Part shown: piece by piece, positions 1 through 64,000 of the stretch
Numbering within the stretch: position 1 is the first letter of the stretch
How the letters are laid out: each line of letters begins with the position of its first letter
DNA from: Escherichia phage UFV-AREG1
Sequence record: KX009778
Strand: one strand, 5' to 3'
DNA length: 64,000 nucleotides
Position numbers and translations under genes: made by a program
Notes under the pieces: model-generated
Seen by the model: the letters and a program-made list of their open reading frames with translations, nothing else
What the model was told of the DNA's origin: nothing
The model's database searches: none

Positions 1-994
1 CTGGCCAGAAGGATTCTCTGGAATTTTAACTCTGTCTGGTGGATTATCATCAAATGCTGAAGTAACAGCAGGAGATTTGATGGAAGCCTGGGACTTCTTT
101 GCTGACCGTGAATCTGTTGACGTTCAACTGTTTATTGCGGGTTCTTGTGCTGGTGAATCTTTAGAAACAGCATCTACTGTCCAAAAACACGTCGTTTCAA
201 TTGGTGATGCTCGTCAAGATTGCTTAGTATTGTGCTCACCACCGCGTGAAACTGTAGTTGGAATTCCTGTAACCCGTGCTGTTGATAACTTAGTCAATTG
301 GAGAACTGCAGCAGGTTCATACACTGATAATAACTTTAATATCAGTTCAACCTACGCAGCAATTGATGGTAACTACAAATATCAGTATGACAAATATAAT
401 GATGTGAATCGTTGGGTCCCATTAGCAGCTGATATTGCTGGATTGTGTGCAAGAACTGATAACGTTTCTCATACTTGGATGTCTCCAGCTGGTTATAATC
501 GTGGCCAGATTCTTAACGTTATTAAACTTGCTATTGAAACTCGCCAGGCTCAGCGCGACCGTTTATACCAAGAAGCTATCAACCCAGTAACTGGTACAGG
601 TGGTGATGGTTACGTATTGTATGGTGATAAAACAGCTACTTCTGTTCCTTCTCCATTTGATCGTATTAACGTTCGTCGTCTGTTTAATATGTTGAAAACG
701 AATATCGGACGCAGTTCAAAATATCGTTTGTTCGAATTAAACAATGCGTTTACTCGTTCTTCATTCCGTACAGAAACTGCTCAGTACTTGCAAGGAATTA
801 AAGCTCTTGGCGGAATTTATGAATATCGTGTAGTTTGCGATACAACAAATAACACTCCGTCAGTAATTGATAGAAATGAGTTTGTTGCAACATTCTACAT
901 CCAACCGGCGCGCAGTATAAATTATATTACTTTGAATTTCGTCGCAACTGCTACTGGTGCAGATTTCGATGAGTTAACTGGTCTTGCAGGTTAA
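1..994 (+). CDS. 18: Tail sheath protein gp18, C-terminal part (5' end lies outside window)
   Basis: Reading frame is open from position 2 with no start in window; translation (…CSPPRETVVGIPVTRAVDNLVNW…) matches T-even tail sheath; followed by hairpin and late promoters. Confidence 0.9.
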   Translation, partial: WPEGFSGILTLSGGLSSNAEVTAGDLMEAWDFFADRESVDVQLFIAGSCAGESLETASTVQKHVVSIGDARQDCLVLCSPPRETVVGIPVTRAVDNLVNWRTAAGSYTDNNFNISSTYAAIDGNYKYQYDKYNDVNRWVPLAADIAGLCARTDNVSHTWMSPAGYNRGQILNVIKLAIETRQAQRDRLYQEAINPVTGTGGDGYVLYGDKTATSVPSPFDRINVRRLFNMLKTNIGRSSKYRLFELNNAFTRSSFRTETAQYLQGIKALGGIYEYRVVCDTTNNTPSVIDRNEFVATFYIQPARSINYITLNFVATATGADFDELTGLAG

Positions 995-1010
995 TACGGT
1001 GCATTCTAAA

Positions 1011-1028
1011 GGCCTGTTTCGGCAGGCC
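1011..1028 (+). terminator. GC hairpin (ggcctgt-ttcg-gcaggcc) downstream of gene 18
   Basis: Inverted repeat with UUCG-type loop seen directly after gene 18 stop. Confidence 0.5.
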
Positions 1029-1029
1029 A

Positions 1030-1037
1030 TATAAATA
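1030..1037 (+). promoter_or_regulatory. T4 late promoter box TATAAATA (upstream of gene 19)
   Basis: Exact TATAAATA octamer; a second copy at 1089..1096. Confidence 0.6.
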
Positions 1038-1110
1038 CACTATATCCTTAATTCTTTAATTCTATATGCCCTAGGTTAAACATAGGGATATAAATACTAC
1101 AGAGGCTAAT

Positions 1111-1602
1111 ATGTTTGTAGATGATGTAACACGAGCGTTTGAATCTGGTGATTTTGCTCGACCTAACTTGTTCCAAGTAGAAATTTCTTATCTTGGACAA
1201 AATTTTACGTTTCAATGTAAAGCCACTGCTTTACCAGCTGGTATTGTAGAAAAAATTCCAGTCGGATTTATGAACCGTAAAATTAACGTAGCAGGCGATC
1301 GTACATTCGATGACTGGACTATTACAGTAATGAATGATGAGGCGCATGATGCACGCCAGAAGTTTGTTGACTGGCAAAGCATTGCTGCTGGGCAAGGAAA
1401 CGAAATTACCGGTGGAAAACCAGCAGAGTATAAAAAGAGCGCTATTGTACGCCAATATGCTCGTGACGCTAAAACTGTAACAAAAGAAGTCGAAATTAAA
1501 GGCCTGTGGCCTACTAACGTGGGTGAACTTCAATTAGATTGGGATTCAAACAATGAAATCCAAACATTTGAAGTAACTCTTGCTCTCGATTATTGGGAAT
1601 AA
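1111..1602 (+). CDS. 19: Tail tube protein gp19
   Basis: 163 aa ORF, sequence and length match T4 gp19; position between 18 and 20. Confidence 0.95.
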   Translation: MFVDDVTRAFESGDFARPNLFQVEISYLGQNFTFQCKATALPAGIVEKIPVGFMNRKINVAGDRTFDDWTITVMNDEAHDARQKFVDWQSIAAGQGNEITGGKPAEYKKSAIVRQYARDAKTVTKEVEIKGLWPTNVGELQLDWDSNNEIQTFEVTLALDYWE

Positions 1603-1607
1603 AATGA

Positions 1608-1625
1608 ATGGGGAGAAATCCCCAT
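1608..1625 (+). terminator. Hairpin atggggaGAAAtccccat after gene 19 (terminator or RNA stability element)
   Basis: Perfect 7 bp stem with GAAA tetraloop. Confidence 0.45.
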
Positions 1626-1634
1626 CCTGCTTAA

Positions 1635-3259
<1,625 letters not shown>

Positions 3260-3260
<1 letters not shown>

Positions 3261-3499
3261 TGGAAGGTTTAATTGAAGCTATTAAATCAAACGACCTCGT
3301 AGCCGCTCGTAAATTATTTTCTGAAGCCATGGCTGCAAGAACGATTGATTTAATTAAAGAAGAAAAAATCGCTATCGCTCGTAATTTCTTAATCGAAGGT
3401 GAAGAACCTGAAGACGAGGATGAAGATGATGACGAAGATAGCGATGATAAAGACGACAAAAAAGACAAAGACTCTGACGAAGACGAGGATGATGAATAA
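3260..3499 (+). CDS. 67: Prohead core protein gp67 (acidic internal peptide precursor)
   Basis: 79 aa, highly acidic D/E-rich C-terminus; position after gene 20. Confidence 0.9.
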
Positions 3500-3924
3500 T
3501 GCTTCTGATCCCTGAAACTCATGAATTAGTTCTCGAGAATGTCGAAGCACTTATTCCTGAAGCACAGGGTCGCTTTGACGAATTGTCTTCTGCTTTAAAT
3601 AAAGACGATATAAATACAATTGTCGAGAATATGCTTGATGATGAAACTGATTTAGCGATTGCATTAGCTTCTATTAATGAAAATATGCCGTTAAATGAAT
3701 TCATTGTTAAGCATGTTTCAGCTCGTGGTGAAATTACTCGCACTAAAGATCGCAAAACCCGCGAACGAAATGCATTTCAAACCACTGGGCTGTCTAAAGC
3801 AAAACGTAGACAAATTGCTCGTAAAGCTACCAAAACGAAGATTGCCAATCCAGCAGGTCAATCTCGTGCTCAGCGTAAGCGTAAAAAAGCTCTTAAACGC
3901 CGTAAAGCATTAGGATTAAGCTAA
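3499..3924 (+). CDS. 68: Prohead core protein gp68
   Basis: 141 aa, basic C-terminus; ATGA-type overlap with gene 67 stop; synteny. Confidence 0.88.
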
Positions 3925-4562
3925 TGAATGAACCCCAATTACTAATTGAAACTTGGGGTCAACCTGGCGAAATTATTGATGGCGTGCCAATGCTTGAATC
4001 TCACGATGGAAAAGACTTAGGTTTAAAACCGGGTTTATACATCGAAGGAATATTCATGCAAGCGGAAGTCGTCAATAGAAATAAACGTCTTTATCCAAAA
4101 CGCATATTAGAAAAAGCGGTAAAAGACTATATCAATGAGCAAGTTTTAACTAAACAAGCTCTCGGAGAATTAAATCATCCTCCACGCGCTAATGTTGACC
4201 CGATGCAAGCCGCTATCATTATAGAAGATATGTGGTGGAAAGGAAATGACGTATACGGACGAGCTCGTGTTATTGAAGGTGACCACGGTCCTGGAGATAA
4301 ATTAGCAGCTAATATTCGTGCCGGATGGATTCCAGGAGTTTCTTCTCGTGGATTAGGTTCATTGACTGACACAAATAAAGGTTATCGTATCGTAAACGAA
4401 GGATTCAAATTAACTGTAGGTGTTGATGCAGTATGGGGTCCAAGTGCTCCAGATGCATGGGTAACTCCTAAGGAAATTACCGAATCACAGACGGCGGAAG
4501 CCGATACAAGTGCCGATGACGCCTATATGGCTCTCGCAGAGGCCATGAAAAAAGCGTTATAA
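3924..4562 (+). CDS. 21: Prohead core protease gp21
   Basis: 212 aa, matches T4 prohead protease length and sequence. Confidence 0.93.
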   Translation: MNEPQLLIETWGQPGEIIDGVPMLESHDGKDLGLKPGLYIEGIFMQAEVVNRNKRLYPKRILEKAVKDYINEQVLTKQALGELNHPPRANVDPMQAAIIIEDMWWKGNDVYGRARVIEGDHGPGDKLAANIRAGWIPGVSSRGLGSLTDTNKGYRIVNEGFKLTVGVDAVWGPSAPDAWVTPKEITESQTAEADTSADDAYMALAEAMKKAL

Positions 4563-4565
4563 ATA
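4558..4565 (+). promoter_or_regulatory. T4 late promoter TATAAATA overlapping gene 21 stop (upstream of gene 22)
   Basis: Exact octamer. Confidence 0.55.
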
Positions 4566-4592
4566 TTATTATCTAAACAACAGGACTACAAA

Positions 4593-5402
4593 ATGCTTAA
4601 AGAACAACTGATTGCCGAAGCGCAGAAAATTGATGCTTCCGTTGCTCTTGATAGTATTTTCGAATCAGTTAATATTTCTCCGGAAGCAAAAGAAACTTTC
4701 GGCACTGTATTCGAAGCTACCGTCAAGCAGCACGCCGTTAAATTAGCTGAATCTCATATCGCTAAAATTGCTGAAAAAGCAGAAGAAGAAGTAGAAAAAA
4801 ATAAAGAAGAAGCCGAAGAAAAAGCTGAGAAGAAAATCGCTGAGCAAGCTTCTAAATTCATCGACCATCTTGCGAAAGAATGGCTCGCTGAAAATAAATT
4901 AGCAGTTGATAAAGGCATCAAAGCCGAACTGTTTGAATCCATGCTTGGTGGATTAAAAGAGCTCTTTGTTGAACACAACGTTGTTGTTCCAGAAGAATCA
5001 GTTGATGTTGTAGCTGAAATGGAAGAAGAGCTGCAAGAACATAAAGAAGAATCAGCTCGTCTGTTCGAAGAACTCAATAAGCGTGACGCATATATCAATT
5101 ATGTGCAGCGTGAAGTGGCATTGAGCGAAAGTACTAAAGATCTGACTGAGTCTCAAAAAGAAAAAGTCTCTGCTCTGGTCGAAGGTATGGATTATTCAGA
5201 TGAATTCTCAAGTAAATTGAGTGCCATCGTAGAAATGGTGAAGAAGTCTAATAAAGATGAAAGCACTATTACTGAGGGTATAAATACTCCTGATACTGAA
5301 GCAGCCGGACTGAATTTCGTCACTGAAGCTGTAGAAGATAAAGCTGCACCTGGTGCAGAAGATATTGTAAGTGTATATGCGAAAGTCGCATCTCGTTTCT
5401 AA
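4593..5402 (+). CDS. 22: Prohead scaffold core protein gp22
   Basis: 269 aa, E/K-rich helical scaffold protein; synteny. Confidence 0.93.
   Translation: MLKEQLIAEAQKIDASVALDSIFESVNISPEAKETFGTVFEATVKQHAVKLAESHIAKIAEKAEEEVEKNKEEAEEKAEKKIAEQASKFIDHLAKEWLAENKLAVDKGIKAELFESMLGGLKELFVEHNVVVPEESVDVVAEMEEELQEHKEESARLFEELNKRDAYINYVQREVALSESTKDLTESQKEKVSALVEGMDYSDEFSSKLSAIVEMVKKSNKDESTITEGINTPDTEAAGLNFVTEAVEDKAAPGAEDIVSVYAKVASRF
5279..5286 (+). promoter_or_regulatory. T4 late promoter TATAAATA inside 3' end of gene 22 (gene 23 promoter position)
   Basis: Exact octamer about 135 nt upstream of gene 23 start. Confidence 0.6.
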
Positions 5403-5420
5403 TTTTAAAGGTTAACACAA

Positions 5421-6986
5421 ATGACTATCAAAACTAAAGCTGAACTTTTGAACAAATGGAAGCCATTACTGGAAGGTGAAGGTTTACCGGAAATTGCTAA
5501 TAGCAAACAAGCGATTATCGCTAAAATCTTTGAAAACCAGGAAAAAGATTTCCAGACAGCTCCGGAATATAAAGACGAAAAAATTGCTCAGGCATTTGGT
5601 TCTTTCTTAACAGAAGCTGAAATCGGTGGTGACCACGGTTACAATGCTACTAACATCGCTGCAGGTCAGACTTCTGGCGCAGTAACTCAGATTGGCCCGG
5701 CTGTTATGGGTATGGTACGTCGTGCTATTCCTAACCTGATTGCTTTCGATATTTGCGGTGTTCAACCAATGAGCAGCCCAACCGGTCAGGTATTCGCACT
5801 CCGCGCGGTATATGGTAAAGATCCGATCGCTTCCGATGCTAAAGAAGCATTCCACCCAATGTATGGTCCAGACGCAATGTTCTCTGGTCAGGGTGCTGCT
5901 AAGAAATTCCCAGCTCTGGCTGCTAGCACACAAACCGTTGTAGGTGATATCTATACTCACTTCTTCCAGGAAACTGGTACTGTGTATCTGCAAGCTTCCG
6001 CTGTAGTAACAATCGATGCTGGTGCGACTGATGCTGCTAAATTAGATGCTGAAATTAAGAAACAAATGGAAGCTGGTGTACTGGTAGAAATCGCTGAAGG
6101 TATGGCTACTTCTATCGCTGAACTTCAGGAAGGTTTCAACGGTTCTACCGATAACCCATGGAATGAAATGGGCTTCCGTATCGATAAACAAGTTATCGAA
6201 GCTAAATCTCGCCAGCTGAAAGCTGCTTACTCTATCGAATTAGCACAAGACCTCCGCGCTGTTCACGGTATGGATGCTGATGCTGAACTGTCTGGTATTC
6301 TGGCTACCGAAATCATGCTGGAAATCAACCGCGAAGTTGTTGATTGGATTAACTACTCGGCTCAGGTTGGTAAATCTGGTATGACCCTGACTCCGGGTTC
6401 TAAAGCTGGTGTATTTGACTTCCAGGATCCGATTGATATTCGTGGTGCTCGCTGGGCGGGTGAATCCTTTAAAGCTCTGTTGTTCCAGATTGACAAAGAA
6501 GCAGTTGAAATTGCTCGTCAGACCGGTCGTGGTGAAGGTAACTTCATTATCGCTTCCCGTAACGTAGTTAACGTTCTGGCTTCAGTTGATACTGGCATTT
6601 CTTATGCTGCACAGGGTCTGGCTACCGGCTTTAACACTGATACTACCAAGTCAGTATTTGCGGGTGTTCTGGGTGGTAAATACCGTGTATATATCGACCA
6701 GTATGCTAAACAGGATTATTTCACTGTAGGTTATAAAGGTCCGAACGAAATGGATGCTGGTATTTACTATGCTCCATATGTAGCTCTGACTCCGCTGCGT
6801 GGTTCCGATCCGAAGAACTTCCAACCAGTAATGGGATTCAAAACTCGTTACGGTATCGGTATCAACCCATTTGCAGAATCCGCTGCTCAGGCTCCGGCTT
6901 CTCGCATCCAGAGCGGTATGCCTTCTATTCTGAATAGCCTTGGTAAAAACGCTTACTTCCGCCGTGTATATGTTAAAGGTATCTAA
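5421..6986 (+). CDS. 23: Major capsid protein gp23
   Basis: 521 aa, sequence MTIKTKAELLNKWKPLLEGEGLPEIANSKQAIIAKIFENQEKDF… matches T4 gp23. Confidence 0.97.
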   Translation: MTIKTKAELLNKWKPLLEGEGLPEIANSKQAIIAKIFENQEKDFQTAPEYKDEKIAQAFGSFLTEAEIGGDHGYNATNIAAGQTSGAVTQIGPAVMGMVRRAIPNLIAFDICGVQPMSSPTGQVFALRAVYGKDPIASDAKEAFHPMYGPDAMFSGQGAAKKFPALAASTQTVVGDIYTHFFQETGTVYLQASAVVTIDAGATDAAKLDAEIKKQMEAGVLVEIAEGMATSIAELQEGFNGSTDNPWNEMGFRIDKQVIEAKSRQLKAAYSIELAQDLRAVHGMDADAELSGILATEIMLEINREVVDWINYSAQVGKSGMTLTPGSKAGVFDFQDPIDIRGARWAGESFKALLFQIDKEAVEIARQTGRGEGNFIIASRNVVNVLASVDTGISYAAQGLATGFNTDTTKSVFAGVLGGKYRVYIDQYAKQDYFTVGYKGPNEMDAGIYYAPYVALTPLRGSDPKNFQPVMGFKTRYGIGINPFAESAAQAPASRIQSGMPSILNSLGKNAYFRRVYVKGI

Positions 6987-7001
6987 TCTTTGACGATTTA
7001 A

Positions 7002-7025
7002 GGGACCTTCGGGTCCCTTTAGTTG
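7002..7025 (+). terminator. Intrinsic terminator after gene 23 (gggacc-ttcg-ggtccc + T run)
   Basis: Perfect 6 bp GC stem, UUCG loop, followed by T-rich tract. Confidence 0.7.
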
Positions 7026-7034
7026 TTTTTATGG

Positions 7035-7042
7035 TATAAATA
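7035..7042 (+). promoter_or_regulatory. T4 late promoter TATAAATA upstream of gene 24
   Basis: Exact octamer about 28 nt upstream of ATG. Confidence 0.6.
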
Positions 7043-7069
7043 AATCATATAAACCAAAAGGAAAGCGCA

Positions 7070-8353
7070 ATGGCTAAAATCAACGAACTTCTGCGCGAAT
7101 CAACCACAACGAATAGCAACTCAATCGGTCGCCCAAATCTCGTTGCTTTGACTCGCGCTACCACTAAATTAATATATTCTGACATTGTAGCAACGCAAAG
7201 AACTAATCAACCTGTTGCTGCTTTTTATGGTATCAAATACCTTAACCCAGATAACGAATTTACGTTTAAAACTGGTGCTACTTACGCTGGCGAAGCTGGA
7301 TATGTAGACCGAGAACAAATCACAGAATTAACAGAAGAGTCTAAATTAACTCTCAATAAAGGCGATTTATTCAAATATAATAATATCGTTTATAAAGTAT
7401 TAGAAGATACACCATTTGCTGATATTGAAGAAAGCGATTTAGAATTAGCTCTTCAGATTGCAATCGTTCTTTTAAAGGTTCGTCTATTTTCTGATGCTGC
7501 AGTAACAAGCAAATTTGAAAGCTCTGATAGTGAAATTGCGGATGCTAGATTCCAGATTAATAAATGGCAAACCGCAGTTAAATCTCGTAAACTTAAAACT
7601 GGTATCACAGTTGAATTAGCACAAGATTTAGAAGCAAATGGATTCGATGCTCCTAATTTCTTAGAAGATTTGCTTGCAACTGAAATGGCAGATGAAATCA
7701 ATAAAGATATTCTGCAGTCTTTGATTACAGTGTCAAAACGCTATAAAGTTACAGGAATTACTGACACTGGATTCATTGATTTGAGTTATGCATCTGCACC
7801 TGAAGCTGGTCGTTCATTATACCGAATGGTATGTGAAATGGTTTCACATATCCAAAAAGAATCAACTTACACAGCAACGTTCTGTGTTGCTTCAGCTCGT
7901 GCCGCCGCGATTCTTGCTGCATCAGGTTGGTTAAAACATAAACCAGAAGATGACAAATATCTTTCACAAAATGCCTATGGATTCTTAGCTAATGGTTTAC
8001 CGCTTTATTGCGATACTAACAGCCCATTAGATTATGTAATCGTTGGTGTAGTAGAAAATATTGGCGAAAAAGAAATTGTTGGGTCAATTTTCTATGCTCC
8101 GTATACAGAAGGTCTCGACTTAGATGACCCTGAACATGTAGGTGCATTTAAAGTTGTAGTTGATCCAGAAAGTTTGCAGCCATCTATCGGTTTATTGGTT
8201 AGATATGCTTTATCTGCAAATCCTTACACTGTAGCAAAAGATGAAAAAGAAGCAAGAATAATTGATGGTGGAGACATGGATAAAATGGCGGGTCGTTCAG
8301 ATTTGTCTGTTTTATTAGGTGTTAAGCTACCAAAAATTATTGTTGATGAATAA
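7070..8353 (+). CDS. 24: Capsid vertex protein gp24
   Basis: 427 aa, gp23 paralog; no segD-like ORF lies between 23 and 24 here. Confidence 0.93.
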   Translation: MAKINELLRESTTTNSNSIGRPNLVALTRATTKLIYSDIVATQRTNQPVAAFYGIKYLNPDNEFTFKTGATYAGEAGYVDREQITELTEESKLTLNKGDLFKYNNIVYKVLEDTPFADIEESDLELALQIAIVLLKVRLFSDAAVTSKFESSDSEIADARFQINKWQTAVKSRKLKTGITVELAQDLEANGFDAPNFLEDLLATEMADEINKDILQSLITVSKRYKVTGITDTGFIDLSYASAPEAGRSLYRMVCEMVSHIQKESTYTATFCVASARAAAILAASGWLKHKPEDDKYLSQNAYGFLANGLPLYCDTNSPLDYVIVGVVENIGEKEIVGSIFYAPYTEGLDLDDPEHVGAFKVVVDPESLQPSIGLLVRYALSANPYTVAKDEKEARIIDGGDMDKMAGRSDLSVLLGVKLPKIIVDE

Positions 8354-8360
8354 AACAAAG

Positions 8361-8381
8361 GGACCTTTCGGTCCCTTTTTA
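8361..8381. terminator. Bidirectional hairpin terminator between gene 24 (+) and rnlB (-)
   Basis: gggacc-tttc-ggtccc followed by ttttt. Confidence 0.65.
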
Positions 8382-8382
8382 T

Positions 8383-9387
8383 TTAACTTACCAATTCAAT
8401 CCAAGCCGGACGAAGTACATCTTGTACCATTTTAACTAATTCCTTTTTAATCAAAGAAGGATTATCCGCTTGAGTTAGAGTAATACCTTCACGAGAAGTT
8501 TCTTCCAAAATATCTTGAACAGTTAGTCCCATCACCTTTCCAAAATCTTTTGGACCAATTTCACCAATTTTAGAAATAACGTTATTTACTCGGTTCAGTG
8601 TAACGTAGCAAGCTAAAATTCCCAGCAATTTATTATCAGCTTCTGACAGCTCAACTTTAGCTTTAATAGGCTTATCAGACTTTTTCTTTTCGCTAAATTT
8701 AGAGTTCTTGCATTTGATGGCTACACGATTGCCATTAGGCATCCAAGAAGGATAACAAGGTTTCAATACATATCCTTCAGCGGTAAATACTTCGCCTTTG
8801 GCTTCGGCATTCCAAACGCATTTATTTGCATCAACTAATCCAGCATGGTCTACTGTAAAATTATAATCTTGGACAACAGAATCTAAATCATTTGGCAATT
8901 TAATAAGCTCTTCAAATTTACCGCGGCCTAAAAGTGGAGCCATTTTAAATTTAAATGTATTACAGAATGATTCCATCATATAATCATCGACATAAGTCAC
9001 ATCACCACTTTCTGTAGTGACAATAATGTCAAATACATAAAAATCTTTATCACCATAATCAACATTCTTCTGAATGCCAGGTCCAGCGAATTCACCAAAG
9101 ACTTGATAAGATACAACTGCTGAAGTTTCCATAATATCTTGTACTGCTTTAATGGAATCAGCGTAATTCTTCAAAATAATTTCATACCCAAAGAAATCTT
9201 CAGCAGGAAGAATAGGACCAGTACGTTTAGCGCAAGTTACTTTATCACGCTCAATAATCAACGAGAAATTTGTGCCATGAATCTTTTCACGAGCTACCCA
9301 CTCCCCACCAGTCAATCCCAAGCTATAAAGTTTTTCAATAAATTTAGAGTTGTAATGATTTTCAAGACTGCTATACTTTTTAAACAT
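8383..9387 (-). CDS. rnlB: RNA ligase 2 (Rnl2)
   Basis: 334 aa; nucleotidyltransferase motif I KIHGTN near N-terminus; matches T4 Rnl2. Confidence 0.93.
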
Positions 9388-9396
9388 AATTAATCC

Positions 9397-9675
9397 TCAA
9401 AATGTAATTTCTAACCAATCACCATCACGCTGATCACTATTAACTTTAAAGCTAAATCCTTCTTTTCTCAGCCAATCACCAATTTCTTCAGTAATCAATT
9501 TATCACGAGCAATGCAATAATAACTAAAATGTGTTTTACCTTGTTCAGCTGCTTTATTAGCAAGTTCTGAAAAATCTTTAATAAAGCACTCTAGCTTAAA
9601 CTGTTTACTTTTTAATGCTTTTTCGCGCAATTGATTAGCAAAAGATTCATTTTCATAAAGATCATACTGTTCCAT
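9397..9675 (-). CDS. Hypothetical protein (T4 24.2 position)
   Basis: 92 aa ORF between rnlB and hoc. Confidence 0.7.
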   Translation of the reverse strand: MEQYDLYENESFANQLREKALKSKQFKLECFIKDFSELANKAAEQGKTHFSYYCIARDKLITEEIGDWLRKEGFSFKVNSDQRDGDWLEITF

Positions 9676-9877
9676 TTTTCACCTTTTTATTGATATGTCT
9701 TTTTCTATAGACAACTTTTTCTCGAGTTTCAAATTTATTCTTAGCAGTCATAGCTCGAGCCCATAATACAGCCACTTCTTTTGCCTGTAAGTTTAATTCA
9801 CGAGCAATTTCAATGAATGACTTTCCAGACTCATGAAGAGTAAACACCACAACCTCAGTTCTCATAATCAATCTCAT
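9662..9877 (-). CDS. Hypothetical protein (T4 24.3 position)
   Basis: 71 aa ORF overlapping the downstream ORF by 14 nt. Confidence 0.65.
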   Translation of the reverse strand: MRLIMRTEVVVFTLHESGKSFIEIARELNLQAKEVAVLWARAMTAKNKFETREKVVYRKRHINKKVKNGTV

Positions 9878-9946
9878 GTTATCGAGTTGGTGCCATTATA
9901 TACATCATTTTCTGATTGTGTTTTGTGTGCTTTCAAAATGAAGAAA

Positions 9947-9960
9947 GGGGCCGAAGCCCC
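9947..9960 (-). terminator. Hairpin ggggc-cgaa-gcccc downstream of hoc
   Basis: GC stem-loop followed by T run in minus sense. Confidence 0.6.
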
Positions 9961-9966
9961 TTACGA

Positions 9967-11097
9967 TTATGGATAGGTATAGATGATACCAGTTTCTAAA
10001 GCAGTTTTATGAATGATGTATCCATTACGTGATTCTTGAACATCAACTTCTGGATAGTCTTTCATCATCTTCTGAAGAGTATAACGATGCAAGTAGTATT
10101 TACTATCTGGATCGTCAGTTTTCCAATCTTTACCTTCTTCGGTCATTTTTTGGATTTCATCCATAACCCACCAACCGCACCAGATGTAAGCTGAAGTACG
10201 ATGTGGAAGAGGATGAACATAAGGTAATTCACCTTCTGGTTCTGGAGCAACTTTATCAGTTACCTGAACTTGACCTTCTGCTGTAATAGTTTTGCTATCA
10301 TAATCAGTAGCAGTAACAGTTGCAGTAACTTCAATAGTTTGACTTCCAATAGATGAGGTATCAACGGTATATACATTAGTTGACCCTTCTACAGGAGAAG
10401 AATCTTTCTTCCATGAATATTCAATTTGCGCTTCTTCTGGAGCATCCGTAACATTAGCCGTAAATGTAGCCGAAGCATCTTGCTGAACGTTAATAGAAGG
10501 AGGAGTCAATGTAATCTGTGGATTCATTGTCTTCTTATTAACAGTCAGTGATACTTCATTAGAAGTAACTTCTTTTGCATCATAATCTGTTGCCGTCACT
10601 TGGGCTACACATTTAATTCTTTTTACTCCACTTGTAGTTGGAGTATAGCTAAATGTAGCGTTAGTTGCTTCGCTCACAGGAGAATCATCTACATGCCACT
10701 GATACGTAGCAGATGCGCCTGATGGTTGAGAAGCTAAAGCAGCAGTAAATTCAACAGCTGTTCCGATTACTCCAGCAGCAGGGCTATCAGGAGTTACAGC
10801 CAATGTAGTTGTCTGAGTTTTATTTTGAACTGTGATAGTAGTTGACGCTTGAGCTGTTTCAGCTTCAGTATCAGGAACTGGATTTGTTGCAACTACCTTA
10901 ATAGTCTTTTGACCGGCAGGTCCTTTTAACACATAATCAAAAGTTGCCTCTGATCCTTCCTGAGGAACATCATCTACAGTCCAAGCATATGTAATAGGTC
11001 CATCTCCAGTTTGACCACTGGGCGTAGCAGTAAACTGCTGAGTCTGATCTATAACTCCAGTAGGTGTTTTAGGAGTTATATCAACTGTAAAAGCCAT
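9967..11097 (-). CDS. hoc: Highly immunogenic outer capsid protein Hoc (Ig-like domains)
   Basis: 376 aa, T/S-rich tandem Ig-like domain pattern; length matches T4 Hoc. Confidence 0.92.
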   Translation of the reverse strand: MAFTVDITPKTPTGVIDQTQQFTATPSGQTGDGPITYAWTVDDVPQEGSEATFDYVLKGPAGQKTIKVVATNPVPDTEAETAQASTTITVQNKTQTTTLAVTPDSPAAGVIGTAVEFTAALASQPSGASATYQWHVDDSPVSEATNATFSYTPTTSGVKRIKCVAQVTATDYDAKEVTSNEVSLTVNKKTMNPQITLTPPSINVQQDASATFTANVTDAPEEAQIEYSWKKDSSPVEGSTNVYTVDTSSIGSQTIEVTATVTATDYDSKTITAEGQVQVTDKVAPEPEGELPYVHPLPHRTSAYIWCGWWVMDEIQKMTEEGKDWKTDDPDSKYYLHRYTLQKMMKDYPEVDVQESRNGYIIHKTALETGIIYTYP

Positions 11098-11106
11098 AAG
11101 TTATCC

Positions 11107-11787
11107 TTATTTTAATGTTACGAAAGAAGAATTGCGTGTTTCACGAATTAAAACTGATCCGTCACGGTTAATGTAATAAATTAAGCTAAATAAAGTTTGG
11201 TGTGCTGACGCGTGTTCAAAACTAGTTGGGTGAGATTTCCAATCCGGAGTTTCAGCAATCCATTGATAAATCCACCAAGGAACAGTACAGAATCCTGGAT
11301 TTTTTCCAATCAGCTGAAGATTCGGACTAAAGTTTTCCGGAAGAGTAAATACAGACGGCTTTTCAGATTCAATAATCTCAGCTACGGCCTGCTCGAATTT
11401 TTCTTCAACAAAAGGAGTATCTTCAATCAAAACATCGGTATTTTCGGGAATTTTATCCGTTTCGACTACTTCAATTTTAATGTCAGATTTAACCGGAGAA
11501 TCAATCAGAAGTGCTGCTTCTGGATTGACTTCTTCATCGTCATATTTTAATCCCTCTGCGGCATCAGCAGCATTGATTAAGTCTTTAATAGATAACCCAT
11601 CAGTCTCTGGCATAGGTTCACTAGCGAGCTTCTGGAGGGCTTCTTCAATATCAATAACGATATTATCAAAAGATTTATTCTTTTTGACCTTTATACCAAA
11701 CTGTTCAGCATATTCAGCTAATTTAGCTTTAGCTTCTTTATTATCATCAAGAGCCTTCAGCTCTGCAATATAATCTTTATCTATCAT
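11107..11787 (-). CDS. inh: Inhibitor of prohead protease Inh
   Basis: 226 aa, position after hoc. Confidence 0.85.
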   Translation of the reverse strand: MIDKDYIAELKALDDNKEAKAKLAEYAEQFGIKVKKNKSFDNIVIDIEEALQKLASEPMPETDGLSIKDLINAADAAEGLKYDDEEVNPEAALLIDSPVKSDIKIEVVETDKIPENTDVLIEDTPFVEEKFEQAVAEIIESEKPSVFTLPENFSPNLQLIGKNPGFCTVPWWIYQWIAETPDWKSHPTSFEHASAHQTLFSLIYYINRDGSVLIRETRNSSFVTLK

Positions 11788-11800
11788 AATATTTCCTCAG

Positions 11801-11808
11801 TATAAATA
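11801..11808 (+). promoter_or_regulatory. T4 late promoter TATAAATA upstream of uvsW
   Basis: Exact octamer about 30 nt upstream of uvsW ATG. Confidence 0.6.
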
Positions 11809-11837
11809 TAGATATATTTATTACATGGTATTTAGAC

Positions 11838-13349
11838 ATGACTGACATTAAAGTACATTTTTATGATTTTAGTCACGTGAGAATTGATTGTGAAGAAAGT
11901 ACATTTCATGAACTCCGTGATTTCTTTAGCTTTGAAGCTGATGGGTATCGTTTTAATCCTCGCTTCAGATATGGCAACTGGGATGGGCGAATCCGTCTTT
12001 TAGATTATAATCGACTTCTTCCATTCGGCTTAGTCGGGCAAATTAAAAAGTTCTGTGATAACTTTGGCTATAAAGCCTGGATTGACCCGCAGATTAACGA
12101 AAAAGAAGAATTATCAAGAAAAGATTTTGATGAATGGCTTTCTAAATTAGAAATCTATTCAGGAAATAAAAGAATTGAACCGCATTGGTATCAAAAAGAT
12201 GCAGTGTTCGAAGGATTAGTTAATCGTCGTAGAATTCTTAATCTTCCAACATCCGCAGGTAAATCCTTAATTCAAGCTTTGCTTGCACGTTATTATTTGG
12301 AAAATTATGAAGGTAAAATTCTTATCATTGTTCCAACAACTGCTTTGACAACTCAGATGGCTGATGACTTTGTTGACTATCGTTTATTCAGTCATGCAAT
12401 GATAAAGAAAATCGGTGGTGGAGCATCAAAAGATGATAAATATAAAAATGATGCACCAGTCGTTGTTGGTACATGGCAAACTGTAGTAAAACAACCAAAA
12501 GAATGGTTTTCCCAATTTGGTATGATGATGAATGATGAATGCCATCTTGCTACAGGAAAAAGTATTTCATCTATCATATCAGGTTTAAATAACTGCATGT
12601 TCAAATTTGGTCTATCGGGTTCATTACGTGATGGCAAAGCTAATATCATGCAGTATGTTGGAATGTTTGGTGAAATATTTAAGCCAGTAACGACTTCTAA
12701 ATTAATGGAAGATGGACAAGTAACTGAGTTAAAAATTAATAGTATTTTTCTTCGTTATCCTGATGAGTTCACTACTAAATTAAAGGGAAAAACTTACCAA
12801 GAAGAAATAAAAATTATTACTGGGCTCAGTAAAAGAAATAAATGGATCGCTAAATTAGCTATTAAACTTGCGCAAAAAGATGAAAACGCTTTTGTCATGT
12901 TTAAGCATGTATCACATGGTAAAGCTATTTTCGATTTAATTAAAAATGAATACGATAAAGTTTATTACGTATCAGGGGAAGTTGATACCGAAACCCGTAA
13001 TGTAATGAAAACATTAGCTGAAAACGGTAAAGGAATAATTATAGTAGCTAGTTATGGTGTATTTTCTACTGGTATTTCAGTTAAAAATCTGCATCACGTT
13101 GTTTTAGCGCACGGTGTTAAATCTAAAATTATTGTATTGCAAACAATAGGTCGTGTATTACGTAAGCATGGTTCTAAGACAATAGCAACAGTCTGGGACC
13201 TCATAGATGACGCGGGCGTGGTTTCTAAATCAAAAACATCTTCTAAAAAATACTCGCATTTAAACTATCTTTTAAAACATGGACTTGATCGTATTCAGCG
13301 TTATGCTGATGAAAAGTTTAATTATGTGATGAAAGAGGTTAAACTTTGA
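11838..13349 (+). CDS. uvsW: UvsW DNA/RNA helicase (SF2, DECH box)
   Basis: 503 aa; Walker A PTSAGKS and DECH motif in translation. Confidence 0.93.
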   Translation: MTDIKVHFYDFSHVRIDCEESTFHELRDFFSFEADGYRFNPRFRYGNWDGRIRLLDYNRLLPFGLVGQIKKFCDNFGYKAWIDPQINEKEELSRKDFDEWLSKLEIYSGNKRIEPHWYQKDAVFEGLVNRRRILNLPTSAGKSLIQALLARYYLENYEGKILIIVPTTALTTQMADDFVDYRLFSHAMIKKIGGGASKDDKYKNDAPVVVGTWQTVVKQPKEWFSQFGMMMNDECHLATGKSISSIISGLNNCMFKFGLSGSLRDGKANIMQYVGMFGEIFKPVTTSKLMEDGQVTELKINSIFLRYPDEFTTKLKGKTYQEEIKIITGLSKRNKWIAKLAIKLAQKDENAFVMFKHVSHGKAIFDLIKNEYDKVYYVSGEVDTETRNVMKTLAENGKGIIIVASYGVFSTGISVKNLHHVVLAHGVKSKIIVLQTIGRVLRKHGSKTIATVWDLIDDAGVVSKSKTSSKKYSHLNYLLKHGLDRIQRYADEKFNYVMKEVKL

Positions 13350-14038
13350 ATTATAAATTAATATATGATAATTTAATTAATAGAGCCCAGAATCGGGCTC
13401 GCCTTAATGGATACACTGAAACTCATCATATAATTCCTAGATGTATGGGTGGTACAGATGATAGGTGTAATTTAGTAGAACTAACAGCTGAAGAACATTT
13501 TATAGCCCATAAACTTTTAGCTAAAATTCATCCAAATCATTACGGTATAATTAAAGCCGTTATATGTATGGGAATGAACTCAAAGACTCATGAAAGACAC
13601 GTTAATAAATCTTACGCATGGGAACGTCGTAAAATGGCAGAACTTCAATCCGGTGAAGGTAATCCATTTTACGGAAAACACCATACGGAAGAACATAAAC
13701 AATATATGTCAAAACTCATGAAAAGTCGTCCAATTACATGGGGAAATAAAATTAGTAAAACTAAAAGAATGAACCCAACAAAATGGACCGAAGAAGCTAA
13801 AAGATTACATTCAATCAATCAATCGGGTAAAAATAATGGCATGTATGGAAGGAAACATTCCGCTAAATCTATTCAGAAAATTAAAGATAACATGCCAGAT
13901 AATTCAGGAGCTAATAACCCAGCTGCTAAACCTATAGAAGTAAATGGTGTTAAATATAAATGTATGAAAGACGCTTCTAAAGCTGCTGGATTATCAATGT
14001 ACAAACTAAGAATACTCAGAAAAACAGTTAATTTATAA
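13346..14038 (+). CDS. Free-standing HNH homing endonuclease (Mob-like)
   Basis: 230 aa; HNH motif ETHHIIPRCMGG…NLVELTAEEH; apparent TTG start overlapping uvsW stop (TTTGA); inserted between uvsW and uvsW.1. Confidence 0.8.
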   Translation: MNYKLIYDNLINRAQNRARLNGYTETHHIIPRCMGGTDDRCNLVELTAEEHFIAHKLLAKIHPNHYGIIKAVICMGMNSKTHERHVNKSYAWERRKMAELQSGEGNPFYGKHHTEEHKQYMSKLMKSRPITWGNKISKTKRMNPTKWTEEAKRLHSINQSGKNNGMYGRKHSAKSIQKIKDNMPDNSGANNPAAKPIEVNGVKYKCMKDASKAAGLSMYKLRILRKTVNL

Positions 14039-14050
14039 GGGCTTCGGCCC
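14039..14050 (+). terminator. Hairpin gggc-ttcg-gccc after HNH gene
   Basis: GC stem with UUCG loop then TTT. Confidence 0.45.
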
Positions 14051-14063
14051 TTTGGAGAAAAAG

Positions 14064-14294
14064 ATGTTACTAGAATTTAAACAATTTCTTTATGAAGCTT
14101 CTATTGATGAATTTATGGGTAAAATTGCCTCTTGCCAAACGATAGAAGGTTTAGAAGAACTTGAAGCTTATTATAAGAAAAGAGTTAAAGAAACTGAATT
14201 AAAAGATACTGATGACATCTCAGTCAGAGATGCTTTGGCAGGAAAAAGAGCTGAATTAGAAGATTCAGACGATGAAGTAGAAGAAAGCTTTTAA
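14064..14294 (+). CDS. uvsW.1: UvsW.1 small acidic protein
   Basis: 76 aa from ATG at 14064 (GGAG RBS); ORF track start at 14052 is a TTG. Confidence 0.8.
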   Translation: MLLEFKQFLYEASIDEFMGKIASCQTIEGLEELEAYYKKRVKETELKDTDDISVRDALAGKRAELEDSDDEVEESF

Positions 14295-14349
14295 ATTAAA
14301 AAAGGCCCAACCAAAAAGGAAGGGCCAAAACTATAGACTAAAGGTCACA

Positions 14350-14517
14350 CTATAGCAAAAGTTGTGTTTCATTTAATTGTTCTTCAGAACTTTCTGAAAC
14401 TGGTAGTTCTTTAATGTAATTATAGCAAGGCCCAGGATGTACAGGACCTTTGTCTGTTTCAACAACCAATGCAGAATCGATTGGAGTTTTACAGACAACA
14501 CAAATCTTATCTGACAT
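14350..14517 (-). CDS. Small Cys-containing protein (uvsY.-2 position), 55 aa
   Basis: ORF MSDKICVVCKTPIDS…PGPCYNY with GAGGAGA RBS 5 nt upstream; below ORF-track size cutoff. Confidence 0.5.
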   Translation of the reverse strand: MSDKICVVCKTPIDSALVVETDKGPVHPGPCYNYIKELPVSESSEEQLNETQLLL

Positions 14518-14545
14518 GATTGTCTCCTCTAAATTATATATCTAT

Positions 14546-14770
14546 TTATATAACTCTCATATGCATATCAATACCCATATCTTTAGAATAAAAATATTCA
14601 TCAAGATATCCGGCAAATTTTCCTTTAATATAAAGTACATCTTCACCGCATGGGTGGTCGGCCAGGATACGAATATCCTGACGCTTGAGATTATACTTTT
14701 TCATTAAGAATTGAATTTCCGTTTCGAATTCTTCTTCATAATTAAAAGCATCATCAATGCTATATTTCAT
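14546..14770 (-). CDS. Hypothetical protein (uvsY.-1 position)
   Basis: 74 aa ORF immediately downstream of uvsY. Confidence 0.7.
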   Translation of the reverse strand: MKYSIDDAFNYEEEFETEIQFLMKKYNLKRQDIRILADHPCGEDVLYIKGKFAGYLDEYFYSKDMGIDMHMRVI

Positions 14771-15183
14771 TATTTTCCAGCCTCAAATGCTCGCATGTCT
14801 TGAATATGCTTAATAGCAAATCCACGTGATTTAATAGCATCAAGAGCTCCGCTACAGAAATCCAATAAAATTCCCCAATATTGTAATGAAGTATCAACTT
14901 TTAAAACATCCTTATCAGCTGATAGAACTGTCTTCATTTCTGATTTCTCATAACGATCCATACTAAATTCATCACCATCTCCTCGTCCCGAGTAGTAGTC
15001 TAATTTAGCTTTAAGAGCAACTTTTTTCTGTGCTTCAATTCTAAGCATTTCCTTTTTAATACTTGAATGCTTATTAAGCCATTTACTATATAACATCACA
15101 TTATTAGCTGCTTCATATTGCAATTTAGTCGAATCTATAAACACATCTTTCTTCAATTCTTCTTGAAGATCTTCTAATCTCAT
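14770..15183 (-). CDS. uvsY: Recombination mediator protein UvsY
   Basis: 137 aa, matches T4 UvsY length and sequence. Confidence 0.93.
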   Translation of the reverse strand: MRLEDLQEELKKDVFIDSTKLQYEAANNVMLYSKWLNKHSSIKKEMLRIEAQKKVALKAKLDYYSGRGDGDEFSMDRYEKSEMKTVLSADKDVLKVDTSLQYWGILLDFCSGALDAIKSRGFAIKHIQDMRAFEAGK

Positions 15184-15249
15184 ATTGTTCTCTATTCAAT
15201 TGTTATTGGATGGACTTAGATTCATTATACCACGTTTATACGTGAAGCA

Positions 15250-15648
15250 TTATACTCTATTACTGGAAGCCAGTTGCAGTTTTATCTGCTCAATATCATC
15301 AGGGTTATCGATGACCGAAAAGCGTATTTCTACTATCAGAGTATAATCATCATAAACTGGTATTACATTAACTGCTAATTTATCAATACGTGGCTCGTAG
15401 TTTCTTACTGCGCTTTCAATGTTACGCTCAACGGTATCAGCAGTAAGAGGAGTCATATTCTCAAAAAGTTGATCAGATAAATCGCATCCAAATTCTGGGT
15501 CAAATGGCCTTGACCCTTTCCTGGTTGTAATAATTCCCAAAAGGCTATTTTTAATTGACCTTAATCCAAGGGATCTAGAAACATCTTTATCCCAATCCAT
15601 TTTCATTTCTGGGTCAATGTCAGAATAAAGCTTATTAATATTTGCCAT
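15250..15648 (-). CDS. 25: Baseplate wedge protein gp25
   Basis: 132 aa, matches T4 gp25. Confidence 0.93.
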   Translation of the reverse strand: MANINKLYSDIDPEMKMDWDKDVSRSLGLRSIKNSLLGIITTRKGSRPFDPEFGCDLSDQLFENMTPLTADTVERNIESAVRNYEPRIDKLAVNVIPVYDDYTLIVEIRFSVIDNPDDIEQIKLQLASSNRV

Positions 15649-16274
15649 TACAATAGCTCAAAGAATTCTTTGAGCCCTCTTATTACATGAGCGTGAGTTT
15701 TTCCACACTCTGGACACTTAATTGGAACAGCCAAATAAACAGTAGGCTTTAAAAGCATATCTTTTATAGCTACAATATCTGACTCTGTGATGATAGAATA
15801 TAAATCTTCCAACTCTTTTTCATTCAAGTCTTCAATTGGAATGCTTTCCCCGTTAGCATGAATCGTTTCTATGCATGATACTATCATGTGGGCTATATTT
15901 TTATCATCAAAAATTTTAGGGTAATGGAACTTAATTTTGATGTCACCCAGTGTATACCAGAGGTCTTCTGGTGCATCTATTTGCGTATGTAATAGATTTA
16001 TATGGGTTGGTATTTCAGTTCCACAGGTGCACTTCCAGGAGTTTTCGTGATTAACTTCCCCAAGAGAATGTGCCCATAAATGAATCAACAAGAGTTCTGA
16101 TTCTTGGCGGTTTAAATCTTTTGCATTTGTACAGTCTTTGATTAGCTTTTTAACAATCTCTTCTACTGAACCATTCTTTTTAGCAGTAATAAGTTCTAGA
16201 TATTCTTTAAGAGTAAATGCGCGACAGTTGATTATTTTAGAACCAACTCTCACATCAAATTTGTATTCATACAT
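15648..16274 (-). CDS. 26: Baseplate hub protein gp26
   Basis: 208 aa, adjacent and overlapping gene 25 start; synteny. Confidence 0.88.
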
Positions 16275-16295
16275 ATTTAGCTCCTTTATTTATCA

Positions 16296-16303
16296 TATTT
16301 ATA
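16296..16303 (-). promoter_or_regulatory. T4 late promoter TATAAATA on minus strand upstream of gene 26
   Basis: Plus-strand tatttata = reverse complement of TATAAATA; overlaps the divergent plus-strand box. Confidence 0.55.
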
Positions 16304-16307
16304 AATA
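16300..16307 (+). promoter_or_regulatory. T4 late promoter TATAAATA upstream of gene 51
   Basis: Exact octamer 18 nt upstream of gene 51 ATG. Confidence 0.6.
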
Positions 16308-16324
16308 GAATAAAAGGAGCATCT

Positions 16325-17077
16325 ATGGCAAACATTATTCGTTGTAAATTACCAGATGGTGTTCATCGTTTTAAACCATTTACGGTAGAAGATTATCGAG
16401 ATTTTTTGTTAGTTCGAAACGATATAGAACATCGGTCACCACAAGAACAAAAAGAAGTAATTGCTGATTTAATTGCTGATTATTTTGGAGACTATCCAAA
16501 GACTTGGCAACCATTTATATTTTTGCAGGTATTTGTAGGTTCAATAGGTAAAACTAAAGTACCAGTCACATTCATATGTCCAAAATGTAAAAAAGAAAAG
16601 ACAGTTCCATTTGAAATATATCAAAAAGAATTAAAGGAACCTATTTTTGATGTAGCTAATGTTAAAATTAAATTAAATTTTCCTTCTGAGTTTTATGAAA
16701 ATAAAGCAAAGATGATTACTGAAAATATTCATTCTGTTCAAGTAGATGAAATGTGGTATGATTGGAAGGAAATTAGTGAATCAAGTCAAATAGAACTTGT
16801 TGACGCCATCGAGATAGAAACATTAGAAAAAATTCTCGATGCAATGAATCCTATTAATTTAACATTGCACATGTCGTGTTGTGATAAGTACATTAAAAAA
16901 TACACTGATATAGTAGATGTGTTTAAGCTATTAGTTAATCCAGATGAGATATTTACTTTTTATCAAATTAATCACACACTTGTAAAAAGTAATTATAGCT
17001 TAAATTCAATAATGAAAATGATTCCTGCCGAGCGCGGATTCGTATTAAAACTGATTGAGAAGGATAAACATCAATGA
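16325..17077 (+). CDS. 51: Baseplate hub assembly catalyst gp51
   Basis: 250 aa, synteny 26/51/27. Confidence 0.88.
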
Positions 17078-18246
17078 GTATGTTACAACGTCCTGGATAT
17101 CCAAATCTCAGCGTTAAATTATTTGAGAGTTATGACGCTTGGAGTAATAATAGATTTGTTGAATTAGCTGCTACTATTACCACATTAACTATGCGTGACT
17201 CTCTTTATGGTCGAAATGAAGGAATGCTACAATTTTATGATTCTAAAAACATTCATACAAAAATGGATGGAAATGAAATAATTCAGATTTCTGTAGCTAA
17301 TGCAAACGATATTAATAATGTTAAAACACGAATTTATGGATGCAAGCATTTTTCCGTGTCAGTAGATTCAAAAGGCGATAACATCATTGCTATTGAATTA
17401 GGAACTATTCATTCTATAGAAAATCTTAAATTTGGTAGACCATTTTTCCCTGATGCCGGTGAATCTATAAAGGAAATGCTTGGCGTCATTTATCAAGACC
17501 GTACATTATTAACGCCAGCGATAAATGCTATTAATGCTTATGTTCCTGATATTCCATGGACTAGCACATTTGAAAACTATTTGTCATATGTAAGAGAAGT
17601 TGCTCTAGCGGTAGGAAGCGATAAGTTCGTATTTGTATGGCAAGACATCATGGGAGTTAACATGATGGACTATGATATGATGATAAATCAAGAACCATAT
17701 CCAATGATTGTAGGTGAGCCAACTTTAATAGGTCAATTTGTCCAAGAATTGAAATATCCATTAGCATATGATTTTGTTTGGTTGACTAAATCAAATCCGC
17801 ATAAACGTGATCCAATGAAAAATGCTACTATCTATGCTCATTCATTTTTAGATTCTTCATTACCAATGATTACTACAGGAAAGGGTGAAAACTCTATTGT
17901 AGTGTCAAGGTCAGGTGCTTATTCTGAAATGACTTATAGAAATGGATATGAAGAAGCTATTCGTCTTCAGACTATGGCGCAGTATGATGGTTACGCTAAA
18001 TGTTCTACTGTCGGTAATTTTAACTTGACTCCTGGCGTTAAAATTATTTTTAATGATAGTAAAAACCAATTTAAAACAGAATTTTACGTTGATGAAGTTA
18101 TTCACGAATTATCAAATAATAATTCCGTAACTCATCTTTATATGTTCACTAATGCAACGAAACTGGAAACAATCGACCCAGTTAAGGTTAAAAATGAATT
18201 TAAAACTGATACTACCACTGAAGAAAGTAGTTCTTCCGATAAGTAA
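17074..18246 (+). CDS. 27: Baseplate hub protein gp27
   Basis: 390 aa; ATGA overlap with gene 51. Confidence 0.92.
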
Positions 18247-18727
18247 TAAAGAAGTTTCTATTCCTAAGATGGGTCTTAAACATTATAACATTTTAAAAGA
18301 TGTTAAAGGTCCTGATGAAAATTTAAAGCTTCTTATTGATTCTATTTGTCCAAATTTATCACCGGCAGAAGTTGATTTCGTTTCTATTCATTTATTGGAA
18401 TTTAATGGAAAGATTAAATCTCGTAAAGAAATAGATGGTTATACTTATGATATTAATGACGTTTATGTATGTCAAAGATTGGAATTTCAATACCAAGGAA
18501 ATACATTTTATTTTAGACCTCCTGGAAAATTTGAACAATTTTTAACTGTAAGCGATATGTTATCCAAATGCTTGCTTAAGGTCAATGATGAAGTTAAAGA
18601 AATTAATTTTCTTGAGATGCCAGCATTTGTTTTAAAATGGGCAAATGATATTTCTACAACTTTAGCAATTCCTGGCCCTAATGGTCCAATAACCGGAATT
18701 GGCAATATTATTGGATTATTTGAATGA
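18194..18727 (+). CDS. 28: Baseplate hub distal protein gp28
   Basis: 177 aa from internal ATG at 18194 (ORF extends to 18152); overlaps 3' end of gene 27; start uncertain. Confidence 0.75.
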
Positions 18728-20496
18728 AAAAGCCACAAGAAATGCAAACGATGCGTAGAAAAGTTATTTCAGATAATAAACCAACACAGGAAGCGGCTAA
18801 ATCCGCTTCTAATACTTTATCTGGTCTTAATGACATTTCTACAAAATTAGATGATGCTCAAGCTGCCTCTGAATTAATAGCTCAGACTGTTGAAGAAAAA
18901 TCAAATGAAATAGTTGGAGCAATTGATAACGTTGAAAGCGCAGTAAGTGATACTACTGCCGGTTCTGAGTTAATTGCTGAAACTGTTGAAATTGGAAACA
19001 ATATTAATAAAGAAATCGGTGAATCGCTCGGAAGCAAATTAGATAAATTAACAAGTTTACTGGAACAAAAAATTCAGACAGCTGGAATTCAGCAAACTGG
19101 AACGAGTTTAGCAGTAGTCGAAAATGCTATTCCTGTTAAAGTCGTCGAGGATGATACGGCTGAATCTGTGGGTCCTTTATTACCGGCTCCTGAAGCAGTT
19201 AATAATGATCCTGATGCTGATTTTTTCCCTACTCCTCAGCCAATTGAACCAAAACAAGAGTCTCCAGAAGAGAAGCAAAAAAGAGACGCATTTAACTTAA
19301 AATTATCTCAAGCTTTAGATAAATTAACAAAGACAGTTGATTTCGGATTTAAGAAATCTATTTCAATTACTGATAAAATATCTAGCATGCTATTTAAGTA
19401 TACCGTCAGTGCTGCTATTGAAGCTGCTAAAATGGTTGCATTGATAATGGCTGTTGTTATTGGAATAGACCTGCTGATGGTTCATTTTAAATACTGGTCA
19501 GATAAATTTTCAAAAGCCTGGGATTTATTTAGCACTGATTTTAAAACTTTCTCAAGCGAAACAGGAACTTGGGGCCCTTTATTACAAAGCATCTTTGAAT
19601 CTATTGATGAAATTAAAAAGTTCTGGGAAGCTGGAGATTGGGGCGGATTAACAGTAGCTATTGTTGAAGGGCTTGGAAGTGTTCTTTATAATTTAGGAGA
19701 GCTTATTCAATTAGGTATGGCTAAATTATCTGCTGCAATTCTTCGAGTCATTCCTGGCATGAAGGATACTGCTGATGAAGTAGAAGGAAGAGCATTAGAA
19801 AATTTCCAAAATTCTACTGGAGCATCTCTTAATAAAGAAGACCAAGAAAAAGTAGCAAATTATCAAGATAAACGAATGAATGACGATCTTGGCCCAATAG
19901 CAAAAGGATTAGACAAAATTGCGAACTGGAAAACTCGTGCATCTAACTGGATTCGTGGTGTAGATAATAAAGAAGCATTGACTACTGACGAAGAACGTGC
20001 AGCAGAAGAAGAAAAATTAAAACAACTTTCACCGGAAGAAAGAAAAAATGCTTTAATGAAAGCTAATGAAGCTCGTGCTGCGATGATTCGTTTTGAAAAA
20101 TACGCTGATTCAGCTGATATGAGCAAAGACTCGACAGTTAAATCAATTGAAGCTGCTCATGAAGACCTTAAAAAACGAATGAATGATCCGGATTTAAATA
20201 ATTCACCAGCGGTTAAAAAAGAACTTGCTTCTAGATTTGCTAAAATTGATGCCACTTATCAAGAGCTCAAGAAAAATCAACCTGAAGCAAAACCTGAAAC
20301 TTCTGCTAAATCACCAGAAGCAAAACAGGTCCAGGTGATTGAAAAGAACAAAGCACAACAAGCTCCTGTTCAACAAGCATCTCCTTCAATCAATAATACT
20401 AATAATGTTATTAAGAAAAATACTGTCGTTCATAATATGACACCTGTCACAAGCACAACTGCTCCTGGTGTATTTGGTGCGACGGGAGTTAATTAA
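18724..20496 (+). CDS. 29: Baseplate hub / tail length determinator gp29
   Basis: 590 aa, matches T4 gp29 length; ATGA overlap with gene 28. Confidence 0.92.
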   Translation: MKKPQEMQTMRRKVISDNKPTQEAAKSASNTLSGLNDISTKLDDAQAASELIAQTVEEKSNEIVGAIDNVESAVSDTTAGSELIAETVEIGNNINKEIGESLGSKLDKLTSLLEQKIQTAGIQQTGTSLAVVENAIPVKVVEDDTAESVGPLLPAPEAVNNDPDADFFPTPQPIEPKQESPEEKQKRDAFNLKLSQALDKLTKTVDFGFKKSISITDKISSMLFKYTVSAAIEAAKMVALIMAVVIGIDLLMVHFKYWSDKFSKAWDLFSTDFKTFSSETGTWGPLLQSIFESIDEIKKFWEAGDWGGLTVAIVEGLGSVLYNLGELIQLGMAKLSAAILRVIPGMKDTADEVEGRALENFQNSTGASLNKEDQEKVANYQDKRMNDDLGPIAKGLDKIANWKTRASNWIRGVDNKEALTTDEERAAEEEKLKQLSPEERKNALMKANEARAAMIRFEKYADSADMSKDSTVKSIEAAHEDLKKRMNDPDLNNSPAVKKELASRFAKIDATYQELKKNQPEAKPETSAKSPEAKQVQVIEKNKAQQAPVQQASPSINNTNNVIKKNTVVHNMTPVTSTTAPGVFGATGVN

Positions 20497-20504
20497 GGAA
20501 TAAT

Positions 20505-21599
20505 ATGGCAATTGTTAAAGAAATAACTGCTGATTTAATTAAAAAGTCCGGTGAAACAATTTCAGCCGGACAGAGTACTAAATCAGAAGTAGGAACTAAA
20601 ACATACACAGCCCAGTTTCCAACTGGGCGTGCTAGTGGTAATGACACTACAGGGGACTTCCAGGTAACAGATCTATATAAGAATGGATTATTATTTACTG
20701 CATACAATATGTCATCTAGGGATTCTGGAAGTCTTAGAACGATGAGATCTAACTACTCTTCTTCATCTTCGAGTATTTTACGTACAGCCAGAAACACTAT
20801 CAGTAATACAGTATCAAAACTATCAAATGGACTAATATCAGATAATAATTCAGGAACAATAAGTAAAGTTCCTGTTGCAAATATTCTTTTACCTAGATCT
20901 AAATCTGACGTCGATACGTCATCACATAGATTTAATGATGTTCAAGATAGTCTTATTACAAAAGGCGGAGGAACTGCTACGGGCGTATTAAGTAATATGG
21001 CTTCAACTGCAGTATTTGGAGCGTTGGAAAGTATAACACAAGGTATAATGGCTGATAATAATGAACAGATTTATACGACAGCCAGAAGCATGTACGGCGG
21101 TGCTGAAAATAGAACTAAAGTGTTCACCTGGGATTTGACTCCGCGCTCAACAGAAGATTTAATGGCTATTATTAATATCTATCAGTATTTTAACTATTTT
21201 TCTTACGGTGAAACTGGTAAATCTCAATATGCTGCTGAAATAAAAGGATATCTAGATGAGTGGTACCGTTCTACTTTTATTGAGCCGTTAACTCCAGAAG
21301 ATGCAGTTAAAAATAAGACGTTATTTGAGAAAATGACATCGAGTTTAACTAACGTTCTTGTAGTTTCAAACCCGACAATTTGGATGGTGAAAAACTTTGG
21401 TGCAACATCTAAGTTTGATGGAAAAACGGAAATATTCGGTCCATGTCAAATCCAGAGTATCAGATTTGATAAAACACCTAATGGTAACTTTAACGGATTA
21501 GCTATTGCTCCAAATCTCCCTAGTACATTTACTCTCGAGATTACTATGAGAGAAATTATCACGTTAAACCGTGCTTCTTTATATGCGGGGACTTTTTAA
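20505..21599 (+). CDS. 48: Baseplate-tail tube junction protein gp48
   Basis: 364 aa, synteny. Confidence 0.92.
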   Translation: MAIVKEITADLIKKSGETISAGQSTKSEVGTKTYTAQFPTGRASGNDTTGDFQVTDLYKNGLLFTAYNMSSRDSGSLRTMRSNYSSSSSSILRTARNTISNTVSKLSNGLISDNNSGTISKVPVANILLPRSKSDVDTSSHRFNDVQDSLITKGGGTATGVLSNMASTAVFGALESITQGIMADNNEQIYTTARSMYGGAENRTKVFTWDLTPRSTEDLMAIINIYQYFNYFSYGETGKSQYAAEIKGYLDEWYRSTFIEPLTPEDAVKNKTLFEKMTSSLTNVLVVSNPTIWMVKNFGATSKFDGKTEIFGPCQIQSIRFDKTPNGNFNGLAIAPNLPSTFTLEITMREIITLNRASLYAGTF

Positions 21600-22564
21600 T
21601 GTATTCTTTAGAGGAATTTAATAATCAAGCAATAAACGCAGATTTCCAACGTAATAATATGTTTAGCTGCGTTTTTGCAACAACTCCATCAACTAAAAGC
21701 TCTTCGTTGATAAGTTCAATTAGCAACTTTTCTTATAATAACTTGGGCCTAAATTCAGATTGGTTAGGATTAACTCAAGGTGATATTAATCAGGGAATTA
21801 CCACGCTAATTACAGCTGGCACACAAAAACTGATAAGAAAATCGGGAGTCAGTAAATATCTTATTGGTGCCATGAGTCAACGTACAGTTCAAAGTTTATT
21901 AGGTTCATTTACAGTTGGTACATATTTAATTGACTTCTTTAACATGGCATATAACGCATCTGGATTGATGATATATTCTGTAAAAATGCCAGAGAATAGA
22001 TTATCCTATGAAACTGACTGGAACTATAATTCTCCTAATATTCGTATAACTGGGAGAGAATTAGACCCTTTGGTTATTTCATTTAGAATGGATTCAGAAG
22101 CATGTAATTATCGTGCAATGCAAGACTGGGTTAACGCTGTTCAAGACCCAGTAACTGGACTGCGTGCTTTGCCACAAGATGTCGAGGCAGACATTCAGGT
22201 TAATCTTCATGCTCGTAATGGATTACCTCATACTGCTGTGATGTTCACTGGATGCATTCCAGTGTCAGTGAGCGCTCCTGAGTTATCATACGATGGAGAT
22301 AACCAAATAACTACATTTGATGTTACTTTTGCATATAGAGTCATGCAGGCTGGAGCGGTTGATAGACAAGCTGCTCTTGAATGGCTTGAATCTGCTACTA
22401 TAAACGGTATTCAAAGCGTTCTCGGAAATAGTGGAGGTGTTACTGGACTATCTAATTCGCTTTCACGACTTAGTAGATTAGGAGGAACTGCAGGAAGCAT
22501 TTCAAACATTAATACTATGACAGGAATTGTCAATTCGCAAAGTAAAATATTAGGAGCAATATAA
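21599..22564 (+). CDS. 54: Baseplate-tail tube initiator gp54
   Basis: 321 aa, synteny. Confidence 0.92.
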   Translation: MYSLEEFNNQAINADFQRNNMFSCVFATTPSTKSSSLISSISNFSYNNLGLNSDWLGLTQGDINQGITTLITAGTQKLIRKSGVSKYLIGAMSQRTVQSLLGSFTVGTYLIDFFNMAYNASGLMIYSVKMPENRLSYETDWNYNSPNIRITGRELDPLVISFRMDSEACNYRAMQDWVNAVQDPVTGLRALPQDVEADIQVNLHARNGLPHTAVMFTGCIPVSVSAPELSYDGDNQITTFDVTFAYRVMQAGAVDRQAALEWLESATINGIQSVLGNSGGVTGLSNSLSRLSRLGGTAGSISNINTMTGIVNSQSKILGAI

Positions 22565-22567
22565 CAA

Positions 22568-22587
22568 TGGGGACCGAAAGGTCCCCA
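22568..22587. terminator. Bidirectional hairpin terminator between gene 54 (+) and minus-strand block
   Basis: tggggacc-gaaa-ggtcccca followed by T-rich tract. Confidence 0.65.
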
Positions 22588-22592
22588 TATTT

Positions 22593-22883
22593 TTATTTAC
22601 GGAATGAAATAAAAGCAGCAACTGAAGCAACAGAGGTTTCTTCAATATAAACCTCAATTTTTACCGGAGCTTCTGACTCAAATTTACCTGTTACTACACC
22701 TTGGAAAATACTTTCAGTCTGTTCTGGCTTTGAAAAATTTTCAGAAGGAAAAATTCCAAACTTTTTATCGGTTCCGAAAATTTTAATAAATTCATCATAA
22801 ACTGCTTCATTGAAAGCGTTATCAGCGGGAATAACGCCTTCAACGACGAGTTCTTGACCTAAAAAGCGCAAAGAAGATTTCAT
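22593..22883 (-). CDS. Hypothetical protein (alt.-3 position)
   Basis: 96 aa ORF with its own T4-type early promoter and leader upstream. Confidence 0.7.
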   Translation of the reverse strand: MKSSLRFLGQELVVEGVIPADNAFNEAVYDEFIKIFGTDKKFGIFPSENFSKPEQTESIFQGVVTGKFESEAPVKIEVYIEETSVASVAAFISFRK

Positions 22884-22914
22884 TTTGTGTTCCTCATGTT
22901 ATGTCAGTAAAACT

Positions 22915-22944
22915 ACTATAACACAATACGAGGGACTTGTAAAC
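22915..22944 (-). promoter_or_regulatory. T4 early-type promoter (GTTTACA-N17-TATAGT) upstream of the 96 aa ORF
   Basis: -35 at 22938..22944 and -10 at 22915..22920 in minus sense. Confidence 0.55.
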
Positions 22945-25001
22945 TACATTTTGAACTTTTTAGACATTCTGTTGATGTTAACCAAAGAAGCTAAGATTTG
23001 AGAAACTTCGCTTTCCTCTTCTTTTGATTCTTCTACAAGGAATTGATTAAATCCAGCCATTGGACGAACTTCACCAGTTTCCATCAGATGGTCGCCATCA
23101 TATACTGATTCTTCTAATTGTTCAGAAGGAGGAACGATTGTACCTTCGATTAGATACTTATTATAAGCAGTTTCTTTCATCATGTACGTACTTACTTTAT
23201 TAATCTTCAGTAAAATTCCACGTGGTAGAATAACTTCAGCTTCTGATGGAAATCCTGATAAATGACCCGGAACGATAACTTTAACTCGTTCAGCTCCTTT
23301 AATTACCATACCTACATTAGTTTCAGCGTCTTCATTCGCATATGTAGAATGACTACCCATATGCATTAAATCTTCAGCATCAACTGAACCTTCTCCTTCA
23401 CCAGAAAATACTGCTCCGGAATCATCTAAGGCCATATAATTTTTACCATATTCACCGAAGATATTTGGCTTGAGTGAAGTAGATACAAAGTTCTTGAAAT
23501 AGAACATTTTATTTTCTATATTATGACGCAAAGTTTTAAAGGTAACTTCTTGCCCACGATAAAGAGTAGTTCCTGGAGGAAGAACTGAACCTTTAGAAAA
23601 TGCAGAATCCAGCGTCTCAATATGTTTAATAGCTCGTTCCATATATTCTTCACGGGTAGAATCAGGTTTACCTAAAAGGAATGAGTTCATTTCAACATAT
23701 GAATCTGCACAATAATCTTCAATTACATCAGATTCAGCCTGAGTTAATCCTTTTGGAGTTACTTCAGTGCTTGCATATTCATATGCCTGAGCAGCAGATT
23801 CATCAATTAATTTATAAATTCCATTCATTACAAATTGAATAATAGCTGTCTTTTCATCTGGTGTAGCTTTAGAACCTTTAACTAAATCATTGATAATTTT
23901 CTTAATAACATCAAAACTATTAGAAATATTAATGTCAGCAAGATCGCTTAAAATTTTATCAGTTTTATAATCAAAGAATTCTTTATTCTTTAAATATTCT
24001 TGAGAACCTTGATATGTTATATCGCTCTGCAGCTTGATAGATGGATCGCGTAAACGTGCATGGGCCAATGCAATATGATTTCGGAAGCTTTCTAGTTCAT
24101 AATCGCTAGATTTAAAACGAGAAGCACTTCTCATACCACCGATAGCTCCTTTGCTAAAGTTTGAACCAATCTGAATAACGCCAGAGTTCATTGATCCTTC
24201 TGCTTTATATACCGGAACTTTAGATTCAAACTCTTGATATTTCTTAGCAGCGAAGCTATCACCCTGGAGTGAAGCGTCAACAGTAGAATATTGAGCTTGG
24301 GCTGCTAATCGACGACTGATTTTAGTTTTCTGAATAACAGCTTGATCCGTGCGCTTATCATTTTCTAAAGCAATAGAAGCAGCAACAGCAACAGCTTTAG
24401 GAACAGCATTACCTGTTTTAACGTCTACATAAACATCACCAACCTTTGATTCAACTTTTGTGAATAACTCGGTTGAAATAGGAGGTACACCTGGAATGTC
24501 TTCTAATTTGGCATTTTTACGGTAAACCATAATATATGCGTACTTTTTATCATAATCCCAGATTTCCTTTAAAAGAACATATCGACCTGCTCCTTTAGTA
24601 CGTACTAAACGGTCAGCAATAACTTGCATTTGCCGAGCAGCGCCATTTGTTTTACTTTTTAGTACGCGGAATAGGCATGCATCAATTTTATACTGTTTCA
24701 TTGTTTGAAGAGCAGTATCAAAAACAGCATTAATGACGCCAATTGGATTTCCACCCAAGTTTTTAAGCTTAACTAATGATAGTTTCTCATTAACACCTAT
24801 CATTACGATATGCATCATTTTGTCGCCTGGCTTAACGTTTTTATTCGTATCACCGCCAGAGGTGTATGTACAAAATCTAAATCCAGGAAGCACGCTTTCT
24901 TCACCTGCTTGAATAGCAAAAATTTGAGGTATTTTATGCTTAGGATTTAAGTTAACAACCGGCGCCGAAGCGCCGTCAAATAATTCTGTAATAAGTTCCA
25001 T
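22944..25001 (-). CDS. Alt-family ADP-ribosyltransferase paralog (alt.-2 position)
   Basis: 685 aa; N-terminus MELITELFD… shared with upstream Alt; ART motifs LYRGQ, FVSTSL, EAEVILPRG. Confidence 0.85.
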   Translation of the reverse strand: MELITELFDGASAPVVNLNPKHKIPQIFAIQAGEESVLPGFRFCTYTSGGDTNKNVKPGDKMMHIVMIGVNEKLSLVKLKNLGGNPIGVINAVFDTALQTMKQYKIDACLFRVLKSKTNGAARQMQVIADRLVRTKGAGRYVLLKEIWDYDKKYAYIMVYRKNAKLEDIPGVPPISTELFTKVESKVGDVYVDVKTGNAVPKAVAVAASIALENDKRTDQAVIQKTKISRRLAAQAQYSTVDASLQGDSFAAKKYQEFESKVPVYKAEGSMNSGVIQIGSNFSKGAIGGMRSASRFKSSDYELESFRNHIALAHARLRDPSIKLQSDITYQGSQEYLKNKEFFDYKTDKILSDLADINISNSFDVIKKIINDLVKGSKATPDEKTAIIQFVMNGIYKLIDESAAQAYEYASTEVTPKGLTQAESDVIEDYCADSYVEMNSFLLGKPDSTREEYMERAIKHIETLDSAFSKGSVLPPGTTLYRGQEVTFKTLRHNIENKMFYFKNFVSTSLKPNIFGEYGKNYMALDDSGAVFSGEGEGSVDAEDLMHMGSHSTYANEDAETNVGMVIKGAERVKVIVPGHLSGFPSEAEVILPRGILLKINKVSTYMMKETAYNKYLIEGTIVPPSEQLEESVYDGDHLMETGEVRPMAGFNQFLVEESKEEESEVSQILASLVNINRMSKKFKM

Positions 25002-25004
25002 GAT

Positions 25005-27098
25005 TTATCCTTGAACGAACTTGTAAGGCATGTTTGTAATATCTATGCAAGACGCAATAATTCCAAGAGATGATTCTACTTTCTGTTTAATATTTGATGA
25101 AACAAATGATGCAAAGTCAACTCTGTCTTCTATTTCAATATCACCTGTCATTGCAACCAATTCACCAGTTTCCATTAAATGGTCTCCATCATAGATTACC
25201 GATTCGGTGAGCTCTTCCGTGGTCATAACTTCAGCTTGAATGAGTTTTGTATTATTAGATGTTGTTCCGTCATTATTAGAAGCATCGATTATTTTATTAA
25301 CTTTGACCATCAATCCACGCGGTAGAATAACTTCAGCTTCTGTTGCTATTCCGAGACTTCCTGGATATACAACATTAACTTTATGAGCTCCATCAATTGC
25401 CCATCCTATTTGAACTTTAACATATTCAGGATTTTCTTTATACGCTCTTATTTCGTTTGGATTAATAGTTATTCCTTCTTCATTTTTATCAACTGTTAAT
25501 TCATTGCGAGCTCCTGGTTCTAAAAGACCAATACCAGCATGTGTGATTCCAAAACGTCCAAAAATGATAGGAGTTAAAGAAGTAGATACAAAATTTCTGA
25601 AGTAGAACACTTTATTTTTAACTAACGCTTCATATATAGGAGCAGTCATACTTTGAGCACGATAAACTGTAATGCCTTCTGGTATACGGTCACCATTTTC
25701 AAAAGCTGAATCTAAGTTATTTATAGCAGATTCAATTTCTTTTTCACTCATTACATCATATCGTTCTGGATTGTAACGACCTAAAAGAAGATTATTGATG
25801 TCAGTATATCCTGAACCGCAATATTCTCTAATGCCACGCTTTTGTGATGGAGTATATTTAGAACCATCGCGGGCAATAGTAATATCAATCATTGGACCAG
25901 CACCAATTCCAGAAAAACTGTAAATCATTCGTTTGAGGAATTTAGTTTTTGCTGCGTTCCAGGAATTTTTAGTTATTTCTTCCCAGACTTCATCTGGTTG
26001 TCCTTTACGATTTTTATTATGATTAGCAAGCCATTTATCTTTATAATCTTCAAAGAATTGATTTACAGCTGCTGCGTATTTCTCTAAACATTTTATTGAA
26101 GTAGTTGGTTCATTTTTAATTGCATTAAAAATTACTTCTTTAATTTTTTCTGAAACTTCACCGACTTGACTCATTGGAAAGAATTTATAATCATAGTGAA
26201 GTTCATCTGCCGTTCCTTCAGCAATAATTTTTGCTGCCTTTGTTTTAGAAGCTAATGAATTAATTCCAATTTTCATTTCTTCTGCTTCGGGAATTAAAGG
26301 TGCAGTAGCTGGTTTATTAAAATTAGCTGCTGTAGATTCATACTTCTGGAATAATTCACTTTCAAATCTAGAAGATTCCAATGACTGACTTTGTGCAATT
26401 GCTCTACGGGAAATTTTAACTTTAACGATTACAGCTTGGTCAGAACGTTTATCATTTTCTTGCGCAATAGATGCTGCAATTGCTTCATTTTTAGTTACTT
26501 GAGCTCCAGTATCTTTATTGATATAAACATCACCGACCTTCGATTCAACTTTAGTAAAGAGTTCAGTGCTAATTTCTGGAACTCCTGGAATGTCTTCTAG
26601 TGATACATTTTTGCGATGTATAAGAATATATGCATACTTTTTATCATAATCCCAGAGTTCCTTAAGAAGGACGTATCTGCCACCTGAACGACTACGGATA
26701 AGTCTATCAGCAATAACTTGAATTTGTCGAGCTTGGCCAGCAGTTTTAGACTTAAGAATACGAAGCATACAAGCATCAATTTTATACTGACGCATTGTTT
26801 GCATTGCAACAGTAAAAACTGAATTGATATAATTAATTGGGCTTGGCCCAAGACCTTTCAATTTAGCAATTGAACCTTTAGCAGTTAATGTAAAAGGAAC
26901 AATATGCATCATTTTATCGCCCATCTTTAAATCACGATTAGTATCACCTCCAGATGTATAGGTACATAAACGAAAGCCTGGTTGTTCAATTGCGTCATCG
27001 ACATGAACTGAAAAAATTTGTGGTATCTTCTTCTTTGGATTTAAGTTTGTAATCGGAAGAGTAGTATCTTCGTCAAATAATTCTGTAATAAGTTCCAT
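25005..27098 (-). CDS. alt: ADP-ribosyltransferase Alt
   Basis: 697 aa; ART motifs VYRAQ, FVSTSL, EAEVILPRG; minus-strand late promoter upstream, consistent with a virion-packaged Alt. Confidence 0.88.
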   Translation of the reverse strand: MELITELFDEDTTLPITNLNPKKKIPQIFSVHVDDAIEQPGFRLCTYTSGGDTNRDLKMGDKMMHIVPFTLTAKGSIAKLKGLGPSPINYINSVFTVAMQTMRQYKIDACMLRILKSKTAGQARQIQVIADRLIRSRSGGRYVLLKELWDYDKKYAYILIHRKNVSLEDIPGVPEISTELFTKVESKVGDVYINKDTGAQVTKNEAIAASIAQENDKRSDQAVIVKVKISRRAIAQSQSLESSRFESELFQKYESTAANFNKPATAPLIPEAEEMKIGINSLASKTKAAKIIAEGTADELHYDYKFFPMSQVGEVSEKIKEVIFNAIKNEPTTSIKCLEKYAAAVNQFFEDYKDKWLANHNKNRKGQPDEVWEEITKNSWNAAKTKFLKRMIYSFSGIGAGPMIDITIARDGSKYTPSQKRGIREYCGSGYTDINNLLLGRYNPERYDVMSEKEIESAINNLDSAFENGDRIPEGITVYRAQSMTAPIYEALVKNKVFYFRNFVSTSLTPIIFGRFGITHAGIGLLEPGARNELTVDKNEEGITINPNEIRAYKENPEYVKVQIGWAIDGAHKVNVVYPGSLGIATEAEVILPRGLMVKVNKIIDASNNDGTTSNNTKLIQAEVMTTEELTESVIYDGDHLMETGELVAMTGDIEIEDRVDFASFVSSNIKQKVESSLGIIASCIDITNMPYKFVQG

Positions 27099-27122
27099 GT
27101 TATCCTCTCTAGTGTTTATTCT

Positions 27123-27130
27123 ATTTATAA
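27123..27130 (-). promoter_or_regulatory. T4 late promoter TATAAATA on minus strand upstream of alt
   Basis: Plus tatttata = reverse complement of TATAAATA, 25 nt upstream of alt ATG. Confidence 0.6.
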
Positions 27131-27136
27131 AATTAA

Positions 27137-27150
27137 AGGCCCGAAGGCCT
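27137..27150 (-). terminator. Hairpin aggcc-cgaa-ggcct downstream of the gene 30 operon
   Basis: GC stem-loop between the 61 aa ORF and alt. Confidence 0.5.
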
Positions 27151-27154
27151 TTAA

Positions 27155-27340
27155 TTAATAGAGAGCTAAAAGAGTACGATATACTTCAAACTTTGGACCT
27201 TTTTCATATGGATCAAATCTTTCCGTGAATTCATCATATGCTAGTTTATCTGGGAATTCAAGAATAACCTGCGATACCGCAGTGGAAACATCTCCACCTT
27301 CTTTTTGAGCCACGACAATTGTTTCTAAGTAAGCTTTCAT
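27155..27340 (-). CDS. Hypothetical small protein
   Basis: 61 aa ORF overlapping DNA ligase stop by 4 nt. Confidence 0.65.
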   Translation of the reverse strand: MKAYLETIVVAQKEGGDVSTAVSQVILEFPDKLAYDEFTERFDPYEKGPKFEVYRTLLALY

Positions 27341-28800
27341 AAACCAGTTACCTCATGAAAATCGCCAAATACATCTTCGAACGTATTAGCTTTAGTTTTA
27401 TCTTCACGTAAACGAATTGCAATTGGAAGAAATAGCTTAACGTAATCAGTACGTCCATCTAATTTTACCCAGCCGTTGCATTCGCACTCTAGAATTTTTC
27501 CAATATAATAATTTTGGTTTTCCATAATGCGAGTACGATCAAGTTCATGCGATTTTATACCGGCTTTATCTTTTAAGCCTGAACCAGCATTTACTTTAAT
27601 TTTTCCACACTCTGATTCAAGAATGAAACCACCTGCTTTAGTAGGGTCTTTACGGTGAGGATAAATTCCTACAATTTTTAAATCAACATCAATTACTTCT
27701 TTAAATTTATAAAGATTTTTTGAACGAGCATTTTCCCATAATCCATCGATATTTTTGAGAATAATACCTTCAAGACCTTGGTCAATATACTTTTTGTAAA
27801 TAACCTTAGCTTCATCTAGGTTATTTACTACTTGGTTTTCAATTAAAATTACTTTATCATAGCCTGATGTCATTTGTTCTAGTTTAGAAAAACGTACATC
27901 ATATTTTAAACGAAATGCTGGAAGACCATATATTTCTACTAATGGAACATAGTCCCAGACCTGAAACTTCATGCATTGTGCTTCTTTTTCAGAAATGGTT
28001 CCCTTTAAAGATTTATTAGCGATTCCATTAGAAGTAGTACGTGATTCAGCTACTTCGGCGAATTCTTTAGCTTTACTAATTTCAGGATAAGCATCAAAAA
28101 GAAAATCTAGGCCTTCTGGCTCCTTTTTAACTTGCTCATGGTATACCAATTCGCCATCAATTAACACACCTTCTGGATGAATCTGGCGAGCTTCTGCAGT
28201 CATTTTGATTAACTCTTCTTTGAGAAGGTCTAATCCTAGATATTCATTACCAGCTCGTGATAAAAGACGAACATCATCTAATTCATCACCTCTGACTTCG
28301 GCAAAGCACCGAGCTCCATCAGCTTTTAATTGGGCAAAGGCTGGAAATTTGATATTCTTATTAATGCCTTTTTCATCATAAGAACTTGCCAGCATTTGAG
28401 GTTGTTCAGGAATTAAACCTGGCCAAACTTTGTTTGCAATAGATACTGATGCACCGCATTCAAGGTCTCGCATCATCACCCGACGCAAAACTTCAACATC
28501 ATCTTTTTTACCGTCAGCAATATATCCAGTCAATTCCTCAATTGCCGCATTTCCAGTCAATTTCCGAGTAGCTAATGTGAATTCAATGAAGTCAAGCATA
28601 TCGGTAAGAGTCAACATTCCAAAACTCTGGGTAGCAATACCAGGTTTAGGCCATTTCTTGATATAATACTGTAACCCACGAGAATAAGTTAGACGATATA
28701 CTCGTTTAAGCAATTCATTATCTTTATTCTTTTCAAGAATTGCTTGCTTCTGCTTAGTTGAACCAATAGATGCTATTTCATTCAGAATTTTAAGAATCAT
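27337..28800 (-). CDS. 30: ATP-dependent DNA ligase gp30
   Basis: 487 aa; adenylation motif KADGARC; matches T4 DNA ligase. Confidence 0.96.
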   Translation of the reverse strand: MILKILNEIASIGSTKQKQAILEKNKDNELLKRVYRLTYSRGLQYYIKKWPKPGIATQSFGMLTLTDMLDFIEFTLATRKLTGNAAIEELTGYIADGKKDDVEVLRRVMMRDLECGASVSIANKVWPGLIPEQPQMLASSYDEKGINKNIKFPAFAQLKADGARCFAEVRGDELDDVRLLSRAGNEYLGLDLLKEELIKMTAEARQIHPEGVLIDGELVYHEQVKKEPEGLDFLFDAYPEISKAKEFAEVAESRTTSNGIANKSLKGTISEKEAQCMKFQVWDYVPLVEIYGLPAFRLKYDVRFSKLEQMTSGYDKVILIENQVVNNLDEAKVIYKKYIDQGLEGIILKNIDGLWENARSKNLYKFKEVIDVDLKIVGIYPHRKDPTKAGGFILESECGKIKVNAGSGLKDKAGIKSHELDRTRIMENQNYYIGKILECECNGWVKLDGRTDYVKLFLPIAIRLREDKTKANTFEDVFGDFHEVTGL

Positions 28801-29066
28801 TGTTCATCCTTTAGAGTTTGGTTTACAGCTCTATTATAAATCAATTCATCATTAAGCTCAGTCAAAGACCTGTGGTACGTGGTTCTAACTTTATTTCCTT
28901 GCATCCAGTGCTTGACGTAAATGAAACCTTGCTCTACACATTTTTTAAAAATTCGTTCGTCTTTTTGAGCTCGGAATTCTGGATTGCATCTAAAAAATTG
29001 ATTTACGTGACCGTAATCACGTGTAGTATTACCTTCATTTTCATAAATAGTGTGAACGACAAACAT
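28797..29066 (-). CDS. Hypothetical protein (30.1 position)
   Basis: 89 aa ORF, ATGA-type overlap with gene 30. Confidence 0.7.
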   Translation of the reverse strand: MFVVHTIYENEGNTTRDYGHVNQFFRCNPEFRAQKDERIFKKCVEQGFIYVKHWMQGNKVRTTYHRSLTELNDELIYNRAVNQTLKDEQ

Positions 29067-29902
29067 TAGAATGCTCCTTGGAAAATATTATCACCACTAG
29101 TAGGTCTATTATACAAATACTCTATGCCACCGGGTTTAATATAGTTCCATGTCTGAAACGGATGTGTATAATATGGATGATATGGATTATAAGGATTAAA
29201 TCCAGGAGTTCTCCAGGTAGTATTCCAACGAAAAGAATCGTTTTTAATCATCTTTTCAATTACATCTTTTATAGCTTTTTCACTATCAAAACTTTCTTTA
29301 TTTTCCTTCGATGGAAAAAGCTTATTCTCTACATCATTCCATGTATAAACTCGCTGTGCAGTTTTTGGAATACTATCACGCTCCCCTCGAGCCATCCAAT
29401 AAACAGGAACATTTAATATTTCACTCGCGTGATCGCAGTGGTGAGCGAGATCGTCAATATAACAAATTACGTTATATTTCTCTTTTGCCTTTTTGAACAA
29501 CTCTTCTTTTGAAGAATCATGACCACACATCAATACTTCTGAAAAGGCACCAGGAAAAAGAGCATTCAAATTAAATTGACGATTCAGCAGAGCGTCAATA
29601 GAATCACCCAATGCTGTAACAGCTACAAAATTATAATCTTCTTTTAATTTGTTAATTACGCACAGAGCATCTTTATATGGAGACAAGTAACGAATAAAAT
29701 CTGAACGATTGTATTTTTCAATTAACTTGACGCCAAGTTCTTCATCACAATTAAAGAGTTTACCTGGAGAAATAAATTTCTCATCTTGGATCATTTTTAA
29801 AATATGTTCCAACGGAAGATTATATTTCTGAGCAAAATAAGGAAGACCTGATTGCCAGCTTAAACATACTCCATCAATATCAGTTAAAATAGTAGGCTTC
29901 AT
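29066..29902 (-). CDS. Hypothetical protein with HAD-like N-terminal DxDG motif (30.2 position)
   Basis: 278 aa; N-terminal TDIDGV motif typical of HAD phosphatases. Confidence 0.7.
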   Translation of the reverse strand: MKPTILTDIDGVCLSWQSGLPYFAQKYNLPLEHILKMIQDEKFISPGKLFNCDEELGVKLIEKYNRSDFIRYLSPYKDALCVINKLKEDYNFVAVTALGDSIDALLNRQFNLNALFPGAFSEVLMCGHDSSKEELFKKAKEKYNVICYIDDLAHHCDHASEILNVPVYWMARGERDSIPKTAQRVYTWNDVENKLFPSKENKESFDSEKAIKDVIEKMIKNDSFRWNTTWRTPGFNPYNPYHPYYTHPFQTWNYIKPGGIEYLYNRPTSGDNIFQGAF

Positions 29903-30363
29903 AAAGAGTCTCTTAATAAGTTTAACACATCAATAAATTCAGCTTCGGTTAGTATTGTATCATCTTTTGTTAGACCACTAGCCATGCTGTGCTTCAAAAT
30001 TTTTCCTTTAGAGGCTTGTAAGGCATCACGAAACCCCTTGTTTTGGATCGCGGCTTCAAAATATGCATTTGTGTATAATTCTTTCCACGCCGGGGAGTAT
30101 CTTGAAAACGGAACTCCAAGCCAAAAGAGGGTCCCACGGTCCTGAGCTCTAGCATAAGACCTTCCAGCTTGTTGGGCGGCAAGCCCGGATAACCCAAATA
30201 TACGACGTTGTTGTTCAACATTTTTCACCTTACACCCTTGGAGGAATCCTTCAAGACCTCCAAATTGAATACCATCCATAACGAAAGGCCATTGGGCGAA
30301 ATTACTTAATGCACATGATGGCCATCTAAAATTACTTCTAATCTCTAACTCAGACATTTTCAA
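29899..30363 (-). CDS. Hypothetical protein (30.3 position)
   Basis: 154 aa ORF in tightly packed operon. Confidence 0.7.
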   Translation of the reverse strand: MKMSELEIRSNFRWPSCALSNFAQWPFVMDGIQFGGLEGFLQGCKVKNVEQQRRIFGLSGLAAQQAGRSYARAQDRGTLFWLGVPFSRYSPAWKELYTNAYFEAAIQNKGFRDALQASKGKILKHSMASGLTKDDTILTEAEFIDVLNLLRDSL

Positions 30364-30556
30364 TGCTTATAATTTCAACATCAGCCCAATGACCATAGCA
30401 AGGAAGACGAAATTCAACTGGCCAGTTAGGGTCCTTTTCTAATATAATAGACTCAACTTGTGGTTCTTCATGTTCATCAGTATATGGATTTTTATATGTT
30501 ACTTTATATGTGACCTTAATGTACTGAATTCCAAAAATCTTATTAATTATATTCAT
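30350..30556 (-). CDS. Hypothetical protein (30.4 position)
   Basis: 68 aa ORF. Confidence 0.6.
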   Translation of the reverse strand: MNIINKIFGIQYIKVTYKVTYKNPYTDEHEEPQVESIILEKDPNWPVEFRLPCYGHWADVEIISIENV

Positions 30557-30750
30557 ACTAATTCCTTTAATCCGTAGATAGGAGATAATTCATCACCCAT
30601 ACGAAGGTCTTCATTTCCATCTACCCAGGAAACAATATAAGCCTCTTTTATTTGAATACCACTCCATTTAAATGGAGGTAGAACCTTAGAAATTAATCCA
30701 GGTATACCAACTCCCTTTAATTCAACAGTTTGACCTAAAAAGAATTTCAT
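30553..30750 (-). CDS. Hypothetical protein (30.5 position)
   Basis: 65 aa ORF. Confidence 0.6.
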   Translation of the reverse strand: MKFFLGQTVELKGVGIPGLISKVLPPFKWSGIQIKEAYIVSWVDGNEDLRMGDELSPIYGLKELV

Positions 30751-31037
30751 TAGAACCTCATCTGAAAACCATGCGATTTAACATTACCACCACCAATGTC
30801 AGAAATATTAATTTCACGCGCAATTGAAGGGTCAATGTCAATTTCGCGATTGAGTTTAGTGATAGCTAAAGTATCACGCCCATTTACTGTACGGAATTCT
30901 AAAGGACAAACCACATCAACGTAATTTTTAATCGATTCACTAGTAGGCTGCAAATGAGCAGGAAGGTCTTTAGGCGCCTTTGAGAAAACAACTTCACAGA
31001 AATTTTTGCGGGTATCAAAATAAGTAGTCATAAACAT
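30750..31037 (-). CDS. Hypothetical protein (30.6 position)
   Basis: 95 aa ORF. Confidence 0.65.
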   Translation of the reverse strand: MFMTTYFDTRKNFCEVVFSKAPKDLPAHLQPTSESIKNYVDVVCPLEFRTVNGRDTLAITKLNREIDIDPSIAREINISDIGGGNVKSHGFQMRF

Positions 31038-31054
31038 AATATTTTCCTCAGTAA

Positions 31055-31068
31055 GGGGCCGAAGCCCC
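31055..31068. terminator. Hairpin ggggc-cgaa-gcccc between 30.7 and 30.6
   Basis: GC stem-loop; the T run lies on the plus side although flanking genes are minus-strand. Confidence 0.45.
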
Positions 31069-31078
31069 TCATTTTATT

Positions 31079-31444
31079 TTAAATATCAAATTCGTTAAGA
31101 ACTACATCAAAGATTGCTTCAAGATGCTCAGGTTTAGCTCTGTTACTCAGAATATGACGAATCCAAGTTTTAACTAGAAGCTTGCGATTAGCACCATTCC
31201 AGCAAGGATGAGTCCCTAAATCGCGTTGACGGAAATCATCATCTAATGCGATTTTGAAGTTGGAACCTTCCATCGTGATGGAAACTGTAATACCATTTTC
31301 AAATCGCATATAAACGTAGTTAGGAGTCATATACTGTTCAATTTCGCATACTGATCCATTTTGATGTTTCCAAAGGCAGATGGTATCAATAGAACCTGCA
31401 ATACCATTAGAAACATATTTACGTTCAAAGTTGATGTAGTTCAT
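31079..31444 (-). CDS. Hypothetical protein (30.7 position)
   Basis: 121 aa ORF. Confidence 0.7.
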   Translation of the reverse strand: MNYINFERKYVSNGIAGSIDTICLWKHQNGSVCEIEQYMTPNYVYMRFENGITVSITMEGSNFKIALDDDFRQRDLGTHPCWNGANRKLLVKTWIRHILSNRAKPEHLEAIFDVVLNEFDI

Positions 31445-31512
31445 TTTTATTCTCCGAGATGTTTAATTGCGGTACAGGTATATAATATCATATCCTGTAC
31501 CAAAGTAAACAA

Positions 31513-31845
31513 TTATTTTACTACTTTCCAATGCTTCATGTCAAGTTTACCAACTTTTTTCATCTTCTCAATTAAGCGTTCGGCACGTTGGCGAGCTGTA
31601 ACATAATGCCATTCGCCTAATTCATTTTGTTCAATTTTTCCAACGATTACTGTATTCAATTCATAAATCCAACCAGTAAAGAAATTATGAACTTGAATTG
31701 TAAAGGTGAAATCTGTTCCCATACCTTCTGTTGTTTCTACTTCAATAATATCACCTTCAACTGCCATTAAGAACCACATAGTTTCATCATATTTACCATT
31801 GAAGCATTTAGTTTTAACTGTAGCGTTCAGATTAATCGTTTTCAT
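31513..31845 (-). CDS. Hypothetical protein (30.8 position)
   Basis: 110 aa ORF with early promoter upstream. Confidence 0.7.
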   Translation of the reverse strand: MKTINLNATVKTKCFNGKYDETMWFLMAVEGDIIEVETTEGMGTDFTFTIQVHNFFTGWIYELNTVIVGKIEQNELGEWHYVTARQRAERLIEKMKKVGKLDMKHWKVVK

Positions 31846-31881
31846 TTTATTCTCCTTTGTTTGTGTAAGATAATACTATCA

Positions 31882-31910
31882 CAAAGGAACTATACTGTAA
31901 ACAACTTTAT
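31882..31910 (-). promoter_or_regulatory. T4 early-type promoter (GTTTACA-N17-TAGTAT) upstream of 30.8
   Basis: Reverse complement of the plus sequence gives GTTTACA, a 17 nt spacer and TAGTAT. Confidence 0.45.
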
Positions 31911-31932
31911 GCAATCTTTGGAAAATAAAAAA

Positions 31933-31950
31933 GGACTCCCGAAGGAGTCC
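31933..31950 (-). terminator. Intrinsic terminator after 30.9 (ggactcc-ttcg-ggagtcc + T run in minus sense)
   Basis: 7 bp GC-rich stem, tetraloop, A run on plus strand = U run in minus transcript. Confidence 0.65.
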
Positions 31951-31955
31951 TCAAC

Positions 31956-32132
31956 TTATGCTTTCTGCTTACCAAAACGAGAAGCATCATCTCGAAGAAC
32001 CGCACGTGCTCGGCGCATGATCTTCTCAACAGTTTGATTGATACGAGAGTTCGACCCACGCTTGTAGCCAGCGCGTTTAGAATCACCAACTTTCTTTTCA
32101 ACTGCTTTCTTTGCTTTAACTTGTTTTGCCAT
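31956..32132 (-). CDS. Small basic protein (30.9 position)
   Basis: 58 aa from ATG at 32132 (MAKQVKAKK…); ORF open to 32174 as an alternative start. Confidence 0.6.
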   Translation of the reverse strand: MAKQVKAKKAVEKKVGDSKRAGYKRGSNSRINQTVEKIMRRARAVLRDDASRFGKQKA

Positions 32133-32377
32133 TATAAATTCTCTTTTAAATGAAAATGCAGGACTTATTGGCATTGCCTGCGCAAGCCCTCAAGGGGAAC
32201 ATAGGTTTTTGGGTATTTAACGACCAGGATAACCATAAACCCGTCATCATTCACATTCAAGAGGTACACCATAAAACTGCCGGGGTCTTAAAACTATAAT
32301 GATTCGCAAATCATTAATCAGACAGTTCGATGGCTCCTCGATTTTAGCTCACACTAAGGCAGTGAATCTCCAATAAA

Positions 32378-32626
32378 TTACTTCAATGTTACCACAAAGT
32401 GACGAACTGCTTTTCGTGCAGCAGAAGCCAGAGGCTTAGCATACTTAAGTTCATCTTTTTCCTGAAGCTCAGCGGCTAATGCAGTTTGAGCAGGATTCAG
32501 ATGTTTGAAATAACGCAAGATTTCAAGAGCTTCGGCTTCAACATCAATAGATGCGCCATAGTTTTCGTGACCATTATTCCATGCGTTTCGTTGCAGTTCA
32601 AGAGCGTGTTGTAATTGTTTAATCAT
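32378..32626 (-). CDS. rIII: rIII lysis inhibition accessory protein
   Basis: 82 aa; sequence MIKQLQHALELQRNAWNNGH… and length match T4 rIII. Confidence 0.88.
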   Translation of the reverse strand: MIKQLQHALELQRNAWNNGHENYGASIDVEAEALEILRYFKHLNPAQTALAAELQEKDELKYAKPLASAARKAVRHFVVTLK

Positions 32627-32773
32627 TTAAAAATTCTCGTTAGAGATTAAAACCCGGTAGTCACGTTCTTCTGAATTTCATCTTCTTTCGACAGATCTCT
32701 CAGTTGTAGACTACCACATAGAATTGTTCGGTTAACTTATTATTCCGACACCCAATTCATATTATTATTTATA

Positions 32774-33109
32774 TCACTTATAAAGACACGGAATAGCTTT
32801 ATAGTGACAGGTAACAAATTTTTGTTTAATTTCCTTTGGCTGCTTAAGACCCAGAGCTACAAAAGGATGCGGAACGTTTCGAATTTGACCAACTGGAAGA
32901 GAAGTCAAATCACCAACTTCGCAGAAACCTTCAGGAACATCAGGACCAACAGAGTGAACTACACACAGTTCAGGAACTTCACCTTGGACACGTTTACCAA
33001 TAATAAGTCCTGATTCTGTAACTTCTTCATCACCGGCTTGCGCAGGTTCAGAAACTAAAATAACATATTCACCGACAGCACGAATTGGTAGCTGTTGTAC
33101 TTCAGACAT
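32774..33109 (-). CDS. 31: Co-chaperonin gp31 (GroES analogue)
   Basis: 111 aa, matches T4 gp31. Confidence 0.93.
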
Positions 33110-33165
33110 CGTTTTTCCTTTTTGTTAACAGATGAATTAATAATAACAAATAATTCTTAAAGCAT

Positions 33166-33474
33166 TTATTTACCAATAAATTGAAGCAAATGCTCAACTT
33201 TCATACCATTAACGGAAATCAATTTGTCAATAGAAAAACCTCGCCATGCACCAAGCTCAACATCAAATACTGGAATCATGTCAGTAGATTCTTTCCGAGT
33301 AGATTCAGTCAATTTACCAGTTTGCATGGTTGGCATAAAGTCTGCATCACGAGTACCTTTCATAGTACGAATAGTACCATCAGACTTTTCAAAAACTACG
33401 TTTGAAATACCCATGGACAATTTAGTTTTCAAAATTTCACGAATTGCTACTTTCTGTTCAGTTGTCAGTTTCAT
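33166..33474 (-). CDS. Hypothetical protein (31.1 position)
   Basis: 102 aa ORF. Confidence 0.7.
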   Translation of the reverse strand: MKLTTEQKVAIREILKTKLSMGISNVVFEKSDGTIRTMKGTRDADFMPTMQTGKLTESTRKESTDMIPVFDVELGAWRGFSIDKLISVNGMKVEHLLQFIGK

Positions 33475-33711
33475 TTATTTACCTATTACAGTTTTAATAT
33501 GAGTTGTTCCACGTTCTTTAAGAGTGGAAAGCAACTTTTGGCATTTTTCTAAATCAGATTTCCAACTATACGGCCTATCAATACAAACCCATTCTGACTT
33601 ATAGTACTGTTTCCATTTAGAGAAAAAATATTTCTTATACTCTACAGCAAATGAAATGTTCTCGTTAGAATAAGAACTAATTGCTGTGAGCTGTACCAAA
33701 CGAAATTTCAT
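33475..33711 (-). CDS. Hypothetical protein (31.2 position)
   Basis: 78 aa ORF. Confidence 0.65.
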   Translation of the reverse strand: MKFRLVQLTAISSYSNENISFAVEYKKYFFSKWKQYYKSEWVCIDRPYSWKSDLEKCQKLLSTLKERGTTHIKTVIGK

Positions 33712-34292
33712 TATTCACCACAGAATTCGTTGATATTTTCCCAATTTAACTTATTCAAGTTTTTCTTAGGAACATTAAACACTTCAATACCCGCATTTCG
33801 CAGAATATCATCCCAGCCAGGTTTATTTTTATCGTATGTTTCGCAATAAACCAACTTTTTAATTCCAGATTGAGCTATCGCTTTTGCACAATCTGGGCAA
33901 GGAGAAAGTGTTACATACATAGTAGCGCCTTCAATAGAAGAACCATTTCGCGCAGCAAACAAAATTGCATTTAGTTCAGCATGAATTTCATTTTTAGATG
34001 ACCATTTCGAGTGGGCGCTGCGGTGTTCTTTCGCCAAGACAAAACGATCAGTTGAACCAAATGATACACATTCAGGCTTATGGCCTTGGATGATAGTATG
34101 TTTAGGTTTATTCAGCAACCAACCTTGCTCAGCGGCATAATCACAACAGTTCACACCACCAGCAGGTGAACCGTTATATCCGGTAGAAATAATACGTCCA
34201 TTCTTTTCAATTACTGCTCCTACCTTCCAGGAGCAACATTTTGATTCTTGTGATACTAAATATGCAATTTGAAGTACTGTACTCGCTTTCAT
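33711..34292 (-). CDS. cd: dCMP deaminase
   Basis: 193 aa; zinc-binding deaminase motifs HAELNAI and SPCPDCAKAI. Confidence 0.95.
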   Translation of the reverse strand: MKASTVLQIAYLVSQESKCCSWKVGAVIEKNGRIISTGYNGSPAGGVNCCDYAAEQGWLLNKPKHTIIQGHKPECVSFGSTDRFVLAKEHRSAHSKWSSKNEIHAELNAILFAARNGSSIEGATMYVTLSPCPDCAKAIAQSGIKKLVYCETYDKNKPGWDDILRNAGIEVFNVPKKNLNKLNWENINEFCGE

Positions 34293-34627
34293 TTCATAAT
34301 CACCAGATAAGCAGATTTAGCAGTTTCAACACGATAAATTTCGTGACGAAGTTTAGTTATACTTTTAATAACAGAACTAATTATATTCTGCCCATCTTTA
34401 AAGCGGTTTTTCTTATCAATAAAAATTGCACCAGCCATCTTTTTGTGAAGCTCAACCGGGTACTTCGTCACAATAATAGCATCATACACAGAAGGATGAA
34501 TACTATTCACTAGAGTATCGTTCATTAAAGTTATTCTAATGAACTGTGCTGTTTCAGAATCAAGCGCTCTATGATCGCCAGTATCATTTTCAAGACAATT
34601 ATCAATTATATCAGTTAAATTCATCAT
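34289..34627 (-). CDS. Hypothetical protein (cd.1 position)
   Basis: 112 aa ORF. Confidence 0.7.
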   Translation of the reverse strand: MMNLTDIIDNCLENDTGDHRALDSETAQFIRITLMNDTLVNSIHPSVYDAIIVTKYPVELHKKMAGAIFIDKKNRFKDGQNIISSVIKSITKLRHEIYRVETAKSAYLVIMK

Positions 34628-34863
34628 AGTACGCCATACACCCTTTGTGCTTCAACTAATCCATCAAAATCCAGTTTAAGATGCGATATTTGGTCACCAT
34701 CACCTGGATTCACAATTACTAATACTGAACGAGGAGTTTCGGTAATAACACGAACCGATGTTTCAGGAAATCGTTCAGAAACCTTATTTACCAATTCCTG
34801 AGCAAATAGTTTAACTTTTTCTTGGAATTCTTTAACAGTAATTGGTTTTTCACTTAGCAGCAT
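34624..34863 (-). CDS. Hypothetical protein (cd.2 position)
   Basis: 79 aa ORF with T4 early-type promoter upstream. Confidence 0.65.
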   Translation of the reverse strand: MLLSEKPITVKEFQEKVKLFAQELVNKVSERFPETSVRVITETPRSVLVIVNPGDGDQISHLKLDFDGLVEAQRVYGVL

Positions 34864-34924
34864 TTTGTTTTCCTCATTTGTTTGGTAGAGCTATAATATC
34901 ACAACTCTACCGTAAAGTAAACTA

Positions 34925-35206
34925 TTAAATTGCTTTGAATTCTGCTGTCTGCGATTCAAAACGAATATCGCCTTTGATGACTAGCTCAGCATCAAGACCA
35001 AATACGACAATGATATGCGCGGAACCCGGATACAGCGTAATTGCAATAGAATCCACCTGGTCTGGAAGCAAAGTATTCAATACATGAGTCACTTGAGCAT
35101 GAATTCGAAGCTCGGCTGCGTTATCAAGCTTTTCAAACATATTATTAGCGATAATTTGACTAAACACTACTTCTACGATTTTAGAATAAGTCGGAAACAT
35201 ATTCAC
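34925..35206 (-). CDS. Hypothetical protein (cd.3 position)
   Basis: 93 aa ORF. Confidence 0.65.
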   Translation of the reverse strand: MNMFPTYSKIVEVVFSQIIANNMFEKLDNAAELRIHAQVTHVLNTLLPDQVDSIAITLYPGSAHIIVVFGLDAELVIKGDIRFESQTAEFKAI

Positions 35207-35395
35207 CTCACATAATTTTCTTCAAGCCAATTAATAACATCCAACGCATTATCAAAAGTTGAACCATCTACTATTTCTTCTGTTTCATAATCAAGAATAT
35301 CTAAGTCTACTCTTCCATCAACAATAGGCCATAAACAAAATAGATATTTCTTTTCTTTTTCAATTTTATCACAAAGTTGATAAATCTTTTCTATG

Positions 35396-35403
<8 letters not shown>
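35203..35403 (-). CDS. Hypothetical protein (cd.4 position)
   Basis: 66 aa ORF. Confidence 0.6.
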
Positions 35404-36818
<1,415 letters not shown>

Positions 36819-37052
36819 TTATTTTTTCTCAACCAATGATTGAATATAATCATGCAGGTCTTTAGATGCTTTACCCCATTTATTTTGATATTCATTTTTA
36901 AGATTAGCCCGAGATTGAGCTAATAAAACATCATTAGTTGGAGGTAAAGATTCTAATCGTTGAATCTGGCGACCATAAATCATTGCAGCCATCTCGGATT
37001 CATAAATCAATCCTTTGAGATGTTCAAATTGATGCCAAGAAATCATTTGCAT
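36819..37052 (-). CDS. Hypothetical protein
   Basis: 77 aa ORF. Confidence 0.6.
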   Translation of the reverse strand: MQMISWHQFEHLKGLIYESEMAAMIYGRQIQRLESLPPTNDVLLAQSRANLKNEYQNKWGKASKDLHDYIQSLVEKK

Positions 37053-37342
37053 TTATCCTCTTTTAACTCTTGACGATAATAACATATCATAGTTTTCTGG
37101 TCATGTACATATCGTTTTACATCATTAAGCCAAATACGAAATTCCTGGGAATCTTCAAATGGCATACCAACCCAAGCTTTACCATCAATAACTTTAACTT
37201 GCCAAGATAGTTTAGCTTGGTCATATGACTTTATTTGTACAGGCCAATTAGGATGAACTGTTTCTTTCTTTACTTCTAGAGGCTTTGTAGAACAACCAAC
37301 TAGAAGACCAATAGATAATATTACTGCGGATAGTTTAATCAT
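37043..37342 (-). CDS. Outer-membrane spanin (o-spanin lipoprotein)
   Basis: 99 aa; signal peptide with lipobox LLVGC; immediately downstream of a TM-anchored protein; T4 spanin position (pseT.2). Confidence 0.7.
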   Translation of the reverse strand: MIKLSAVILSIGLLVGCSTKPLEVKKETVHPNWPVQIKSYDQAKLSWQVKVIDGKAWVGMPFEDSQEFRIWLNDVKRYVHDQKTMICYYRQELKEDKCK

Positions 37343-37692
37343 TTAGAAAGATCCTGGATGTCTTCTGCGAACTTGCTAAAGGAACTGTTGATTTGTTTTT
37401 CAACCAATCCTGGCTTACTAGCCACCACATCCGCCTTCTTTGCGTCTTTGCGCAGCTTTTCATTTTCACGCTCAATAGCAGCAATTGCCTCACGATTTTT
37501 ATTATTCATTGCATCAATATAATTATATTGATTTTTTAAATCATTTAATGCTAAAGCGTTTTCATTGGCCGTTTTTGTAATTTCTACAACAGACGTCTCT
37601 AATCTTTCAATTTTATTTTTTAAAATTAAAGAAGTTCCGCCTAATGCAATTACAATTAATAGCAAACCTGCTGTCGTATTACTTAATTGCAT
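37339..37692 (-). CDS. Inner-membrane spanin (i-spanin)
   Basis: 117 aa; N-terminal TM helix AGLLLIVIALGGTSLIL then coiled-coil-like periplasmic domain; T4 spanin position (pseT.3). Confidence 0.7.
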   Translation of the reverse strand: MQLSNTTAGLLLIVIALGGTSLILKNKIERLETSVVEITKTANENALALNDLKNQYNYIDAMNNKNREAIAAIERENEKLRKDAKKADVVASKPGLVEKQINSSFSKFAEDIQDLSK

Positions 37693-38189
37693 AAAGTTTT
37701 AATAACCTCTATAATATCGTCTTGAGAAAGACCGTTAATTAAAATATGATGTTCAGCTGGAGATTTAGAAATTTTAAAGCATGCCGCAACATCTTCTGCC
37801 ATATCTGATGCACTACGATTTGGATTACTAATTCCAAGACGATGTTTTCCTGTCAAAGGATTAACGATGATATAGCATTTGCAGCTATTGATATGAACAT
37901 TAGGCTGAGTCTGATTAATGAATACTTCACAATCATACTTAGCGAGTTGATTTTCTAAAAAGACTTTCATCTCCTCAACCGCATCAGGAAGCATATCACG
38001 GGCTTGCTCAAGACGACGATTTCGATATTCTTTAACGGTCGTTTTCCGCTTGACTTGCTTAGCTAAATCTTTCTTAAGATCGGTGATATATCCAACTCGA
38101 CGATTTCCTTTGAATACAGAAATCCCATCTGTAGTATCACCGTATGCTTCAACGACCATTTCAGTAGTAATAAGCTGCAAATCCATCAT
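37683..38189 (-). CDS. alc: Alc, inhibitor of host transcription on dC-DNA
   Basis: 167-168 aa ORF in the T4 alc position between the spanins and rnlA. Confidence 0.85.
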   Translation of the reverse strand: MMDLQLITTEMVVEAYGDTTDGISVFKGNRRVGYITDLKKDLAKQVKRKTTVKEYRNRRLEQARDMLPDAVEEMKVFLENQLAKYDCEVFINQTQPNVHINSCKCYIIVNPLTGKHRLGISNPNRSASDMAEDVAACFKISKSPAEHHILINGLSQDDIIEVIKTLCN

Positions 38190-38217
38190 AAAGTCCTCAT
38201 GTTATGTCAGTAAGTCT

Positions 38218-38247
38218 ACTGTAACACAACACGAGAGACTTGTAAAC
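38218..38247 (-). promoter_or_regulatory. T4 early-type promoter (GTTTACA-N17-TACAGT) upstream of alc
   Basis: -35 at 38241..38247 and -10 at 38218..38223 in minus sense; near-identical to the module at 22892..22944. Confidence 0.55.
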
Positions 38248-38250
38248 AGC

Positions 38251-39838
<1,588 letters not shown>

Positions 39839-39847
39839 AATAAAATG

Positions 39848-39860
39848 GGCCTTGCGGCCC
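39848..39860. terminator. Hairpin gggcc-ttgc-ggccc between nrdB and denA
   Basis: GC stem-loop in a 27 nt intergenic gap. Confidence 0.45.
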
Positions 39861-39865
39861 ACTCC

Positions 39866-41044
39866 TTAAAAATATTTTTTAAAACTCATCATAACTTTAT
39901 CATCAACATCATTATCAATCTGTGCAACAAGGTAAGATGACAGTTCTACTTCTTGCGGCGCGGATTGAACATTATCAGAATTAAGATATTCACGAATCCA
40001 AGGATATGGGTGTTTAACCGGAGCATCGGTAATTGGGCATGGAAGACCACACTGTTTCATACGAGATACAGTTAAGTAATCAATAAAGCTCCACATGCTA
40101 TTTGTATTTAATCCAGGAACATCGCCATCTTTAAATAAATGAACTGCCCAATCTTTTTCTTGGCGGTTAACTTCCATGAAAATATCAACTGCTTCTTGTT
40201 CACACTCTTGAGCAATTTTAACCCATTCATCGCCGTCAGTGCCAAGTTGAAGTTGACGAATAATATATTGGGTGCCTTTAAGGTGAAGCTGCTCATCACG
40301 TGCAATGAACTTCATAATCTTGGCATTACCTTCCATAATTTCCATGTTCTTATGGAAGTTAAAGGTACATGCGAAAGATACATAAAAACGAATAGCTTCC
40401 AATGCGTTGATTACATGCAAACAGAGGTAAAGAGATTTCATTAGCTCACGCTTCCAATATGTCTCATGCTCAATAGCATCTTCAATAACGTCTTCGTCTG
40501 CATTAATTTCTTTTTGGTATTCGATATCAGCTTTAGCGTTTTCCCAATAACGAGTTTTAATCAGAACATCATCATAATAACGTCCAATTGATTCAGCACG
40601 TTTCATAATAGCTTCATCTAATACAATCTCATCAAACACCTTCGATGGATCAGTATAAAGATTTCGCATGATATGTGTATATGAACGGCTGTGAATAGTT
40701 TCACTAAAAGTCCACGTAGCAACCCATGTATCAAGGCTTGGGTCTGAAATTAATGACATAAGTACAGCAGATGGCGCGCGACCCTGAATGCTATCCAAAA
40801 GTGATTGATACTTCAGGTTATTAGTAAAAATATTCTGCTGATACTGAGGAAGTTTATTAAATTGCGCAGCATCCATCATCAAGTTTACTTCTTCAGGACG
40901 CCAGAAAAATGATAATTGCTTTTCAGTCAAATCTTCAAAAACTTTATGGCGTTGAATATCATAACGCGCAATACCAAGACCTGAACCGAAGAACATAGGT
41001 TCTTTTAAAACATCAACTGGATTTGTATTAAAAACTGTGCTCAT
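39866..41044 (-). CDS. nrdB: Ribonucleotide reductase small subunit NrdB (intron-less)
   Basis: 392 aa continuous ORF with no intron interruption. Confidence 0.93.
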   Translation of the reverse strand: MSTVFNTNPVDVLKEPMFFGSGLGIARYDIQRHKVFEDLTEKQLSFFWRPEEVNLMMDAAQFNKLPQYQQNIFTNNLKYQSLLDSIQGRAPSAVLMSLISDPSLDTWVATWTFSETIHSRSYTHIMRNLYTDPSKVFDEIVLDEAIMKRAESIGRYYDDVLIKTRYWENAKADIEYQKEINADEDVIEDAIEHETYWKRELMKSLYLCLHVINALEAIRFYVSFACTFNFHKNMEIMEGNAKIMKFIARDEQLHLKGTQYIIRQLQLGTDGDEWVKIAQECEQEAVDIFMEVNRQEKDWAVHLFKDGDVPGLNTNSMWSFIDYLTVSRMKQCGLPCPITDAPVKHPYPWIREYLNSDNVQSAPQEVELSSYLVAQIDNDVDDKVMMSFKKYF

Positions 41045-41095
41045 AAATTTTCCACTTAGTTAATAGATAGTGACTCGTCCATGAGTCAAATTATA

Positions 41096-42085
41096 TCATA
41101 ATTTACAGGATGAACAATCTTCAGCTTTTGGAGTTTCTATTTCATAATCATCAGTACCAGAACCATCGCGGGTATTATGATAATAGAAATTTTTTCCACC
41201 AAAATACCAAAAATACAAAAGGTCATCAATCATTATTGACATTGGAACCTTTCCTTTTGGAAAAATCTGCGGGTCATAGTATGTATTCGCCGAAGCTGAT
41301 TGACATACCCATTTCAGCATAATAGCTACCTGCGTGAGATAAGGTTTATTACCTTTCTTAGCTAATTTCCATGTATAATCATAGAGGTCTATGTTATGCT
41401 CAATATTGGGCACGACTTGATTAAAGGAGCCCTCTTTTGATTCTTTAACAGAGACTGGTCCACGTGGAGGCTCGATACCGTTTGTACTGTTAGAAACTTG
41501 GGAAGATGACTCACATGGCATAAGTGCTGATAATGTGCTATTACGGATGCCAAAGAGCTTAAGGTCTTCCCGCAGCGACGACCAGTCACAAACGTATTTT
41601 GGAGCTGCGATTTGGTCAATCTTTTTATTGTACCAGTCGATAGGTAATTCGCCTCGAGACCAACGAGTGTCTGAATAATATTCGCAAGGTCCTTTTTCTT
41701 TGGCGAGCTTAATGGATGCTTTAATGAGTCCATACTGTAATCTCTCAAATAGTTCATGTGTTAAATCGTTAGCATCTTCATAAGAAGCAAAGTTACTTGC
41801 CAGCCAAGCTGCATAGTTGGTAACACCTACACCGAGGTTACGACGCTTTTTAGCTTTTTCTGCTTCAGGAACTGGATATCCTTGGTAATCCAACAGATTA
41901 TCAAGAGCACGAACTTGAACTTCTGCCAATTCATTAATTTTATCTTGGTCTTGCCAGTCAAAATTATCCAGTACGAATGCAGAGAGAGTACAAAGGCCCA
42001 CTTCACCTTTGTTTTCAATAACTTGTATTGTTGTATACTCATCATCTTCGTAAAATTCATCTACAAATTCATAATCAATATTCAT
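41096..42085 (-). CDS. nrdA: Ribonucleotide reductase large subunit NrdA, C-terminal fragment
   Basis: 329 aa; own ATG embedded in the last codons of the HNH gene; 29 aa N-terminal extension then the GLCTLSAF… region and the NrdA C-terminus (…CSSCKL). Confidence 0.8.
   Translation of the reverse strand: MNIDYEFVDEFYEDDEYTTIQVIENKGEVGLCTLSAFVLDNFDWQDQDKINELAEVQVRALDNLLDYQGYPVPEAEKAKKRRNLGVGVTNYAAWLASNFASYEDANDLTHELFERLQYGLIKASIKLAKEKGPCEYYSDTRWSRGELPIDWYNKKIDQIAAPKYVCDWSSLREDLKLFGIRNSTLSALMPCESSSQVSNSTNGIEPPRGPVSVKESKEGSFNQVVPNIEHNIDLYDYTWKLAKKGNKPYLTQVAIMLKWVCQSASANTYYDPQIFPKGKVPMSIMIDDLLYFWYFGGKNFYYHNTRDGSGTDDYEIETPKAEDCSSCKL
41880..41992 (-). repeat. Direct repeat B, copy 2 (113 bp, nrdA coding)
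   Basis: Identical to 43007..43119. Confidence 0.9.
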
Positions 42086-42918
42086 TTAATTCTTCTACCT
42101 TTTTTCGAGATATTCCTAGAGCTTTAGATGCTCGATGTATTGATTGATATTCTATACCGTTTATTTTTACAGCAATTAAGTTATGGGGTTTTAATCCCTT
42201 TGGATGAGGTTTACTGACGTATTCTTGATTATCGTTTTCAGAGATGTTATCAAGCTTTCGACACTTAAAGCCTTTATGTTGAGACCTTTTGCCTTTGCAT
42301 ACGGCCGACATTGCCGAAGCATTGAGTGAATGTAGTTCGCAAAATTCTCTTAGGCCTTTATGGATTTCTTCATGACCGTCCGGGAAAGTAAATACCCAAG
42401 TTGTTTGAAGTTTTTCTCTATGCTCGTCAGTTACCGGAATACCTTTGTTCCAAGCTGGTTTGCCTTTATTATTTTCAGATACAGAAATAGCCAATTTTCT
42501 TCTAAGCCACCCATGGCGTTTATTGGTGTTCTTTCGTTCAATATTATCTTCAGAATAAACACACATCATATTAGCGGCAAATACCAATTTATGATTATCT
42601 GGATATATCTTTACTAATAATTGATGAGCTATGTAATGCTCTTCGGGTGTCAAATCTACCAGGTTTTCCTTTGTATCAGAACCACCAATACACAGAGGTA
42701 TAATATGGTGTGATTCGGTATAGCAATCTAATTTTCTGTTCTTAGCTTTAGAAATAAGGTTATTGTAAATTTTAGAATAATCCATAACTTTTCCTCTTGT
42801 TATGGATTATTTATTAACGGACTGTGTACTTTATTTGCTTTGAATTATACCGCCAGGATTAGCTTCATAAAACTTAGCTACATCCGACTTCTTAATTTTG
42901 ATTAAACGGGTTTGTTGG
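41993..42918 (-). mobile_element. HNH homing endonuclease cassette inserted in nrdA, including diverged nrdA-like flanks
   Basis: Unique segment bounded by repeat copies A2 and B2; holds the HNH ORF, its RBS and diverged flanking nrdA-like codons. Confidence 0.75.
42075..42785 (-). CDS. Free-standing HNH homing endonuclease (Mob-like), paralog of the uvsW-adjacent HNH
   Basis: 236 aa; HNH motif ESHHIIPLCIGG…NLVDLTPEEHYIAH; RBS agagga upstream; C-terminal DNA-binding-like region. Confidence 0.85.
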   Translation of the reverse strand: MDYSKIYNNLISKAKNRKLDCYTESHHIIPLCIGGSDTKENLVDLTPEEHYIAHQLLVKIYPDNHKLVFAANMMCVYSEDNIERKNTNKRHGWLRRKLAISVSENNKGKPAWNKGIPVTDEHREKLQTTWVFTFPDGHEEIHKGLREFCELHSLNASAMSAVCKGKRSQHKGFKCRKLDNISENDNQEYVSKPHPKGLKPHNLIAVKINGIEYQSIHRASKALGISRKKVEELNEY

Positions 42919-43005
42919 CTATTCACATCATTTGTTGGAATAGCAATTTCACAGCACAAGTTACTCTGACGAATAGGTGCCTTTTCACGAATAAACGGAG
43001 TATAG
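42919..43005 (-). repeat. Direct repeat A, copy 2 (87 bp, nrdA active-site region coding)
   Basis: Identical to 43142..43228; abuts repeat B copy 1 with 1 nt between. Confidence 0.9.
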
Positions 43006-44487
43006 ACCTTGGTAATCCAACAGATTATCAAGAGCACGAACTTGAACTTCTGCCAATTCATTAATTTTATCTTGGTCTTGCCAGTCAAAATTATCCAGTA
43101 CGAATGCAGAGAGAGTACACAATCCAATTTCAGCATCAGGACTATTCACATCATTTGTTGGAATAGCAATTTCACAGCACAAGTTACTCTGACGAATAGG
43201 TGCCTTTTCACGAATAAACGGAGTATAGTTATTCGTATTATCAATGAACTGCACATAAATCCTTGCTGTTCCTGAGCGTTCAGTCATGAGCAATTCAAAT
43301 AGTTCACGGGCTTTAATACGCTTTTTACGAATATTAGGGTCTTTTTCTGCTGCTTCGTATAATTCACGGAAACGGTCTTGGTCTTTAAAATAAGAATAAT
43401 AAAGCTCGCCACCCATTTCATGTGGACTGAACAAAGTAATATAATCGTTCTTTCCGAATCGTTCCATCATCAAATCATTCAGTTGAACACCATAATCCAT
43501 ATGACGAATGCGGTTTTCTTCTACGCCTTTGTTATTTTTCAAAACGAGAAGATTTTCAACTTCCAAATGCCAAATAGGATAATAAGCAGTAGCAGCGCCG
43601 CCACGAATTCCACCCTGTGAACATGATTTAACTGCAGTCTGAAAATGTTTCCAAAAAGGAATAACACCAGTATGACGTACTTCACCCATGCCAATTTTAG
43701 AACCTTCAGCACGAATCATACCAACATTAATACCAATTCCAGCGCGTTTAGAGATATATTCAACAATTGAAGCGGAAGCCTTATTGATAGACTTCAATGA
43801 ATCTCCTGCCTCAATAACGACGCATGAACTAAACTGCCGAGTTGGAGTACGACAGCCAGCCATAATAGGAGTTGGTAATGAAATCTGTCGAGTAGATACC
43901 GCTTCATAAAAACGAATAACGTGTTTTAATCTATCAACAGGTTCATCTTGATGCAATGCCATTCCAATAGTCATAAATGCAAACTGTGGAGTTTCATAAA
44001 TTTGACCAGTGGTTTTATCTTTAACGAGATATTTTTCTTTTAATTGCATCGCCCCGGAATAAGTAAATTCCATATCCCGCTCGTGCTTAATTTTTGATTC
44101 TAAAAATGTAATTTCTTCTGCTGAATATTTTGACAGCAGTTCAGGGTCATATTTACCTTCATTTACACAGTAAGAAATATGGTCAATAAATGAACGTGGT
44201 TCATATTGTCCGTAAACATGCTTACGAAGAGCAAACATTAAACAGCGTGCAGCTACATATTGATAATCAGGTTCTTCAACCGAAATAGAATTCGCAGCGG
44301 CCTTAATGACAATAGTCTGAATATCATCAGTGGTCATTCCATCACGGAGATATGATTTAATATTTTCATATAATTCATAAGGATCTACAGATGTTCCTTC
44401 AGCTGCCCAAGATAAAACTTTAATAATTTTTTGTGGGTCAAAGCTCTGAGAAACACCACTACTTTTGATAACATTAATTAATTGCAT
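42985..44487 (-). CDS. nrdA: Ribonucleotide reductase large subunit NrdA, N-terminal fragment
   Basis: 500 aa; contains active-site SNLCCEI and continues through repeat B copy 1, then frameshifts into repeat A copy 2 and stops (…DYQGLYSVYS*). Confidence 0.8.
   Translation of the reverse strand: MQLINVIKSSGVSQSFDPQKIIKVLSWAAEGTSVDPYELYENIKSYLRDGMTTDDIQTIVIKAAANSISVEEPDYQYVAARCLMFALRKHVYGQYEPRSFIDHISYCVNEGKYDPELLSKYSAEEITFLESKIKHERDMEFTYSGAMQLKEKYLVKDKTTGQIYETPQFAFMTIGMALHQDEPVDRLKHVIRFYEAVSTRQISLPTPIMAGCRTPTRQFSSCVVIEAGDSLKSINKASASIVEYISKRAGIGINVGMIRAEGSKIGMGEVRHTGVIPFWKHFQTAVKSCSQGGIRGGAATAYYPIWHLEVENLLVLKNNKGVEENRIRHMDYGVQLNDLMMERFGKNDYITLFSPHEMGGELYYSYFKDQDRFRELYEAAEKDPNIRKKRIKARELFELLMTERSGTARIYVQFIDNTNNYTPFIREKAPIRQSNLCCEIAIPTNDVNSPDAEIGLCTLSAFVLDNFDWQDQDKINELAEVQVRALDNLLDYQGLYSVYS
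43007..43119 (-). repeat. Direct repeat B, copy 1 (113 bp)
   Basis: Identical to 41880..41992. Confidence 0.9.
43142..43228 (-). repeat. Direct repeat A, copy 1 (87 bp)
   Basis: Identical to 42919..43005. Confidence 0.9.
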
Positions 44488-44804
44488 AAGTCCTCAACTT
44501 GAAAATCGTCTTTAAACAATCGGTTAACTATATGAGCTATTATATCACCATGACACGGCTTTGGTTTACATGTGCATCCTAGCCTCATTCCACGTAAAGG
44601 CTCTAAATGTGCTTTAGTTATTTCTCCGGATTTAATTCGACGTATAAAATCTTTTTTGAATAATTCAATGGCAGCCTCCCGGCTGCCAGCATCTTTACCG
44701 ACGTAATTTCCCCAAAATGTACCACGGTGAATATTAACATCAAAGTCGGATTTATATTTATTCACTACCTGGCATAGACGGCCCGCGCGGTGATAATTCG
44801 TCAT
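44478..44804 (-). CDS. Hypothetical Cys-motif protein (nrdA.1 position)
   Basis: 108 aa; [11 protein letters not shown] motif. Confidence 0.7.
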
Positions 44805-45021
44805 ATTGTTTTTCCGTTAATACAGTAATATCATAGTAACAATCTGAAGAAGTTTTAACTGTGGAAATTTTATTATCAAAATACTCACGAGTCATTTTAT
44901 GAGTATAATATTTTTTACCATAAATGATAATAGGCTGTTCTGGTCCTGGAACTTCTAACTCGCTTGGGTTAGGAAGTGTAAAAAGAACAACGCCAGAAGT
45001 ATCTTTAAATCGTAAAATCAT
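44758..45021 (-). CDS. Hypothetical protein (nrdA.2 position)
   Basis: 87 aa ORF. Confidence 0.6.
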
Positions 45022-45878
45022 ATTGCCATTTTCCCTTTAATTGCCGGATGCGATTCATAATTTTCAAGGATAAAATCTTTCGGTTTCATGTATTCAGTTA
45101 ACCAGTAAAGCTGTGTTTCGGTGTCACAATTTTCAAACTCTATAGGCCAATCAATTTTAAGTTCGCACAGTTCTTTAGGCTCACGACGTAAAATTTCTTT
45201 ACATTGTTCTACGTGATTCATATAGATATGAGTATTACCACCAGAAAATATCAAATCTCCTGGGATAAGATTACACATCTTAGCCATAATATGCGTCAAG
45301 GCAGCGTACGAGGCAATGTTGAATGGCAAGCCCAAGAAAACATCTACACTTCTTTGGTACCACTGTAAATCAAGATAACCATTACGCACATTAAACTGAT
45401 AGAACATATGACAGGGTGGTAATGCCATTTGATTGATTTCAGCTGGATTCCATGCTGAAACGATTTGACGTCGATCAGTTGGTAATTTTTTAATACGATC
45501 AATAGTTTCAACTAATTGATCCACACCACCGAAATCACGCCATTGTTTACCATATATAGGACCCAGTTCACCACTATGATATCCTAGGTCTTTAGCTTGG
45601 TTTTCATAATTGTCATCCCAGATAGTTTTACCTTGAATAAGACTACCGTGAGTAAGAAGACGTAAATCATTAACATTGGTAGAACCGGAAATAAACCATA
45701 AAAGCTCAGCAATGCATGCATTCCAGGCGAGCTTCTTAGTTGTTACTGCAGGAAAACCTTTACTTAAATCCCAGCGTAATTTAGTACCGAACAAAGCAAT
45801 TGTTCCTGTGCCCGTTCGGTCATCGGTTTCATAGCCATTTTCAAAAATGTCTTTAATTAAATCTTGGTATTGTTTCAT
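45018..45878 (-). CDS. td: Thymidylate synthase (intron-less)
   Basis: 286 aa continuous ORF; active-site region ALPPCH; no group I intron. Confidence 0.95.
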
Positions 45879-45923
45879 TTAGTACCTTATATAAATTATA
45901 ATACATTTTATGAAGCTAAATAA

Positions 45924-46271
45924 TCAATACGGTTTAGCATCAAATTTTCTCTCAATTTCAGGCGTGAAATATAATTCTTTACCGCGTTTGGAAAAGCGAC
46001 CAATAATATGATAATTATTCTCATCAAACGTGATATTACCAATATCCATAGCTTTCAACCAAATATCGATATTTCTATCCAACTTTATGTCAAAATTCCA
46101 ATACGGAGAACTATTACCGAAAATACTGCAAGCGGATTCAGTAAAACAACTACTATAAATCTTATCTTTAGGAACTACTAATTGATAGACACCTTTAATA
46201 AACTGAGGACCCTGCCATTTTGGTTGTTTCGTGTCTTTTTCTAATAGAATAGGGTAATAATTAAAATTCAT
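45924..46271 (-). CDS. Hypothetical protein inserted between frd and td
   Basis: 115 aa ORF with no recognisable motif; occupies the frd-td junction. Confidence 0.6.
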   Translation of the reverse strand: MNFNYYPILLEKDTKQPKWQGPQFIKGVYQLVVPKDKIYSSCFTESACSIFGNSSPYWNFDIKLDRNIDIWLKAMDIGNITFDENNYHIIGRFSKRGKELYFTPEIERKFDAKPY

Positions 46272-46290
46272 ATTTCCGCCACGCGTTATT

Positions 46291-47117
<827 letters not shown>

Positions 47118-47127
47118 ATTATTTTCC

Positions 47128-47370
47128 TTAAACAGACTTTTTCACATTTTTCCAATCAGCTTTAAACTGCTCGACGTCAGAATGGTAAATCCAAAATCCT
47201 GCGCTTTCTCCATCTTCATAAAGAGGACATCCATCGCATTCATCTTCCCATCCCATATCACGTAAAAGATGTTCAGCTTTTTCAACAAGTTCAGAATCTT
47301 TACCGATGATATTAAAATACCATTTACCTTTAACTTGTGAATCTTTGATGCTCTGGCGTTGTAATCTCAT
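47128..47370 (-). CDS. Hypothetical protein (frd.2 position)
   Basis: 80 aa ORF with early-type promoter upstream. Confidence 0.65.
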   Translation of the reverse strand: MRLQRQSIKDSQVKGKWYFNIIGKDSELVEKAEHLLRDMGWEDECDGCPLYEDGESAGFWIYHSDVEQFKADWKNVKKSV

Positions 47371-47424
47371 TTTATTCTCCTTAGTTGATAGGGTAATAGT
47401 ATCACACTACTACCCTGATGTAAA

Positions 47425-47790
47425 CTACTTTTTGAAAGTTTTTCGCAAAAGTTCAATAATTTCATCTACATTGTTTTCGTCAACAATGCAGTGAATTTTC
47501 GTTACGCCGGAAACCTTGTCTTCGACTTCATCTTCTTCAGAAGTAGGTTCTTTATACTCACGAAAACAATGAAATTCGTCTTCACAAACGTTAAAGTAAA
47601 AATGCTTTCCATTTGCGCATTCAATGTGTTTTATTACTCTAAATCCATCAGCAGAGAAAGCTTCTTTAACTTCAAACCATCCGCCATTTTCTTGAATAAT
47701 TTTAACTATTGCTGAATTAGAACGTGGGCGATAATTAATAAATGTATCAATAAGTCTTGGAACAAGTTCATACTTTTTACCGATATACAT
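47425..47790 (-). CDS. Hypothetical protein (frd.3 position)
   Basis: 121 aa ORF. Confidence 0.65.
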   Translation of the reverse strand: MYIGKKYELVPRLIDTFINYRPRSNSAIVKIIQENGGWFEVKEAFSADGFRVIKHIECANGKHFYFNVCEDEFHCFREYKEPTSEEDEVEDKVSGVTKIHCIVDENNVDEIIELLRKTFKK

Positions 47791-47800
47791 TTTCTTTTCC

Positions 47801-47818
47801 TCATTTTAATAGGGGCTT
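47801..47818. terminator. Hairpin aggggct-tgat-agcccct
   Basis: 7 bp stem-loop between two minus-strand ORFs. Confidence 0.45.
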
Positions 47819-47834
47819 GATAGCCCCTTAATAA

Positions 47835-48062
47835 TTACTGTTCAATAAATCCTGTGTAAAATTCTACATCTTCAGCATCCATACCGTCACAGTATTCATT
47901 AACCATAAACTGTTTAAGACGATCTAAAGGACCTTCAATAACAACTGAAACATTACAATTAGGATCATTTAGTGCGCTTATGATACTAAGTTCAGGATAA
48001 CGATTACGAATAATTTCTTCAATATATTCAAAATCAACAACATCAATATCAATTTTAGCCAT
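47835..48062 (-). CDS. Hypothetical acidic protein
   Basis: 75 aa ORF. Confidence 0.6.
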
Positions 48063-48104
48063 ATTATTTTCCTCTTTAATTATCAGCAGTATTGCCGATA
48101 GTTG

Positions 48105-48135
48105 TATAGTACCACATTATGCTTTGGTTGTAAAC
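48105..48135 (-). promoter_or_regulatory. T4 early-type promoter (GTTTACA-N17-TACTAT)
   Basis: Consensus-like -35 and -10 in minus sense, just downstream of the gene 32 terminator. Confidence 0.45.
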
Positions 48136-48166
48136 AGTTTTGTGAAAAATTTTTAAAATAAAAAAG

Positions 48167-48185
48167 GGGACCCTAGAGGTCCCCA
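48167..48185 (-). terminator. Intrinsic terminator downstream of gene 32
   Basis: ggggacc-ctaga-ggtcccc with A run on plus = U run in minus transcript. Confidence 0.7.
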
Positions 48186-48206
48186 ATTAATTAGTAATAT
48201 AATCTA

Positions 48207-49112
48207 TTAAAGGTCATTCAAAAGGTCATCCAGGTCCGTGTCATCAGCACTAGATGAACTGCCAGAGCTTGAGCTCATAAAATCATCTTCAGTTTTTGTT
48301 TTGAAGTCATCAACATTGAATGCATCCAAATCATCAGCAACTTTATCAGCTTTCTTAGCGGCAGTTGCAGCGGCACCGCCCATCACAGCAGTTCCCATAA
48401 CTTGACCGAATTTAGTATTCAGTTCTTCAAACGATTTGAATTTATCTTTAGAAGTCATTTCAGAAAGGTCAACCATTTGTTCGAACAGTTCTTTCTGGAA
48501 AGATTCATCGTCAATGTTTGGAATCGCAGATTGATTCAGGAATTTAGATTCGTCGTAGTTACTAAATCCAGAAACTTGTTTAACTTTTAGTACAAAGTTA
48601 GCACCTTCCCACGGACAAGTTACATCAACCGGAGTTTCACCCATTTCAACATCAACCGCAATCATTGCATTGATTTTATCCCAGATTTTCTTACCGAAAC
48701 GGTATTTAAATACTTTACCTTCGTTTTCTGGAGCAGCCGGGTCTTTTACTACAAGAATGTTAGCCCAGTAAGAAGTTTTGCGTTTAACAAGACTGTACTC
48801 TTTATTGTCAGTGTTGTACAAATCATTTTTACTGATGTACTGACATACTGGGCAAGAATCGTAATCACCGTGGGTAGATGAACATGTTTCAATATACCAT
48901 TTACCATTTTTCTTGAAACCGTGATTTACAAGAATTGCGAATGGTGCTTGTTCATCATTTTTAGACGGAAGAAAACGAATTACTGCTTGACCGTTACCCG
49001 CATTATCGAGTTTCAGTTTCCACTCGCCTTTATCTTCAGAAGAAAAACCTTTATTGCCATTCAGTTTAGCCATTTGTGCAGCAAGTTCAGCAGTAGATTT
49101 ACGTTTAAACAT
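48207..49112 (-). CDS. 32: Single-stranded DNA-binding protein gp32
   Basis: 301 aa; acidic Ser/Asp-rich C-terminal tail; matches T4 gp32. Confidence 0.96.
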
Positions 49113-49161
49113 TTTATTTCCTTTTTAATTTAATTAACAGTTGGTGCTATGACACTTTACC

Positions 49162-49791
49162 TCATAGCTGGCATAATTTGCAATACTCTGGGTCTTCGAG
49201 AGGTATCCAACCTGAGTTGAAATACTTTACCATCGATTTAGCAGTTGTATCAGTTATATTTATATTACCTTTAACTCTTCGCCATCCAGGAGTTTTACCG
49301 TACAGATTAGAGGATAATAACACATAATTCTCGTAAGCAATATGAGATAATTTCCAAGACTCTATATTAGCTCGTGATGTTTTCCAAGGTCTAAAATCAT
49401 CACGGTTCATATAATTAGCCAATCTCATATGCTCTCTAACTTCCGGGTCTTTGGCTGGATGAGTTTCACCACTCACACCAAATCCACCACCAGCATATAC
49501 CAGATTAAAATAGTCTGGATTATCTCTGGCATTTACTTCAAGTTGGTATTTTCGTTCTGCTTCAATAACATCCAAGTCATCATCAATTTGAATTATTTTA
49601 ACGCTCGGTTTTTGAAGCATTACCGCATTCAAAAATCTTTTTTGTTTACATGAGCTCCAGTATTCCTTTCCGGAAGAGTCATATATTATTCCGTTCTCAA
49701 ATGAGCAATTTAATTTACTACCGATATAGTAGTATGGCGGAGTCTTATTTTTGACACGGTCTTCAAATGTAAACCAATATACTATATTCAT
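49162..49791 (-). CDS. Putative GIY-YIG homing endonuclease (Seg-like, segG position)
   Basis: 209 aa; N-terminal IVYWFTF…YYYIGSK then IEAERKYQ…N, resembling a GIY-YIG core; sits between genes 59 and 32. Confidence 0.6.
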   Translation of the reverse strand: MNIVYWFTFEDRVKNKTPPYYYIGSKLNCSFENGIIYDSSGKEYWSSCKQKRFLNAVMLQKPSVKIIQIDDDLDVIEAERKYQLEVNARDNPDYFNLVYAGGGFGVSGETHPAKDPEVREHMRLANYMNRDDFRPWKTSRANIESWKLSHIAYENYVLLSSNLYGKTPGWRRVKGNINITDTTAKSMVKYFNSGWIPLEDPEYCKLCQL

Positions 49792-49792
49792 A

Positions 49793-50446
49793 TTAATACT
49801 TGCAAGATTTCACAGTTTCAATAAAAACTTTTTTAGCTTCCTGTGAATCAATATTTAAAATTTTTCTATAAGCCTTTAACTTTATAGAATAATTATTCCA
49901 GACTAAATTATCAGTCTGTTCATCATGTTTATCAATTATATTTAAAAACGAATCAAGCAAGATAAACGTCTCAAACGAAATTATGTTCGATTGCAGAAGT
50001 TTAAAAATATAACTTGATTGAACTTTTGGATTATATTCAAAAATTTCTTTAAAAGCAGAAACTTCAACTTTTTTACTAAAATAATAAATGTTGCGAATAT
50101 CTTCTTCAAACTTAAATTTAATTTGCTTTAAGCGTCCGATATATTCACGATAAAACACAAGTGCATCAGCGTCAGAGATGTCACCAATCCAAGCATCCTG
50201 GTTAGCAACCAGATTGCTTATAAAGATTAAAGCAAGTTCCTTTAATTTATATTTTTCTGATAACTTCTGGAAAAAATACTTATCCCTTCGCTTTTGATAA
50301 GCGGCATCAGACACCCGCATGCACCAATTGTACTTAATAACATCATATTTTCCATTCATATGTTGTTTTATCATTAAGTATAATTTATAAACTGATTTAC
50401 CATCAATATATCTTTCACCACCAGCAGGCATGCGGAGTTTAATCAT
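49793..50446 (-). CDS. 59: Helicase loader gp59
   Basis: 217 aa, matches T4 gp59 length; synteny. Confidence 0.9.
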   Translation of the reverse strand: MIKLRMPAGGERYIDGKSVYKLYLMIKQHMNGKYDVIKYNWCMRVSDAAYQKRRDKYFFQKLSEKYKLKELALIFISNLVANQDAWIGDISDADALVFYREYIGRLKQIKFKFEEDIRNIYYFSKKVEVSAFKEIFEYNPKVQSSYIFKLLQSNIISFETFILLDSFLNIIDKHDEQTDNLVWNNYSIKLKAYRKILNIDSQEAKKVFIETVKSCKY

Positions 50447-50781
50447 AGTAGAAAATCTAATGTATTAGTTTTTTCACAACGAACAACAGAAGGACGTAAA
50501 AGATTTTCGTCAATAGCTTCTGACTGAATTTTTTCAATTATACCCGAAGGAATAAATTTAGCAAATTGAGTTTCAGGAATAGAATTTTCTTCCAAGAATG
50601 CTGTTGTAGCTTCAAGATAACTCATTCCAAACTCTTCTACCATTTTTTCAATAATAAATCCATTTTCTTGACGATCAAGAAGCTTTGCTATTTCATCCTT
50701 TTCTTTCTTAATTGAAAGTTCTTTTTCTGAAAGACCGGTCTCATCGACCGGACGAATATCATTTAGAGAAAACTGTGTCAT
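50443..50781 (-). CDS. 33: Late transcription co-activator gp33
   Basis: 112 aa from ATG at 50781 (MTQFSLNDIRP…); ORF open to 50790. Confidence 0.88.
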   Translation of the reverse strand: MTQFSLNDIRPVDETGLSEKELSIKKEKDEIAKLLDRQENGFIIEKMVEEFGMSYLEATTAFLEENSIPETQFAKFIPSGIIEKIQSEAIDENLLRPSVVRCEKTNTLDFLL

Positions 50782-51028
50782 AAAGTTCAACTACCTCTTC
50801 AGTTTCAGCTTCAAACACATCACGATTATCTTTATGATACAAAGCTAATAGACGATTAAACATCTTACCATCAACACCAAGTTCATCTTTGGCACGAATT
50901 CGAATATCTTTAATCAGTTCATTATAACCGGAAATTTTCAGTTTATGATCAGATGCTTCTTTAATAAATTTAGCCAAGTCTTCGCCATGGATAGCTTCAT
51001 CAAATTCAACCACTTCTTTTTTAGCCAT
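50759..51028 (-). CDS. dsbA: dsDNA-binding protein DsbA
   Basis: 89 aa, synteny. Confidence 0.85.
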   Translation of the reverse strand: MAKKEVVEFDEAIHGEDLAKFIKEASDHKLKISGYNELIKDIRIRAKDELGVDGKMFNRLLALYHKDNRDVFEAETEEVVELYDTVFSK

Positions 51029-51036
51029 TATTCACC

Positions 51037-51954
51037 TCAAAATTCATTAATGCTATTAGTTAATTTAGAAAGACCCGCTTTTACAAAATATGAATAAATT
51101 TTGCCACGCGGTGGTAATTTATATGAATTATAGTAATTCACAATGTTTGAAGCAATATTATCAGGAATATAATCAAAATCAATTAGAACTAAATTTTCTT
51201 TATAACGATTATATTCAGATTCTGTGAGAAGCACCTTAGCTTGCTCACGGTCATTAGCAATAGCTTCAACGATTGAAGTTTTCATTGAAGGAGTTCGTTC
51301 ACCTTCAACTCTGGTAAACCAAAAGTCAGATCGTACTTTAACTGAAGCAACGTTATCCTTTTTGTCACCTTTAAGGATTTTAGTCATACAGTCAATTTCA
51401 GCAGAACCGCTTTTAATTTTAACCCATTTCTTATGCATCGGTGACCATTGCTTAACATTTGGATATTTGTGAAGCTGTGTAAAGTCACCATCCGATGAAA
51501 TGATTAAAATCTTATGTCCTTCTAAAGAGAACTTTTTAACAAGAACAGCAATGTGGTCATCCGCTTCATACTTATCAATATCCATAACAATGTATGGCAT
51601 ATAAGCTTTCAATTCATCTATAACTTTATGGCTGGATTCAAAATAACCTTCCCAGTCCCAAGTAGATTCTTCTCGTGCTTTTCCGCGGTTTTTCTTATAA
51701 TAATACGCGAAATCACGACGCCAGTATCCAGATTTCGCATTATCGATACACAGTACAATTTTAGTGTATCCAAGAGCTTTTGCTTTTTTGACATTAAACT
51801 TAATTGAGTTCAATATCAAATGACGAACCATTGATAAATTAATTTTTTCTTTATCTGGGAAGTTTACCAAAGCAGTTGAAAGCGCAATTTGACTAAAGTC
51901 AATTAAGCAAATTCCTTCTTTGTAATCTTCATCCAGCATCATTTCTAAATCCAT
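51037..51954 (-). CDS. rnh: RNase H (5'-3' exonuclease / flap endonuclease)
   Basis: 305 aa from ATG at 51954 (MDLEMMLDEDYKEG…); ORF open to 51969. Confidence 0.93.
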   Translation of the reverse strand: MDLEMMLDEDYKEGICLIDFSQIALSTALVNFPDKEKINLSMVRHLILNSIKFNVKKAKALGYTKIVLCIDNAKSGYWRRDFAYYYKKNRGKAREESTWDWEGYFESSHKVIDELKAYMPYIVMDIDKYEADDHIAVLVKKFSLEGHKILIISSDGDFTQLHKYPNVKQWSPMHKKWVKIKSGSAEIDCMTKILKGDKKDNVASVKVRSDFWFTRVEGERTPSMKTSIVEAIANDREQAKVLLTESEYNRYKENLVLIDFDYIPDNIASNIVNYYNSYKLPPRGKIYSYFVKAGLSKLTNSINEF

Positions 51955-51983
51955 ATGAACCTCGTTCAATTAGTGAGATTTCT

Positions 51984-52013
51984 ATTATATACCATCCAAA
52001 TCTTAAAGTAAAC
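51984..52013 (-). promoter_or_regulatory. T4 early-type promoter (GTTTAC-N18-TATAAT) upstream of rnh
   Basis: Reverse complement gives GTTTACtttaagatttggatggtaTATAAT. Confidence 0.5.
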
Positions 52014-52016
52014 AAG

Positions 52017-52024
52017 TATAAATA
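52017..52024 (+). promoter_or_regulatory. T4 late promoter TATAAATA upstream of gene 34
   Basis: Exact octamer 33 nt upstream of ATG. Confidence 0.6.
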
Positions 52025-52057
52025 CTTATTATTGAAAACACAATAGGAGCCGGGAGA

Positions 52058-55000
52058 ATGGCCGAGATTAAAAGAAAGTTCAGAGCAGAAGATGGTCTGG
52101 ACGCAGGTGGTGATAAAATAATCAACGTAGCTTTAGCTGATCGTACCGTAGGAACTGACGGCGTTAACGTTGATTACTTAATTCAAGAAAACACAGTTCA
52201 ACAATATGATCCAACTCGTGGATATTTAAAAGATTTTGTAATCATTTATGATAACCGCTTTTGGGCTGCTATAAATGATATTCCAAAACCAGCAGGAGCT
52301 TTTAATAGCGGACGCTGGAGAGCATTACGTACCAATGCTAACTGGATTACGGTTTCATCTGGTTCATACCAATTAAAATCTGGTGAAGCTATTTCGGTTA
52401 ACACCGCAGCTGGTAATGATATTACATTTACTTTACCATCTACCCCAATTGATGGTGATACTATCGTTCTCCAAGATATTGGAGGAAAACCTGGAGTTAA
52501 CCAAGTTTTAATTGTAGCTCCGGTGCAAAGTATTGTAAACTTCAGAGGTCAACAAGTACGTTCAGTACTAATGACTCATCCAAAGTCACAGCTAGTTTTA
52601 ATTTTTAGTAATCGTCTGTGGCAAATGTATGTAGCTGATTATAGTAGAGAAGCTGTAGTTGTAACACCGGCAAGTCTTTATCAGGCGCAATCTAACGATT
52701 TTATCGTGCGTAGATTTACTTCTGCTGCACCAATAAATATTAAACTTCCAAGATTTGCTAATCATGGCGATATTATTAATTTCGTCGATTTAGATAAACT
52801 AAATCCACTTTATCATACAATTGTTACTACATACGATGAAACTACTTCAATACAAGAAGATGGAACTCATTCTATTGAAGGACGTACATCGATTGACGGT
52901 TTCTTGATGTATGATGATAATGAAAAATTGTGGAGATTGTTTGACGGGGATAGTAAAGCACGTTTACGTATTATAACAACTAATTCTAATATTCGTCCAA
53001 ACGAAGAAGTCATGGTATTTGGTGCGAATAACGGAACAACTCAAACAATTGAGCTTCAGCTTCCAACTAATATTTCTGTTGGTGATACTGTTAAAATTTC
53101 CATGAATTACATGAGAAAAGGACAAACAGTTAAAATCAAAGCTGCCGGTGAAGATAAAATTGCTTCTTCAGTTCAATTGCTGCAATTCCCAAAACGTTCA
53201 GAATATCCGCCTGAAACTAAATGGGTTACAGTTCAAGAATTAGTTTTTAACGGTGAAACTAATTATGTTCCAGTTTTACAGCTTGCTTATATAGAAGATT
53301 CTGATGGAAAATATTGGGTTGTACAGCAAAACGTTCCAACTGTAGAAAGAGTTGATTCTTTAAATGATTCTACTAGAGCAAGATTAGGCGTAATTGCTTT
53401 AGCTACGCAAGCTCAAGCTAATGCCGATTTAGAAAATTCTCCACAGAAAGAATTAGCAATTACACCAGAAACATTAGCTAACCGTACTGCTACAGAAACT
53501 CGTAGAGGTATCGCAAGAATAGCAACCACTGCCCAAGTGAACCAGGATACTACATTCTCTTTTGCTGATGATATTATCGTCACTCCTAAAAAGCTGAATG
53601 AAAGAACTGCCACAGAAACCCGTAGAGGTGTTGCTGAAATTGCTACACAGCAAGAAACTAATGCAGGTACTGATGATACTACAATCATCACTCCTAAAAA
53701 GCTTCAAGCTCGACAAGGTTCTGAATCATTATCTGGTATTGTAACCTTTGTATCTACCGCAGGAGCTACTCCAGCTTCTAGTCGTGAATTAAATGGTACA
53801 AATGTTTACAATAAAAACACTAATAATTTAGTTGTTTCGCCTAAAGCTTTGGATCAGTATAAAGCTACTCCAACGCAACAAGGTGCAGTAATTTTAGCAG
53901 TTGAAAGTGAAGTAATTGCTGGACAAAGTCAAGAAGGATGGGCAAATGCGGTTGTAACGCCAGAAACGTTACATAAAAAGACATCAACTGATGCAAGAAT
54001 TGGTTTAATTGAAATTGCTACGCAAAGTGAAGTTAATACAGGAACTGATTATACTCGTGCAGTCACTCCTAAAACTTTAAATGACCGTAAAGCAACTGAA
54101 GGTTTAAGTGGTATAGCTGAAATTGCTACACAAGTTGAATTCGACGCAGGCGTCGACGATACTCGTATCTCTACACCATTAAAAATTAAAACCAGATTTA
54201 ATAGTACTGATCGTACTTCTGTTGTTGCTCTATCTGGATTAGTTGAATCAGGAACTCTCTGGGACCATTATACCCTTAATATTCTTGAAGCAAATGAGAC
54301 ACAACGTGGTACACTTCGTGTAGCTACACAAGTTGAAGCTGCTGCAGGAACATTGGATAATGTTCTAATAACTCCTAAAAAGCTTTTAGGTACTAAATCT
54401 ACCGAATCGCAAGAAGGCGTTATTAAAGTTGCAACTCAGGCTGAAACTGTAGCTGGAACGTCAGCAAATACTGCTGTATCTCCAAAAAATTTAAAATGGG
54501 TTGTACAGAGTGAACCTACTTGGGCAGCTACTACTTTGGTAAGAGGTTTTGTTAAAACTTCATCTGGTTCAATTACATTCGTTGGTAATGATATAGTTGG
54601 TTCAACACAGTCATTAGAATTATATGAGAAAAATAGCTATGCAGTATCGCCATATGAATTAAACCGCGTATTAGCAAATTATTTGCCGTTAAAAGCAAAA
54701 GCTGCAGATAGTAATTTATTAGATGGTCTAGATTCATCTCAGTTCATTCGTAGGGATATTGCACAGACAGTTAATGGTTCACTAACCTTAACTCAACAAA
54801 CGAATCTGAGTGCCCCTCTTGTATCATCTAGTACTGCTACGTTTGGTGGATCAGTTTCAGCAAATAGTACACTAACCATTTCTAATACTGATGGAACAGC
54901 AACTCGTCTGATTTTTGAGAAAGGACCTCAAACTGGAACGAACCCGGCTCAAACGATGACAGTCAGCGTGTGGGGGAATCAATTTAGTGGGGAATCAAAC

Positions 55001-55930
55001 ACAACACGTTCTACCGTATTTGAAGTTAGTGATGAAACATCTTATCACTTTTATTCTCAACGCGATAAAGATGGTAATATAGCATTTAGCATTAATGGTA
55101 CTGTAATGCCAATAAATGTGAATGCTTTAGGTTCTTTGAATGCGAATGGCATTGCAACATTCGGTAGTTCAGTTACTGCTAATGGCGAATTTATCAGTAA
55201 ATCATCGAATGCTTTCAGAGCAATAAATGGTAATTATGGATTCTTTATTCGTAACGCTGGTAATGACACCTATTTTATGCTCACTGCAGCCGGTGATCAG
55301 AGCGGTGGATTTAATGGATTACGTCCATTATCAATTAATAATCAATCTGGTCAAGTAACGATTGGTGAAAGCTTAATCATTGCCAAAGGTGCTACTATAA
55401 GTTCAGGTGGTTTAACTGTTAACTCGAGAATTCGTTCTCAGGGTACTAAAACCTCTGATTTATATACCCGTGCGCCAACATCTGATACTGTAGGATTCTG
55501 GTCAATCGATATTAATGATTCAGCCACTTATAACCAGTTCCCGGGTTATTTTGAAATGGTTGAAAAAACTAATGAAGTGACTGGACTTCCATACTTAGAA
55601 CGTGGCGAAGAGGTTAAATCTCCTGGTACATTGACTCAGTTTGGTAACACACTCGATTCGCTTTACCAAGATTGGATTACTTATCCAACGACCCCAGAAG
55701 CGCGCACCACTCGCTGGACGCGTACATGGCAGAAAACCAAAAACTCTTGGTCAAGTTTTGTTCAGGTATTTGATGGGGGTAACCCTCCTCAGCCATCTGA
55801 TATCGGTGCTTTACCATCTGATAATGCTACAATGGGGAATCTTACTATTCGTGATTTCTTACGAATTGGTAATGTTCGCATTATTCCTGACCCAGTGAAT
55901 AAATCTGTTAAATTTGAATGGATTGAATAA
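52058..55930 (+). CDS. 34: Long tail fibre proximal subunit gp34
   Basis: 1290 aa; internal repeated motifs (TPKKL…, ATETRRG..IAT…); length matches T4 gp34. Confidence 0.95.
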   Translation: MAEIKRKFRAEDGLDAGGDKIINVALADRTVGTDGVNVDYLIQENTVQQYDPTRGYLKDFVIIYDNRFWAAINDIPKPAGAFNSGRWRALRTNANWITVSSGSYQLKSGEAISVNTAAGNDITFTLPSTPIDGDTIVLQDIGGKPGVNQVLIVAPVQSIVNFRGQQVRSVLMTHPKSQLVLIFSNRLWQMYVADYSREAVVVTPASLYQAQSNDFIVRRFTSAAPINIKLPRFANHGDIINFVDLDKLNPLYHTIVTTYDETTSIQEDGTHSIEGRTSIDGFLMYDDNEKLWRLFDGDSKARLRIITTNSNIRPNEEVMVFGANNGTTQTIELQLPTNISVGDTVKISMNYMRKGQTVKIKAAGEDKIASSVQLLQFPKRSEYPPETKWVTVQELVFNGETNYVPVLQLAYIEDSDGKYWVVQQNVPTVERVDSLNDSTRARLGVIALATQAQANADLENSPQKELAITPETLANRTATETRRGIARIATTAQVNQDTTFSFADDIIVTPKKLNERTATETRRGVAEIATQQETNAGTDDTTIITPKKLQARQGSESLSGIVTFVSTAGATPASSRELNGTNVYNKNTNNLVVSPKALDQYKATPTQQGAVILAVESEVIAGQSQEGWANAVVTPETLHKKTSTDARIGLIEIATQSEVNTGTDYTRAVTPKTLNDRKATEGLSGIAEIATQVEFDAGVDDTRISTPLKIKTRFNSTDRTSVVALSGLVESGTLWDHYTLNILEANETQRGTLRVATQVEAAAGTLDNVLITPKKLLGTKSTESQEGVIKVATQAETVAGTSANTAVSPKNLKWVVQSEPTWAATTLVRGFVKTSSGSITFVGNDIVGSTQSLELYEKNSYAVSPYELNRVLANYLPLKAKAADSNLLDGLDSSQFIRRDIAQTVNGSLTLTQQTNLSAPLVSSSTATFGGSVSANSTLTISNTDGTATRLIFEKGPQTGTNPAQTMTVSVWGNQFSGESNTTRSTVFEVSDETSYHFYSQRDKDGNIAFSINGTVMPINVNALGSLNANGIATFGSSVTANGEFISKSSNAFRAINGNYGFFIRNAGNDTYFMLTAAGDQSGGFNGLRPLSINNQSGQVTIGESLIIAKGATISSGGLTVNSRIRSQGTKTSDLYTRAPTSDTVGFWSIDINDSATYNQFPGYFEMVEKTNEVTGLPYLERGEEVKSPGTLTQFGNTLDSLYQDWITYPTTPEARTTRWTRTWQKTKNSWSSFVQVFDGGNPPQPSDIGALPSDNATMGNLTIRDFLRIGNVRIIPDPVNKSVKFEWIE
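53400..54450 (+). repeat. Internal tandem sequence motifs within gp34 (approximate span)
   Basis: Repeated peptide units such as ATETRRGIARIATTAQ / ATETRRGVAEIATQQE / TDARIGLIEIATQSE in translation. Confidence 0.5.
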
Positions 55931-55938
55931 GAGGTATT

Positions 55939-57057
55939 ATGGAAAAATTTATGGCAGAGTTTGGACAAGGATATGTCCAAACGCCATTTTTATCGGAAAG
56001 CAATTCAGTAAGATATAAAATAAGTATAGCGGGTTCTTGCCCGCTTTCTACTGCAGAAGGACCATACGTTAAATTTCAGGATAATCCTGTCGGAAGTCAA
56101 ACATTTAGCGCAGGACTTCATTTAAGAGTTTTTGACCCTTCTACAGGAGCATTAGTTGATAGTAAGTCATATGCTTTTTCGACTTCAAATGATACTACAT
56201 CAGCTGCTTTTGTTAGTTTCATGAATTCTTTGACGAATAATAGACTTGTTGCTATATTAACTAACGGAAAAGTTAATTTTCCTCCTGAAGTAGTATCTTG
56301 GATAAGAACCGCAGGAACGTCTGCTTTTCCATCTGATTCTGTATTGTCAAGATTCGACGTATCATATGCTGCTTTTTACACTTCTTCTAAAAGAGCTATT
56401 GCATTAGAGCATGTTAAACTAAGTAATAGAAAAAGCACAGATGACTATCAAACTATTTTAGATGTTGTATTTGATAGTTTAGAAGACGTTGGAGCTACAG
56501 GATTTCCTAAAAGAACATACGAAAGCGTTGAGCAATTTATGTCAGCGGTTGGTGGAACTAATAACGAAATTGCACGTTTACCAACTTCATCCGCGATAAG
56601 TAAACTCTCTGATTATAATTTAATTCCTGGCGATGTTCTTTATCTTAAAGCACAGCTATATGCTGATGCCGATTTACTTGCGCTTGGAACTACAAATATA
56701 TCTATCCGTTTTTATGATGAATCGAATGGATATATTTCTTCAACACATGCTGAGTTTACTGGACAAGCTGGGTCATGGGAATTAAAGGAAGATTATGTAG
56801 TTATTCCAGAAAATGCAGTAGGATTTACGATATACGCACAAAGAACTGCACAAGCTGGTCAAGGTGGCATGAGAAATTTAAGCTTTTCTGAAGTGTCAAG
56901 AAATGGAGGTATTTCGAAACCTGCTGAATTTGGTATCAACGGCATTCGTGTTAATTATATCTGTGAATCTGCTTCACCTCCGGATATAATGGTACTTCCT
57001 ACGCAAGCATCGTCTAAAGCTGGTAAAGTATTTGGGCAAGAATTTAGAGAAGTATAA
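55939..57057 (+). CDS. 35: Long tail fibre hinge protein gp35
   Basis: 372 aa, synteny. Confidence 0.9.
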   Translation: MEKFMAEFGQGYVQTPFLSESNSVRYKISIAGSCPLSTAEGPYVKFQDNPVGSQTFSAGLHLRVFDPSTGALVDSKSYAFSTSNDTTSAAFVSFMNSLTNNRLVAILTNGKVNFPPEVVSWIRTAGTSAFPSDSVLSRFDVSYAAFYTSSKRAIALEHVKLSNRKSTDDYQTILDVVFDSLEDVGATGFPKRTYESVEQFMSAVGGTNNEIARLPTSSAISKLSDYNLIPGDVLYLKAQLYADADLLALGTTNISIRFYDESNGYISSTHAEFTGQAGSWELKEDYVVIPENAVGFTIYAQRTAQAGQGGMRNLSFSEVSRNGGISKPAEFGINGIRVNYICESASPPDIMVLPTQASSKAGKVFGQEFREV

Positions 57058-57062
57058 ATTGA

Positions 57063-57086
57063 GGGAGCCTTCGGGTTCCCTTTTTC
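57063..57086 (+). terminator. Intrinsic terminator after gene 35
   Basis: gggagcc-ttcg-ggttccc followed by tttttc. Confidence 0.65.
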
Positions 57087-57088
57087 TT

Positions 57089-57096
57089 TATAAATA
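57089..57096 (+). promoter_or_regulatory. T4 late promoter TATAAATA upstream of gene 36
   Basis: Exact octamer 23 nt upstream of ATG. Confidence 0.6.
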
Positions 57097-57119
57097 CTAT
57101 TAAAATAAAGGGGCATACA

Positions 57120-57776
57120 ATGGCTGATTTAAAAGTAGGTTCAACAACTGGAGGCTCTGTCATTTGGCATCAAGGAAATTTTCCATTGAATCCAGCCGGT
57201 GACGATGTACTCTATAAATCATTTAAAATATATTCAGAATACAATAAGCCACAGGCAACTGATAACGATTTCGTTTCTAAAGCTAATGGCGGTACGTATT
57301 TAAATAAAGTAATTTTTAATAAAGGAATGACTGTTCCTGGTGCAGGGTCAGGTGACAATGGTATTTTTGCTGGTCCTGGTGATAATGCCACGTATGATAC
57401 TACAAATATGGATATCGTTTCGTGGTATGGTATTGGTTTTAAATCATCACAAGGAACAGCAGGTAGAACTGTAGTAATTAACACGCGAAATGGAGATATT
57501 AGCTCAAAGGGCGTAATTGAAGCATCACAAATACGCGCAACTTCATTATCACCAGTAAATAATTATGACCTTACACGGAAAGATTATGTTGATGGAGCAA
57601 TAAATATTGTTACAGCAAACGCAAACTCTAGAGTATTACGCTCTGGAGACACTATGACAGGAAATTTGACTGCGCCAAACCTTTTTTCACAGAATCCTGC
57701 ATCTCAACCCTCACATGTTCCACGATTTGATCAAATTGTTATTAAGGATTCTGTTCAAGATTTCGGCTATTATTAA
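57120..57776 (+). CDS. 36: Long tail fibre distal connector gp36
   Basis: 218 aa, synteny between 35 and 37. Confidence 0.9.
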   Translation: MADLKVGSTTGGSVIWHQGNFPLNPAGDDVLYKSFKIYSEYNKPQATDNDFVSKANGGTYLNKVIFNKGMTVPGAGSGDNGIFAGPGDNATYDTTNMDIVSWYGIGFKSSQGTAGRTVVINTRNGDISSKGVIEASQIRATSLSPVNNYDLTRKDYVDGAINIVTANANSRVLRSGDTMTGNLTAPNLFSQNPASQPSHVPRFDQIVIKDSVQDFGYY

Positions 57777-57784
57777 GAGGACTT

Positions 57785-61904
<4,120 letters not shown>

Positions 61905-61934
61905 TTTGAATAAATATCCTTAAAAGGAGGGTCT

Positions 61935-62591
61935 ATGGCAGCACCTAGAATATCATTTTCGCCCTCTGATATTCTGTTGGGTGTTCTAGATCGCTTGTTC
62001 AAAGATAACGCTACCGGGAAGGTTCTTGCTTCCCGAGTAGCTGTCGTAATTCTTTTGTTTATAATGGCGATTGTTTGGTATAGGGGAGATAGTTTCTTTG
62101 AGTACTATAAGCAATCAAAGTATGAAACATACCGTGAAATTATTGAAAAGGAAAGAAATGCACGCTTTGAATCTGTCGCCCTGGAACAACTCCAGATAGT
62201 TCATATATCATCTGAGGCAGACTTTAGTGCGGTGTATTCTTTCCGCCCTAAAAACTTAAACTATTTTGTTGATATTATAGCATATGAAGGAAAATTACCT
62301 TCAACAATAAGCGAAAAATCACTTGGAGGATATCCTGTTGATAAAACTATGGATGAATATACAGTTCATTTAAATGGACGTCATTATTATTCCGATTCAA
62401 AATTTGCTTTTTTACCAACTAAAAAGCCTACTCCCGAAATAAATTACATGTACAGTTGTCCATATTTCAATTTGGATAACATCTATGCTGGAACAATAAC
62501 CATGTACTGGTATAGAAATGATCATATAAGTAATGACCGCCTTGAATCAATATGTTCTCAGGCGGCCAGAATATTAGGAAGGGCTAAATAA
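61935..62591 (+). CDS. t: Holin T
   Basis: 218 aa; N-terminal TM segment VAVVILLFIMAIVW; matches T4 holin length. Confidence 0.95.
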   Translation: MAAPRISFSPSDILLGVLDRLFKDNATGKVLASRVAVVILLFIMAIVWYRGDSFFEYYKQSKYETYREIIEKERNARFESVALEQLQIVHISSEADFSAVYSFRPKNLNYFVDIIAYEGKLPSTISEKSLGGYPVDKTMDEYTVHLNGRHYYSDSKFAFLPTKKPTPEINYMYSCPYFNLDNIYAGTITMYWYRNDHISNDRLESICSQAARILGRAK

Positions 62592-62864
62592 TTATTTGTT
62601 CGTATACATCTCTAGATATCGATATACACTCTCAAAACCCTCGTTGAATTCGTCGATGAGGGTTTTCTTATCTTCTTGGGTTAATTCAGAAACAATTTTA
62701 CGGAATGAATTCTGATTTAATTTTCTACCTTCATGCGTTACTCCAATCTCATTCAGAAATGCAATAAAATTAGCACGATTTTCAACAATATCTTCTCTGG
62801 AAAATTTAATCAAAATAGACGCAACAGTAATAATTTCACGAACTGTATCAATGTTTTTATTCAT
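62592..62864 (-). CDS. asiA: Anti-sigma70 factor AsiA
   Basis: 90 aa, matches T4 AsiA. Confidence 0.93.
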   Translation of the reverse strand: MNKNIDTVREIITVASILIKFSREDIVENRANFIAFLNEIGVTHEGRKLNQNSFRKIVSELTQEDKKTLIDEFNEGFESVYRYLEMYTNK

Positions 62865-62876
62865 TAACTATACCAC

Positions 62877-63029
62877 TCAATTAGTTGACTTTATTATAAT
62901 ATCATCAGACGCTTGATTTGTAAACTGATCTGTGTTGTTTTCTTCAAAAATTTTTTCTACGAATTCCTTGAACGACTCACGTTCCTGAGCTACATTATGC
63001 TCGATTACCATTTCAAGATTATGACTCAT
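62877..63029 (-). CDS. Small hypothetical protein (asiA.5 position), 50 aa
   Basis: ORF MSHNLEMVIEHNVAQERE… with ATGA overlap on arn stop; below ORF-track cutoff. Confidence 0.45.
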   Translation of the reverse strand: MSHNLEMVIEHNVAQERESFKEFVEKIFEENNTDQFTNQASDDIIIKSTN

Positions 63030-63304
63030 TCGAAATAATCTTCAATTTCGTAATCATGGACATAAATCATTATAGTTTTTAATACATCATCAATACTTTT
63101 TCCTGGAGCTGGAATTATGTAAAAATATCCCGCCTTTGAGTTATCTTTATAAGTTCCAACCAAGAAATCATTATTCTCGAGATGTAATTCTTCAACTAAT
63201 TCATTGACAATTGAGTGGTATAAATTTGGTAGAAACTTGTATAGCTTTTCTAGAATATCAATTTTGATTGTATATTGAACCACAGATTGAGAATCAATAA
63301 TCAT
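63026..63304 (-). CDS. arn: Anti-restriction nuclease Arn
   Basis: 92 aa, matches T4 Arn. Confidence 0.9.
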   Translation of the reverse strand: MIIDSQSVVQYTIKIDILEKLYKFLPNLYHSIVNELVEELHLENNDFLVGTYKDNSKAGYFYIIPAPGKSIDDVLKTIMIYVHDYEIEDYFE

Positions 63305-63387
63305 AGACCTTCCCCTTATGTTTCTGTTTACGATTAGAATCTTTAAACGCTTTCTTCTTATCTTTATGAACAGAAGCTTTATTAAAA

Positions 63388-63606
63388 TTATGTTTTGCGA
63401 CTAAATTGTTCATAGTGCTGAATTACCTCTCTTAAACATTTGCATGTGAATGAGAACTTTTTAGCTACACCACACTCAAATATATGTTCTCTTAAATCAC
63501 GTGTATCGGTATATCCCATCTCAACAATAAAATGCCTTATTAGATTTTTATCTTTATCATTGAGAGAATTAAAATAATCAGATTTTGAATTAATTTCCCT
63601 AGCCAA
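63388..63606 (-). CDS. Hypothetical protein (arn.1 position)
   Basis: 72 aa ORF. Confidence 0.6.
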   Translation of the reverse strand: MAREINSKSDYFNSLNDKDKNLIRHFIVEMGYTDTRDLREHIFECGVAKKFSFTCKCLREVIQHYEQFSRKT

Positions 63607-63886
63607 ATTGAATCACCTTCAGTTGACGTTTTAATTCTTTTATCATTTCTTCGTTCATCGCAATATAAAGATCGCGTAAAGCAGGTTTTAGCATTCCATT
63701 TACTGGAGAACTAAATGGACATACATAATCTTTTCCTACAAGCTTTTTGGTAAATTCCATATCACAAAATTTAAATGCCGGCTCATTCGCATAAATTCCC
63801 CAATTAGTTGACATCATTTTATTGGCATATTCCAGTGCCTGAATTTGATTCATAATTCCATCAATTTGAAACTTTTTAATATTCAT
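63599..63886 (-). CDS. Hypothetical protein (arn.2 position)
   Basis: 95 aa ORF. Confidence 0.65.
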   Translation of the reverse strand: MNIKKFQIDGIMNQIQALEYANKMMSTNWGIYANEPAFKFCDMEFTKKLVGKDYVCPFSSPVNGMLKPALRDLYIAMNEEMIKELKRQLKVIQFG

Positions 63887-63896
63887 TAGTAAAGGT

Positions 63897-64000
63897 CCTC
63901 AGAGTAAAGTTCTTTTTCACTACCACCACGTTCAATACGTACTTGTCCAGCGTAAGTTGCAATAATCATTGCTTCTTCGCGTGTCCAATAATTACTGTAT
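63897..64000 (-). CDS. C-terminal end of a minus-strand ORF continuing beyond window
   Basis: Open frame from window edge to stop at 63897 (…[15 protein letters not shown]). Confidence 0.5.

Follow-up and report, generated by a model that had tools for sequence, protein, structure and literature searches.

A predicted MobE-family homing endonuclease gene lies in a sharply bordered cassette at the 3′ end of uvsW in Escherichia phage UFV-AREG1

In a 64,000-nucleotide stretch of Escherichia phage UFV-AREG1 (record KX009778; hereafter the window), we examined the 3′ end of uvsW, which encodes a recombination helicase. On the + strand, uvsW (11838..13349) encodes a 503-aa protein with matches to Pfam UvsW_N, ResIII, DEAD and Helicase_C, and it bears at its 3′ end an additional open reading frame of 230 aa that begins with TTG (13346..14038, + strand). 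Next come a GGGC-UUCG-GCCC hairpin (14039..14050, + strand) and uvsW.1 (14064..14294, + strand), which encodes 76 aa from an ATG, has its own Shine-Dalgarno sequence (GGAG, 14054-14057) and matches Pfam UvsW-1 (PF11637) with E 7e-30. The uvsW.1 genes of RB14 and ACG-C40 are annotated from the equivalent of the ATG at 14064, and the hairpin is native to the uvsW/uvsW.1 spacer; phages that lack the additional ORF have the same sequence in this position behind the uvsW stop. T4 is one of these, as a first-pass annotation of the window had stated: in T4 and other relatives uvsW.1 follows uvsW directly, the two genes being 25 nt apart.

The first-pass annotation had read the ORF as a Mob-like HNH endonuclease, and similarity searches bear this out. 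Among PHROGs it matches phrog_655, ‘homing endonuclease’, best (E 1e-59); its nearest gene in T4 is mobE, the best T4 locus by tblastn (51% identity over the N-terminal 105 aa, BLASTP E 1e-31); and the residues H27/H28, N42, H51 and H55 are conserved. A second HNH gene in the window (42075..42785, − strand; 236 aa, ATG start) does interrupt nrdA, as had been proposed, with pieces of NrdA on either side, and it too falls in phrog_655 (E 3e-60). The two HNH proteins are 35% identical over their full length (BLASTP E 1e-37), which upholds the earlier view that they are paralogues and that the window contains at least two members of one endonuclease family.

An alignment of 30 homologues and a structural model both support an HNH ββα-metal nuclease core from Y23 to H55 (YTETHHIIPRCMGGTDDRCNLVELTAEEHFIAH; 13412..13510, + strand). 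Y23, E25, H28, P31, C33, G36, N42, L46, E50, H51, A54 and H55 are invariant in the 30 homologues, and H27 is nearly so. In the AlphaFold model of the ORF (mean pLDDT 87), residues 25-61 are predicted to form a strand-strand-helix core (strands 25-28 and 43-46, helix 48-61) with pLDDT above 94. PDB matches of this core to solved HNH domains, namely those of a group II intron maturase, Cas8-HNH and Gme HNH, are weak (E 0.15-0.83 for the Foldseek HNH hits listed, phmmer E 0.34-0.8), and none of the Pfam HNH models reached E 0.01 on the 230-aa ORF. A His...Asn...His motif carried on a predicted strand-strand-helix core points to membership of the HNH (ββα-metal) superfamily.

The remainder of the protein resembles known DNA-binding modules. 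Pfam NUMOD3 (PF07460, E 7e-14) matches two stretches, the best of which is a first NUMOD3 motif at residues 94-122 (13625..13711, + strand). Residues ~157-228 (13814..14029, + strand) comprise a second NUMOD3-like helix and a C-terminal helix-turn-helix similar to the DNA-binding domain of I-TevI: phmmer matches residues 157-216 to that domain (PDB 1I3J, E 0.006), Foldseek places 1i3j_A first (prob 1.00, TM(target) 0.51), and the model contains strands at 197-199 and 202-204 and helices at 207-214 and 218-228. Against solved HNH and I-TevI domains, Foldseek gave weak structural matches, with E between 0.08 and 0.8.

In phages G8 and G28 the element is annotated as a group I intron-encoded endonuclease. 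We rejected this candidate: Rfam gave no group I intron or other RNA family for 12900-14500 (threshold E ≤ 1), the NCBIfam model TIGR01453 gave the ORF 30.4 bits against a cut-off of 56, and in every relative uvsW and uvsW.1 are distinct genes whose reading frames end and start independently. Because there is no intron or RNA family match, because uvsW and uvsW.1 form the flanks, and because the site is empty in seven relatives, the gene is best classed as free-standing, and its sequence places it in the T4 MobE family as a putative HNH homing endonuclease gene. The element is ordinary and of an expected kind, already labelled a homing endonuclease in public phage records, including the GenBank records of T6, ACG-C40, PST and others; a literature search found no paper describing the HNH gene of the uvsW slot.

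The start of the ORF is fused to the end of its neighbour. The junction reads aaaGAGGttaaacTTTGAatt, the TTG (13346-13348) lying across the uvsW TGA (13347-13349) in a TTTGA overlap (13346..13349, + strand), and a Shine-Dalgarno-like GAGG (13335..13338, + strand) stands 7 nt 5′ of the TTG within the final uvsW codons. This arrangement had been noted at first pass; it can be read directly in the DNA, and comparison across lineages supports the TTG. The same TTG and an unchanged GAGG are present in all 11 Tequatrovirus copies compared (10 intact copies and the frameshifted BF15), and among orthologues of other lineages the GAGG occurs in PM2 and L031 and is lacking in Roth17 and Rgz1.

Equally in agreement with the earlier description, there is no in-frame ATG near the 5′ end, the first being codon 34 (..PRCM|GG..), inside the HNH motif and 3′ of the catalytic His-His. 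Had the start been mis-called, this internal ATG would initiate a 197-aa DNA-binding protein without nuclease activity; the ESh30 record does annotate the ORF from codon 34, and an upstream ATG is absent from the ORF. We consider such a product extremely improbable. Codons 1-33 are kept in all homologues (M1 and Y3 invariant, NYxKIYDxLI, ETHH), and initiation at M34 would delete the catalytic His-His. Moreover, a conserved N-terminus, MNYxKIY, starts exactly at the TTG-equivalent codon in eight further lineages (ATG, GTG or TTG), four of which have ATG where the window ORF has TTG, and codons 1-33 align to the starts of two proteins, T4 MobE and the paralogue in nrdA, which open with the same motif, each from an ATG.

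We defined the borders of the element by aligning 11 sequences that carry the gene (the window and 10 other loci) with seven loci that lack it. Relative to the empty site of gene-free Tequatroviruses, ..TACGTAATG / AAAACAGTTAATTTATAAGGGC.., the window has a net insertion of 689 nt (13332..14020, + strand), placed 18 nt before the 3′ end of the ancestral uvsW. The adjoining 18 nt (AAAACAGTTAATTTATAA, KTVNL*; 14021..14038, + strand) are identical to the final 18 nt of uvsW in all gene-free Tequatroviruses; this remnant of the ancestral uvsW 3′ end now provides the last five codons and the stop of the HNH ORF. The ORF had initially been described as wedged between uvsW and uvsW.1. Those genes do flank it, but the insertion is inside the uvsW 3′ end, not intergenic. 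Analogous repeats of the uvsW end measure 17 nt in DK-13 and 15 nt in PM2. The remnant is not a universal feature of the element, being found in the clade of the window, DK-13/P0007, P0006 and PM2 and absent from Roth17, Rgz1 and L030-L033.

The insertion is accompanied by an altered uvsW. The uvsW of the window is ~96% identical to that of T4 and RB14 except over its initial ~150 nt and its final 139 nt, and the latter segment (13211..13349, + strand), which encodes a variant tail ending in ..AGVVSKSKTSSKKYSHLNYLLKHGLDRIQRYADEKFNYVMKEVKL*, constitutes the left part of a putatively mobile cassette. Divergence starts abruptly at 13211: the tail is 72% identical to gene-free congeners as against 96% upstream, and its dS is ~1.8 as against 0.17 upstream (Tequatrovirus). 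Comparison with insert-free relatives, as proposed at first pass, established the empty site from seven loci, and the uvsW tail upstream of it is a replacement copy. All 11 gene-bearing loci (window included) and none of the seven gene-free Tequatrovirus loci have the variant tail, so that linkage between tail and gene is perfect in 17 of 17 inspected loci; database-wide, 47 records contain the tail and 47 the HNH gene, both at ≥95% identity. The diverged substitute for the uvsW tail and the endonuclease ORF together form a cassette of ~0.81 kb (13211-14020), with borders that are sharp and identical in the 11 gene-bearing copies.

Tail divergence recurs in three genera. Over the last 150 nt of uvsW, dS is 1.8 in Tequatrovirus and saturated in Gaprivervirus and in Jiaodavirus-like phages, against 0.17-0.44 upstream. 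We rejected a common origin of the cassette-linked tails, whose mutual identity (61-77%) makes them no closer to one another than to anything else. A search of the phage collection for a donor of the Tequatrovirus tail found none, the best match outside cassette-bearing records being 72%. The idea that an immunity polymorphism resides in the Lys codon of ..DEKF.. was also dropped: every cassette-free tail has AAA here and the first five lineages with the cassette have AAG, CGG, CAA or CAG, but AAA is found again in three further cassette-bearing lineages (L030-L032).

Among related phages the gene is sporadic. It is present at ≥95% identity in 47 of 751 matching phage records (~6%), from at least six ICTV species (T6, c40, pst, hy03, pyps2t and snuabm) and including T6, ACG-C40 and PST, while T4, RB14 and most others have the empty site. 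Universal presence, which had been named beforehand as the finding that would speak against a homing insert, was therefore not observed. The gene segE, 1.5 kb upstream, assorts independently of the HNH gene. Sporadic presence at one homologous site together with a co-inherited flanking polymorphism is the pattern of a homing gene.

At least eight other lineages, with four named genera among them, have an orthologue in the uvsW slot, making nine lineages with that of the window; the slot is occupied in at least five genera, with protein identities of 54-73%. A scan of IMG/VR with UvsW.1 returned nine loci only. The start codon overlaps the uvsW stop in all nine lineages (NTGA or TAATG), and it is TTG or GTG in five of them and ATG in four. 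Across 10 Tequatrovirus copies dN/dS is 0.04-0.12, with dS up to 0.17, and the protein is therefore under purifying selection; of the 11 Tequatrovirus copies, all but the frameshifted BF15 retain the full 230 aa.

These observations bear on whether the gene might be a decaying relic, an inactive endonuclease retained through linkage to uvsW whose TTG records the loss of a proper initiation codon. Such a reading would accommodate the non-ATG start, the lack of a promoter of its own and the broken copy in BF15, and T4 I-TevIII and several mob genes are known as defective or untested. It is nonetheless very unlikely, given the intact copies and low dN/dS, the conservation of every catalytic residue, and the occurrence of TTG or GTG starts in five of nine independent lineages, in every case where the ORF overlaps the uvsW stop. 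That recurrence suggests expression tuned to a low level, not decay.

Alternatively, the gene may be a resident that entered the uvsW junction long ago and has since been transmitted by vertical inheritance and ordinary recombination, being kept for a benefit to the phage and not by homing. The dS among Tequatrovirus copies equals that of the flanking uvsW, which fits long residence with recombination equally with active homing. The occupation of one slot in several genera and the strong purifying selection also accord with residence, and the cassette-linked tails keep genus-specific amino acids at saturated synonymous sites, which suggests old allelic lineages, not recent invasions. Even so, we regard a resident gene as unlikely, because patchy presence in several species with identical sharp borders is the pattern that arises from homing, because MobE, the nearest characterised relative, is an active mobile element, and because an active homing endonuclease would show purifying selection too. 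The benefits that can be imagined for a resident gene are the exclusion of competitors’ markers and the stimulation of recombination or repair near uvsW, uvsY and oriF.

The 5′ coding region contains a GC-rich stem-loop, GAGCCC-AGAAUC-GGGCUC (13383..13400, + strand; −10.6 kcal/mol). All nine uvsW-slot lineages, and T4 mobE as well, have a covarying GC-rich hairpin of 6-9 bp that begins between nt 32 and 38 of the coding sequence, with a stem sequence that differs between lineages and encodes amino acids that are not conserved; comparably strong hairpins occur in 1.5% of 42-nt spans in the window. By lineage the hairpins lie at nt 32-34 or 37-38, and each was scored separately because MAFFT cannot hold them in register for a column-wise count of covariation. 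T4 mobE is promoterless, and the hairpin in its 5′ coding region is a mapped internal terminator (Wilson & Edgell 2009, PMC2790892). A canonical intrinsic terminator has a U-tract, which is missing from the window hairpin; the role of this hairpin may therefore differ from that in mobE, and terminator function is not implied.

Sequences that might give the HNH gene a promoter of its own were also sought, and this candidate was rejected: the late-promoter consensus TATAAATA does not occur on the + strand of 11808-14543, no MotA-box-like motif was found, and sigma-70-like matches appear at chance frequency. A hairpin sequestering the GAGG and TTG was likewise discarded. This region folds with z = −3.2 in the window sequence alone, and the five-genus consensus reaches only −1.4 kcal/mol and has no compensatory pairs.

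We hold it to be quite probable that the locus contains a free-standing homing endonuclease gene of the MobE family, in a cassette of ~0.81 kb, with low, coupled expression and homing into cassette-free uvsW. Without a promoter of its own, the HNH gene would be transcribed together with uvsW, and ribosomes terminating at the uvsW TGA could reinitiate at a low level at the overlapping weak TTG, aided by the GAGG within uvsW; translational coupling has been proposed for the mobE/nrdA overlap (PMC2988022). The conserved GC-rich hairpin 37 nt into the ORF may reduce expression still more, an effect that its homologue has in T4 mobE. During mixed infection the protein would bind a long site via its NUMOD3 helices and C-terminal helix-turn-helix and would nick or cut the allele without the cassette, either within or close to the final ~140-170 nt of uvsW or at the uvsW/uvsW.1 junction; T4 MobE nicks T2 nrdB (PMC2790892). 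Recombinational repair off cassette-bearing genomes would copy the entire cassette, and the diverged tail and disrupted junction may shield the carrier from self-cleavage.

More tentatively, the cassette could represent a presence/absence polymorphism older than the T4-like genera, in which the nuclease stays tied to a synonymously recoded version of the final ~140-170 nt of uvsW as an immunity allele, and in which selection keeps a common brake on expression, made up of the stop/start overlap, the frequent non-AUG start and the covarying internal hairpin. We offer this as a possible but doubtful extension. If true, it would provide a natural system for following the co-evolution of a selfish nuclease with an essential-pathway gene over deep time.

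Free-standing homing endonucleases are a main driver of T-even mosaicism and marker exclusion, and few of those in T-even phages have been characterised (SegA-G, MobE, I-Tev). The present gene would define a further homing slot, at the 3′ end of uvsW, with cassette and empty site precisely delimited, and the slot element is common to T6 and dozens of therapeutic-candidate phages. The comparative data yield hypotheses about the location of the cut, low expression through TTG/GTG reinitiation and the hairpin, and the duplicated, recoded uvsW tail; the understanding of such systems is unchanged by this element.

The closest known system is T4 MobE, which shares with the window gene the phrog_655 family profile, a start that overlaps the stop of the upstream host gene, the lack of a recognisable promoter of its own, a GC-rich hairpin ~30-37 nt into the coding region and a sporadic distribution among T-even phages. 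The two differ in that mobE occupies the nrdA/nrdB slot and starts with AUG, whereas the window gene occupies the uvsW/uvsW.1 slot and starts with TTG, and their central and C-terminal regions have diverged. The mobE hairpin has a 9-bp stem, a 4-nt loop and poly(U) and is a terminator, unlike the 6-bp stem and 6-nt loop in the window. Only the window gene ends in a host-gene remnant and brings a substitute host-gene tail.

The paralogue in nrdA is likewise inserted in a conserved gene of DNA metabolism and has duplicated host-gene sequence at its flanks; the mobE of Aeromonas phage Aeh1 is cited in PMC2988022 as splitting nrdA. The nrdA-embedded gene cuts its host into two large pieces in the catalytic barrel, starts with ATG and has no internal hairpin, whereas the uvsW-slot gene removes and replaces only the last five uvsW codons. 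T4 SegE is also a free-standing homing endonuclease whose gene lies on uvsW, has its target in uvsW and assorts independently among relatives, but it belongs to the unrelated GIY-YIG nuclease family, sits at the opposite (upstream) end of uvsW and is absent from the window. Finally, intron-encoded HNH enzymes of the I-HmuI/I-TevIII type and the DNA-binding domain of I-TevI offer parallels for the N-terminal HNH core, the NUMOD3 helices and the C-terminal helix-turn-helix, although, unlike these enzymes, the HNH gene of the uvsW slot is not within an intron.

The first-pass annotation placed a 230-aa HNH gene between uvsW and uvsW.1, with a TTG start overlapping the uvsW stop, and both the ORF listing of the window and our reading of the sequence bear this out. 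The ORF occupies 13346-14038 (+); its TTG (13346-13348, +) overlaps the uvsW TGA (13347-13349), the surrounding sequence being aaaGAGGttaaacTTTGAattataaa. The reported GAGG lies at 13335-13338 (+), 7 nt 5' of the TTG, and there is indeed no in-frame ATG near the 5' end, the earliest being codon 34, within the HNH motif. Pfam identities of both neighbours confirm the position: UvsW carries UvsW_N, ResIII, DEAD and Helicase_C domains, and UvsW.1 matches PF11637. Most records of phages carrying the gene annotate the TTG-overlap start; one automated annotation uses the internal ATG instead.

The predicted HNH protein contains two NUMOD3 motifs (Pfam) and belongs to phrog_655, 'homing endonuclease' (PHROGs, E 1e-59). 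The nrdA-embedded HNH protein falls in the same group (E 3e-60), and the two align at 35% identity over their full length (E 1e-37), which upholds the earlier claim that they are paralogues and that this genome holds at least two members of one homing-endonuclease family. The nearest T4 gene is mobE (51% identity across the first 105 residues, E 1e-31). The C-terminal third resembles the DNA-binding domain of I-TevI (PDB 1I3J; phmmer E 0.006), which is also the Foldseek top hit for the HNH model (probability 1.00, TM 0.51 on target). In the AlphaFold model (mean pLDDT 87), strands 25-28 and 43-46 and helix 48-61 make up a predicted ββα-metal topology, and the C-terminus comprises helices, a small sheet and a helix-turn-helix. 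H28, N42, H51 and H55 are invariant in a 30-sequence alignment, and H27 nearly so. The gene is already labelled a homing endonuclease in public records, where carriers name it 'homing endonuclease', 'MobE' or 'mobD'; a literature search found no paper describing it. The 'group I intron endonuclease' label of some GenBank records is unsupported, because a search for RNA families in 12900-14500 was empty and no group I intron is detectable there. Together, sequence comparisons support its assignment as a putative MobE-family free-standing HNH homing endonuclease in a slot that is unoccupied in T4.

At the other site, nrdA (41096-44487, -) is interrupted by the paralogous gene (42075-42785, -). 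The N piece corresponds to residues 1-494 of T4 NrdA, whereas residues 452-754 are represented in the C piece; ~43 codons therefore occur in both, as a 126-nt direct repeat (41880-42005 and 43007-43132; 96% identical). A second repeat, of 96 nt (42919-43014 and 43142-43237), has a spacing of 223 nt, the extra length of the window here relative to its closest relatives REP2, HY01 and PEC04. Codons ~418-494 of nrdA thus look to have been partially duplicated beside the endonuclease gene. Separately, T4 mobE (141 aa) and nrdB.1 together correspond to the single 213-aa MobE of relatives such as P0087.

A 1.8-kb query spanning the uvsW junction retrieved 751 phage records, nearly all Tequatrovirus-like, and the insert is present in 47 of them, which excludes universal carriage among relatives; the ORF alone, at 95% identity or more, also returned 47 records. 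Carriers span several ICTV species and include T6, ACG-C40 (ORF 99.9% identical to that of the window), PST, PYPS2T, HY03 and pSe_SNUABM_01. The site is empty in RB14, ECML-134, slur11, PinkRuby and, as the first-pass annotation stated, T4. Its proposed comparison with phages lacking the insert, made by aligning the window and 10 more cassette-bearing loci with 7 cassette-free Tequatrovirus loci, delimits an empty site (..TACGTAATG|AAAACAGTTAATTTATAAGGGCTTCGGCCC..) and a net insertion of 689 nt at 13332-14020 (+). The ORF closes with 18 nt (14021-14038, +) encoding KTVNL*, the original final five uvsW codons and stop; the endonuclease frame is therefore joined in frame to the end of its host gene, and the present uvsW ends in a different tail, ..MKEVKL*. 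In every Tequatrovirus the present or former uvsW stop is immediately succeeded by a tetraloop hairpin, GGGC-UUCG-GCCC (14039-14050), with UUU behind it; in cassette-bearing phages it follows the HNH ORF, not uvsW. The T4 reference NC_000866 has TTTA-ATAAGC in place of TTTATAAGGGC and so still shows uvsW and uvsW.1 as a single 587-aa ORF, a known sequencing error.

The uvsW tail is linked to the insert. Among the aligned loci, ~35 substitutions in 139 nt (13211-13349) separate every cassette-bearing from every cassette-free phage, and polymorphisms on either side show no cassette association. Across the database, 47 records contain the variant tail at 95% identity or more, the same count as for the ORF, and none falls in the 90-95% band. 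This linkage and the matching counts therefore define a moving or co-inherited unit of ~0.81 kb, 13211-14020. Some carriers have segE 1.5 kb upstream and others do not; the cassette has therefore recombined into different backgrounds. The window has no segE upstream of uvsW (11788-11990), nor do ZN18, G8, BF15 and PinkRuby; it is found in T4, T6, ACG-C40, PST and RB14. These two groups are separated by ~30 substitutions across the initial ~150 nt of uvsW, where SegE has its target (PMC2988022), regardless of whether the HNH cassette occupies the opposite end of the gene.

Orthologues with 54-73% protein identity occupy the same slot in Gaprivervirus DK-13, Bragavirus PM2, Gualtarvirus Rgz1 and Klebsiella phage Roth17 (apparently a Jiaodavirus, the genus of its cassette-free counterpart KP182); four metagenomic contigs have the same arrangement. 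These proteins form a separate block in a large protein database (E ≤1e-68, next match 1e-36). The HNH start overlaps the uvsW stop in 9/9 lineages, as NTGA or TAATG, and because the N-terminal MNYxKIY is conserved as well (30-sequence alignment), comparison settles the TTG as the predicted start. Four lineages use ATG, three TTG and two GTG; the predicted starts show weak codons recurring in this clade. In the cassette-free congeners VR25, KP182 and CHI14, uvsW directly overlaps uvsW.1 (TAATG or ATGA). In DK-13 and PM2 the ORF ends in a perfect copy of the host uvsW end (17 nt or 15 nt), restoring the overlap with uvsW.1; five other lineages lack such a remnant, which is therefore a recurrent, non-universal feature. 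In PM2 (locus L013, 1-2003), uvsW is annotated as two pieces, and between them lies an 875-nt ORF labelled 'hypothetical protein' (locus 245-1120), which may be a second mobile insertion besides the junction HNH gene.

The tail is diverged in each of three genera. In cassette-bearing/cassette-free pairs (window/RB14, DK-13/VR25 and Roth17/KP182), identity is 92-96% over the body of uvsW and 72-80% over the last 150 nt; dS upstream of the tail is 0.17-0.44, and in the tail it is 1.8 for window/RB14 and saturated beyond estimation in the other two. Tail amino acids are largely retained, genus-specific ones included, cassette-linked tails show no close similarity between genera, and a database search found no donor. 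The most economical reading, we infer, is that the interval from cut site to gene is always co-converted and evolves as a separate allelic lineage, a pattern described for other T4 free-standing endonucleases (PMC2988022) and for MobE (PMC2790892). The endonuclease would then cut in the tail, just upstream of it, or at a site spanning the interrupted junction.

The gene is intact in 10 of 11 Tequatrovirus copies compared, and their pairwise dN/dS of 0.04-0.12 indicates that the protein is maintained by selection. BF15 (locus L020, 2047-2739) has a frameshift after codon ~158 and an annotated truncated 195-aa product, an example of decay of the element. The dS (up to 0.17) matches that of the adjoining uvsW sequence, which means that the element did not arrive very recently; these values would fit a spread by active homing and ordinary recombination in any proportion.

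The first-pass finding is thus real and its interpretation supported. What is added is a precise definition of the cassette and its empty site, the uvsW remnant joined in frame, the linkage to a recoded tail in three genera and, as conserved features, the stop/start overlap, the weak start codon and the internal hairpin; these details yield testable predictions, yet the class of element is already well understood. The hairpin is GC-rich (13383-13400, +; -10.6 kcal/mol) and lies 37 nt into the ORF. All nine lineages and T4 mobE have a 6-9 bp GC-rich hairpin from nt 32-38; stems covary among lineages, the loops are mostly GNRA-like, and the amino acids encoded there show no conservation. Of the 42-nt spans in the window, 1.5% contain a hairpin this strong, and the nrdA paralogue has no internal hairpin. 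A separate candidate hairpin that would sequester the Shine-Dalgarno sequence and TTG is unsupported by covariation. In T4 mobE the same-position hairpin has been mapped as a weak intrinsic terminator (PMC2790892), the one case for which a terminator role of this MobE-type element was previously shown. Unlike that of mobE, the window hairpin has no following U-tract, so its role is possibly attenuation, pausing or processing. On the plus strand of 11808-14543 there is no late-promoter consensus; no MotA-box-like motif was found, and sigma-70-like matches occur at chance frequency. In this absence of promoter signals and in its stop/start overlap, the uvsW-slot gene resembles mobE, a gene that lacks a promoter and for which translational coupling has been proposed (PMC2790892, PMC2988022).

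Follow-up and report, generated by a model that had tools for sequence, protein, structure and literature searches.

A 64,000-nucleotide stretch of the Escherichia phage UFV-AREG1 genome (record KX009778; hereafter "the window") contains two Alt-family ADP-ribosyltransferase (ART) genes in tandem, which we call Alt1 and Alt2 (Table 1). The pair lies between DNA ligase (gene 30)/alt.1 and alt.-3/gene 54, behind a T4-type late promoter motif, with a gap of only 3 nt between the two genes. A first-pass annotation had described two tandem ORFs of 697 and 685 aa with a shared MELITELFD start and a minus-strand late-promoter motif upstream of the first gene. Each of these elements is present: the span of 22944-27098 is exact, both proteins match PF03496, and the first 27 nt of Alt2 are identical to the first 27 nt of Alt1.

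Table 1. Positions of genes, protein domains and regulatory elements at the Alt1/Alt2 locus (window coordinates).
Feature	Position	Strand	Description
Hairpin AAAGGCCTTCGGGCCTTT	27135..27152	-	G+C-rich; read from sequence; closes the upstream alt.1/gene 30 unit and directly precedes the late promoter
T4-type late promoter motif TATAAATA	27122..27129	-	23 nt upstream of Alt1 ATG
Alt1 ORF	25005..27098	-	697 aa; T2/T6 allelic type; begins MELITELFD
Alt1 N-terminal domain, aa 1-238	26385..27098	-	PF26846, Tevenvirinae_ADPRT type
Alt1 ART catalytic domain, aa 416-632	25203..25853	-	PF03496 match aa 378-627, E = 2.9e-36
Second TATAAATA within Alt1	25718..25725	-	Motif scan
Alt1/Alt2 junction AAGGA-TAA-ATC-ATG	25002..25012	-	Read from sequence
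Alt2 ORF	22944..25001	-	685 aa; second Alt paralogue; begins MELITELFD
Alt2 N-terminal domain, aa 1-237	24291..25001	-	68% identical to Alt1 N-terminal domain
Alt2 central all-helical region, aa 238-415	23757..24290	-	Paralogue-specific; helical in AF2 model
Alt2 ART catalytic domain, aa 416-631	23109..23756	-	PF03496 match aa 416-620, E = 1.8e-20
Alt2 predicted C-terminal propeptide, aa 632-685	22947..23108	-	Opens with conserved SVYDGDHLMETGE block

The Alt1/Alt2 locus resembles a two-gene late operon

The TATAAATA motif upstream of Alt1 is kept in T4, T2 and PST, and its counterpart in JS98 is CATAAATA. Octamers of this type occur 17 times in the window against 9.3 expected, and the motif suggests a functional late promoter at this position. 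The neighboring hairpin is unchanged across T4, T2, PST and JS98; a terminator scan did not call it. At the junction between the genes, a Shine-Dalgarno sequence in the final Alt1 codons is followed by the stop codon, a 3-nt spacer and the Alt2 start. The same junction is found in T4, T2 and sb2. JS98 has the version AAGGGTAAATGATG; the tight AAGGATAAatcATG junction is retained even in this phage. The Shine-Dalgarno sequence, hairpin and late promoter are conserved as well. This layout is consistent with co-transcription and translational coupling of Alt1 and Alt2. The second TATAAATA motif, within Alt1, is limited to the T2-type cassette and is missing from T4-type Alt1 genes that precede Alt2 (for example in phage sb2); Alt2 probably does not depend on it as a promoter.

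Both proteins carry the catalytic signature of arginine-specific ARTs

Alt1 and Alt2 are 42% identical in BLASTP (E = 3e-161), far beyond chance, and both match PHROG 802 end to end (Alt1, E = 6.5e-272; Alt2, E = 5.7e-256). Pairwise alignment, numbered by Alt1 residues, bears out the earlier description of a conserved first third with a divergent center and C-terminus: the proteins share 68% identity over residues 1-238, 15% over residues 239-415, where they are essentially unalignable, and 30% over the final ~47 residues. Between the last two blocks lie the ART domain (residues 416-627; 36%) and a short segment of 61% identity (residues 628-650) that holds the conserved YDGDHLMETGE.

Both proteins score well above the PF03496 (ADPrib_exo_Tox) gathering cut-off of 23.4 bits, Alt1 at 125.1 bits and Alt2 at 73.6 bits. 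PF26846 and PF03496 are also on record for homologues P0001 (98% identical) and P0095 and for locus L012. The R / S-T-S / E-x-E signature is intact in both, as the first-pass annotation had claimed. In Alt1, the motifs YRAQ, STS and EAEVILPRG start at residues 479, 505 and 587, giving catalytic residues R480, S505-T506-S507 and E587-x-E589; in Alt2, YRGQ, STS and EAEVILPRG start at 481, 507 and 587, giving R482, S507-T508-S509 and E587-x-E589. Residues R482, Q484, S507, S509, E587 and E589 (Alt2 numbering) are invariant among 21-23 Alt-family sequences. When aligned through a family profile, YRG and ExE fall on the catalytic YR and Q/E-x-E of solved C3-like and iota-like ARTs, namely C3cer and BECa (4xsg and 5gtt).

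Foldseek searches with an AF2 model of Alt2 returned Vis, C3/C3bot, Certhrax, CDTa and VIP2 at probability 1.00, with TMt (TM-score normalized by target length) of 0.54-0.64 for single-domain ARTs. Confidence in this model is moderate (mean pLDDT 72), with poorly predicted loops between STS and ExE; on it, Alt2 carries an ART fold. The AF2 model of the Alt2 N-terminal domain has a pLDDT of 84 and a pTM of 0.82. In C3/VIP2-type ARTs, an ARTT motif of the form E-x-E, rather than Q-x-E, points to arginine specificity, and the E-x-E of Alt1 and Alt2 predicts that both are arginine-specific. Alt proteins share the fold and catalytic triad of the C3-like, VIP2 and iota-type R-S-E toxins (PF03496), including the E-x-E form of ARTT found in the arginine-specific members, but their sequence identity to these toxins is only 14-20%. 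Unlike the toxins, which are secreted, Alt proteins would be delivered from the phage head; they possess a ~240-residue phage-specific N-terminal domain, a ~180-residue helical region and a C-terminal tail predicted to be cleavable.

Alt1 and Alt2 belong to separate lineages

T4 Alt (gpAlt) is an NAD+-arginine ADP-ribosyltransferase that is packaged in the head, injected, and modifies RNA polymerase alpha at Arg265. The T4 Alt locus has the same gene neighbors, late promoter and hairpin as the UFV-AREG1 pair, and T4 Alt shares with both Alt1 and Alt2 the R/STS/ExE residues, the gp21 cleavage motifs at both ends, and the N-terminal domain (68% identical in Alt2). Alt1 is 100% identical to T4 Alt over residues 1-238, 33% over residues 239-415 and 64% over the ART domain (residues 416-627), so that Alt1, like Alt2, is not the Alt of T4. 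It differs from T4 Alt by a T2/T6-type central/ART cassette and is 15 residues longer. Compared block by block with T2 and T6 Alt, Alt1 is 92-100% identical, and its central segment is 95.7% identical to the T2 alt record X69893. By these comparisons we count Alt1 as the T2/T6 allele within the T4 Alt lineage, that is, an allelic variant rather than an identical orthologue.

Alt2, in turn, clusters with JS98 gene b and fDHCT2 gene c, with 45-58% identity across the center and ART domain, against only 12-37% to Alt1-type genes. Its central region is 15% identical to that of Alt1 and 45% identical to that of JS98 gene b, and tblastn finds this region at at least 90% identity in 400 phage records. 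The orthologue in the Dhakavirus JS98 likewise occupies the second position. These relationships identify Alt2, at the sequence level, as an old paralogue lineage separate from the Alt1 type. We considered Alt2 as the orthologue of T4 Alt proper and rejected this assignment: the two are 12% identical in the central region and 37% in the ART domain, and it is JS98 gene b with which Alt2 clusters. The paralogue-specific central helical region of Alt2 is a candidate substrate-recognition or adaptor part.

gp21 cleavage motifs are conserved at both ends of Alt2

T4 Alt is a head protein present in ~40 copies and cut by the gp21 protease at ITE-6 and LTE-619 (PMC5694885; PMC9026906), losing six N-terminal residues and a 63-residue C-terminal propeptide (PMC5694885). 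Alt1 carries ITE-6 and LTE-632, and Alt2 carries ITE-6 and LEE-631. Alt2 keeps both sites known from experimental mapping of T4 Alt, namely ITE-6 and the L-x-E before SVYDGD, and its residues 632-685 align with the 63-residue C-terminal propeptide of T4 Alt. Since L/I-x-E is short and occurs seven times in Alt2 (also at LKE-146, IDE-401, LIE-619, LME-641 and LVE-657), a match by itself is weak; what counts is where the two motifs sit and that they do not vary. In Alt2 the P1 glutamates are E6 and E631, which are invariant across all paralogues at T4-aligned positions, and E631, Y634, D635, G636, D637, E641, G643 and E644 do not vary among 23 Alt-family sequences. These features suggest that gp21 may cleave Alt1 and Alt2 as it does T4 Alt.

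The large folded N-terminal domain may direct Alt proteins to the head, and in Alt1 it is presumably the head-core targeting module; among close orthologues this domain (residues 1-238) shows a dN/dS of 0.00-0.02. The concept is that of the T4 internal proteins IPI-III, with their capsid targeting sequence (CTS), and of MuF-fused or polyvalent head-delivered effectors: late synthesis, targeting to the prohead core, gp21 trimming at L/I-x-E and injection with the DNA. T4 Alt differs in that gp21 trims only six residues from its N-terminus, in addition to the C-terminal propeptide, and Alt proteins have no MuF domain.

The pair is widespread, and T4 retains a relic of Alt2

Any implication in the first-pass annotation that such a pair is unusual does not stand. 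The alt/alt.-2 pair is the rule in T2, T6 and most of their relatives, including RB51, wV7, PP01, ime09 and ~400 other Tequatrovirus genomes, and is already annotated: Alt2 is named alt.-2 in RB51, ime09 and T6, and elsewhere the pair is often listed as "Alt-like ... (x2)". The pairs of T2, T6, RB51, wV7, PP01 and ime09 have the same organization and lengths (697 and 685 aa) as that of UFV-AREG1, with Alt1 and Alt2 each 92-100% identical per block, and we find no difference of substance between the T2/T6-type pair and ours. The nearest relatives of the locus are in vB_EcoM-UFV05/06/09/10/11 (99.1% over 4.8 kb). Two divergent copies are retained in ~80% of genomes, and 772 sequences belong to the Alt2 protein cluster.

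Purifying selection on Alt2 is strong. Comparison with T2, T6, RB51, FL34 and sb2 gives a dN/dS of 0.04-0.06 for the whole gene and of 0.03-0.05 for its ART domain (dS 0.17-0.26; 66-97 synonymous against 14-23 non-synonymous changes), a constraint that equals or exceeds that on Alt1 (dN/dS 0.06-0.08). The 685-aa ORF is intact in every orthologue examined, namely these five phages and two IMG/VR contigs.

The first-pass annotation had also raised the possibility that Alt2 is the characterized alt.-2 of T4. The correspondence stands, in that Alt2 is the full-length counterpart, matching the 348 nt still present in T4 at 96% nucleotide identity; the T4 form, however, is a frameshifted deletion relic and not a functionally characterized gene. 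In the T4 spacer between alt and alt.-3, nt 4-350 correspond to Alt2 nt 1-348 at 96%, followed by the final 20 nt of Alt2 at 100%. The T4 hypothetical ORFs alt.-1 and alt.-2 (61 and 67 aa) are the same gene as Alt2 in the same place after alt, from which 1.69 kb has been deleted between two 9-bp repeats, CTAAAAAGT, and which is also frameshifted at about codon 54. Two PHROGs derived from the T4 relics, 23015 and 15247, match Alt2 residues 1-56 and 62-117. We reject the description given in the T4 annotation, "an old duplication of the first part of alt", as the relic is a deletion derivative of the full-length gene. Through the frameshift and deletion T4 is left without a second ART, whereas UFV-AREG1 has the full 685-aa gene. 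Frameshifted or deleted relics also occur in RB55, RB59, VEc20, SG1, vB_EcoM_112 and ACG-C40. Because T4 and ~100 other records hold only the relic, Alt2 is dispensable, at least on some hosts.

Recombination has exchanged segments at the locus: the central/ART segment is swapped as a cassette between conserved flanks, and the N-terminal domains of one genome show concerted evolution. Alt1 × Alt2 recombination has repeatedly given single hybrid genes, as in the viable, cultured phages PST and ECML-134, where an in-frame fusion joins the Alt1 N-terminal part to the body of Alt2. The six natural Alt1::Alt2 crossovers are all located within the N-terminal domain. The viability of these hybrids indicates that the N-terminal domains are interchangeable and that the Alt2 body works behind the Alt1 targeting end.

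A proposed model for two probably head-packaged ARTs

A literature search found no experiment on Alt2 packaging, activity or targets. Taken together, the purifying selection on Alt2, its two cleavage motifs and its second position in JS98 are best read as marking Alt2 as another arginine-specific ART that is made late, packaged in the head and injected. Late in infection, transcription from the upstream TATAAATA would read through both genes, and Alt2 would be translated from its own Shine-Dalgarno sequence, starting 3 nt past the Alt1 stop. The shared ~240-residue N-terminal domain and similar C-terminal tail would direct both proteins into the prohead scaffolding core, where gp21 would cut after ITE-6 and after LTE-632 (Alt1) or LEE-631 (Alt2) to leave mature head enzymes of ~70 kDa (Alt1) and ~69 kDa (Alt2). 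In the next infection, both would enter with the DNA and use NAD+ to mono-ADP-ribosylate arginines of host proteins. Alt1 is the T2/T6 allele of the classical Alt, whose substrate is RNA polymerase alpha. Packaging, injection and enzymatic activity are, for both proteins, expectations drawn from sequence. As Alt2 differs in its central helical region and in the surroundings of the ARTT and PN loops, different or partly overlapping host targets are most likely; this divergence in targets is read from divergence in sequence, and RNA polymerase alpha could be shared. The proposal of the first-pass annotation, two injected effectors aimed at different targets, is accordingly plausible, with indirect support from the two gp21 motifs of Alt2, the interchangeable N-terminal domains, the low dN/dS and the divergent central and ARTT regions. 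Overall, we regard the locus as probably a two-gene late operon of head-packaged ARTs in which Alt2 has such targets of its own.

Alternatively, Alt2 could be a redundant back-up or dosage copy, packaged, active and sharing its targets with Alt1 (RNA polymerase alpha and the other Alt substrates), adding dose or robustness rather than a new function. The two proteins are alike in architecture, catalytic residues and processing motifs, and either can be lost naturally (Alt2 in T4-type phages, the Alt1 body in PST and ECML-134), which fits overlapping function. We nonetheless consider this unlikely: the lineages have been distinct since before the Tequatrovirus/Dhakavirus split and are each conserved in themselves and under strong purifying selection, with identity between the lineages down to 12-15% in the central region and to 35-39% in the ART domain; simple redundancy rarely keeps such divergent copies in so large a share of genomes.

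A less probable reading still is that Alt2 is not injected, serving as a late intracellular enzyme or mainly as a structural part of the head core, perhaps degraded by gp21 or confined to the producing cell. Its extra internal L/I-x-E sites could in principle be cut; T4 Alt, however, has comparable internal sites and persists as a 68-kDa head protein (PMC5694885), and the invariant positions in Alt2 are those of the two mapped cleavage sites and their surroundings. A purely structural role is further opposed by the constraint on the catalytic residues (dN/dS 0.03-0.05). Finally, that Alt2 is a decaying duplicate with an incidentally intact ORF, heading for the pseudogene state seen in T4 and the other relic-bearing phages, is scarcely credible given the intact orthologues, the 772-member cluster and the orthologue kept in Dhakavirus, and is effectively refuted by the overall dN/dS of Alt2.

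A tandem pair of alt genes in a classical T4 context

The first-pass annotation had described two tandem Alt-family ADP-ribosyltransferase (ART) genes at 22944-27098, each with its catalytic motifs and the first preceded by a minus-strand late promoter. This description is accurate: the span is exact, the R / S-T-S / E-x-E motifs lie in both ORFs where they had been placed, and the late-promoter motif TATAAATA is found just upstream of the first gene (see table). The two proteins, Alt1 and Alt2, are 42% identical (E = 3e-161) and both score above the Pfam gathering threshold for PF03496 (ADPrib_exo_Tox); neither matches any NCBIfam family. Pairwise alignment also bore out the proposed mosaic of conserved and divergent blocks, with 68% identity across the first third (aa 1-238), 15% in the centre (239-415), 36% in the ART domain (416-627), 61% in a short block at 628-650, and 30% in the C-terminal tail. 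The first 27 nt of both genes, encoding MELITELFD, are identical (24975-25001 and 27072-27098, minus strand), and N-domain DNA is ~73% identical overall; the identity suggests a constraint on the translation start or on a targeting peptide, or else recent gene conversion.

The surroundings of the locus are those of the classical T4 context, with gp29, gp48 and gp54 as plus-strand neighbors. A G+C-rich hairpin precedes the upstream TATAAATA, and this entire element is kept in T4, T2 and PST. Only 3 nt separate the Alt1 stop from the Alt2 start, with AAGGA lying within the final Alt1 codons; this junction is the same in T4, T2 and sb2, and nearly the same in the Dhakavirus JS98. We considered the second TATAAATA inside Alt1 as a dedicated, conserved Alt2 promoter and rejected it, as this copy is found only in the T2-type version of Alt1 and is missing where a T4-type Alt1 precedes Alt2. 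The downstream gene alt.-3 has its own sigma-70-like promoter, and is therefore probably expressed early, outside the late alt operon. Mutants of T4 in which Alt.-3 is extended at its C-terminus evade the CmdTAC defence system by preventing the degradation of CmdA (PMC11618068). A 75-aa ORF, out of frame within the gene 30.3 homologue, is the counterpart of T4 30.3', which is annotated as translated internally in another frame.

Features of the alt locus in the window and in related phages
Feature	Position	Strand	Remarks
Alt1 ORF	25005-27098	minus	697 aa
Alt2 ORF	22944-25001	minus	685 aa
alt.-3	22593-22883	minus	DUF5498, 96 aa; directly downstream of Alt2
alt.1	27155-27340	minus	DNA ligase gp30 also minus, same neighborhood
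TATAAATA late-promoter motif	27122-27129	minus	Upstream of Alt1; followed by GAGAGGA and ATG
Second TATAAATA	25718-25725		Inside Alt1
Sigma-70-like promoter of alt.-3	22915-22943	minus	TTTACA-17-TATAGT, extended -10 TG
75-aa ORF	29994-30221	minus	Out of frame within the 154-aa gene 30.3 homologue (29899-30363, minus)
PST hybrid gene	L019 2501-4561		Yersinia phage PST, KF208315
ECML-134 hybrid gene	L020 2501-4561		Escherichia phage ECML-134, NC_025449
fDHCT2, three tandem alt genes	L011 5263-11523		Escherichia phage fDHCT2, OR427838; 694, 681 and 707 aa

The pair is the ordinary T-even state and T4 is the exception

The tandem pair is an ordinary and widely annotated state among T-even phages, to which T4 is the exception. 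The 4.8-kb region is present at a coverage of at least 80% in 353 phage records, the nearest being the vB_EcoM-UFV phages (99.1%), and 400 contain the Alt2-specific central region with an identity of at least 90%, among them T2, T6, RB3, PP01, wV7 and ime09. T2, T6 and RB51 carry the same pair of 697 and 685 aa. Many records are annotated ‘Alt-like RNA polymerase ADP-ribosyltransferase (x2)’, the second gene is named alt.-2 in RB51 and ime09, and the T6 record comments on an ‘apparent insertion in alt.-2; also similar to alt’. Protein clusters hold 772 members for Alt2 and 641 for Alt1. A note of 2006 (PMC1524935) had already drawn attention to paralogous duplications of alt, T4 alt.-1/alt.-2 among them, and the T4 record itself also notes the duplication; that 2006 note was all that a full-text literature search on the function of full-length alt.-2 returned.

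In T4, unlike in the window, what lies between alt and alt.-3 is a pair of small ORFs, alt.-1 and alt.-2. We found this 421-nt spacer (4034-4454 of the T4 locus, L001) to be made up of Alt2 nt 1-348, at 96% identity to the window, followed without a gap by the final 20 nt of Alt2 (100%). The junction sits in a 9-bp repeat, CTAAAAAGT, which the full-length gene carries at both sites (nt ~340-348 and ~2031-2039), so that a deletion of 1.69 kb lies between the two CTAAAAAGT copies; a frameshift near codon 54 then splits alt.-1 from alt.-2. T4 alt.-1/alt.-2 is therefore the deletion relic of a gene that is intact in the window. This origin goes beyond what the GenBank note, ‘old duplication of the first part of alt’, conveys. 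The same relic occurs in RB55, RB59, VEc20, SG1, vB_EcoM_112 and ACG-C40, and since the Alt2 5' end is found in ~500 records and the Alt2 centre in ~400, about one-fifth carry it.

The first gene differs from that of T4 as well. Alt1 and T4 Alt are identical throughout aa 1-238 (100%) and nearly so in the final 70 aa (96%), but agree at only 33% in the central block and 64% in the ART block, whereas Alt1 is 92-100% identical per block to Alt of T2 and T6. Alt1 here is not the T4 allele. When the central and ART segments are taken together as a cassette, at least 90% identity to the T2 type is found in 317 records and to the T4 type in 172. T4 is thus atypical on two counts, with its second Alt gene deleted and its first gene the less common allele.

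Alt2 is under purifying selection and retains the ART active site

A pseudogene or decaying duplicate is rejected by the selection measured on Alt2 and by an ORF that is intact in every orthologue examined. Compared with T2, T6, RB51, FL34, sb2 and two IMG/VR contigs, Alt2 gives dN/dS values of 0.04-0.06 over the whole gene and 0.03-0.05 for the ART domain (dS 0.17-0.26); against a 75%-identical orthologue the value is 0.14. Six residues (R482, Q484, S507, S509, E587 and E589 in Alt2 numbering) are invariant in 23 Alt-family sequences. A search of the PDB with the single Alt2 sequence gave no match; a match required a family profile, which places these residues on the catalytic YR and Q/E-x-E of C3cer (4xsg) and BECa (5gtt). 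An AF2 model of Alt2 (pLDDT 72) includes an ART domain for which Foldseek gives Vis, C3, Certhrax, CDTa and VIP2 as matches with probability 1.00. The E-x-E form of the ARTT motif is established as a mark of arginine specificity in this ART clade, and it predicts that specificity for Alt2.

Exchange of effector bodies between constant flanks

A scan of IMG/VR for further loci gave only five, and GenBank phage records and Logan/ENA contigs were used in its place. The Alt2 body falls with the second JS98 gene and the third fDHCT2 gene (45-58% identity), and Alt1 with the first gene of each. Orthology of the protein body thus tracks gene position, and the duplication is therefore older than the split of the two genera. 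The N-domain (~240 aa) shows the reverse, with paralogues within a genome 65-68% identical and orthologues between genera 42-47%, which indicates concerted evolution or repeated recombination.

Recombinants of this kind are found directly. In four metagenomic or isolate contigs (L015-L018) and in the complete genomes of PST and ECML-134, a single hybrid gene of 684-686 aa lies between alt.1 and alt.-3 in place of the tandem pair, with an Alt1-type 5' end fused in frame to an Alt2-type remainder. Six different, independent and clean in-frame crossovers are represented, at ~aa 50, 100, 106, 157, 184 and 221, all within the N-domain. Most hybrids come from short-read assemblies, and they might have been assembly artefacts; we reject this in general because the two complete genomes of cultured phages share the same single hybrid, and because one of the metagenomic contigs comes from an assembly at k = 99. 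Phages with a hybrid gene are naturally without the classical Alt catalytic body.

The first of the three genes in fDHCT2 is a chimera, with JS98-type (Dhakavirus) flanks at 97-100% and a T2-type ART cassette at 94%; the middle gene is a third, divergent type with ~40% ART-domain identity to the others. Relics, pairs, hybrids and this triple together show that the locus ranges from one gene, through one plus a relic, to two and three. Comparison of these arrangements identifies the N-domain and C-tail as constant flanks and the centre plus ART domain as an exchangeable cassette; the N-domains can functionally replace one another, and neither effector body is indispensable.

Processing sites and a model for injected effectors

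T4 Alt is a head-core protein present in ~40 copies and injected with the DNA (PMC9026906), and mass spectrometry has shown that the prohead protease gp21 trims it by 6 and 63 residues through cuts at ITE-6 and LTE-619 (PMC5694885). The corresponding motifs are ITE-6 and LTE-632 in Alt1 and ITE-6 and LEE-631 in Alt2, the C-terminal ones directly preceding an SV(I)YDGDHLMETGE block common to both. An L-x-E motif occupies this C-terminal site in every paralogue examined (LQE, LSE or LAE in JS98 and fDHCT2), and neither P1 glutamate (E6, E631) varies. The predicted mature masses are 70.0 kDa for Alt1 and 69.2 kDa for Alt2. Packaging of Alt2 would follow by homology to T4 Alt, and the reading of both proteins as injected effectors is a reasonable one, which gains weight from processing sites that are conserved, from purifying selection and from the natural hybrids. 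The ‘proteomics’ of the UFV-AREG1 and O177-phage papers is in silico only, and a supplement on particle-associated proteins of fD1 scores DNA ligase as virion-associated too.

We tentatively suggest, as a model more likely to fail than to hold, that the alt locus is a cassette system for virion-delivered effectors, in which a constant N-terminal head-targeting domain and a constant C-terminal propeptide removed by gp21 flank a swappable specificity-plus-ART module, and that Alt2 acts as another injected arginine-ART, aimed at host targets of its own. Modules would be exchanged between phages and even genera, as the first fDHCT2 gene may illustrate, and Alt2 might act on, for example, a defence or translation factor instead of RNA polymerase alpha. 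Alt2 would then be in use in T2 and T6 but lost from T4, which would account for some differences among T-even phages in the earliest seconds of infection. To our knowledge, T4 has supplied nearly all that is known of phage ADP-ribosylation at the onset of infection. Should Alt2 prove to be injected with targets of its own, an uncharacterised enzyme would be remodelling the host in infections by T2, T6 and most therapeutic or environmental T4-like phages, and host take-over, host range and counter-defence could be affected. Natural controls exist in T4 (Alt1 only), PST and ECML-134 (Alt2 body only), and T2 and T6 (both).

The N-domain fold beyond the Alt family

Modeled alone, the Alt2 N-domain (24291-25001) gives a confident fold (pLDDT 84, pTM 0.82). 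Sequence searches of 1.84 billion proteins recovered it in 69 cluster representatives, always N-terminal, essentially all in proteins of 600-712 aa and almost always followed by PF03496, with essentially no non-ART cargo behind it among these representatives. A Foldseek search of BFVD recovered the fold with probability 1.00 and with TM-scores, normalised by query length, of 0.4-0.55. The matches are large, uncharacterised proteins from unrelated myoviruses, namely Dickeya RC-2014, Erwinia phiEa2809, Shigella MK-13, Vibrio VP-1 and Kuja, and Agrobacterium Atu_ph07; for some, the annotation names zeta-toxin, cytidine deaminase or ParB/Srx domains. These proteins are beyond the reach of sequence searches, and as PF03496 nearly always follows in the sequence matches, the idea of non-ART cargo comes from the Foldseek matches only. 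As a lead from structure prediction, the N-domain fold, which would open these large proteins ahead of other cargo, may be a general carrier domain for head delivery. BFVD also contains ‘split’ Alt genes or N-domain-only ORFs (211-272 aa) from the T4-like Acinetobacter phage Henu6 and Aeromonas phage 50AhydR13PP, so the N-domain can also occur as a protein of its own.

Follow-up and report, generated by a model that had tools for sequence, protein, structure and literature searches.

The window analysed here, 64,000 nt of Escherichia phage UFV-AREG1 (sequence record KX009778), comes from a Tequatrovirus and matches Shigella phage Shfl2 at 99.3% identity along 851 nt. On its minus strand lie, in order of transcription, gene 31, rIII, 30.9, and 30.8, and rIII is separated from 30.9 by a long spacer.

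32378–32626, minus strand: rIII, an ORF annotated in related records; the gene preceding the spacer in the same transcription unit
32133–32377: the rIII–30.9 spacer, 245 nt
31956–32132, minus strand: 30.9, an ORF; the downstream gene

The 30.9 product is a very basic protein of 58 aa that matches PHROG 1427, a group of unknown function, and has no Pfam match. The ORFs at both borders confirm the extent that a sequence-only reading had given to this gap. Comparison with T4, which that reading had proposed, locates an equivalent spacer of 244 nt at NC_000866 130541–130784, where the record carries no annotation. By blastn, the interval matches 766 phage records, 644 of them over nearly its full length; 41 distinct versions of the spacer range from 120 to 416 nt, with length differences that are not multiples of 3. 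The GC enrichment that had been claimed for it is poorly supported: at 39.6%, against a window mean of 36.1% (sd 4.2, 245-nt windows), the interval falls at the 81st percentile, below the flanking coding sequences of rIII (41%) and 30.9 (44%).

It is extremely improbable that the spacer encodes a protein. Candidate frames are all present in the window, namely an in-frame upstream extension of 30.9 from a start at 32174, a 49-aa ORF on the plus strand (32150–32299), and a 35-aa ORF on the minus strand (32272–32165); the AR1 and FL08 records annotate small ORFs of such a kind, and X54536, ECML-123-2, and Sf25 annotate the long 30.9 frame. Conservation speaks against them, including translation of the long 30.9 frame, the counter-case named in the sequence-only reading. 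Of the 41 versions, 23 keep the extension, 13 have a plus-strand ORF of 45 aa or more, and only 7 retain the ATG of the 35-aa ORF. This last ATG reads ACG in T4, while Dhakavirus-type versions have lost the ATG of the long 30.9 frame to ACG and contain stop codons. Length variants that are not multiples of 3 shift the frames, and substitutions track base-pairing rather than codons. The interval has no reading frame conserved among the 41 versions, and the earlier judgement that it lacks a convincing ORF is borne out.

A scan of both strands of the interval found no sigma70-like promoter and no terminator-like site, in agreement with the absence of early and late promoter signatures that had been remarked on before. 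The sole intrinsic terminator of the gene unit (31952–31931) directly follows 30.9 and is itself followed by an early-type promoter for 30.8 (31901–31873); in the X54536 record, middle and late promoters are annotated only upstream of gene 31. A candidate late promoter on the plus strand (TATAAATT, ~32134–32141) matches at 7/8 positions and is not conserved in Dhakavirus versions, and inspection by eye gave no convincing MotA box for a middle promoter. Since neither promoter nor terminator lies inside it, the interval is presumably co-transcribed with rIII and 30.9, and it would constitute the intercistronic part of a gene 31–rIII–30.9 transcript from the minus strand.

Comparison of the length variants reveals that the interval is modular on this strand, with a small hairpin (P0), a 5' domain, an insertion site, and a composite module E. 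The elements are listed below from the rIII side toward 30.9; all are on the minus strand.

32348–32366: hairpin P0 (UUCAC..GUGAG), just downstream of the rIII stop codon; identified by eye
32255–32345: 5' domain, 91 nt, an RNA resembling the Abi-partner RNA of bacteria described below; covariance model, covariation, and RNAalifold
32261–32339: core hairpin, P1 plus P2, the part common to the bacterial small RNAs
32339–32336 with 32264–32261: helix P1; covariation
32334–32330 with 32272–32268: helix P2; covariation
32328–32326 (GAA) with 32276–32274 (UUU): extension of P2; RNAalifold
32325–32321 with 32281–32277: helix P3; covariation
32316–32309 with 32304–32297: helix P4, loop UGCG; covariation
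32221–32246: hairpin E-a (UGAC-G-GG..CC-UG-GUCG) with a conserved 11-nt loop; covariation
32187–32197: hairpin E-d (CCC-CUUGA-GGG), present in nearly all versions
32158–32181: hairpin E-e (GCAGG..CCUGC) with conserved loop CAAUGCCAAUAAGU; partly by eye
32133–32157: unstructured A/U-rich stretch with the ribosome-binding region of 30.9 (AAGAG, 32145–32141)

Both palindromes noticed in the sequence-only reading are real elements of this architecture: aatgatt-tgcg-aatcatt is helix P4 (32316–32297), and ccc-tcaa-ggg is hairpin E-d (32197–32187). The core hairpin leaves A 32335, C 32329, U 32273, and GUA 32267–32265 unpaired, and P3/P4 (32325–32277) forms an expansion of its apical loop that is found only in phages. 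A minimal core without P3/P4 also occurs among phages, in G50, STML-198, and KBNP1711; in G50 and STML-198, the core is all that is retained of the 5' domain. The insertion site between the 5' domain and module E is empty here and in T4; it is occupied by a 43-nt hairpin in Sf25 and in versions from Mosigvirus and Dhakavirus, and by an element of 153–155 nt in ECML-123-2, SA21RB, and CLBP2. In the shortest type, that of UGKSEcP2 (120 nt), P0 and the 5' domain are deleted. P0 is also absent from F2, ECO111, and Dhakavirus-type versions, and by eye its UCAC/GUGA pairing in T4-type sequences changes to UCGC/GCGG in Mosigvirus SCS57.

Module E varies less. In E-a, all seven pairs form in every sequence and three show compensatory changes across Tequatro-, Mosig-, Dhaka-, Karam-, Kagamiyama-, and Vequinta-type sequences. 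Its A-rich tail (32220–32204) may fold back, with AACC 32207–32204 pairing to GGUU of the loop as a candidate pseudoknot, the pairs of which hardly vary across sequences. E-d varies so little that covariation is uninformative; it is kept in Mineola, EcS1, and PS49 at a different position relative to the other modules. E-e is mostly invariant, with an A-to-G change in one version (L027) that gives a G-U pair, and STML-198 carries GAACUGG..CCAGUUC at the same position. In the A/U-rich stretch before 30.9, AAGAGAAUUUA is also the 3' end of the homologous cassette in Vequintavirinae; in W70, A5-4, and LTH01, the homologous stretch ends with AAGAGAATTTAG directly before a tRNA-like gene. P0, E-a, E-d, and E-e are conserved hairpins that may contribute to RNA stability or processing or prepare the translation of 30.9.

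The 5' domain is a structured RNA encoded on the minus strand. In an alignment of 21 distinct sequences from five phage groups (A1), made without reference to structure, 97.9% of cells in P1–P4 pair and 13 of 24 pairs carry compensatory changes; across alignments, the corresponding ranges are 97.9–98% and 13–14 of 24–25 pairs with double changes, one of these alignments (A3) having been fitted to the model in a way that favours structure, unlike A1. None of 500 shuffled controls of A1 attained the observed values, and sliding the partners by 1–3 columns left 26–60% of cells paired and 0–3 pairs with double changes. RNAalifold independently recovers P1–P4 together with the GAA/UUU extension of P2, and the single-sequence centroid fold of the whole interval includes P1–P4, although its folding energy is unremarkable (z = -1.16). 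Between the window and T4 alone, P2 shows a compensatory change from A-U to G-C, and compensatory substitutions maintain P4, which is therefore more than a chance palindrome. The strand follows from the G-U pairs: those at the base of P2 and in the GAA/UUU extension are invariant in 24/24 sequences, and another pair of the domain alternates between U-A and U-G. A covariance model built from A1, that is, from phage sequences alone (R1), matches the 64-kb window once (114 bits, E 5e-29) and has no match in the spacers of Jiaodavirus, Kagamiyamavirus, and Karamvirus.

No family in Rfam 15 accounts for the element. The search against Rfam covariance models that had been proposed brought no identification: Rfam 15 has no match within 32133–32377 at E<=10, and likewise returned nothing for the insertion variants and nothing relevant for the bacterial loci described below. 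A sub-threshold match to Atu_C8 (31917–32000) lies outside the interval, on the 30.9 terminator. ARAGORN and the Rfam tRNA model found no tRNA or tRNA-like gene in window positions 30000–35000 or in T4-like loci, tRNA neighbours of the element being confined to W70, phiWec190, and phi92. There is no similarity to the stable T4 RNAs rnaC and rnaD. A hammerhead ribozyme was rejected, as the P3/P4 junction CUGAUUA has U where the core needs G and Rfam gives no match. P4 with its U-rich tail is not called as a terminator by the scan. E-a resembles a preQ1-I riboswitch in layout (stem-loop, A-rich tail, possible pseudoknot), and the Rfam preQ1 models do not match it. P0 has TTCACTGCC and AGCTAA in common with a type I-F CRISPR repeat, agreeing with it by eye at ~18/28 positions; this likeness is attributed to chance, since the hairpin of the repeat is not kept and many phages lack P0. 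Searches of a literature that was incompletely covered, directed at the sequence, at T4 noncoding RNAs, and at phage mimics of AbiF RNA, returned no description of the element.

Among phages, the 5' domain is not limited to relatives of T4. Homologues with 78–83% identity occur in unrelated coliphages: directly upstream of a tRNA-like gene and tRNA-Met in the Vequintavirinae W70, A73, A5-4, and LTH01; between tRNA-Gln and tRNA-Pro in the Phapecoctavirus phiWec190; between a hypothetical gene and terL in ~32 Kuravirus records; and, as the minimal core only, in the Nieuwekanaalvirus KBNP1711. Phages of the phi92 type carry the complete T4 interval at 99% identity; this copy is circularly permuted, is flanked by a 13-nt direct repeat, and was acquired without 30.9. 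The orientation of the domain in phages always follows that of the neighbouring genes or tRNAs, often inside tRNA clusters. Pattern scans of IMG/VR added no context beyond T4-like and phi92-like contigs. T4-like phages in which the domain is naturally deleted also exist (UGKSEcP2 type, H92–H99), from which it follows that growth on laboratory hosts does not require the domain.

When 185,579 genomes, one per bacterial species, were scanned with a two-part pattern, a match emerged on the chromosome of Arsukibacterium (L061), where two core hairpins stand in tandem (R1 E 3e-8 and 1.5e-7), preceded by a promoter-like site (TTGCAA-17-TAGATT) and followed by a terminator hairpin. The divergent neighbouring ORF shows a match to PADLOC PD-T4-5 (E 3e-30), another to AbiD, and a weak one to Pfam Abi_2. 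E1/JAB genes and a resolvase gene adjoin this ORF. Further loci were fetched as homologues of the Arsukibacterium protein, and for every homologue with at least 44% identity and available upstream DNA, the hairpin lies 40–120 nt from the start codon, on the strand opposite to the gene.

L061: Arsukibacterium chromosome, two tandem hairpins
L075: hairpin locus in which the contig end cuts the hairpin
L076: hairpin locus of a MAG
L077: hairpin locus of Aeromonas hydrophila
L078: hairpin locus of Lonepinella
L079: hairpin locus of the E. coli plasmid pRHB38-C13_6 (CP055629.1), 3.1 kb, mobilizable; Abi-like gene at 339–1091, small RNA at 288–192 on the minus strand
L085: hairpin locus on a Pasteurella-type plasmid contig

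Thus, in 7/7 loci, which belong to Gammaproteobacteria, the hairpin adjoins, in divergent orientation, a gene for a ~250-aa PD-T4-5-like HEPN protein of the Abi_2/AbiD/F type. The copies in L061, L076, L077, L078, L079, and L085 are recognized by the phage-derived model with E values of 8e-9 to 5e-6, and all of them, including both in L061, are minimal forms without P3/P4. By eye, a -10-like hexamer lies 7–8 nt before the bacterial hairpin; the scanner places terminators directly after it and, in L085, a promoter before it (TTAACC-16-TATAAT). The helices are common to phage and bacterial RNAs, as are the unpaired bases (A, C, U, and GUA) and a 3' tail CUCU(A/U)GAAUGU. Variation between the cores is limited to the three middle pairs of P2 and to the apical loop; P2 covaries through four to five pair types over the phage and bacterial RNAs, and the variable apical loop is replaced in the phage form by the P3/P4 arm. 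By these measures, the RNAs of phages and bacteria are homologues. Two motifs, LRN and RNRLFHHEPIW, are invariant in the proteins, and RNRLFHHEPIW is an R-x4-H signature of HEPN domains.

The association has clear boundaries. Relatives of the Abi-like protein at 33–39% identity have no R1 match, and neither does the bona fide PD-T4-5 locus pUTAK-18-2 (PADLOC E 1e-133), which lacks the hairpin. A blastn search of 5,426 complete E. coli genomes gave no copy, although blastn has too little sensitivity for a hairpin of 45 nt; the one E. coli carrier seen is the plasmid above. In tblastn searches with nine members of the family, an Abi_2-like ORF was not found in the 64-kb window or in the fetched phage loci, where matches stayed at chance level (E >= 0.03). 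This genomic association ties the bacterial RNA to a single Abi_2 subfamily, and the element is better described as a new class of RNA partner for the PD-T4-5-like Abi_2 subfamily, with orphan copies in phages. The sequence-only reading had offered a small RNA, a structured leader, a regulatory site, or foreign DNA; covariation sustains a structured RNA, and part of the interval is foreign in the sense that it is common to bacterial defence loci and unrelated phage families.

Several characterized systems offer a frame for this pairing. HEPN toxins of the AbiF/Abi_2 family are neutralised by an adjacent ncRNA through direct binding, in cis and in trans, an arrangement of the type III-like toxin–antitoxin kind; this ncRNA carries one or two 'abiF motifs', and Cas13 is proposed to descend from the family (PMC12373285; PMC13064643, citing Zilberzwige-Tal 2025). 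Selection with T4 led to the discovery of PD-T4-5, a plasmid-borne, toxin–antitoxin-like abortive-infection defence and a distant relative of AbiF/D (PMC9519451). The bacterial hairpin resembles AbiF systems (RF03085; RCd22 of C. difficile; AbiF of Prevotellaceae) in being present in one or two tandem copies, with its own terminator, beside a gene for a ~250-aa Abi_2/AbiD/F HEPN protein. It differs in length (~45 nt versus 33–35 nt) and in being divergent from the protein gene, whereas the AbiF RNA precedes its gene on one strand; the copy in the window differs further in standing in phage DNA without a toxin gene. RF03085 finds nothing at a cut-off of E<=10 in the interval or L061, nor at E<=1 in L079, L085, or L086. 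The element was not filed under the abiF motif because of this lack of an RF03085 match and because the bacterial form is divergent; we infer by analogy that it would work in the manner of an AbiF-type antitoxin RNA without being a member of the Rfam abiF motif.

On these grounds, we lean toward reading the 5' domain as an antitoxin RNA carried by the phage as an orphan copy and serving as an anti-defence decoy, an interpretation we hold to be somewhat better than even. By analogy with AbiF, the bacterial RNA would be the antitoxin, or keeper, of its Abi-like neighbour, and the phage copy would bind the toxin to the phage's benefit. In uninfected cells, the bacterial hairpin RNA would hold the HEPN toxin inactive. 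Phage takeover would stop host transcription, the host RNA would decay, and the toxin would be freed. Phage promoters would meanwhile supply the phage's own copy of the hairpin, such that the toxin would stay occupied during infection and abortive infection would not be triggered. The sensitivity of T4 to PD-T4-5 does not contradict this scheme, since the true PD-T4-5 locus lacks the hairpin. Several features weigh against it: the bacterial RNA and the Abi gene are divergent, unlike the upstream, same-strand RNA of AbiF, and RF03085 does not match; the phage form usually bears a P3/P4 expansion of 57 nt that is absent from every bacterial copy and could signal a function different from that of the bacterial RNA. 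The natural deletions in T4-like phages, the lack of blastn copies in E. coli genomes, and the unremarkable folding energy count on the same side.

Phage RNAs and proteins that stand in for host antitoxins are not without precedent. Phages escape the type III system ToxIN through mimics of its antitoxin RNA (PMC13064643), and in Pectobacterium phage PhiTE, pseudo-ToxI (Blower et al. 2012, cited by PMC13064643) is likewise a phage homologue of a host RNA antitoxin in the absence of the toxin. ToxI consists of tandem 36-nt units processed by its toxin, whereas the element here is a single hairpin with a P3/P4 arm; the element is fixed in hundreds of wild phage genomes, as opposed to arising in escape mutants, and would only putatively confer escape. 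A hairpin at the cos site of the lactococcal phage sk1 inhibits AbiF (PMC13064643, citing Rince 2000 and Zilberzwige-Tal 2025). As in sk1, a phage hairpin is proposed here to act against an AbiF-family protein, and the Kuravirus element sits immediately upstream of the large terminase gene; the sk1 hairpin is reportedly dissimilar to the AbiF ncRNA, whereas the phage and host RNAs compared here are clearly homologous. A protein counterpart exists in T4 itself.

Dmd of T4 is a protein that replaces the labile antitoxins RnlB and LsoB, and it acts on RnlA and LsoA. The likeness lies in a substitute antitoxin that silences a host RNase toxin after host shut-off; the proposed agent here, unlike Dmd, is an RNA, and its target would be an Abi_2 HEPN protein.

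It is unlikely that the domain is a cis-acting element of the 31–rIII–30.9 mRNA, either a barrier for processing or stability or a structured leader of 30.9; such a reading would grant the common ancestry with the bacterial RNA and deny the common partner. The interval separates two genes of one transcript and has neither a promoter nor a terminator of its own, which fits this proposal, as do a last module that ends in the ribosome-binding region of 30.9, GGAG (a RegB recognition sequence, PMC9409239) at 32368–32365 and within the P1/P2 junction, and a very basic small 30.9 protein that could bind RNA. The same domain nevertheless stands upstream of other things elsewhere (terL, tRNA genes), moved into phi92 without 30.9, and takes the form of a free-standing gene with its own terminator in bacteria; because it precedes differing genes and is free-standing in bacteria, a leader dedicated to a single gene is unlikely.

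Quite improbable, in our estimate, is a trans-acting small RNA freed from the polycistronic transcript or from tRNA precursors and directed at a host or phage mRNA or at a host protein other than Abi. Its strongly conserved structure is compatible with such a role, as is its position in three phage lineages amid genes for stable RNAs, from which tRNA processing would be bound to free it. No candidate target is known, however, the conservation resides in helices and internal-loop bases and not in a single-stranded seed, and 7/7 bacterial loci tie the RNA to one protein family; the tightness of this linkage is the reason for naming an Abi-like protein as the partner. Lower still in probability, we place a selfish or neutral mobile hairpin cassette, spread by recombination and acting at the level of DNA, whether harmless or promoting its own transfer. 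Close relatives do differ in its presence, in module order, and in insertions at one site, and the permuted phi92 copy with its 13-nt direct repeat looks as if derived from a small circular intermediate. Against this, the helices are maintained by compensatory changes, the invariant G-U pairs would be A-C mismatches on the other strand, orientation always follows transcription, and no transposase or endonuclease gene lies alongside. PeSL cassettes (an early promoter plus a stem-loop) and mini-circles are described for T4-type phages (PMC2839356, PMC4122927). The interval shares with PeSLs the habit of small intergenic cassettes shuffled in variable regions, the phi92 copy fitting a circular intermediate; it differs in being a multi-helix RNA with conserved internal loops, and neither the sigma70-like early promoter nor the terminator stem-loop that defines a PeSL lies inside it.

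The decoy reading can be extended to the spacer as a whole. It is conceivable, and in our view rather doubtful, that the entire rIII–30.9 spacer of Tevenvirinae is an 'anti-defence RNA island' of shuffled decoys, among them the Abi-partner hairpin, the E-a pseudoknot, and D-long, an element of 135–155 nt with kissing loops and a GNRA hairpin. Each decoy would mimic the RNA partner of a different immune system; the decoys would act independently, unrelated phage families would exchange them via small circles, and in some lineages copies in tRNA clusters would be released by tRNA processing.

T4 is the most studied lytic phage, yet its reference record leaves this spacer unannotated. If the decoy interpretation is true, T4-like phages and other coliphage families would hold an RNA-based counter-defence against a toxin of the AbiD/F family, the family from which Cas13 is proposed to descend. 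In bacteria, an undescribed small RNA would partner the PD-T4-5-like subfamily, regarded by the present models of defence finders as a system of one gene. The host RNA and its phage mimic would provide a natural pair for studying how HEPN Abi toxins are restrained and released. In addition, since presence of the domain varies among near-identical therapeutic T4-like phages, its gain or loss could alter their host range.

The noncoding spacer between rIII and 30.9 has a single insertion site, and in many T4-like phages this site is occupied by D-long, a noncoding element of 135-155 nt. D-long is missing from the window, where its site would lie at about 32251; Jiaoda-, Karam-, Kagamiyama- and Moon-type phages also carry it between rIII and 30.9 (408 records), and copies from Escherichia and Klebsiella phages are 94-95% identical. 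By eye, the element has hairpins that covary, a kissing interaction of 6 bp between loops, and a hairpin with a GAAA cap; a search of Rfam returned no match to it.

Features in the window and in the fetched loci
Window 31917-32000, minus strand: sub-threshold Rfam match to Atu_C8
Window 6983-7046, plus strand: weak match to R1, the covariance model of the interval's 5' domain, 14.8 bits
L008 619-773, minus strand: D-long (further copies in L007, L011 and L042-L059)
L006 (phi92, NC_023693.1) 2901-3248: circularly permuted T4 interval (likewise in L024 and L030)
L016 (W70) 617-695, minus strand: tRNA-like gene, Rfam tRNA 35.8 bits
L016 (W70) ~430-520, minus strand: stretch resembling the T4 stable RNA rnaD
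L009 (Sf25) 159-542, minus strand: fused 30.9 duplication (the 58-aa protein is matched twice by tblastn)

Two weak matches in the window, the Atu_C8 match over the 30.9 stop and terminator region (31 bits against a gathering score of 50) and the second, sub-threshold R1 match over the terminator-like hairpin GGGACCTTCGGGTCCC, look like generic terminator hairpins.

In phi92-like phages (Justusliebigvirus), the whole T4 interval is found at ~99% identity, flanked by tRNA-Gly and tRNA-Gln. The order is direct repeat TTTATTGGAGATT, interval, 30.9 ATGG joined in frame to the final 27 rIII codons, TAA, and direct repeat TTTATTGGAGATT again. This permuted order, together with the repeat at both ends, suggests that a ~340-bp circle, which would derive from window 32124-32462, was integrated there.

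In W70, an odd tRNA-like gene, for which ARAGORN makes no call, and tRNA-Met lie downstream of the element, followed by the rnaD-like stretch (..AAGTCGTCGGACTGATG..CACAGCAGAAACGGCGCACC). In Sf25, 30.9 is duplicated in tandem, with both copies fused as a single 127-aa ORF.

Upstream of genes for proteins more distantly related to the Abi-like protein (L080, L082 and L084; 33-39% identity), the R1 hairpin was not found; a divergent stretch ending in a terminator is still present 5' of each gene, and these stretches may be other cognate RNAs. That of L082 includes GUACCCCUUGAAUGUGA, which resembles the 3' end of the T4 domain. The Arsukibacterium locus (L061 40-1276) also carries ThiF-type E1 and JAB deubiquitinase-like genes, which are CBASS/Bil-type accessory genes, with a serine resolvase gene on the opposite side; these three genes fit a defence island carried on a mobile segment.

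Among the rIII-30.9 spacers, the order of the E-a, E-d and P0-like hairpins and D-long differs between genera: E-a, P0, D-long, E-d in Mineola (L042), and E-d, D-long, E-a in EcS1 (L043) and PS49 (L044). This makes the spacer a collection of RNA modules in shuffled order.

Follow-up and report, generated by a model that had tools for sequence, protein, structure and literature searches.

Apart from 223 extra nucleotides, the nrdA locus of Escherichia phage UFV-AREG1 (KX009778) is a known mobE-type genes-in-pieces nrdA, in which a MobE-family cassette lies between the catalytic Cys/Glu loop and the next active-site Cys and supplies both tails of the divided protein. The 223-bp tandem unit is the unique part of the locus, and it is explained either by a misjoin in the assembly or by recombination that left a short-lived by-product. 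We put at about one half (0.5) the probability that the extra bases have a technical origin, with intact-allele and split-allele sequences of a mixed lysate joined head to tail.

Repeat structure of the nrdA locus

In nrdA sense (minus strand) the order of segments is A1(87 bp)-x(22 bp)-B1(113 bp)-T-A2-HNH cassette(926 bp)-B2 (Table 1). This order, with exact copies of A and B, is the one given by the original prediction, and script comparison of the record sequence confirmed it to the base: A1 equals A2 over all 87 nt and B1 equals B2 over all 113 nt. The cassette, put at about 930 bp, measures 926 nt. No exact direct repeat longer than 35 nt other than A and B exists in the window (the whole 64,000-nt stretch of DNA that was analysed), and chance cannot account for exact copies of 87 and 113 nt. 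The unit A1-x-B1-T is 223 nt long (3n+1), and the allele measures 1901 nt here as compared to 1678 nt for a simple split allele.

Table 1. Positions of the features at and around nrdA in the window.
Feature	Position	Strand	Length	Description
nrdB	39866..41044	minus	392 aa	no intron; partner gene downstream
nrdA C-terminal ORF (nrdA-b)	41096..42085	minus	329 aa	acidic N-terminal tail, then second barrel half
B2	41880..41992	minus	113 nt	exact B1 copy; within nrdA-b
HNH cassette	41993..42918	minus	926 nt	basic NrdA-a tail codons, HNH gene and acidic NrdA-b tail codons
HNH gene	42075..42785	minus	236 aa	MobE family; 11-nt overlap with nrdA-b start
Basic NrdA-a tail codons	42831..42917	minus		QQTRLIKIKKSDVAKFYEANPGGIIQSK then stop; pI 10.0; A2 frame
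A2	42919..43005	minus	87 nt	exact A1 copy; cassette directly adjoining
nrdA N-terminal ORF	42985..44487	minus	500 aa	ATP-cone, all-alpha, first half of barrel domain
Junction base T	43006	minus	1 nt	single base between B1 and A2
B1	43007..43119	minus	113 nt	exact B2 copy; encodes CTLSAF...DNLLDYQG
x	43120..43141	minus	22 nt	in uninterrupted nrdA alleles only; cassette takes its place in split alleles
A1	43142..43228	minus	87 nt	encodes ...YTPFIREKAPIRQSNLCCEIAIPTNDVNS, catalytic Asn/Cys/Glu loop; identical in intact alleles slur03 and T4T

The two nrdA ORFs have the extents given in the original prediction. The 500-aa N-terminal ORF continues through A1-x-B1 until the junction puts it into another frame, and it ends 6 codons inside A2 with the C-terminus ...DYQG+LYSVYS; the C-terminal ORF re-encodes part of the same region, and the fragments overlap by about 38 residues, as anticipated. 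Cys437/438 and Glu439 are found in fragment a (ending at residue 449) and Cys32 in fragment b, while the overlap-region Cys (GLCTLSAF) is present in both. The Pfam barrel domain is divided between the two ORFs at profile positions 1-268 and 219-523. Fragment b begins with the acidic tail MNIDYEFVDEFYEDDEYTTIQVIENKG (pI 4.05). The basic tail coding sequence is out of frame with the 500-aa ORF. In this phage mobE is absent between nrdA and nrdB.

Recombination between the A copies had been predicted to yield a cleanly split gene and recombination between the B copies an intact nrdA, and in silico both products were obtained. Deletion between the B copies gave a 2265-nt in-frame nrdA of 754 aa that aligned without gaps to the intact nrdA of phage slur03. 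Deletion between the A copies gave a 3169-nt allele that aligned without gaps to the split allele of phage REP2, and this canonical allele has the basic as well as the acidic tail.

The cassette is a mobile element of the MobE family

The HNH protein shares 46% identity with T4 MobE across 127 aa of the nuclease half (BLASTP, E 3e-30) and matches the homing endonuclease family phrog_655 (E 2.8e-60). Its N-terminal HNH domain is thus homologous to that of MobE, as in members of the MobE family, and its C-terminal half contains a NUMOD-type module (PF22083, I-HmuI_NUMOD-like, 32.2 bits with a cut-off of 27). The Pfam HNH profile scored 17.9 bits, below its cut-off of 21.4. The cassette is clearly mobile, because copies that differ by 2-4 nt in 926 are found in Mosigvirus backbones whose flanks are about 20% diverged. 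It has a sporadic distribution, occurring in about 30 of about 800 nrdA-bearing records. The HNH protein is identical to widely spread copies, and the endonuclease is apparently active. Searches of the cassette for promoter, terminator and late-promoter motifs gave none above shuffled expectation.

The known system closest in form is the nrdA-a/mobE/nrdA-b genes-in-pieces reductase of Aeromonas phage Aeh1, reportedly also the subject of work by Friedrich et al. in 2007. In Aeh1, an HNH (mobE) insertion at this nrdA site produces two genes (PMC3045599; PMC2988022). Cys431/Glu433 are in one fragment and Cys31 in the other, the tails have pI values of 10.4/3.8 and reassemble the enzyme, and the basic C-terminal tail of fragment a is essential for activity (Crona et al. 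2010, PMC3045599). By comparison with the published description of Aeh1, the locus studied here has the same free-standing MobE-family HNH gene inside nrdA, separating two ORFs and overlapping the nrdA-b start. The split falls in the same place, with the catalytic Cys/Glu about 10 residues before it and the next active-site Cys about 30 residues after it, and the layout of a basic C-tail for fragment a and an acidic N-tail for fragment b is shared; in the window as recorded the acidic tail is present, whereas the N-fragment is not fused to the basic tail. The two systems also differ in host genus and in the extra upstream 223-bp repeat with its uninterrupted target.

The A-HNH-B allele without x-B1, which the original prediction proposed to look for among T-even genomes, was found in at least 27 sequenced coliphage records, among them REP2/REP3, PEC04, HY01, IME537, vB_EcoM_112, fPS-2, F26, FL12-44, AV111 and F2. 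Every other context examined of the identical HNH protein is a simple split allele of this kind. These alleles share with the window the cassette (HNH protein 100% identical in many; 2-4 nt/926), the insertion point and the 329-aa C-fragment, but they are 223 nt shorter, contain no x and no second A or B, and encode an N-fragment of 477 aa (474 in Mosigvirus) with the basic tail at its end. The earlier opinion that this is not a described arrangement is therefore mistaken for the HNH split, described in Aeh1 (PMC3045599, PMC2988022) and present in these coliphages, and correct for the 223-bp tandem unit.

T4 mobE resembles the HNH gene of the cassette in its homologous N-terminal HNH half, its position in the nrd operon and its free-standing form. 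In contrast to the in-gene insertion seen here, T4 mobE is inserted between nrdA and nrdB, has another C-terminal half and targets nrdB. T4 MobE is a nicking HNH homing endonuclease whose nick lies 122-126 nt downstream of its own insertion boundary (Wilson & Edgell 2009, PMC2790892). We confirmed in sequence the insertion boundary used for this distance.

The B1-T-A2 junction is found in a single record

The novel junction has the sequence ...GATTACCAAGG-T-CTATACTCCG... (B1 end, T, A2 start). Neither about 800 T4-like phage records nor any other copy of the cassette examined contains it. Matches to the junction sequence were found in 559 phage records, always as 2 separate pieces and never joined. 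Exact and degenerate scans of the JGI metagenomes returned 0 matches. The IMG/VR scans also returned 0 matches, a result that carries no weight because a control shows that IMG/VR contains no split allele. Exact protein look-up gave no record for the 500-aa N-terminal ORF, for a 101-aa ORF or for the gp37 of this phage. Independent sequence support for the junction was thus found neither in the phage collection nor in the JGI metagenomes.

At the junction there are 0 nt of homology and 1 extra base, while the right side (B2-R, where R is the sequence after B) is seamless. One homologous and one non-homologous junction are the signature of one-sided double-strand-break repair, and an end-to-end contig join predicts the same signature. 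The T matches neither the base after B (A in all Tequatrovirus alleles) nor the base before A (A), and B1+T aligns to B2+A with a terminal mismatch at the position where A is expected. A crossover at the shared TAT microhomology predicts GGATATAC and was rejected on the observed GGTCTATAC. The T could also have been a synonymous GGT variant of an intact donor, an idea left unsupported by the sampled alleles (19/19 Tequatrovirus GGA; Mosigvirus GAT). Programmed frameshifting to rescue the tail was likewise rejected, with no slippery sequence at the junction.

Among 80 independent pairs of one intact and one split allele, none was identical in A and B (0/80), and the B haplotype of the window matched 0 of 18 sampled alleles. 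The uninterrupted target from A-40 through x to B+60 is identical to that of slur03 and L024. As recorded, the phage has in cis an endonuclease that appears active and a homing site that appears complete. The distance of the B|R boundary (41880|41879) from the exact-identity edge is 113 nt, and from resumed homology after the cassette it is 125 nt, the latter being about the distance from insertion boundary to cut in T4 mobE. Near B|R we found no cassette-linked 'immunity' polymorphisms; B-proximal variants occur in both allele types, with the exception of an ACC CTT AGC recoding in 5/16 split alleles. Neither boundary shows likeness to the T4 MobE nick region of nrdB.

Origin of the 223-nt unit

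From the anatomy, the family membership, the uniqueness and the junction properties we infer, as a leaning, that the duplication has a technical origin. Intact and split alleles would both have been present in the sequenced lysate, and the end of an intact allele (...A-x-B) would have been joined to the start of a split allele (A-HNH-B...) during assembly or finishing and not in the phage. At this heterogeneity the contig of a circularly permuted genome would break, so that its first base lay 87 nt ahead of the cassette and its last 113-114 nt past x; if its ends were then joined or rotated without trimming, the two alleles would stand in tandem. An error at the end of a contig or read would explain the stray T where A is expected, and the copies of A and B would be identical because they were built or polished from the same reads. 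We lean this way because the junction is absent from the phage records and metagenome scans, because it has no homology and a T in place of the expected A, because the copies are exact although none of the sampled intact and split pairs is, and because the frameshift removes a basic tail that is essential in Aeh1. In addition, a genome with an uninterrupted target in cis to a mobile cassette should convert itself quickly.

Several observations weigh against a technical join. The overlaps are unequal, 87 and 113 (114) nt, whereas a de Bruijn-graph path through a bubble predicts equal overlaps of length k. This rejects such a path for that class of assembler only, so that greedy/overlap or long-read contig ends, or manual joining, are what fits. 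The technical join needs a lysate that held the intact besides the split allele, and the agreement of 125 nt with the T4 MobE nick distance would be a coincidence. No other duplication and no other sign of poor assembly was seen in the 64-kb window. The repeats (87, 113 nt) are shorter than common k-mers and reads, and a real duplication would therefore assemble exactly as recorded.

The main competitor, which we regard as a substantial though lesser possibility, is a real duplication formed as a by-product of homing with illegitimate repair on one side. In a mixed infection the endonuclease would break intact nrdA at or near the B|R boundary, and the nick, met by a replication fork, would leave a flush end ...A-x-B. 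The right side (B-R) would be repaired by homology from a cassette-bearing genome, while the left end would be joined without homology, with one filler nucleotide, to new DNA starting 87 nt upstream of the cassette. The product would carry both alleles in tandem and would be metastable, resolving to a clean split (A×A) or an intact nrdA (B×B). Conceivably, then, a MobE-type endonuclease gene (of predicted activity) and an uninterrupted homing region were trapped naturally in one genome. According to the account in PMC2988022, T4 offers a documented case of homing in which double-strand breaks were repaired illegitimately on one side (Parker, Belisle & Belfort 1999). As that account has it, the endonuclease element acquired in T4 intron homing is likewise flanked by one junction with homology and one without, and such repair is a route by which endonuclease elements reach ectopic positions; those events were selected with homology missing on one side, whereas here homology is complete. 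The by-product is also favored by this T4 precedent, by the 125 nt between B|R and resumed homology as compared to the T4 MobE nick at 122-126 nt (PMC2790892), by a cassette that is demonstrably mobile, by the otherwise clean assembly of the window, and by the fact that both resolution products are viable alleles.

Much of the same evidence counts against the homing by-product. No second example occurs among about 800 T4-like nrdA records or in any other context of the cassette, and the match at 125 nt was noticed post hoc. With full homology available on the left (A + 1259 nt of left flank L), an illegitimate join would be very rare. The by-product also requires a donor and a recipient with the same A and B, as in 0/80 sampled pairs, or later homogenization of the copies. 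The B|R boundary has neither a cassette-linked polymorphism nor a MobE-like motif, and the N-fragment is without the tail that is essential in Aeh1. The by-product would survive only if A1-x-B1 were no longer a substrate, for instance if cleavage or binding took place across the B|R junction, which this copy has lost. An in-gene insertion leads one to expect a target that spans x, and in that case self-cutting would produce a clean split within a few cycles. Between an assembly artefact from a mixed population and a trapped homing intermediate, the artefact is at least as likely.

A spontaneous 223-bp tandem duplication (A-x-B-A-x-B) that preceded homing, with the cassette later entering the second copy only, would account for the shared A and B haplotype of both copies and for a cassette placed exactly at the x of the second copy. 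We consider it improbable: two rare events are needed, the initial one inactivates nrdA by frameshift, and a pure tandem duplication predicts A at the junction where T is observed. Both x sites would be targets, so that double cutting would delete the duplication, and the A-x-B-A-x-B allele was not found in any record searched. More improbable still is a selected design, either a redundant two-piece reductase with overlapping fragments or an intact site kept as a decoy or immunity element. Overlapping fragments do sometimes complement each other, and the overlap-region Cys is in both. Against this, the arrangement is not conserved, its exact copies are young, T4 recombination would resolve repeats of this length, and the broken frame costs the N-fragment a basic tail essential in Aeh1 (PMC3045599). 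The proposal of genes-in-pieces with built-in redundancy is not supported, given the loss of the basic tail and the singleton status of the arrangement.

Implications for split nrdA genes in T-even phages

Should the duplication prove an artefact, nrdA here is an unremarkable instance of a selfish-element insertion of a known kind, and the two fragments in the record have to be corrected to 477 and 329 aa. A real duplication would be a rare view, caught in nature, of aberrant homing repair in a T-even phage. The right-hand breakpoint (41880|41879) would then mark a nick site about 125 nt from the insertion, as for T4 MobE, and would show at no cost the place at which this MobE-type enzyme breaks its target. 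Such a phage would behave as a 'heterozygote' able to resolve itself into an intact or a split nrdA allele, and in it simple segregation would suffice to follow how a homing endonuclease is lost or gained; this would be useful to specialists and would add no new principle. The coliphage split allele itself, with its Aeh1-like tails and a cassette nearly identical across two phage genera, is a good and little-noticed E. coli system for the model in which the tails reassemble the enzyme.

Structure of the nrdA locus

The segments of the window's nrdA gene follow the order A1-x-B1-T-A2-cassette-B2, an exact match by script to the original prediction, and this observation is confirmed. Intact alleles have the form A-x-B and split alleles the form A-cassette-B. 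The repeat unit is 223 nt long and shifts the reading frame, so that the N-terminal ORF (500 aa), which spans A1-x-B1, stops six codons inside A2; downstream of it come an HNH ORF of 236 aa and a C-terminal ORF of 329 aa. In-silico removal between the B copies yields nrdA in frame (754 aa); the product of removal between the A copies is collinear with REP2's split allele, with a gap-free alignment. No exact repeat above 35 nt other than A and B exists within the window.

Segments of the window's nrdA locus, from script comparison
Feature	Position	Strand	Length (nt)
A1	43228..43142	minus	87
x	43141..43120	minus	22
B1	43119..43007	minus	113
Junction base T	43006	minus	1
A2, identical to A1	43005..42919	minus	87
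HNH cassette	42918..41993	minus	926
B2, identical to B1	41992..41880	minus	113

Judged by its sequence, the window phage is a Tequatrovirus (T4-like); the 8-kb flanking stretches match the best records at ∼97% and the gene order is as in T4. The mobE gene usually found between nrdA and nrdB is absent, with a spacer of 51 nt, and neither nrdB (392 aa) nor td (286 aa) contains an intron (39866-41095, 45018-45878), which leaves the in-gene cassette as the sole mobile element of the nrd-td block. Elsewhere in the window, a 54-nt direct repeat (91% identical; 22891-22944 and 38194-38247, 15.3 kb apart) lies beside gene ends and may be a common regulatory or intergenic element. Two adjoining minus-strand ORFs of 685 aa (22944-25001) and 697 aa (25005-27098) are diverged tandem paralogues, with DNA patches 70-80% identical at a spacing of ∼2.1 kb, and from their position are probably alt-type ADP-ribosyltransferase genes.

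The HNH cassette and the split allele

By sequence, the HNH protein belongs to the MobE family of homing endonucleases: it shares 46% identity with T4 MobE across the nuclease half and matches both an I-HmuI NUMOD-like module, over the Pfam cut-off, and the PHROGs homing-endonuclease family phrog_655. At least 27 phage records contain the split allele, which is 223 nt shorter than the window's; among them are REP2/3, PEC04, HY01, IME537, vB_EcoM_112, fPS-2, F26, the FL series, and Mosigvirus AV111. All other genomic contexts of the identical HNH protein have a 477- or 474-aa N-fragment, the HNH gene, and a 329-aa C-fragment. Between Tequatrovirus and Mosigvirus the cassette differs at 2-7 nt (AV111 loci L003/L013 and phage loci L006 and L010 against window 41993-42918), while the nrdA flanks of these backbones are ∼20% different; a separate comparison across flanks of that divergence gave 2-4 differences in 926 nt. 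A near-identical cassette in backbones so diverged is therefore an actively spreading element, and indicates that its apparent spread between genera is recent.

A second, diverged cassette lineage has 49 differences at loci L017/L018 and a protein 89.8% identical in F26. Just 3' of the cassette, a synonymous recoding at segment B positions 5-11, ACC CTT AGC (Thr-Leu-Ser), is carried by 5/16 split alleles (L004, L006, L007, L019, and L022) and 0/8 intact alleles; it looks like the ancestral donor flank, eroded by recombination in the remaining split alleles, including that of the window. An 8-nt direct repeat, CCAACAAA, occurs at the end of A and, at a spacing of 20 nt, among the opening bases of the cassette (42911-42938, minus); it may be a trace of microhomology from the ancestral insertion into nrdA. 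The cassette is common among isolate genomes and Logan/ENA assemblies (58 collection blocks); in IMG/VR the cassette junction is absent and 30/30 recovered nrdA loci are uninterrupted.

The nrdA gene of Aeromonas phage Aeh1 is split by mobE (PMC3045599; PMC2988022; PMC3653736), with Cys431/Glu433 in the N-terminal fragment a, Cys31 in the C-terminal fragment b, and tails of pI 10.4 and 3.8 that are required for activity (PMC3045599). The canonical coliphage split allele has the same architecture in split position and in basic and acidic tails. Its fragment a contains the catalytic Cys/Glu and ends in the basic tail QQTRLIKIKKSDVAKFYEANPGGIIQSK (pI 10.0), and its fragment b begins with the acidic tail MNIDYEFVDEFYEDDEYTTIQVIENKG (pI 4.05) and has the next active-site Cys at residue 32. 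The split-gene arrangement is already of a known kind. The earlier view that the locus is not a described arrangement fails for the split gene, given Aeh1 and the at least 27 coliphage records, but holds for the 223-nt tandem unit, to which uniqueness is confined. The window frameshift separates the N-fragment from the basic tail, which is essential in Aeh1. An intact B1-T-A2 junction was not found in the phage collection, where all 559 matching records hold two separate pieces, nor in JGI metagenomes as an exact or degenerate pattern; its absence from IMG/VR, a collection without any split allele, carries no weight.

Origin of the tandem duplication

The B1-T-A2 junction has zero homology, and the T differs from both flanking bases. 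The base after B is A in 19/19 sampled Tequatrovirus alleles, and the base before the A segment is A. Because T stands where A is expected, the alignment of B1+T with B2+A ends in a mismatch. Neither crossover at a nearby TAT microhomology nor a pure tandem duplication would yield the observed junction. The A and B segments vary among phages, yet the window copies are exact, and the window's B haplotype was not found among 18 sampled alleles. Among 80 independent intact × split Tequatrovirus allele pairs, none matches exactly in both segments, so the two window copies have one common source, by way of a recent duplication, homogenisation, or one read set. Around the insertion site A1-x-B1 is not distinguishable from ordinary uninterrupted alleles, which would place a normal homing site in cis to an endonuclease that appears functional.

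We favor a technical origin of the 223-nt duplication, at a probability of about 0.5. A lysate would have contained both the intact and the split allele; this heterogeneity would have broken a contig so that it began 87 nt ahead of the cassette and finished 113-114 nt beyond x, and its ends would have been joined or rotated untrimmed, leaving tandem alleles. Such a join explains why the copies are exact and the arrangement unique, why the junction lacks homology and has an odd terminal base, why the frame is broken, and how an implausible target comes to lie in cis. Against it, a de Bruijn path predicts equal overlaps and those here are unequal (87 vs 113), a mixed lysate has to be assumed, and the remainder of the window appears clean. 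Under the main rival, somewhat less likely, the duplication is real and arose when homing was repaired illegitimately on one side, as is known to happen in T4 (PMC2988022). The nick that T4 MobE makes in T2 nrdB lies 122-126 nt from the enzyme gene's insertion boundary (PMC2790892), and in the T4 MobE/T2 comparison (locus L020, 5201-5330) the start codon of nrdB is where homology resumes. The right-hand breakpoint between B and the nrdA sequence after it (window 41880|41879) lies 125 nt from the resumption of homology past the cassette. A replication fork meeting a nick of this kind would produce precisely the flush ...x-B end, and loss of the cut site from the junction copy could then account for its persistence. 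However, the 125-nt match was noticed post hoc and may be coincidence, neither a motif nor a cassette-linked polymorphism points to a site at this breakpoint, and normal repair had full homology at hand. It is unlikely that duplication came first and homing second, and a selected redundant design is more improbable still. The duplication is a singleton for which a technical cause is slightly more likely than a biological one. Were it real, it would represent a variant of a known process and be moderately interesting to specialists in homing endonucleases.

Follow-up and report, generated by a model that had tools for sequence, protein, structure and literature searches.

We assign positions 41993-42918 (minus strand) of the analysed window to a free-standing homing endonuclease cassette of the MobE family, with an HNH-type enzyme, that lies within nrdA in the arrangement known from mobE of Aeromonas phage Aeh1; we put the probability of this assignment at about 0.8. 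The window is a 64,000-nt stretch of Escherichia phage UFV-AREG1 (KX009778). The combination of tail, HNH gene and head is the already known Aeh1 MobE type of split nrdA, and a partial duplication of nrdA next to it goes beyond the known arrangement.

Cassette anatomy and insertion site

The cassette is 926 nt long and takes the place of 22 nt of nrdA. Read in the sense of the genes, all of which are on the minus strand at this locus, it comprises a basic tail of 28 codons with a stop, a 45-nt spacer, an HNH gene of 236 codons and an acidic head of 29 residues. The main features are as follows.

42985-44487, minus strand: nrdA upstream fragment ORF, 500 aa, with the ATP-cone, the all-alpha domain and RNR barrel positions 1-268
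42831-42918, minus strand: basic C-terminal tail QQTRLIKIKKSDVAKFYEANPGGIIQSK and TAA, the 5' part of the cassette; codons at 42834-42917, stop at 42831-42833
42075-42785, minus strand: HNH homing endonuclease gene, MobE family, 236 aa; TGA stop at 42075-42077
41999-42085, minus strand: acidic N-terminal head MNIDYEFVDEFYEDDEYTTIQVIENKGEV, pI 4.05, the start of the downstream fragment
41096-42085, minus strand: nrdA downstream (C-) fragment ORF, 329 aa; ATG at 42083-42085; RNR barrel positions 219-523

The insertion site was placed by DNA alignment to the intact nrdA of RB14 and to REP2, by translations and by Pfam barrel coordinates. It lies between the segments coding for NLCxEI (Cys439/Glu441) and LCTLSA (Cys462; E. 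coli numbering). The cassette provides a stop codon and a basic 28-aa extension for the upstream NrdA fragment, and a start codon and an acidic extension of 26-29 aa for the downstream one. According to the ORF list, no gene intervenes in the window between the nrdA C-fragment and nrdB.

RNR genes often host inteins and introns, and a degenerate intein was raised as an alternative for Aeh1 by Crona et al. (PMC3045599). However, a degenerate split intein or an intron-encoded endonuclease is an extremely improbable explanation of the cassette. Both NrdA fragments contain only RNR domains in Pfam, with no Hint/intein domain, and positions 40900-44700 have no Rfam match at E <= 1, to a group I intron or to any other RNA family. 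We rejected the intein and group I intron readings on these two results. Moreover, the tail closes with a stop codon and the head opens with its own ATG, and neither boundary has a Cys/Ser or His-Asn splice motif when the sequences are read.

Similarity to the Aeh1 mobE insertion

With 236 residues aligned, the HNH protein and Aeh1 MobE share 48% identity along the entire length, the C-terminal DNA-binding part included, whereas other phage Mob proteins match either the N-terminal 40-60% only or, at 33-35%, the full length. The alignment with Aeh1 MobE shows no change at the HH...N...H residues. In Pfam the HNH domain scores 17.9 bits, below the cut-off of 21.4, and the I-HmuI NUMOD-like domain, at 32.2 bits, exceeds its cut-off of 27.

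The insertion of mobE in Aeh1 created a genes-in-pieces RNR (Friedrich et al. 2007 PNAS; Crona et al. 2011 NAR, PMC3045599), and its peptide extensions have counterparts in the window. The tail aligns locally with the Aeh1 NrdA-a tail at a score of 43 and the head with the Aeh1 NrdA-b tail at 64; in neither case did any of 5000 shuffles reach the score. Aeh1 likewise has a basic C-tail and an acidic N-tail, with pI of 10.4 and 3.8 (PMC3045599) compared to 10.0 and 4.05 here, and its nrdA is split between the same catalytic cysteines, the downstream one being Cys-31 in Aeh1 and Cys-32 in the window. The two phages differ in lineage, Aeh1 belonging to Cinqassovirus and the coliphage studied here to Tequatrovirus, and their tail sequences have diverged. 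In Aeh1 the tail is attached to the upstream fragment, whereas here a 223-nt duplication separates it.

The tails are essential in Aeh1, where activity drops about 2000-fold without them (PMC3045599). By analogy with the Aeh1 experiments, the oppositely charged tails would form an assembly module through which the two fragments come together again as an active (aa/ab)2 large subunit, and the endonuclease would copy the whole unit into cassette-free nrdA alleles at co-infection, via break repair. For this phage we infer the endonuclease activity, its target, the RNR activity and the translation starts.

Two T4 systems can be compared. Like the cassette, the mobA cassette in the topoisomerase gene 39/60 places a Mob-family HNH gene in the catalytic region of an enzyme of an essential pathway, with charged C- and N-terminal extensions on both products that travel with the element (PMC3045599; bioRxiv 10.1101/2022.08.31.505936). 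It differs in its target gene, in the gene 60 bypass, which has no counterpart here as a translational bypass element, and in its extensions, which are unrelated. The endonuclease of the T4 nrd operon belongs to the same family and the same operon, and its expression likewise depends on upstream transcription, but it is intergenic, splits no gene and aligns with no more of the query than residues 1-141, at 41%.

Tail and head peptides

The sequence-only reading had proposed that the cassette arrived with nrdA-like flanks from a diverged donor in which nrdA was already split. The pre-split origin is supported by the homology of the tail-HNH-head unit to the Aeh1 mobE insertion, by the presence of the same unit in other Tequatrovirus genomes (see below) and by the different nrdA codons at the end of the head. 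The nature of the flanks needs qualification.

As that reading had it, copy A2 of a repeated nrdA segment is followed in frame by the 28-codon tail, which has a pI of 10.0. The tail matches no canonical NrdA; it has only moderate, same-register similarity to an NrdA loop of Acinetobacter phages. The C-fragment reads MNIDYEFVDEFYEDDEYTTIQVIENKGEV and then GLCTLSAF, while the uninterrupted duplicate reads ...NDVNSPDAEI-GLCTLSAF. Thus the head does differ from the corresponding segment x, as claimed, and the claimed resemblance is confined to the last few residues, GEVGL versus AEIGL. Even there the codons differ: GGT GAA GTG GGC CTT in the head, GCT GAA ATT GGA TTG in x. The final six or so residues of the head are genuine nrdA sequence with codons unlike those of the resident allele, and the description of the flanks as nrdA-like holds for them. 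For the remainder of the head, about 20 residues, there is no canonical NrdA match and, as with the tail, only moderate similarity in the same register to the Acinetobacter loop. Alignment to Pfam's RNR barrel model starts at residue 24 of the C-fragment, and in an exhaustive phmmer search with the head plus B as the query generic NrdAs match from residues 22-26. Head residues 1-20 yielded no canonical NrdA match among 1.84 billion representatives in phmmer, and one near-identical fragment only.

Distribution in other phages

The same cassette was found in at least 27 other Tequatrovirus genomes, with the tail identical at 87-88 of 88 nt. Carriers include HY01, PEC04, REP2/REP3, e11/2 (= vB_EcoM_112), fPS-2, fPS-90 and FL33, among others; the cassette is 98-100% identical to those of REP2 and HY01, and the e11/2 record annotates the endonuclease gene as MobE. 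These relatives share the tail, the spacer hairpin, the head and the insertion point with the window, and the spacer is kept at 44/45 nt in four other phages. They are 223 nt shorter, with one A and one B and without the junction between B1 and A2 described below, and in them a 477-aa upstream fragment shares its frame with the tail. The spread over at least 27 otherwise different genomes is consistent with a mobile cassette.

A search of IMG/VR with the MobE alignment recovered four loci in which nrdA is intact and is followed downstream by a MobE relative, the arrangement seen in T4. It recovered no further cassettes of the split type, Aeh1 alone being split.

In FL33 and PTE-Eco15, the first 39 nt of B differ at ten synonymous sites, which could suggest a co-converted donor flank; this reading was rejected, since the cassette-free Tequatrovirus N2 has the same B allele.

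Partial duplication of nrdA

The sequence-only reading had spoken of a resident gene next to the cassette. This wording is incorrect: the window has no intact nrdA, and the uninterrupted A1-x-B1 is a 223-nt partial duplication composed of the following elements.

43142-43228, minus strand: repeat A1, 87 nt, coding for YTPFIREKAPIRQSNLCCEIAIPTNDVNS; 100% identical to A2
43120-43141, minus strand: segment x, 22 nt, codons for ..PDAEIGL; nrdA sequence without interruption, whose place is taken by the cassette in the other copy
43007-43119, minus strand: repeat B1, 113 nt, coding for CTLSAFVLDNFDW...LLDYQG; 100% identical to B2
43006, minus strand: junction base, T in the gene sense, between B1 and A2; templated by neither flank
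42919-43005, minus strand: repeat A2, 87 nt, in a frame shared with the tail and not with the upstream fragment
41880-41992, minus strand: repeat B2, 113 nt, part of the downstream fragment

Positions 41993-42918 are exactly the unique stretch that separates B2 from A2. The duplicated unit consists of A1-x-B1 and one base, and because of this base its length of 223 nt is no multiple of 3. The upstream ORF (42985-44487) passes through A1-x-B1, and as the duplication shifts the frame it stops six codons past B1 (…DYQG-LYSVYS-stop). The tail is therefore orphaned: the in-frame fusion of the tail to the upstream NrdA fragment, present in REP2, e11/2, PTE-Eco15 and FL33, is absent from the window, where A2 and the tail are in another frame. 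Preceding the cassette-bearing copy, the duplication would leave A2 and the tail untranslated. Since the tail is detached from the upstream fragment, assembly of the Aeh1 type cannot work here as in genomes of the REP2 type, and the split RNR of the window is probably impaired, because barrel positions 219-268 sit on both fragments.

The B1-T-A2 junction and the 500-aa product were found neither in phage records nor in IMG/VR nor by exact-protein look-up; the junction is also missing from E. coli genomes, GTDB genomes and JGI metagenomes. Such absence would fit a chimera, produced when phages with and without the cassette were sequenced together; the true genome would then be either REP2-like or intact. 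The exact identity of A1 with A2 and of B1 with B2 points the same way, as do the recombinational instability to be expected of a tandem structure and the probable impairment of RNR. We nevertheless consider a chimera unlikely. It would require a novel join with an untemplated base and repeat arms of unequal length (87 versus 113 nt), neither of which a bubble in a k-mer graph would be expected to yield. Elsewhere the window is clean, and ORFs of 1290 aa and 1101 aa are intact. Tandem duplications also belong to the known types of T4 rearrangement, and nrdA can be dispensed with in the laboratory.

Translation of the endonuclease and the downstream fragment

The start codon of the C-fragment had been noticed within the last codons of the HNH gene, which is borne out: the ATG at 42083-42085 and the TGA at 42075-42077 make an overlap of 11 nt (...AATGAATATTGA...), compared to 14 nt between mobE and nrdA-B as annotated in Aeh1. 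Three further elements bear on expression.

42808-42815, minus strand: AATAAATA, late-promoter-like motif with one mismatch to the T4 late-promoter consensus; overlaps the 5' arm of the hairpin
42776-42811, minus strand: predicted RNA hairpin, 13 bp, -13.8 kcal/mol; GAGG in the loop, HNH AUG (42783-42785) in the 3' arm
42098-42101, minus strand: AAGG, Shine-Dalgarno-like, 12 nt upstream of the C-fragment ATG and inside the HNH coding region

In structure prediction the HNH hairpin has a z-score of -3.3, with none of 200 shuffles folding as well, and the C-fragment start region is predicted to be unpaired (z +0.33). A hairpin also occludes the translation start of the endonuclease in Aeh1, where the Shine-Dalgarno sequence is buried, whereas here the AUG is buried and the Shine-Dalgarno sequence lies in the loop; the same regulatory logic has been published for Aeh1 mobE (PMC2988022). 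Counts of sigma-70 promoters and terminators in a scan were no higher than in shuffled sequence.

According to the sequence-only reading, the C-fragment is expressed by coupling to HNH translation. Ribosomes that reach the HNH TGA would move back by 8 nt and start again at the ATG inside the gene, a mode of expression discussed for other overlaps of T4 homing endonuclease genes (PMC2988022). The position of the ATG in the final HNH codons, and the similar overlap conserved in Aeh1, agree with this. So does the 12-nt spacing between AAGG and AUG, which is long, beyond the optimal distance, so that independent initiation of the C-fragment may be weak; in Aeh1 an AGGAG lies 11 nt upstream of the nrdA-B ATG. 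Yet the AUG of the HNH gene is sequestered in the predicted 13-bp hairpin, while the surroundings of the C-fragment AUG are unstructured and contain AAGG. Homing endonucleases of T-even phages are held at low levels and expressed late (PMC2988022), yet RNR is needed early, with its two fragments in about equal amounts; if the C-fragment were coupled to a repressed ORF, too little of it would be made for the enzyme. Independent translation of the fragments, with MobE repressed, is reported for Aeh1 (PMC3045599, Fig. 5 legend). The N-terminal Aeh1 peptide MIEHERIYEVYE was detected by mass spectrometry (PMC3045599), and therefore the overlapped ATG is used in that phage. Taken as the main route to the C-fragment, coupling is thus quite improbable, and the claim is not upheld.

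The model that we prefer is one of independent initiation. On read-through early and middle transcripts the hairpin burying the HNH AUG would block translation of the endonuclease, and the downstream fragment would start at its own predicted unstructured AUG behind AAGG. Because the downstream fragment would initiate independently, the 11-nt overlap would be a matter of compaction, with coupling not obligatory. Some coupling between HNH and the C-fragment may occur late in infection.

Origin of the tails

T4-like phages of Acinetobacter have an intact insertion of 61-63 aa in NrdA (66 records). It occupies the same insertion point in NrdA as the tail plus head, and the two agree in length (59-60 aa for tail plus head, 61 aa for the loop) and in basic-then-acidic polarity. 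In global alignment of tail plus head with six Acinetobacter loops, z was 4.1 for the window and 5.0 for Aeh1, and in either case none of 3000 shuffles, made within each half, reached the observed score. The similarity comes mainly from the tail half (z about 4.3), which aligns in register with the loop (K-x-D-[IV]-x-K-F-x-E); only weak similarity is seen in the head half (z 1.5 and 2.7). These alignments suggest, at about even odds, that the tails are the two halves of an NrdA loop insertion of about 60 aa that is still uninterrupted in the Acinetobacter phages. The positive signal comes from the anchored global alignment only: with a small HMM built from the six loops the fused tails did not rise above shuffles. 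Protein word searches with the fused tail and head, the head alignment and the Acinetobacter loop yielded a small number of NrdA fragments, most of them short, and no intermediate that was informative.

Crona et al. proposed that foreign sequence was captured and then selected for opposite charge (PMC3045599). Applied here, tail and head would be unrelated foreign or de novo sequence caught with mobE, not remnants of a diverged nrdA, and the likeness to the Acinetobacter loop would be convergent or due to chance. We give this explanation a chance somewhat below even. It accommodates the lack of a canonical NrdA match for head residues 1-20, the low GC content of the head coding DNA (25%, compared to about 36-39% in the flanks), the weak head half and the non-significant HMM test, and in 2010-11 the Aeh1 tails had no database matches either (PMC3045599). 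It accounts less readily for the shared insertion point, length and polarity, for the in-register tail half with its shuffle result and for the final residues of the head, which are unambiguously derived from nrdA.

If the loop origin is combined with the other observations, a joint scenario can be put forward tentatively, and we hold it to be rather less than probable. The tails would be halves of a native, self-associating loop of about 60 aa; MobE would have invaded that loop once and would now export its halves, thereby equipping nrdA genes in which the loop was never present with a ready-made module for tolerating the split. The window would be an aberrant product of homing or repair, with an empty site (A-x-B) and a filled site in tandem that recombination could resolve to either allele.

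Implications

The split RNR of Aeh1 serves as the textbook example of how a homing endonuclease can disrupt the active site of an enzyme and also supply the peptides for its reassembly. In the window and its relatives the tail, the endonuclease and the head recur as one homologous block in a second, distant lineage of T4-like phages, which supports, at the level of sequence, the notion of an "antidote" that travels with the element. The duplication, if real, is a natural construct with the empty and the filled site in cis, and would lend itself to studies of the cleavage site of the endonuclease and of the way in which structures of this kind are resolved by T4-type repair. The link to the Acinetobacter loop, if true, would answer where the tails came from and would point to a general way for selfish elements to interrupt essential genes at no cost.

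Organization of the split nrdA locus

The window is a segment of a Tequatrovirus (T4-like coliphage) genome. Over 20-kb stretches, its identity to the best deposited relatives is only 95-97%. The gene block td - nrdA - nrdB - denA - rnlA lies entirely on the minus strand.

Features of the nrdA region
41096-42085, minus strand: downstream nrdA ORF (C-fragment), 329 aa; ATG at 42083-42085
41880-41992 (B2) and 43007-43119 (B1): repeat B, 113 nt, perfect direct repeat
41993-42918: cassette, 926 nt
42075-42785, minus strand: HNH endonuclease ORF, 236 aa
42776-42811: predicted 13-bp hairpin formed by the 45-nt spacer; GAGG in the loop, HNH AUG in the 3' arm
42919-43005 (A2) and 43142-43228 (A1): repeat A, 87 nt, perfect direct repeat
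42985-44487, minus strand: upstream nrdA ORF, spanning A1-x-B1
43120-43141: segment x, 22 nt; counterpart position of the 926-nt cassette in the other copy

The cassette is precisely the unique DNA between the perfect direct repeats. It includes the tail, a 28-codon basic extension by which copy A2 continues in frame (QQTRLIKIKKSDVAKFYEANPGGIIQSK, then stop), the spacer, the HNH gene, and the head, the acidic N-terminus of the downstream product (MNIDYEFVDEFYEDDEYTTIQVIENKGEV, then GLCTLSAF). The ATG of the downstream fragment lies inside the last HNH codons, with an overlap of 11 nt. This overlap, the head, the tail and the cassette coordinates had been described in the sequence-only reading, and all are present in the window. 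The intact "resident" nrdA that it assumed is absent: the upstream ORF passes A1-x-B1 and, having met the junction after B1 (…GATTACCAAGG-T-CTATACTCC…), is terminated within six codons (…DYQG-LYSVYS*). By Pfam, the upstream product matches positions 1-268 of the RNR barrel and the downstream product positions 219-523, so about 50 positions are encoded twice.

Comparison with mobE of Aeromonas phage Aeh1

In Aeh1, mobE divides nrdA into nrdA-a and nrdA-b between the equivalents of Cys439 and Cys462; a basic C-terminal tail (pI 10.4) and an acidic N-terminal tail (pI 3.8) are essential, and their deletion leads to a ~2000-fold loss of activity (Crona et al., PMC3045599). Aligned over its full length, the window HNH protein shares 48% identity with Aeh1 MobE; the match in T4 is confined to query residues 1-141 (41% identity). 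The tails align as L.K.KKS.V.KF and the heads as YED.EYTT, each alignment beating 5000 of 5000 shuffles. The pI values in the window are similar (tail 10.0, head 4.05), and the catalytic Cys of the downstream fragment is residue 32, compared with 31 in Aeh1. Rfam gave neither a group I intron nor any other RNA family in 40900-44700, and no intein domain was found in Pfam. Given the Aeh1 homology and the lack of these features, the element is, on sequence evidence, a free-standing gene for a homing endonuclease, of the kind that splits nrdA in Aeh1 (mobE). In four IMG/VR environmental viral contigs, MobE relatives are located directly downstream of an intact nrdA, which is the T4-like intergenic position and not the split position.

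As one block, tail, endonuclease and head are homologous between Tequatrovirus and the distant Aeh1, which supports the earlier proposal that the cassette came pre-split from a diverged donor. The accompanying claim of nrdA-like flanks is partly supported, most clearly at the cassette 3' end. True nrdA codons of another allele are found there (GGT GAA GTG GGC CTT, GEVGL, versus GCT GAA ATT GGA TTG, AEIGL, in the resident copy), and the C-fragment match to the Pfam RNR model begins at residue 24, generic NrdAs matching from residues 22-26. The tail and head residues 1-20 have no canonical NrdA match, in agreement with the lack of database matches for the Aeh1 tails (PMC3045599).

Distribution of the cassette in coliphages

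Matches to the whole nrdA region, at 93-98%, occur in at least 27 deposited phages, among them REP2/REP3, PEC04, HY01, e11/2 (vB_EcoM_112), fPS-2, fPS-90, PTE-Eco15 and FL33. Their gene order is N-A-tail-HNH-head-B-C, with the tail carried by a 477-aa upstream fragment, and the HNH gene is already named MobE in the e11/2 record. In most of them the region falls short of that in the window by exactly 223 nt; IME537 and 236Ecol005PP are longer owing to extra insertions. In the split-nrdA region of vB_EcoM_IME537 and 236Ecol005PP, these insertions are annotated as a second homing endonuclease in one phage; in the other, the annotation names a Dam methylase and a mobile endonuclease.

Two HNH alleles with ~89% nucleotide identity occur among the coliphages, yet the tail (87-88/88 nt) and the 45-nt spacer (44/45) are nearly invariant, which indicates that the cassette is itself mosaic, with probable exchange inside it. 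A candidate co-conversion tract in FL33 and PTE-Eco15 (10 synonymous differences within the 39 nt that directly follow the head) was rejected, as the same allele is found in the cassette-free Tequatrovirus N2. The cassette is an Aeh1-type MobE split of nrdA that is already in public genomes, though hardly discussed; a 2022 preprint mentions, as unpublished, such insertions with conserved N-/C-terminal extensions in "Aeh1 and several others" (bioRxiv 10.1101/2022.08.31.505936).

Expression of the endonuclease and the C-fragment

The spacer hairpin has a predicted energy of -13.8 kcal/mol (z -3.3), and none of 200 shuffles folds equally well. Its 5' arm is overlapped by AATAAATA (42808-42815), one mismatch off the T4 late-promoter consensus; a late transcript starting just downstream of this motif would not fold into the hairpin. 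The same arrangement was published for I-TevI, other T4 endonucleases and Aeh1 mobE (PMC2988022), and we see a hairpin at the equivalent place in Aeh1. The predicted hairpin and the late-promoter-like motif are, as modeled, the classic translational gate of T-even homing endonucleases.

No pairing is predicted for the RNA surrounding the C-fragment AUG (z +0.33), and AAGG lies 12 nt upstream of this AUG; Aeh1 has AGGAG at 11 nt. Published work on Aeh1 detected the N-terminal NrdA-b peptide and describes the fragments as being translated independently, with MobE repressed (PMC3045599). The C-fragment therefore very probably does start at the embedded ATG. The suggestion that this fragment is expressed by coupling to HNH translation finds no support, the HNH AUG being the one in the hairpin. 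Obligatory coupling is unlikely, since an early stoichiometric enzyme subunit would then hang on a repressed late gene.

The 223-nt duplication

Region 43006-43228 is a direct duplication, made up of A1-x-B1 plus one untemplated base, so the uninterrupted insertion site is kept beside the cassette-bearing copy. As the duplicated unit is 223 nt, A2 and the tail are in another frame than the upstream ORF, and no credible start was found in that frame. It may stem from aberrant repair of a homing break or from unequal crossover, or it may be a chimera. A chimeric, non-genuine structure would fit the uniqueness of the duplication among the collections searched: neither the B1-T-A2 junction nor its product was found elsewhere in phage records, IMG/VR, an exact-protein look-up, E. 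coli and GTDB genomes or JGI metagenomes. The arrangement is also expected to be unstable and probably impairs RNR. However, the unequal arms and the single untemplated base speak for a genuine duplication, and the window is otherwise clean, its ORFs of 1290 and 1101 aa being intact. If the duplication is genuine, recombination between A1 and A2 would yield the split gene of REP2-type phages, which have the cassette without the duplication, and recombination between B1 and B2 would restore an intact nrdA.

A possible native loop behind the tails

A tblastn search with a fused A-tail-head-B query revealed that Acinetobacter T4-like phages have an intact 803-aa NrdA into which a continuous stretch is inserted at this very loop, flanked by the NLCxEI and LCTLSA motifs (positions 2501-2746 in Acinetobacter phage Stupor); the loop is intact in all such phages examined. 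The insertion is carried by 66 Acinetobacter phage records spanning Lazarusvirus, Zedzedvirus, Hadassahvirus, Acajnonavirus and phage 133, with 49-100% identity to the Stupor loop. It is 61-63 aa long, the tail plus head being 59 aa in the window and 60 aa in Aeh1. It shares their basic-then-acidic polarity (pI 9.4 and 4.05) and is in register with the tail (RLAVAKGDIIKFIE against RLIKIKKSDVAKFYE).

Local pairwise scores for this likeness are marginal, and a small HMM test gave no significance. In an anchored global alignment against six loops, z is 4.1 for the window and 5.0 for Aeh1, and none of 3000 shuffles reaches the score, even with the halves shuffled separately. The signal comes mostly from the tail half (z ~4.3), with a weak contribution from the head half (z 1.5 and 2.7). 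We give roughly even odds to the Acinetobacter loop as a lead to the origin of the tails, the alternative being that the likeness is convergent. If the loop is related, MobE may have invaded a native loop, whose halves it now carries, or loss of the endonuclease gene may have left the fusion behind.

Two points add value to the case: the tandem empty-site/filled-site structure, unique among the collections searched, and the possible origin of the assembly tails from a native NrdA loop.
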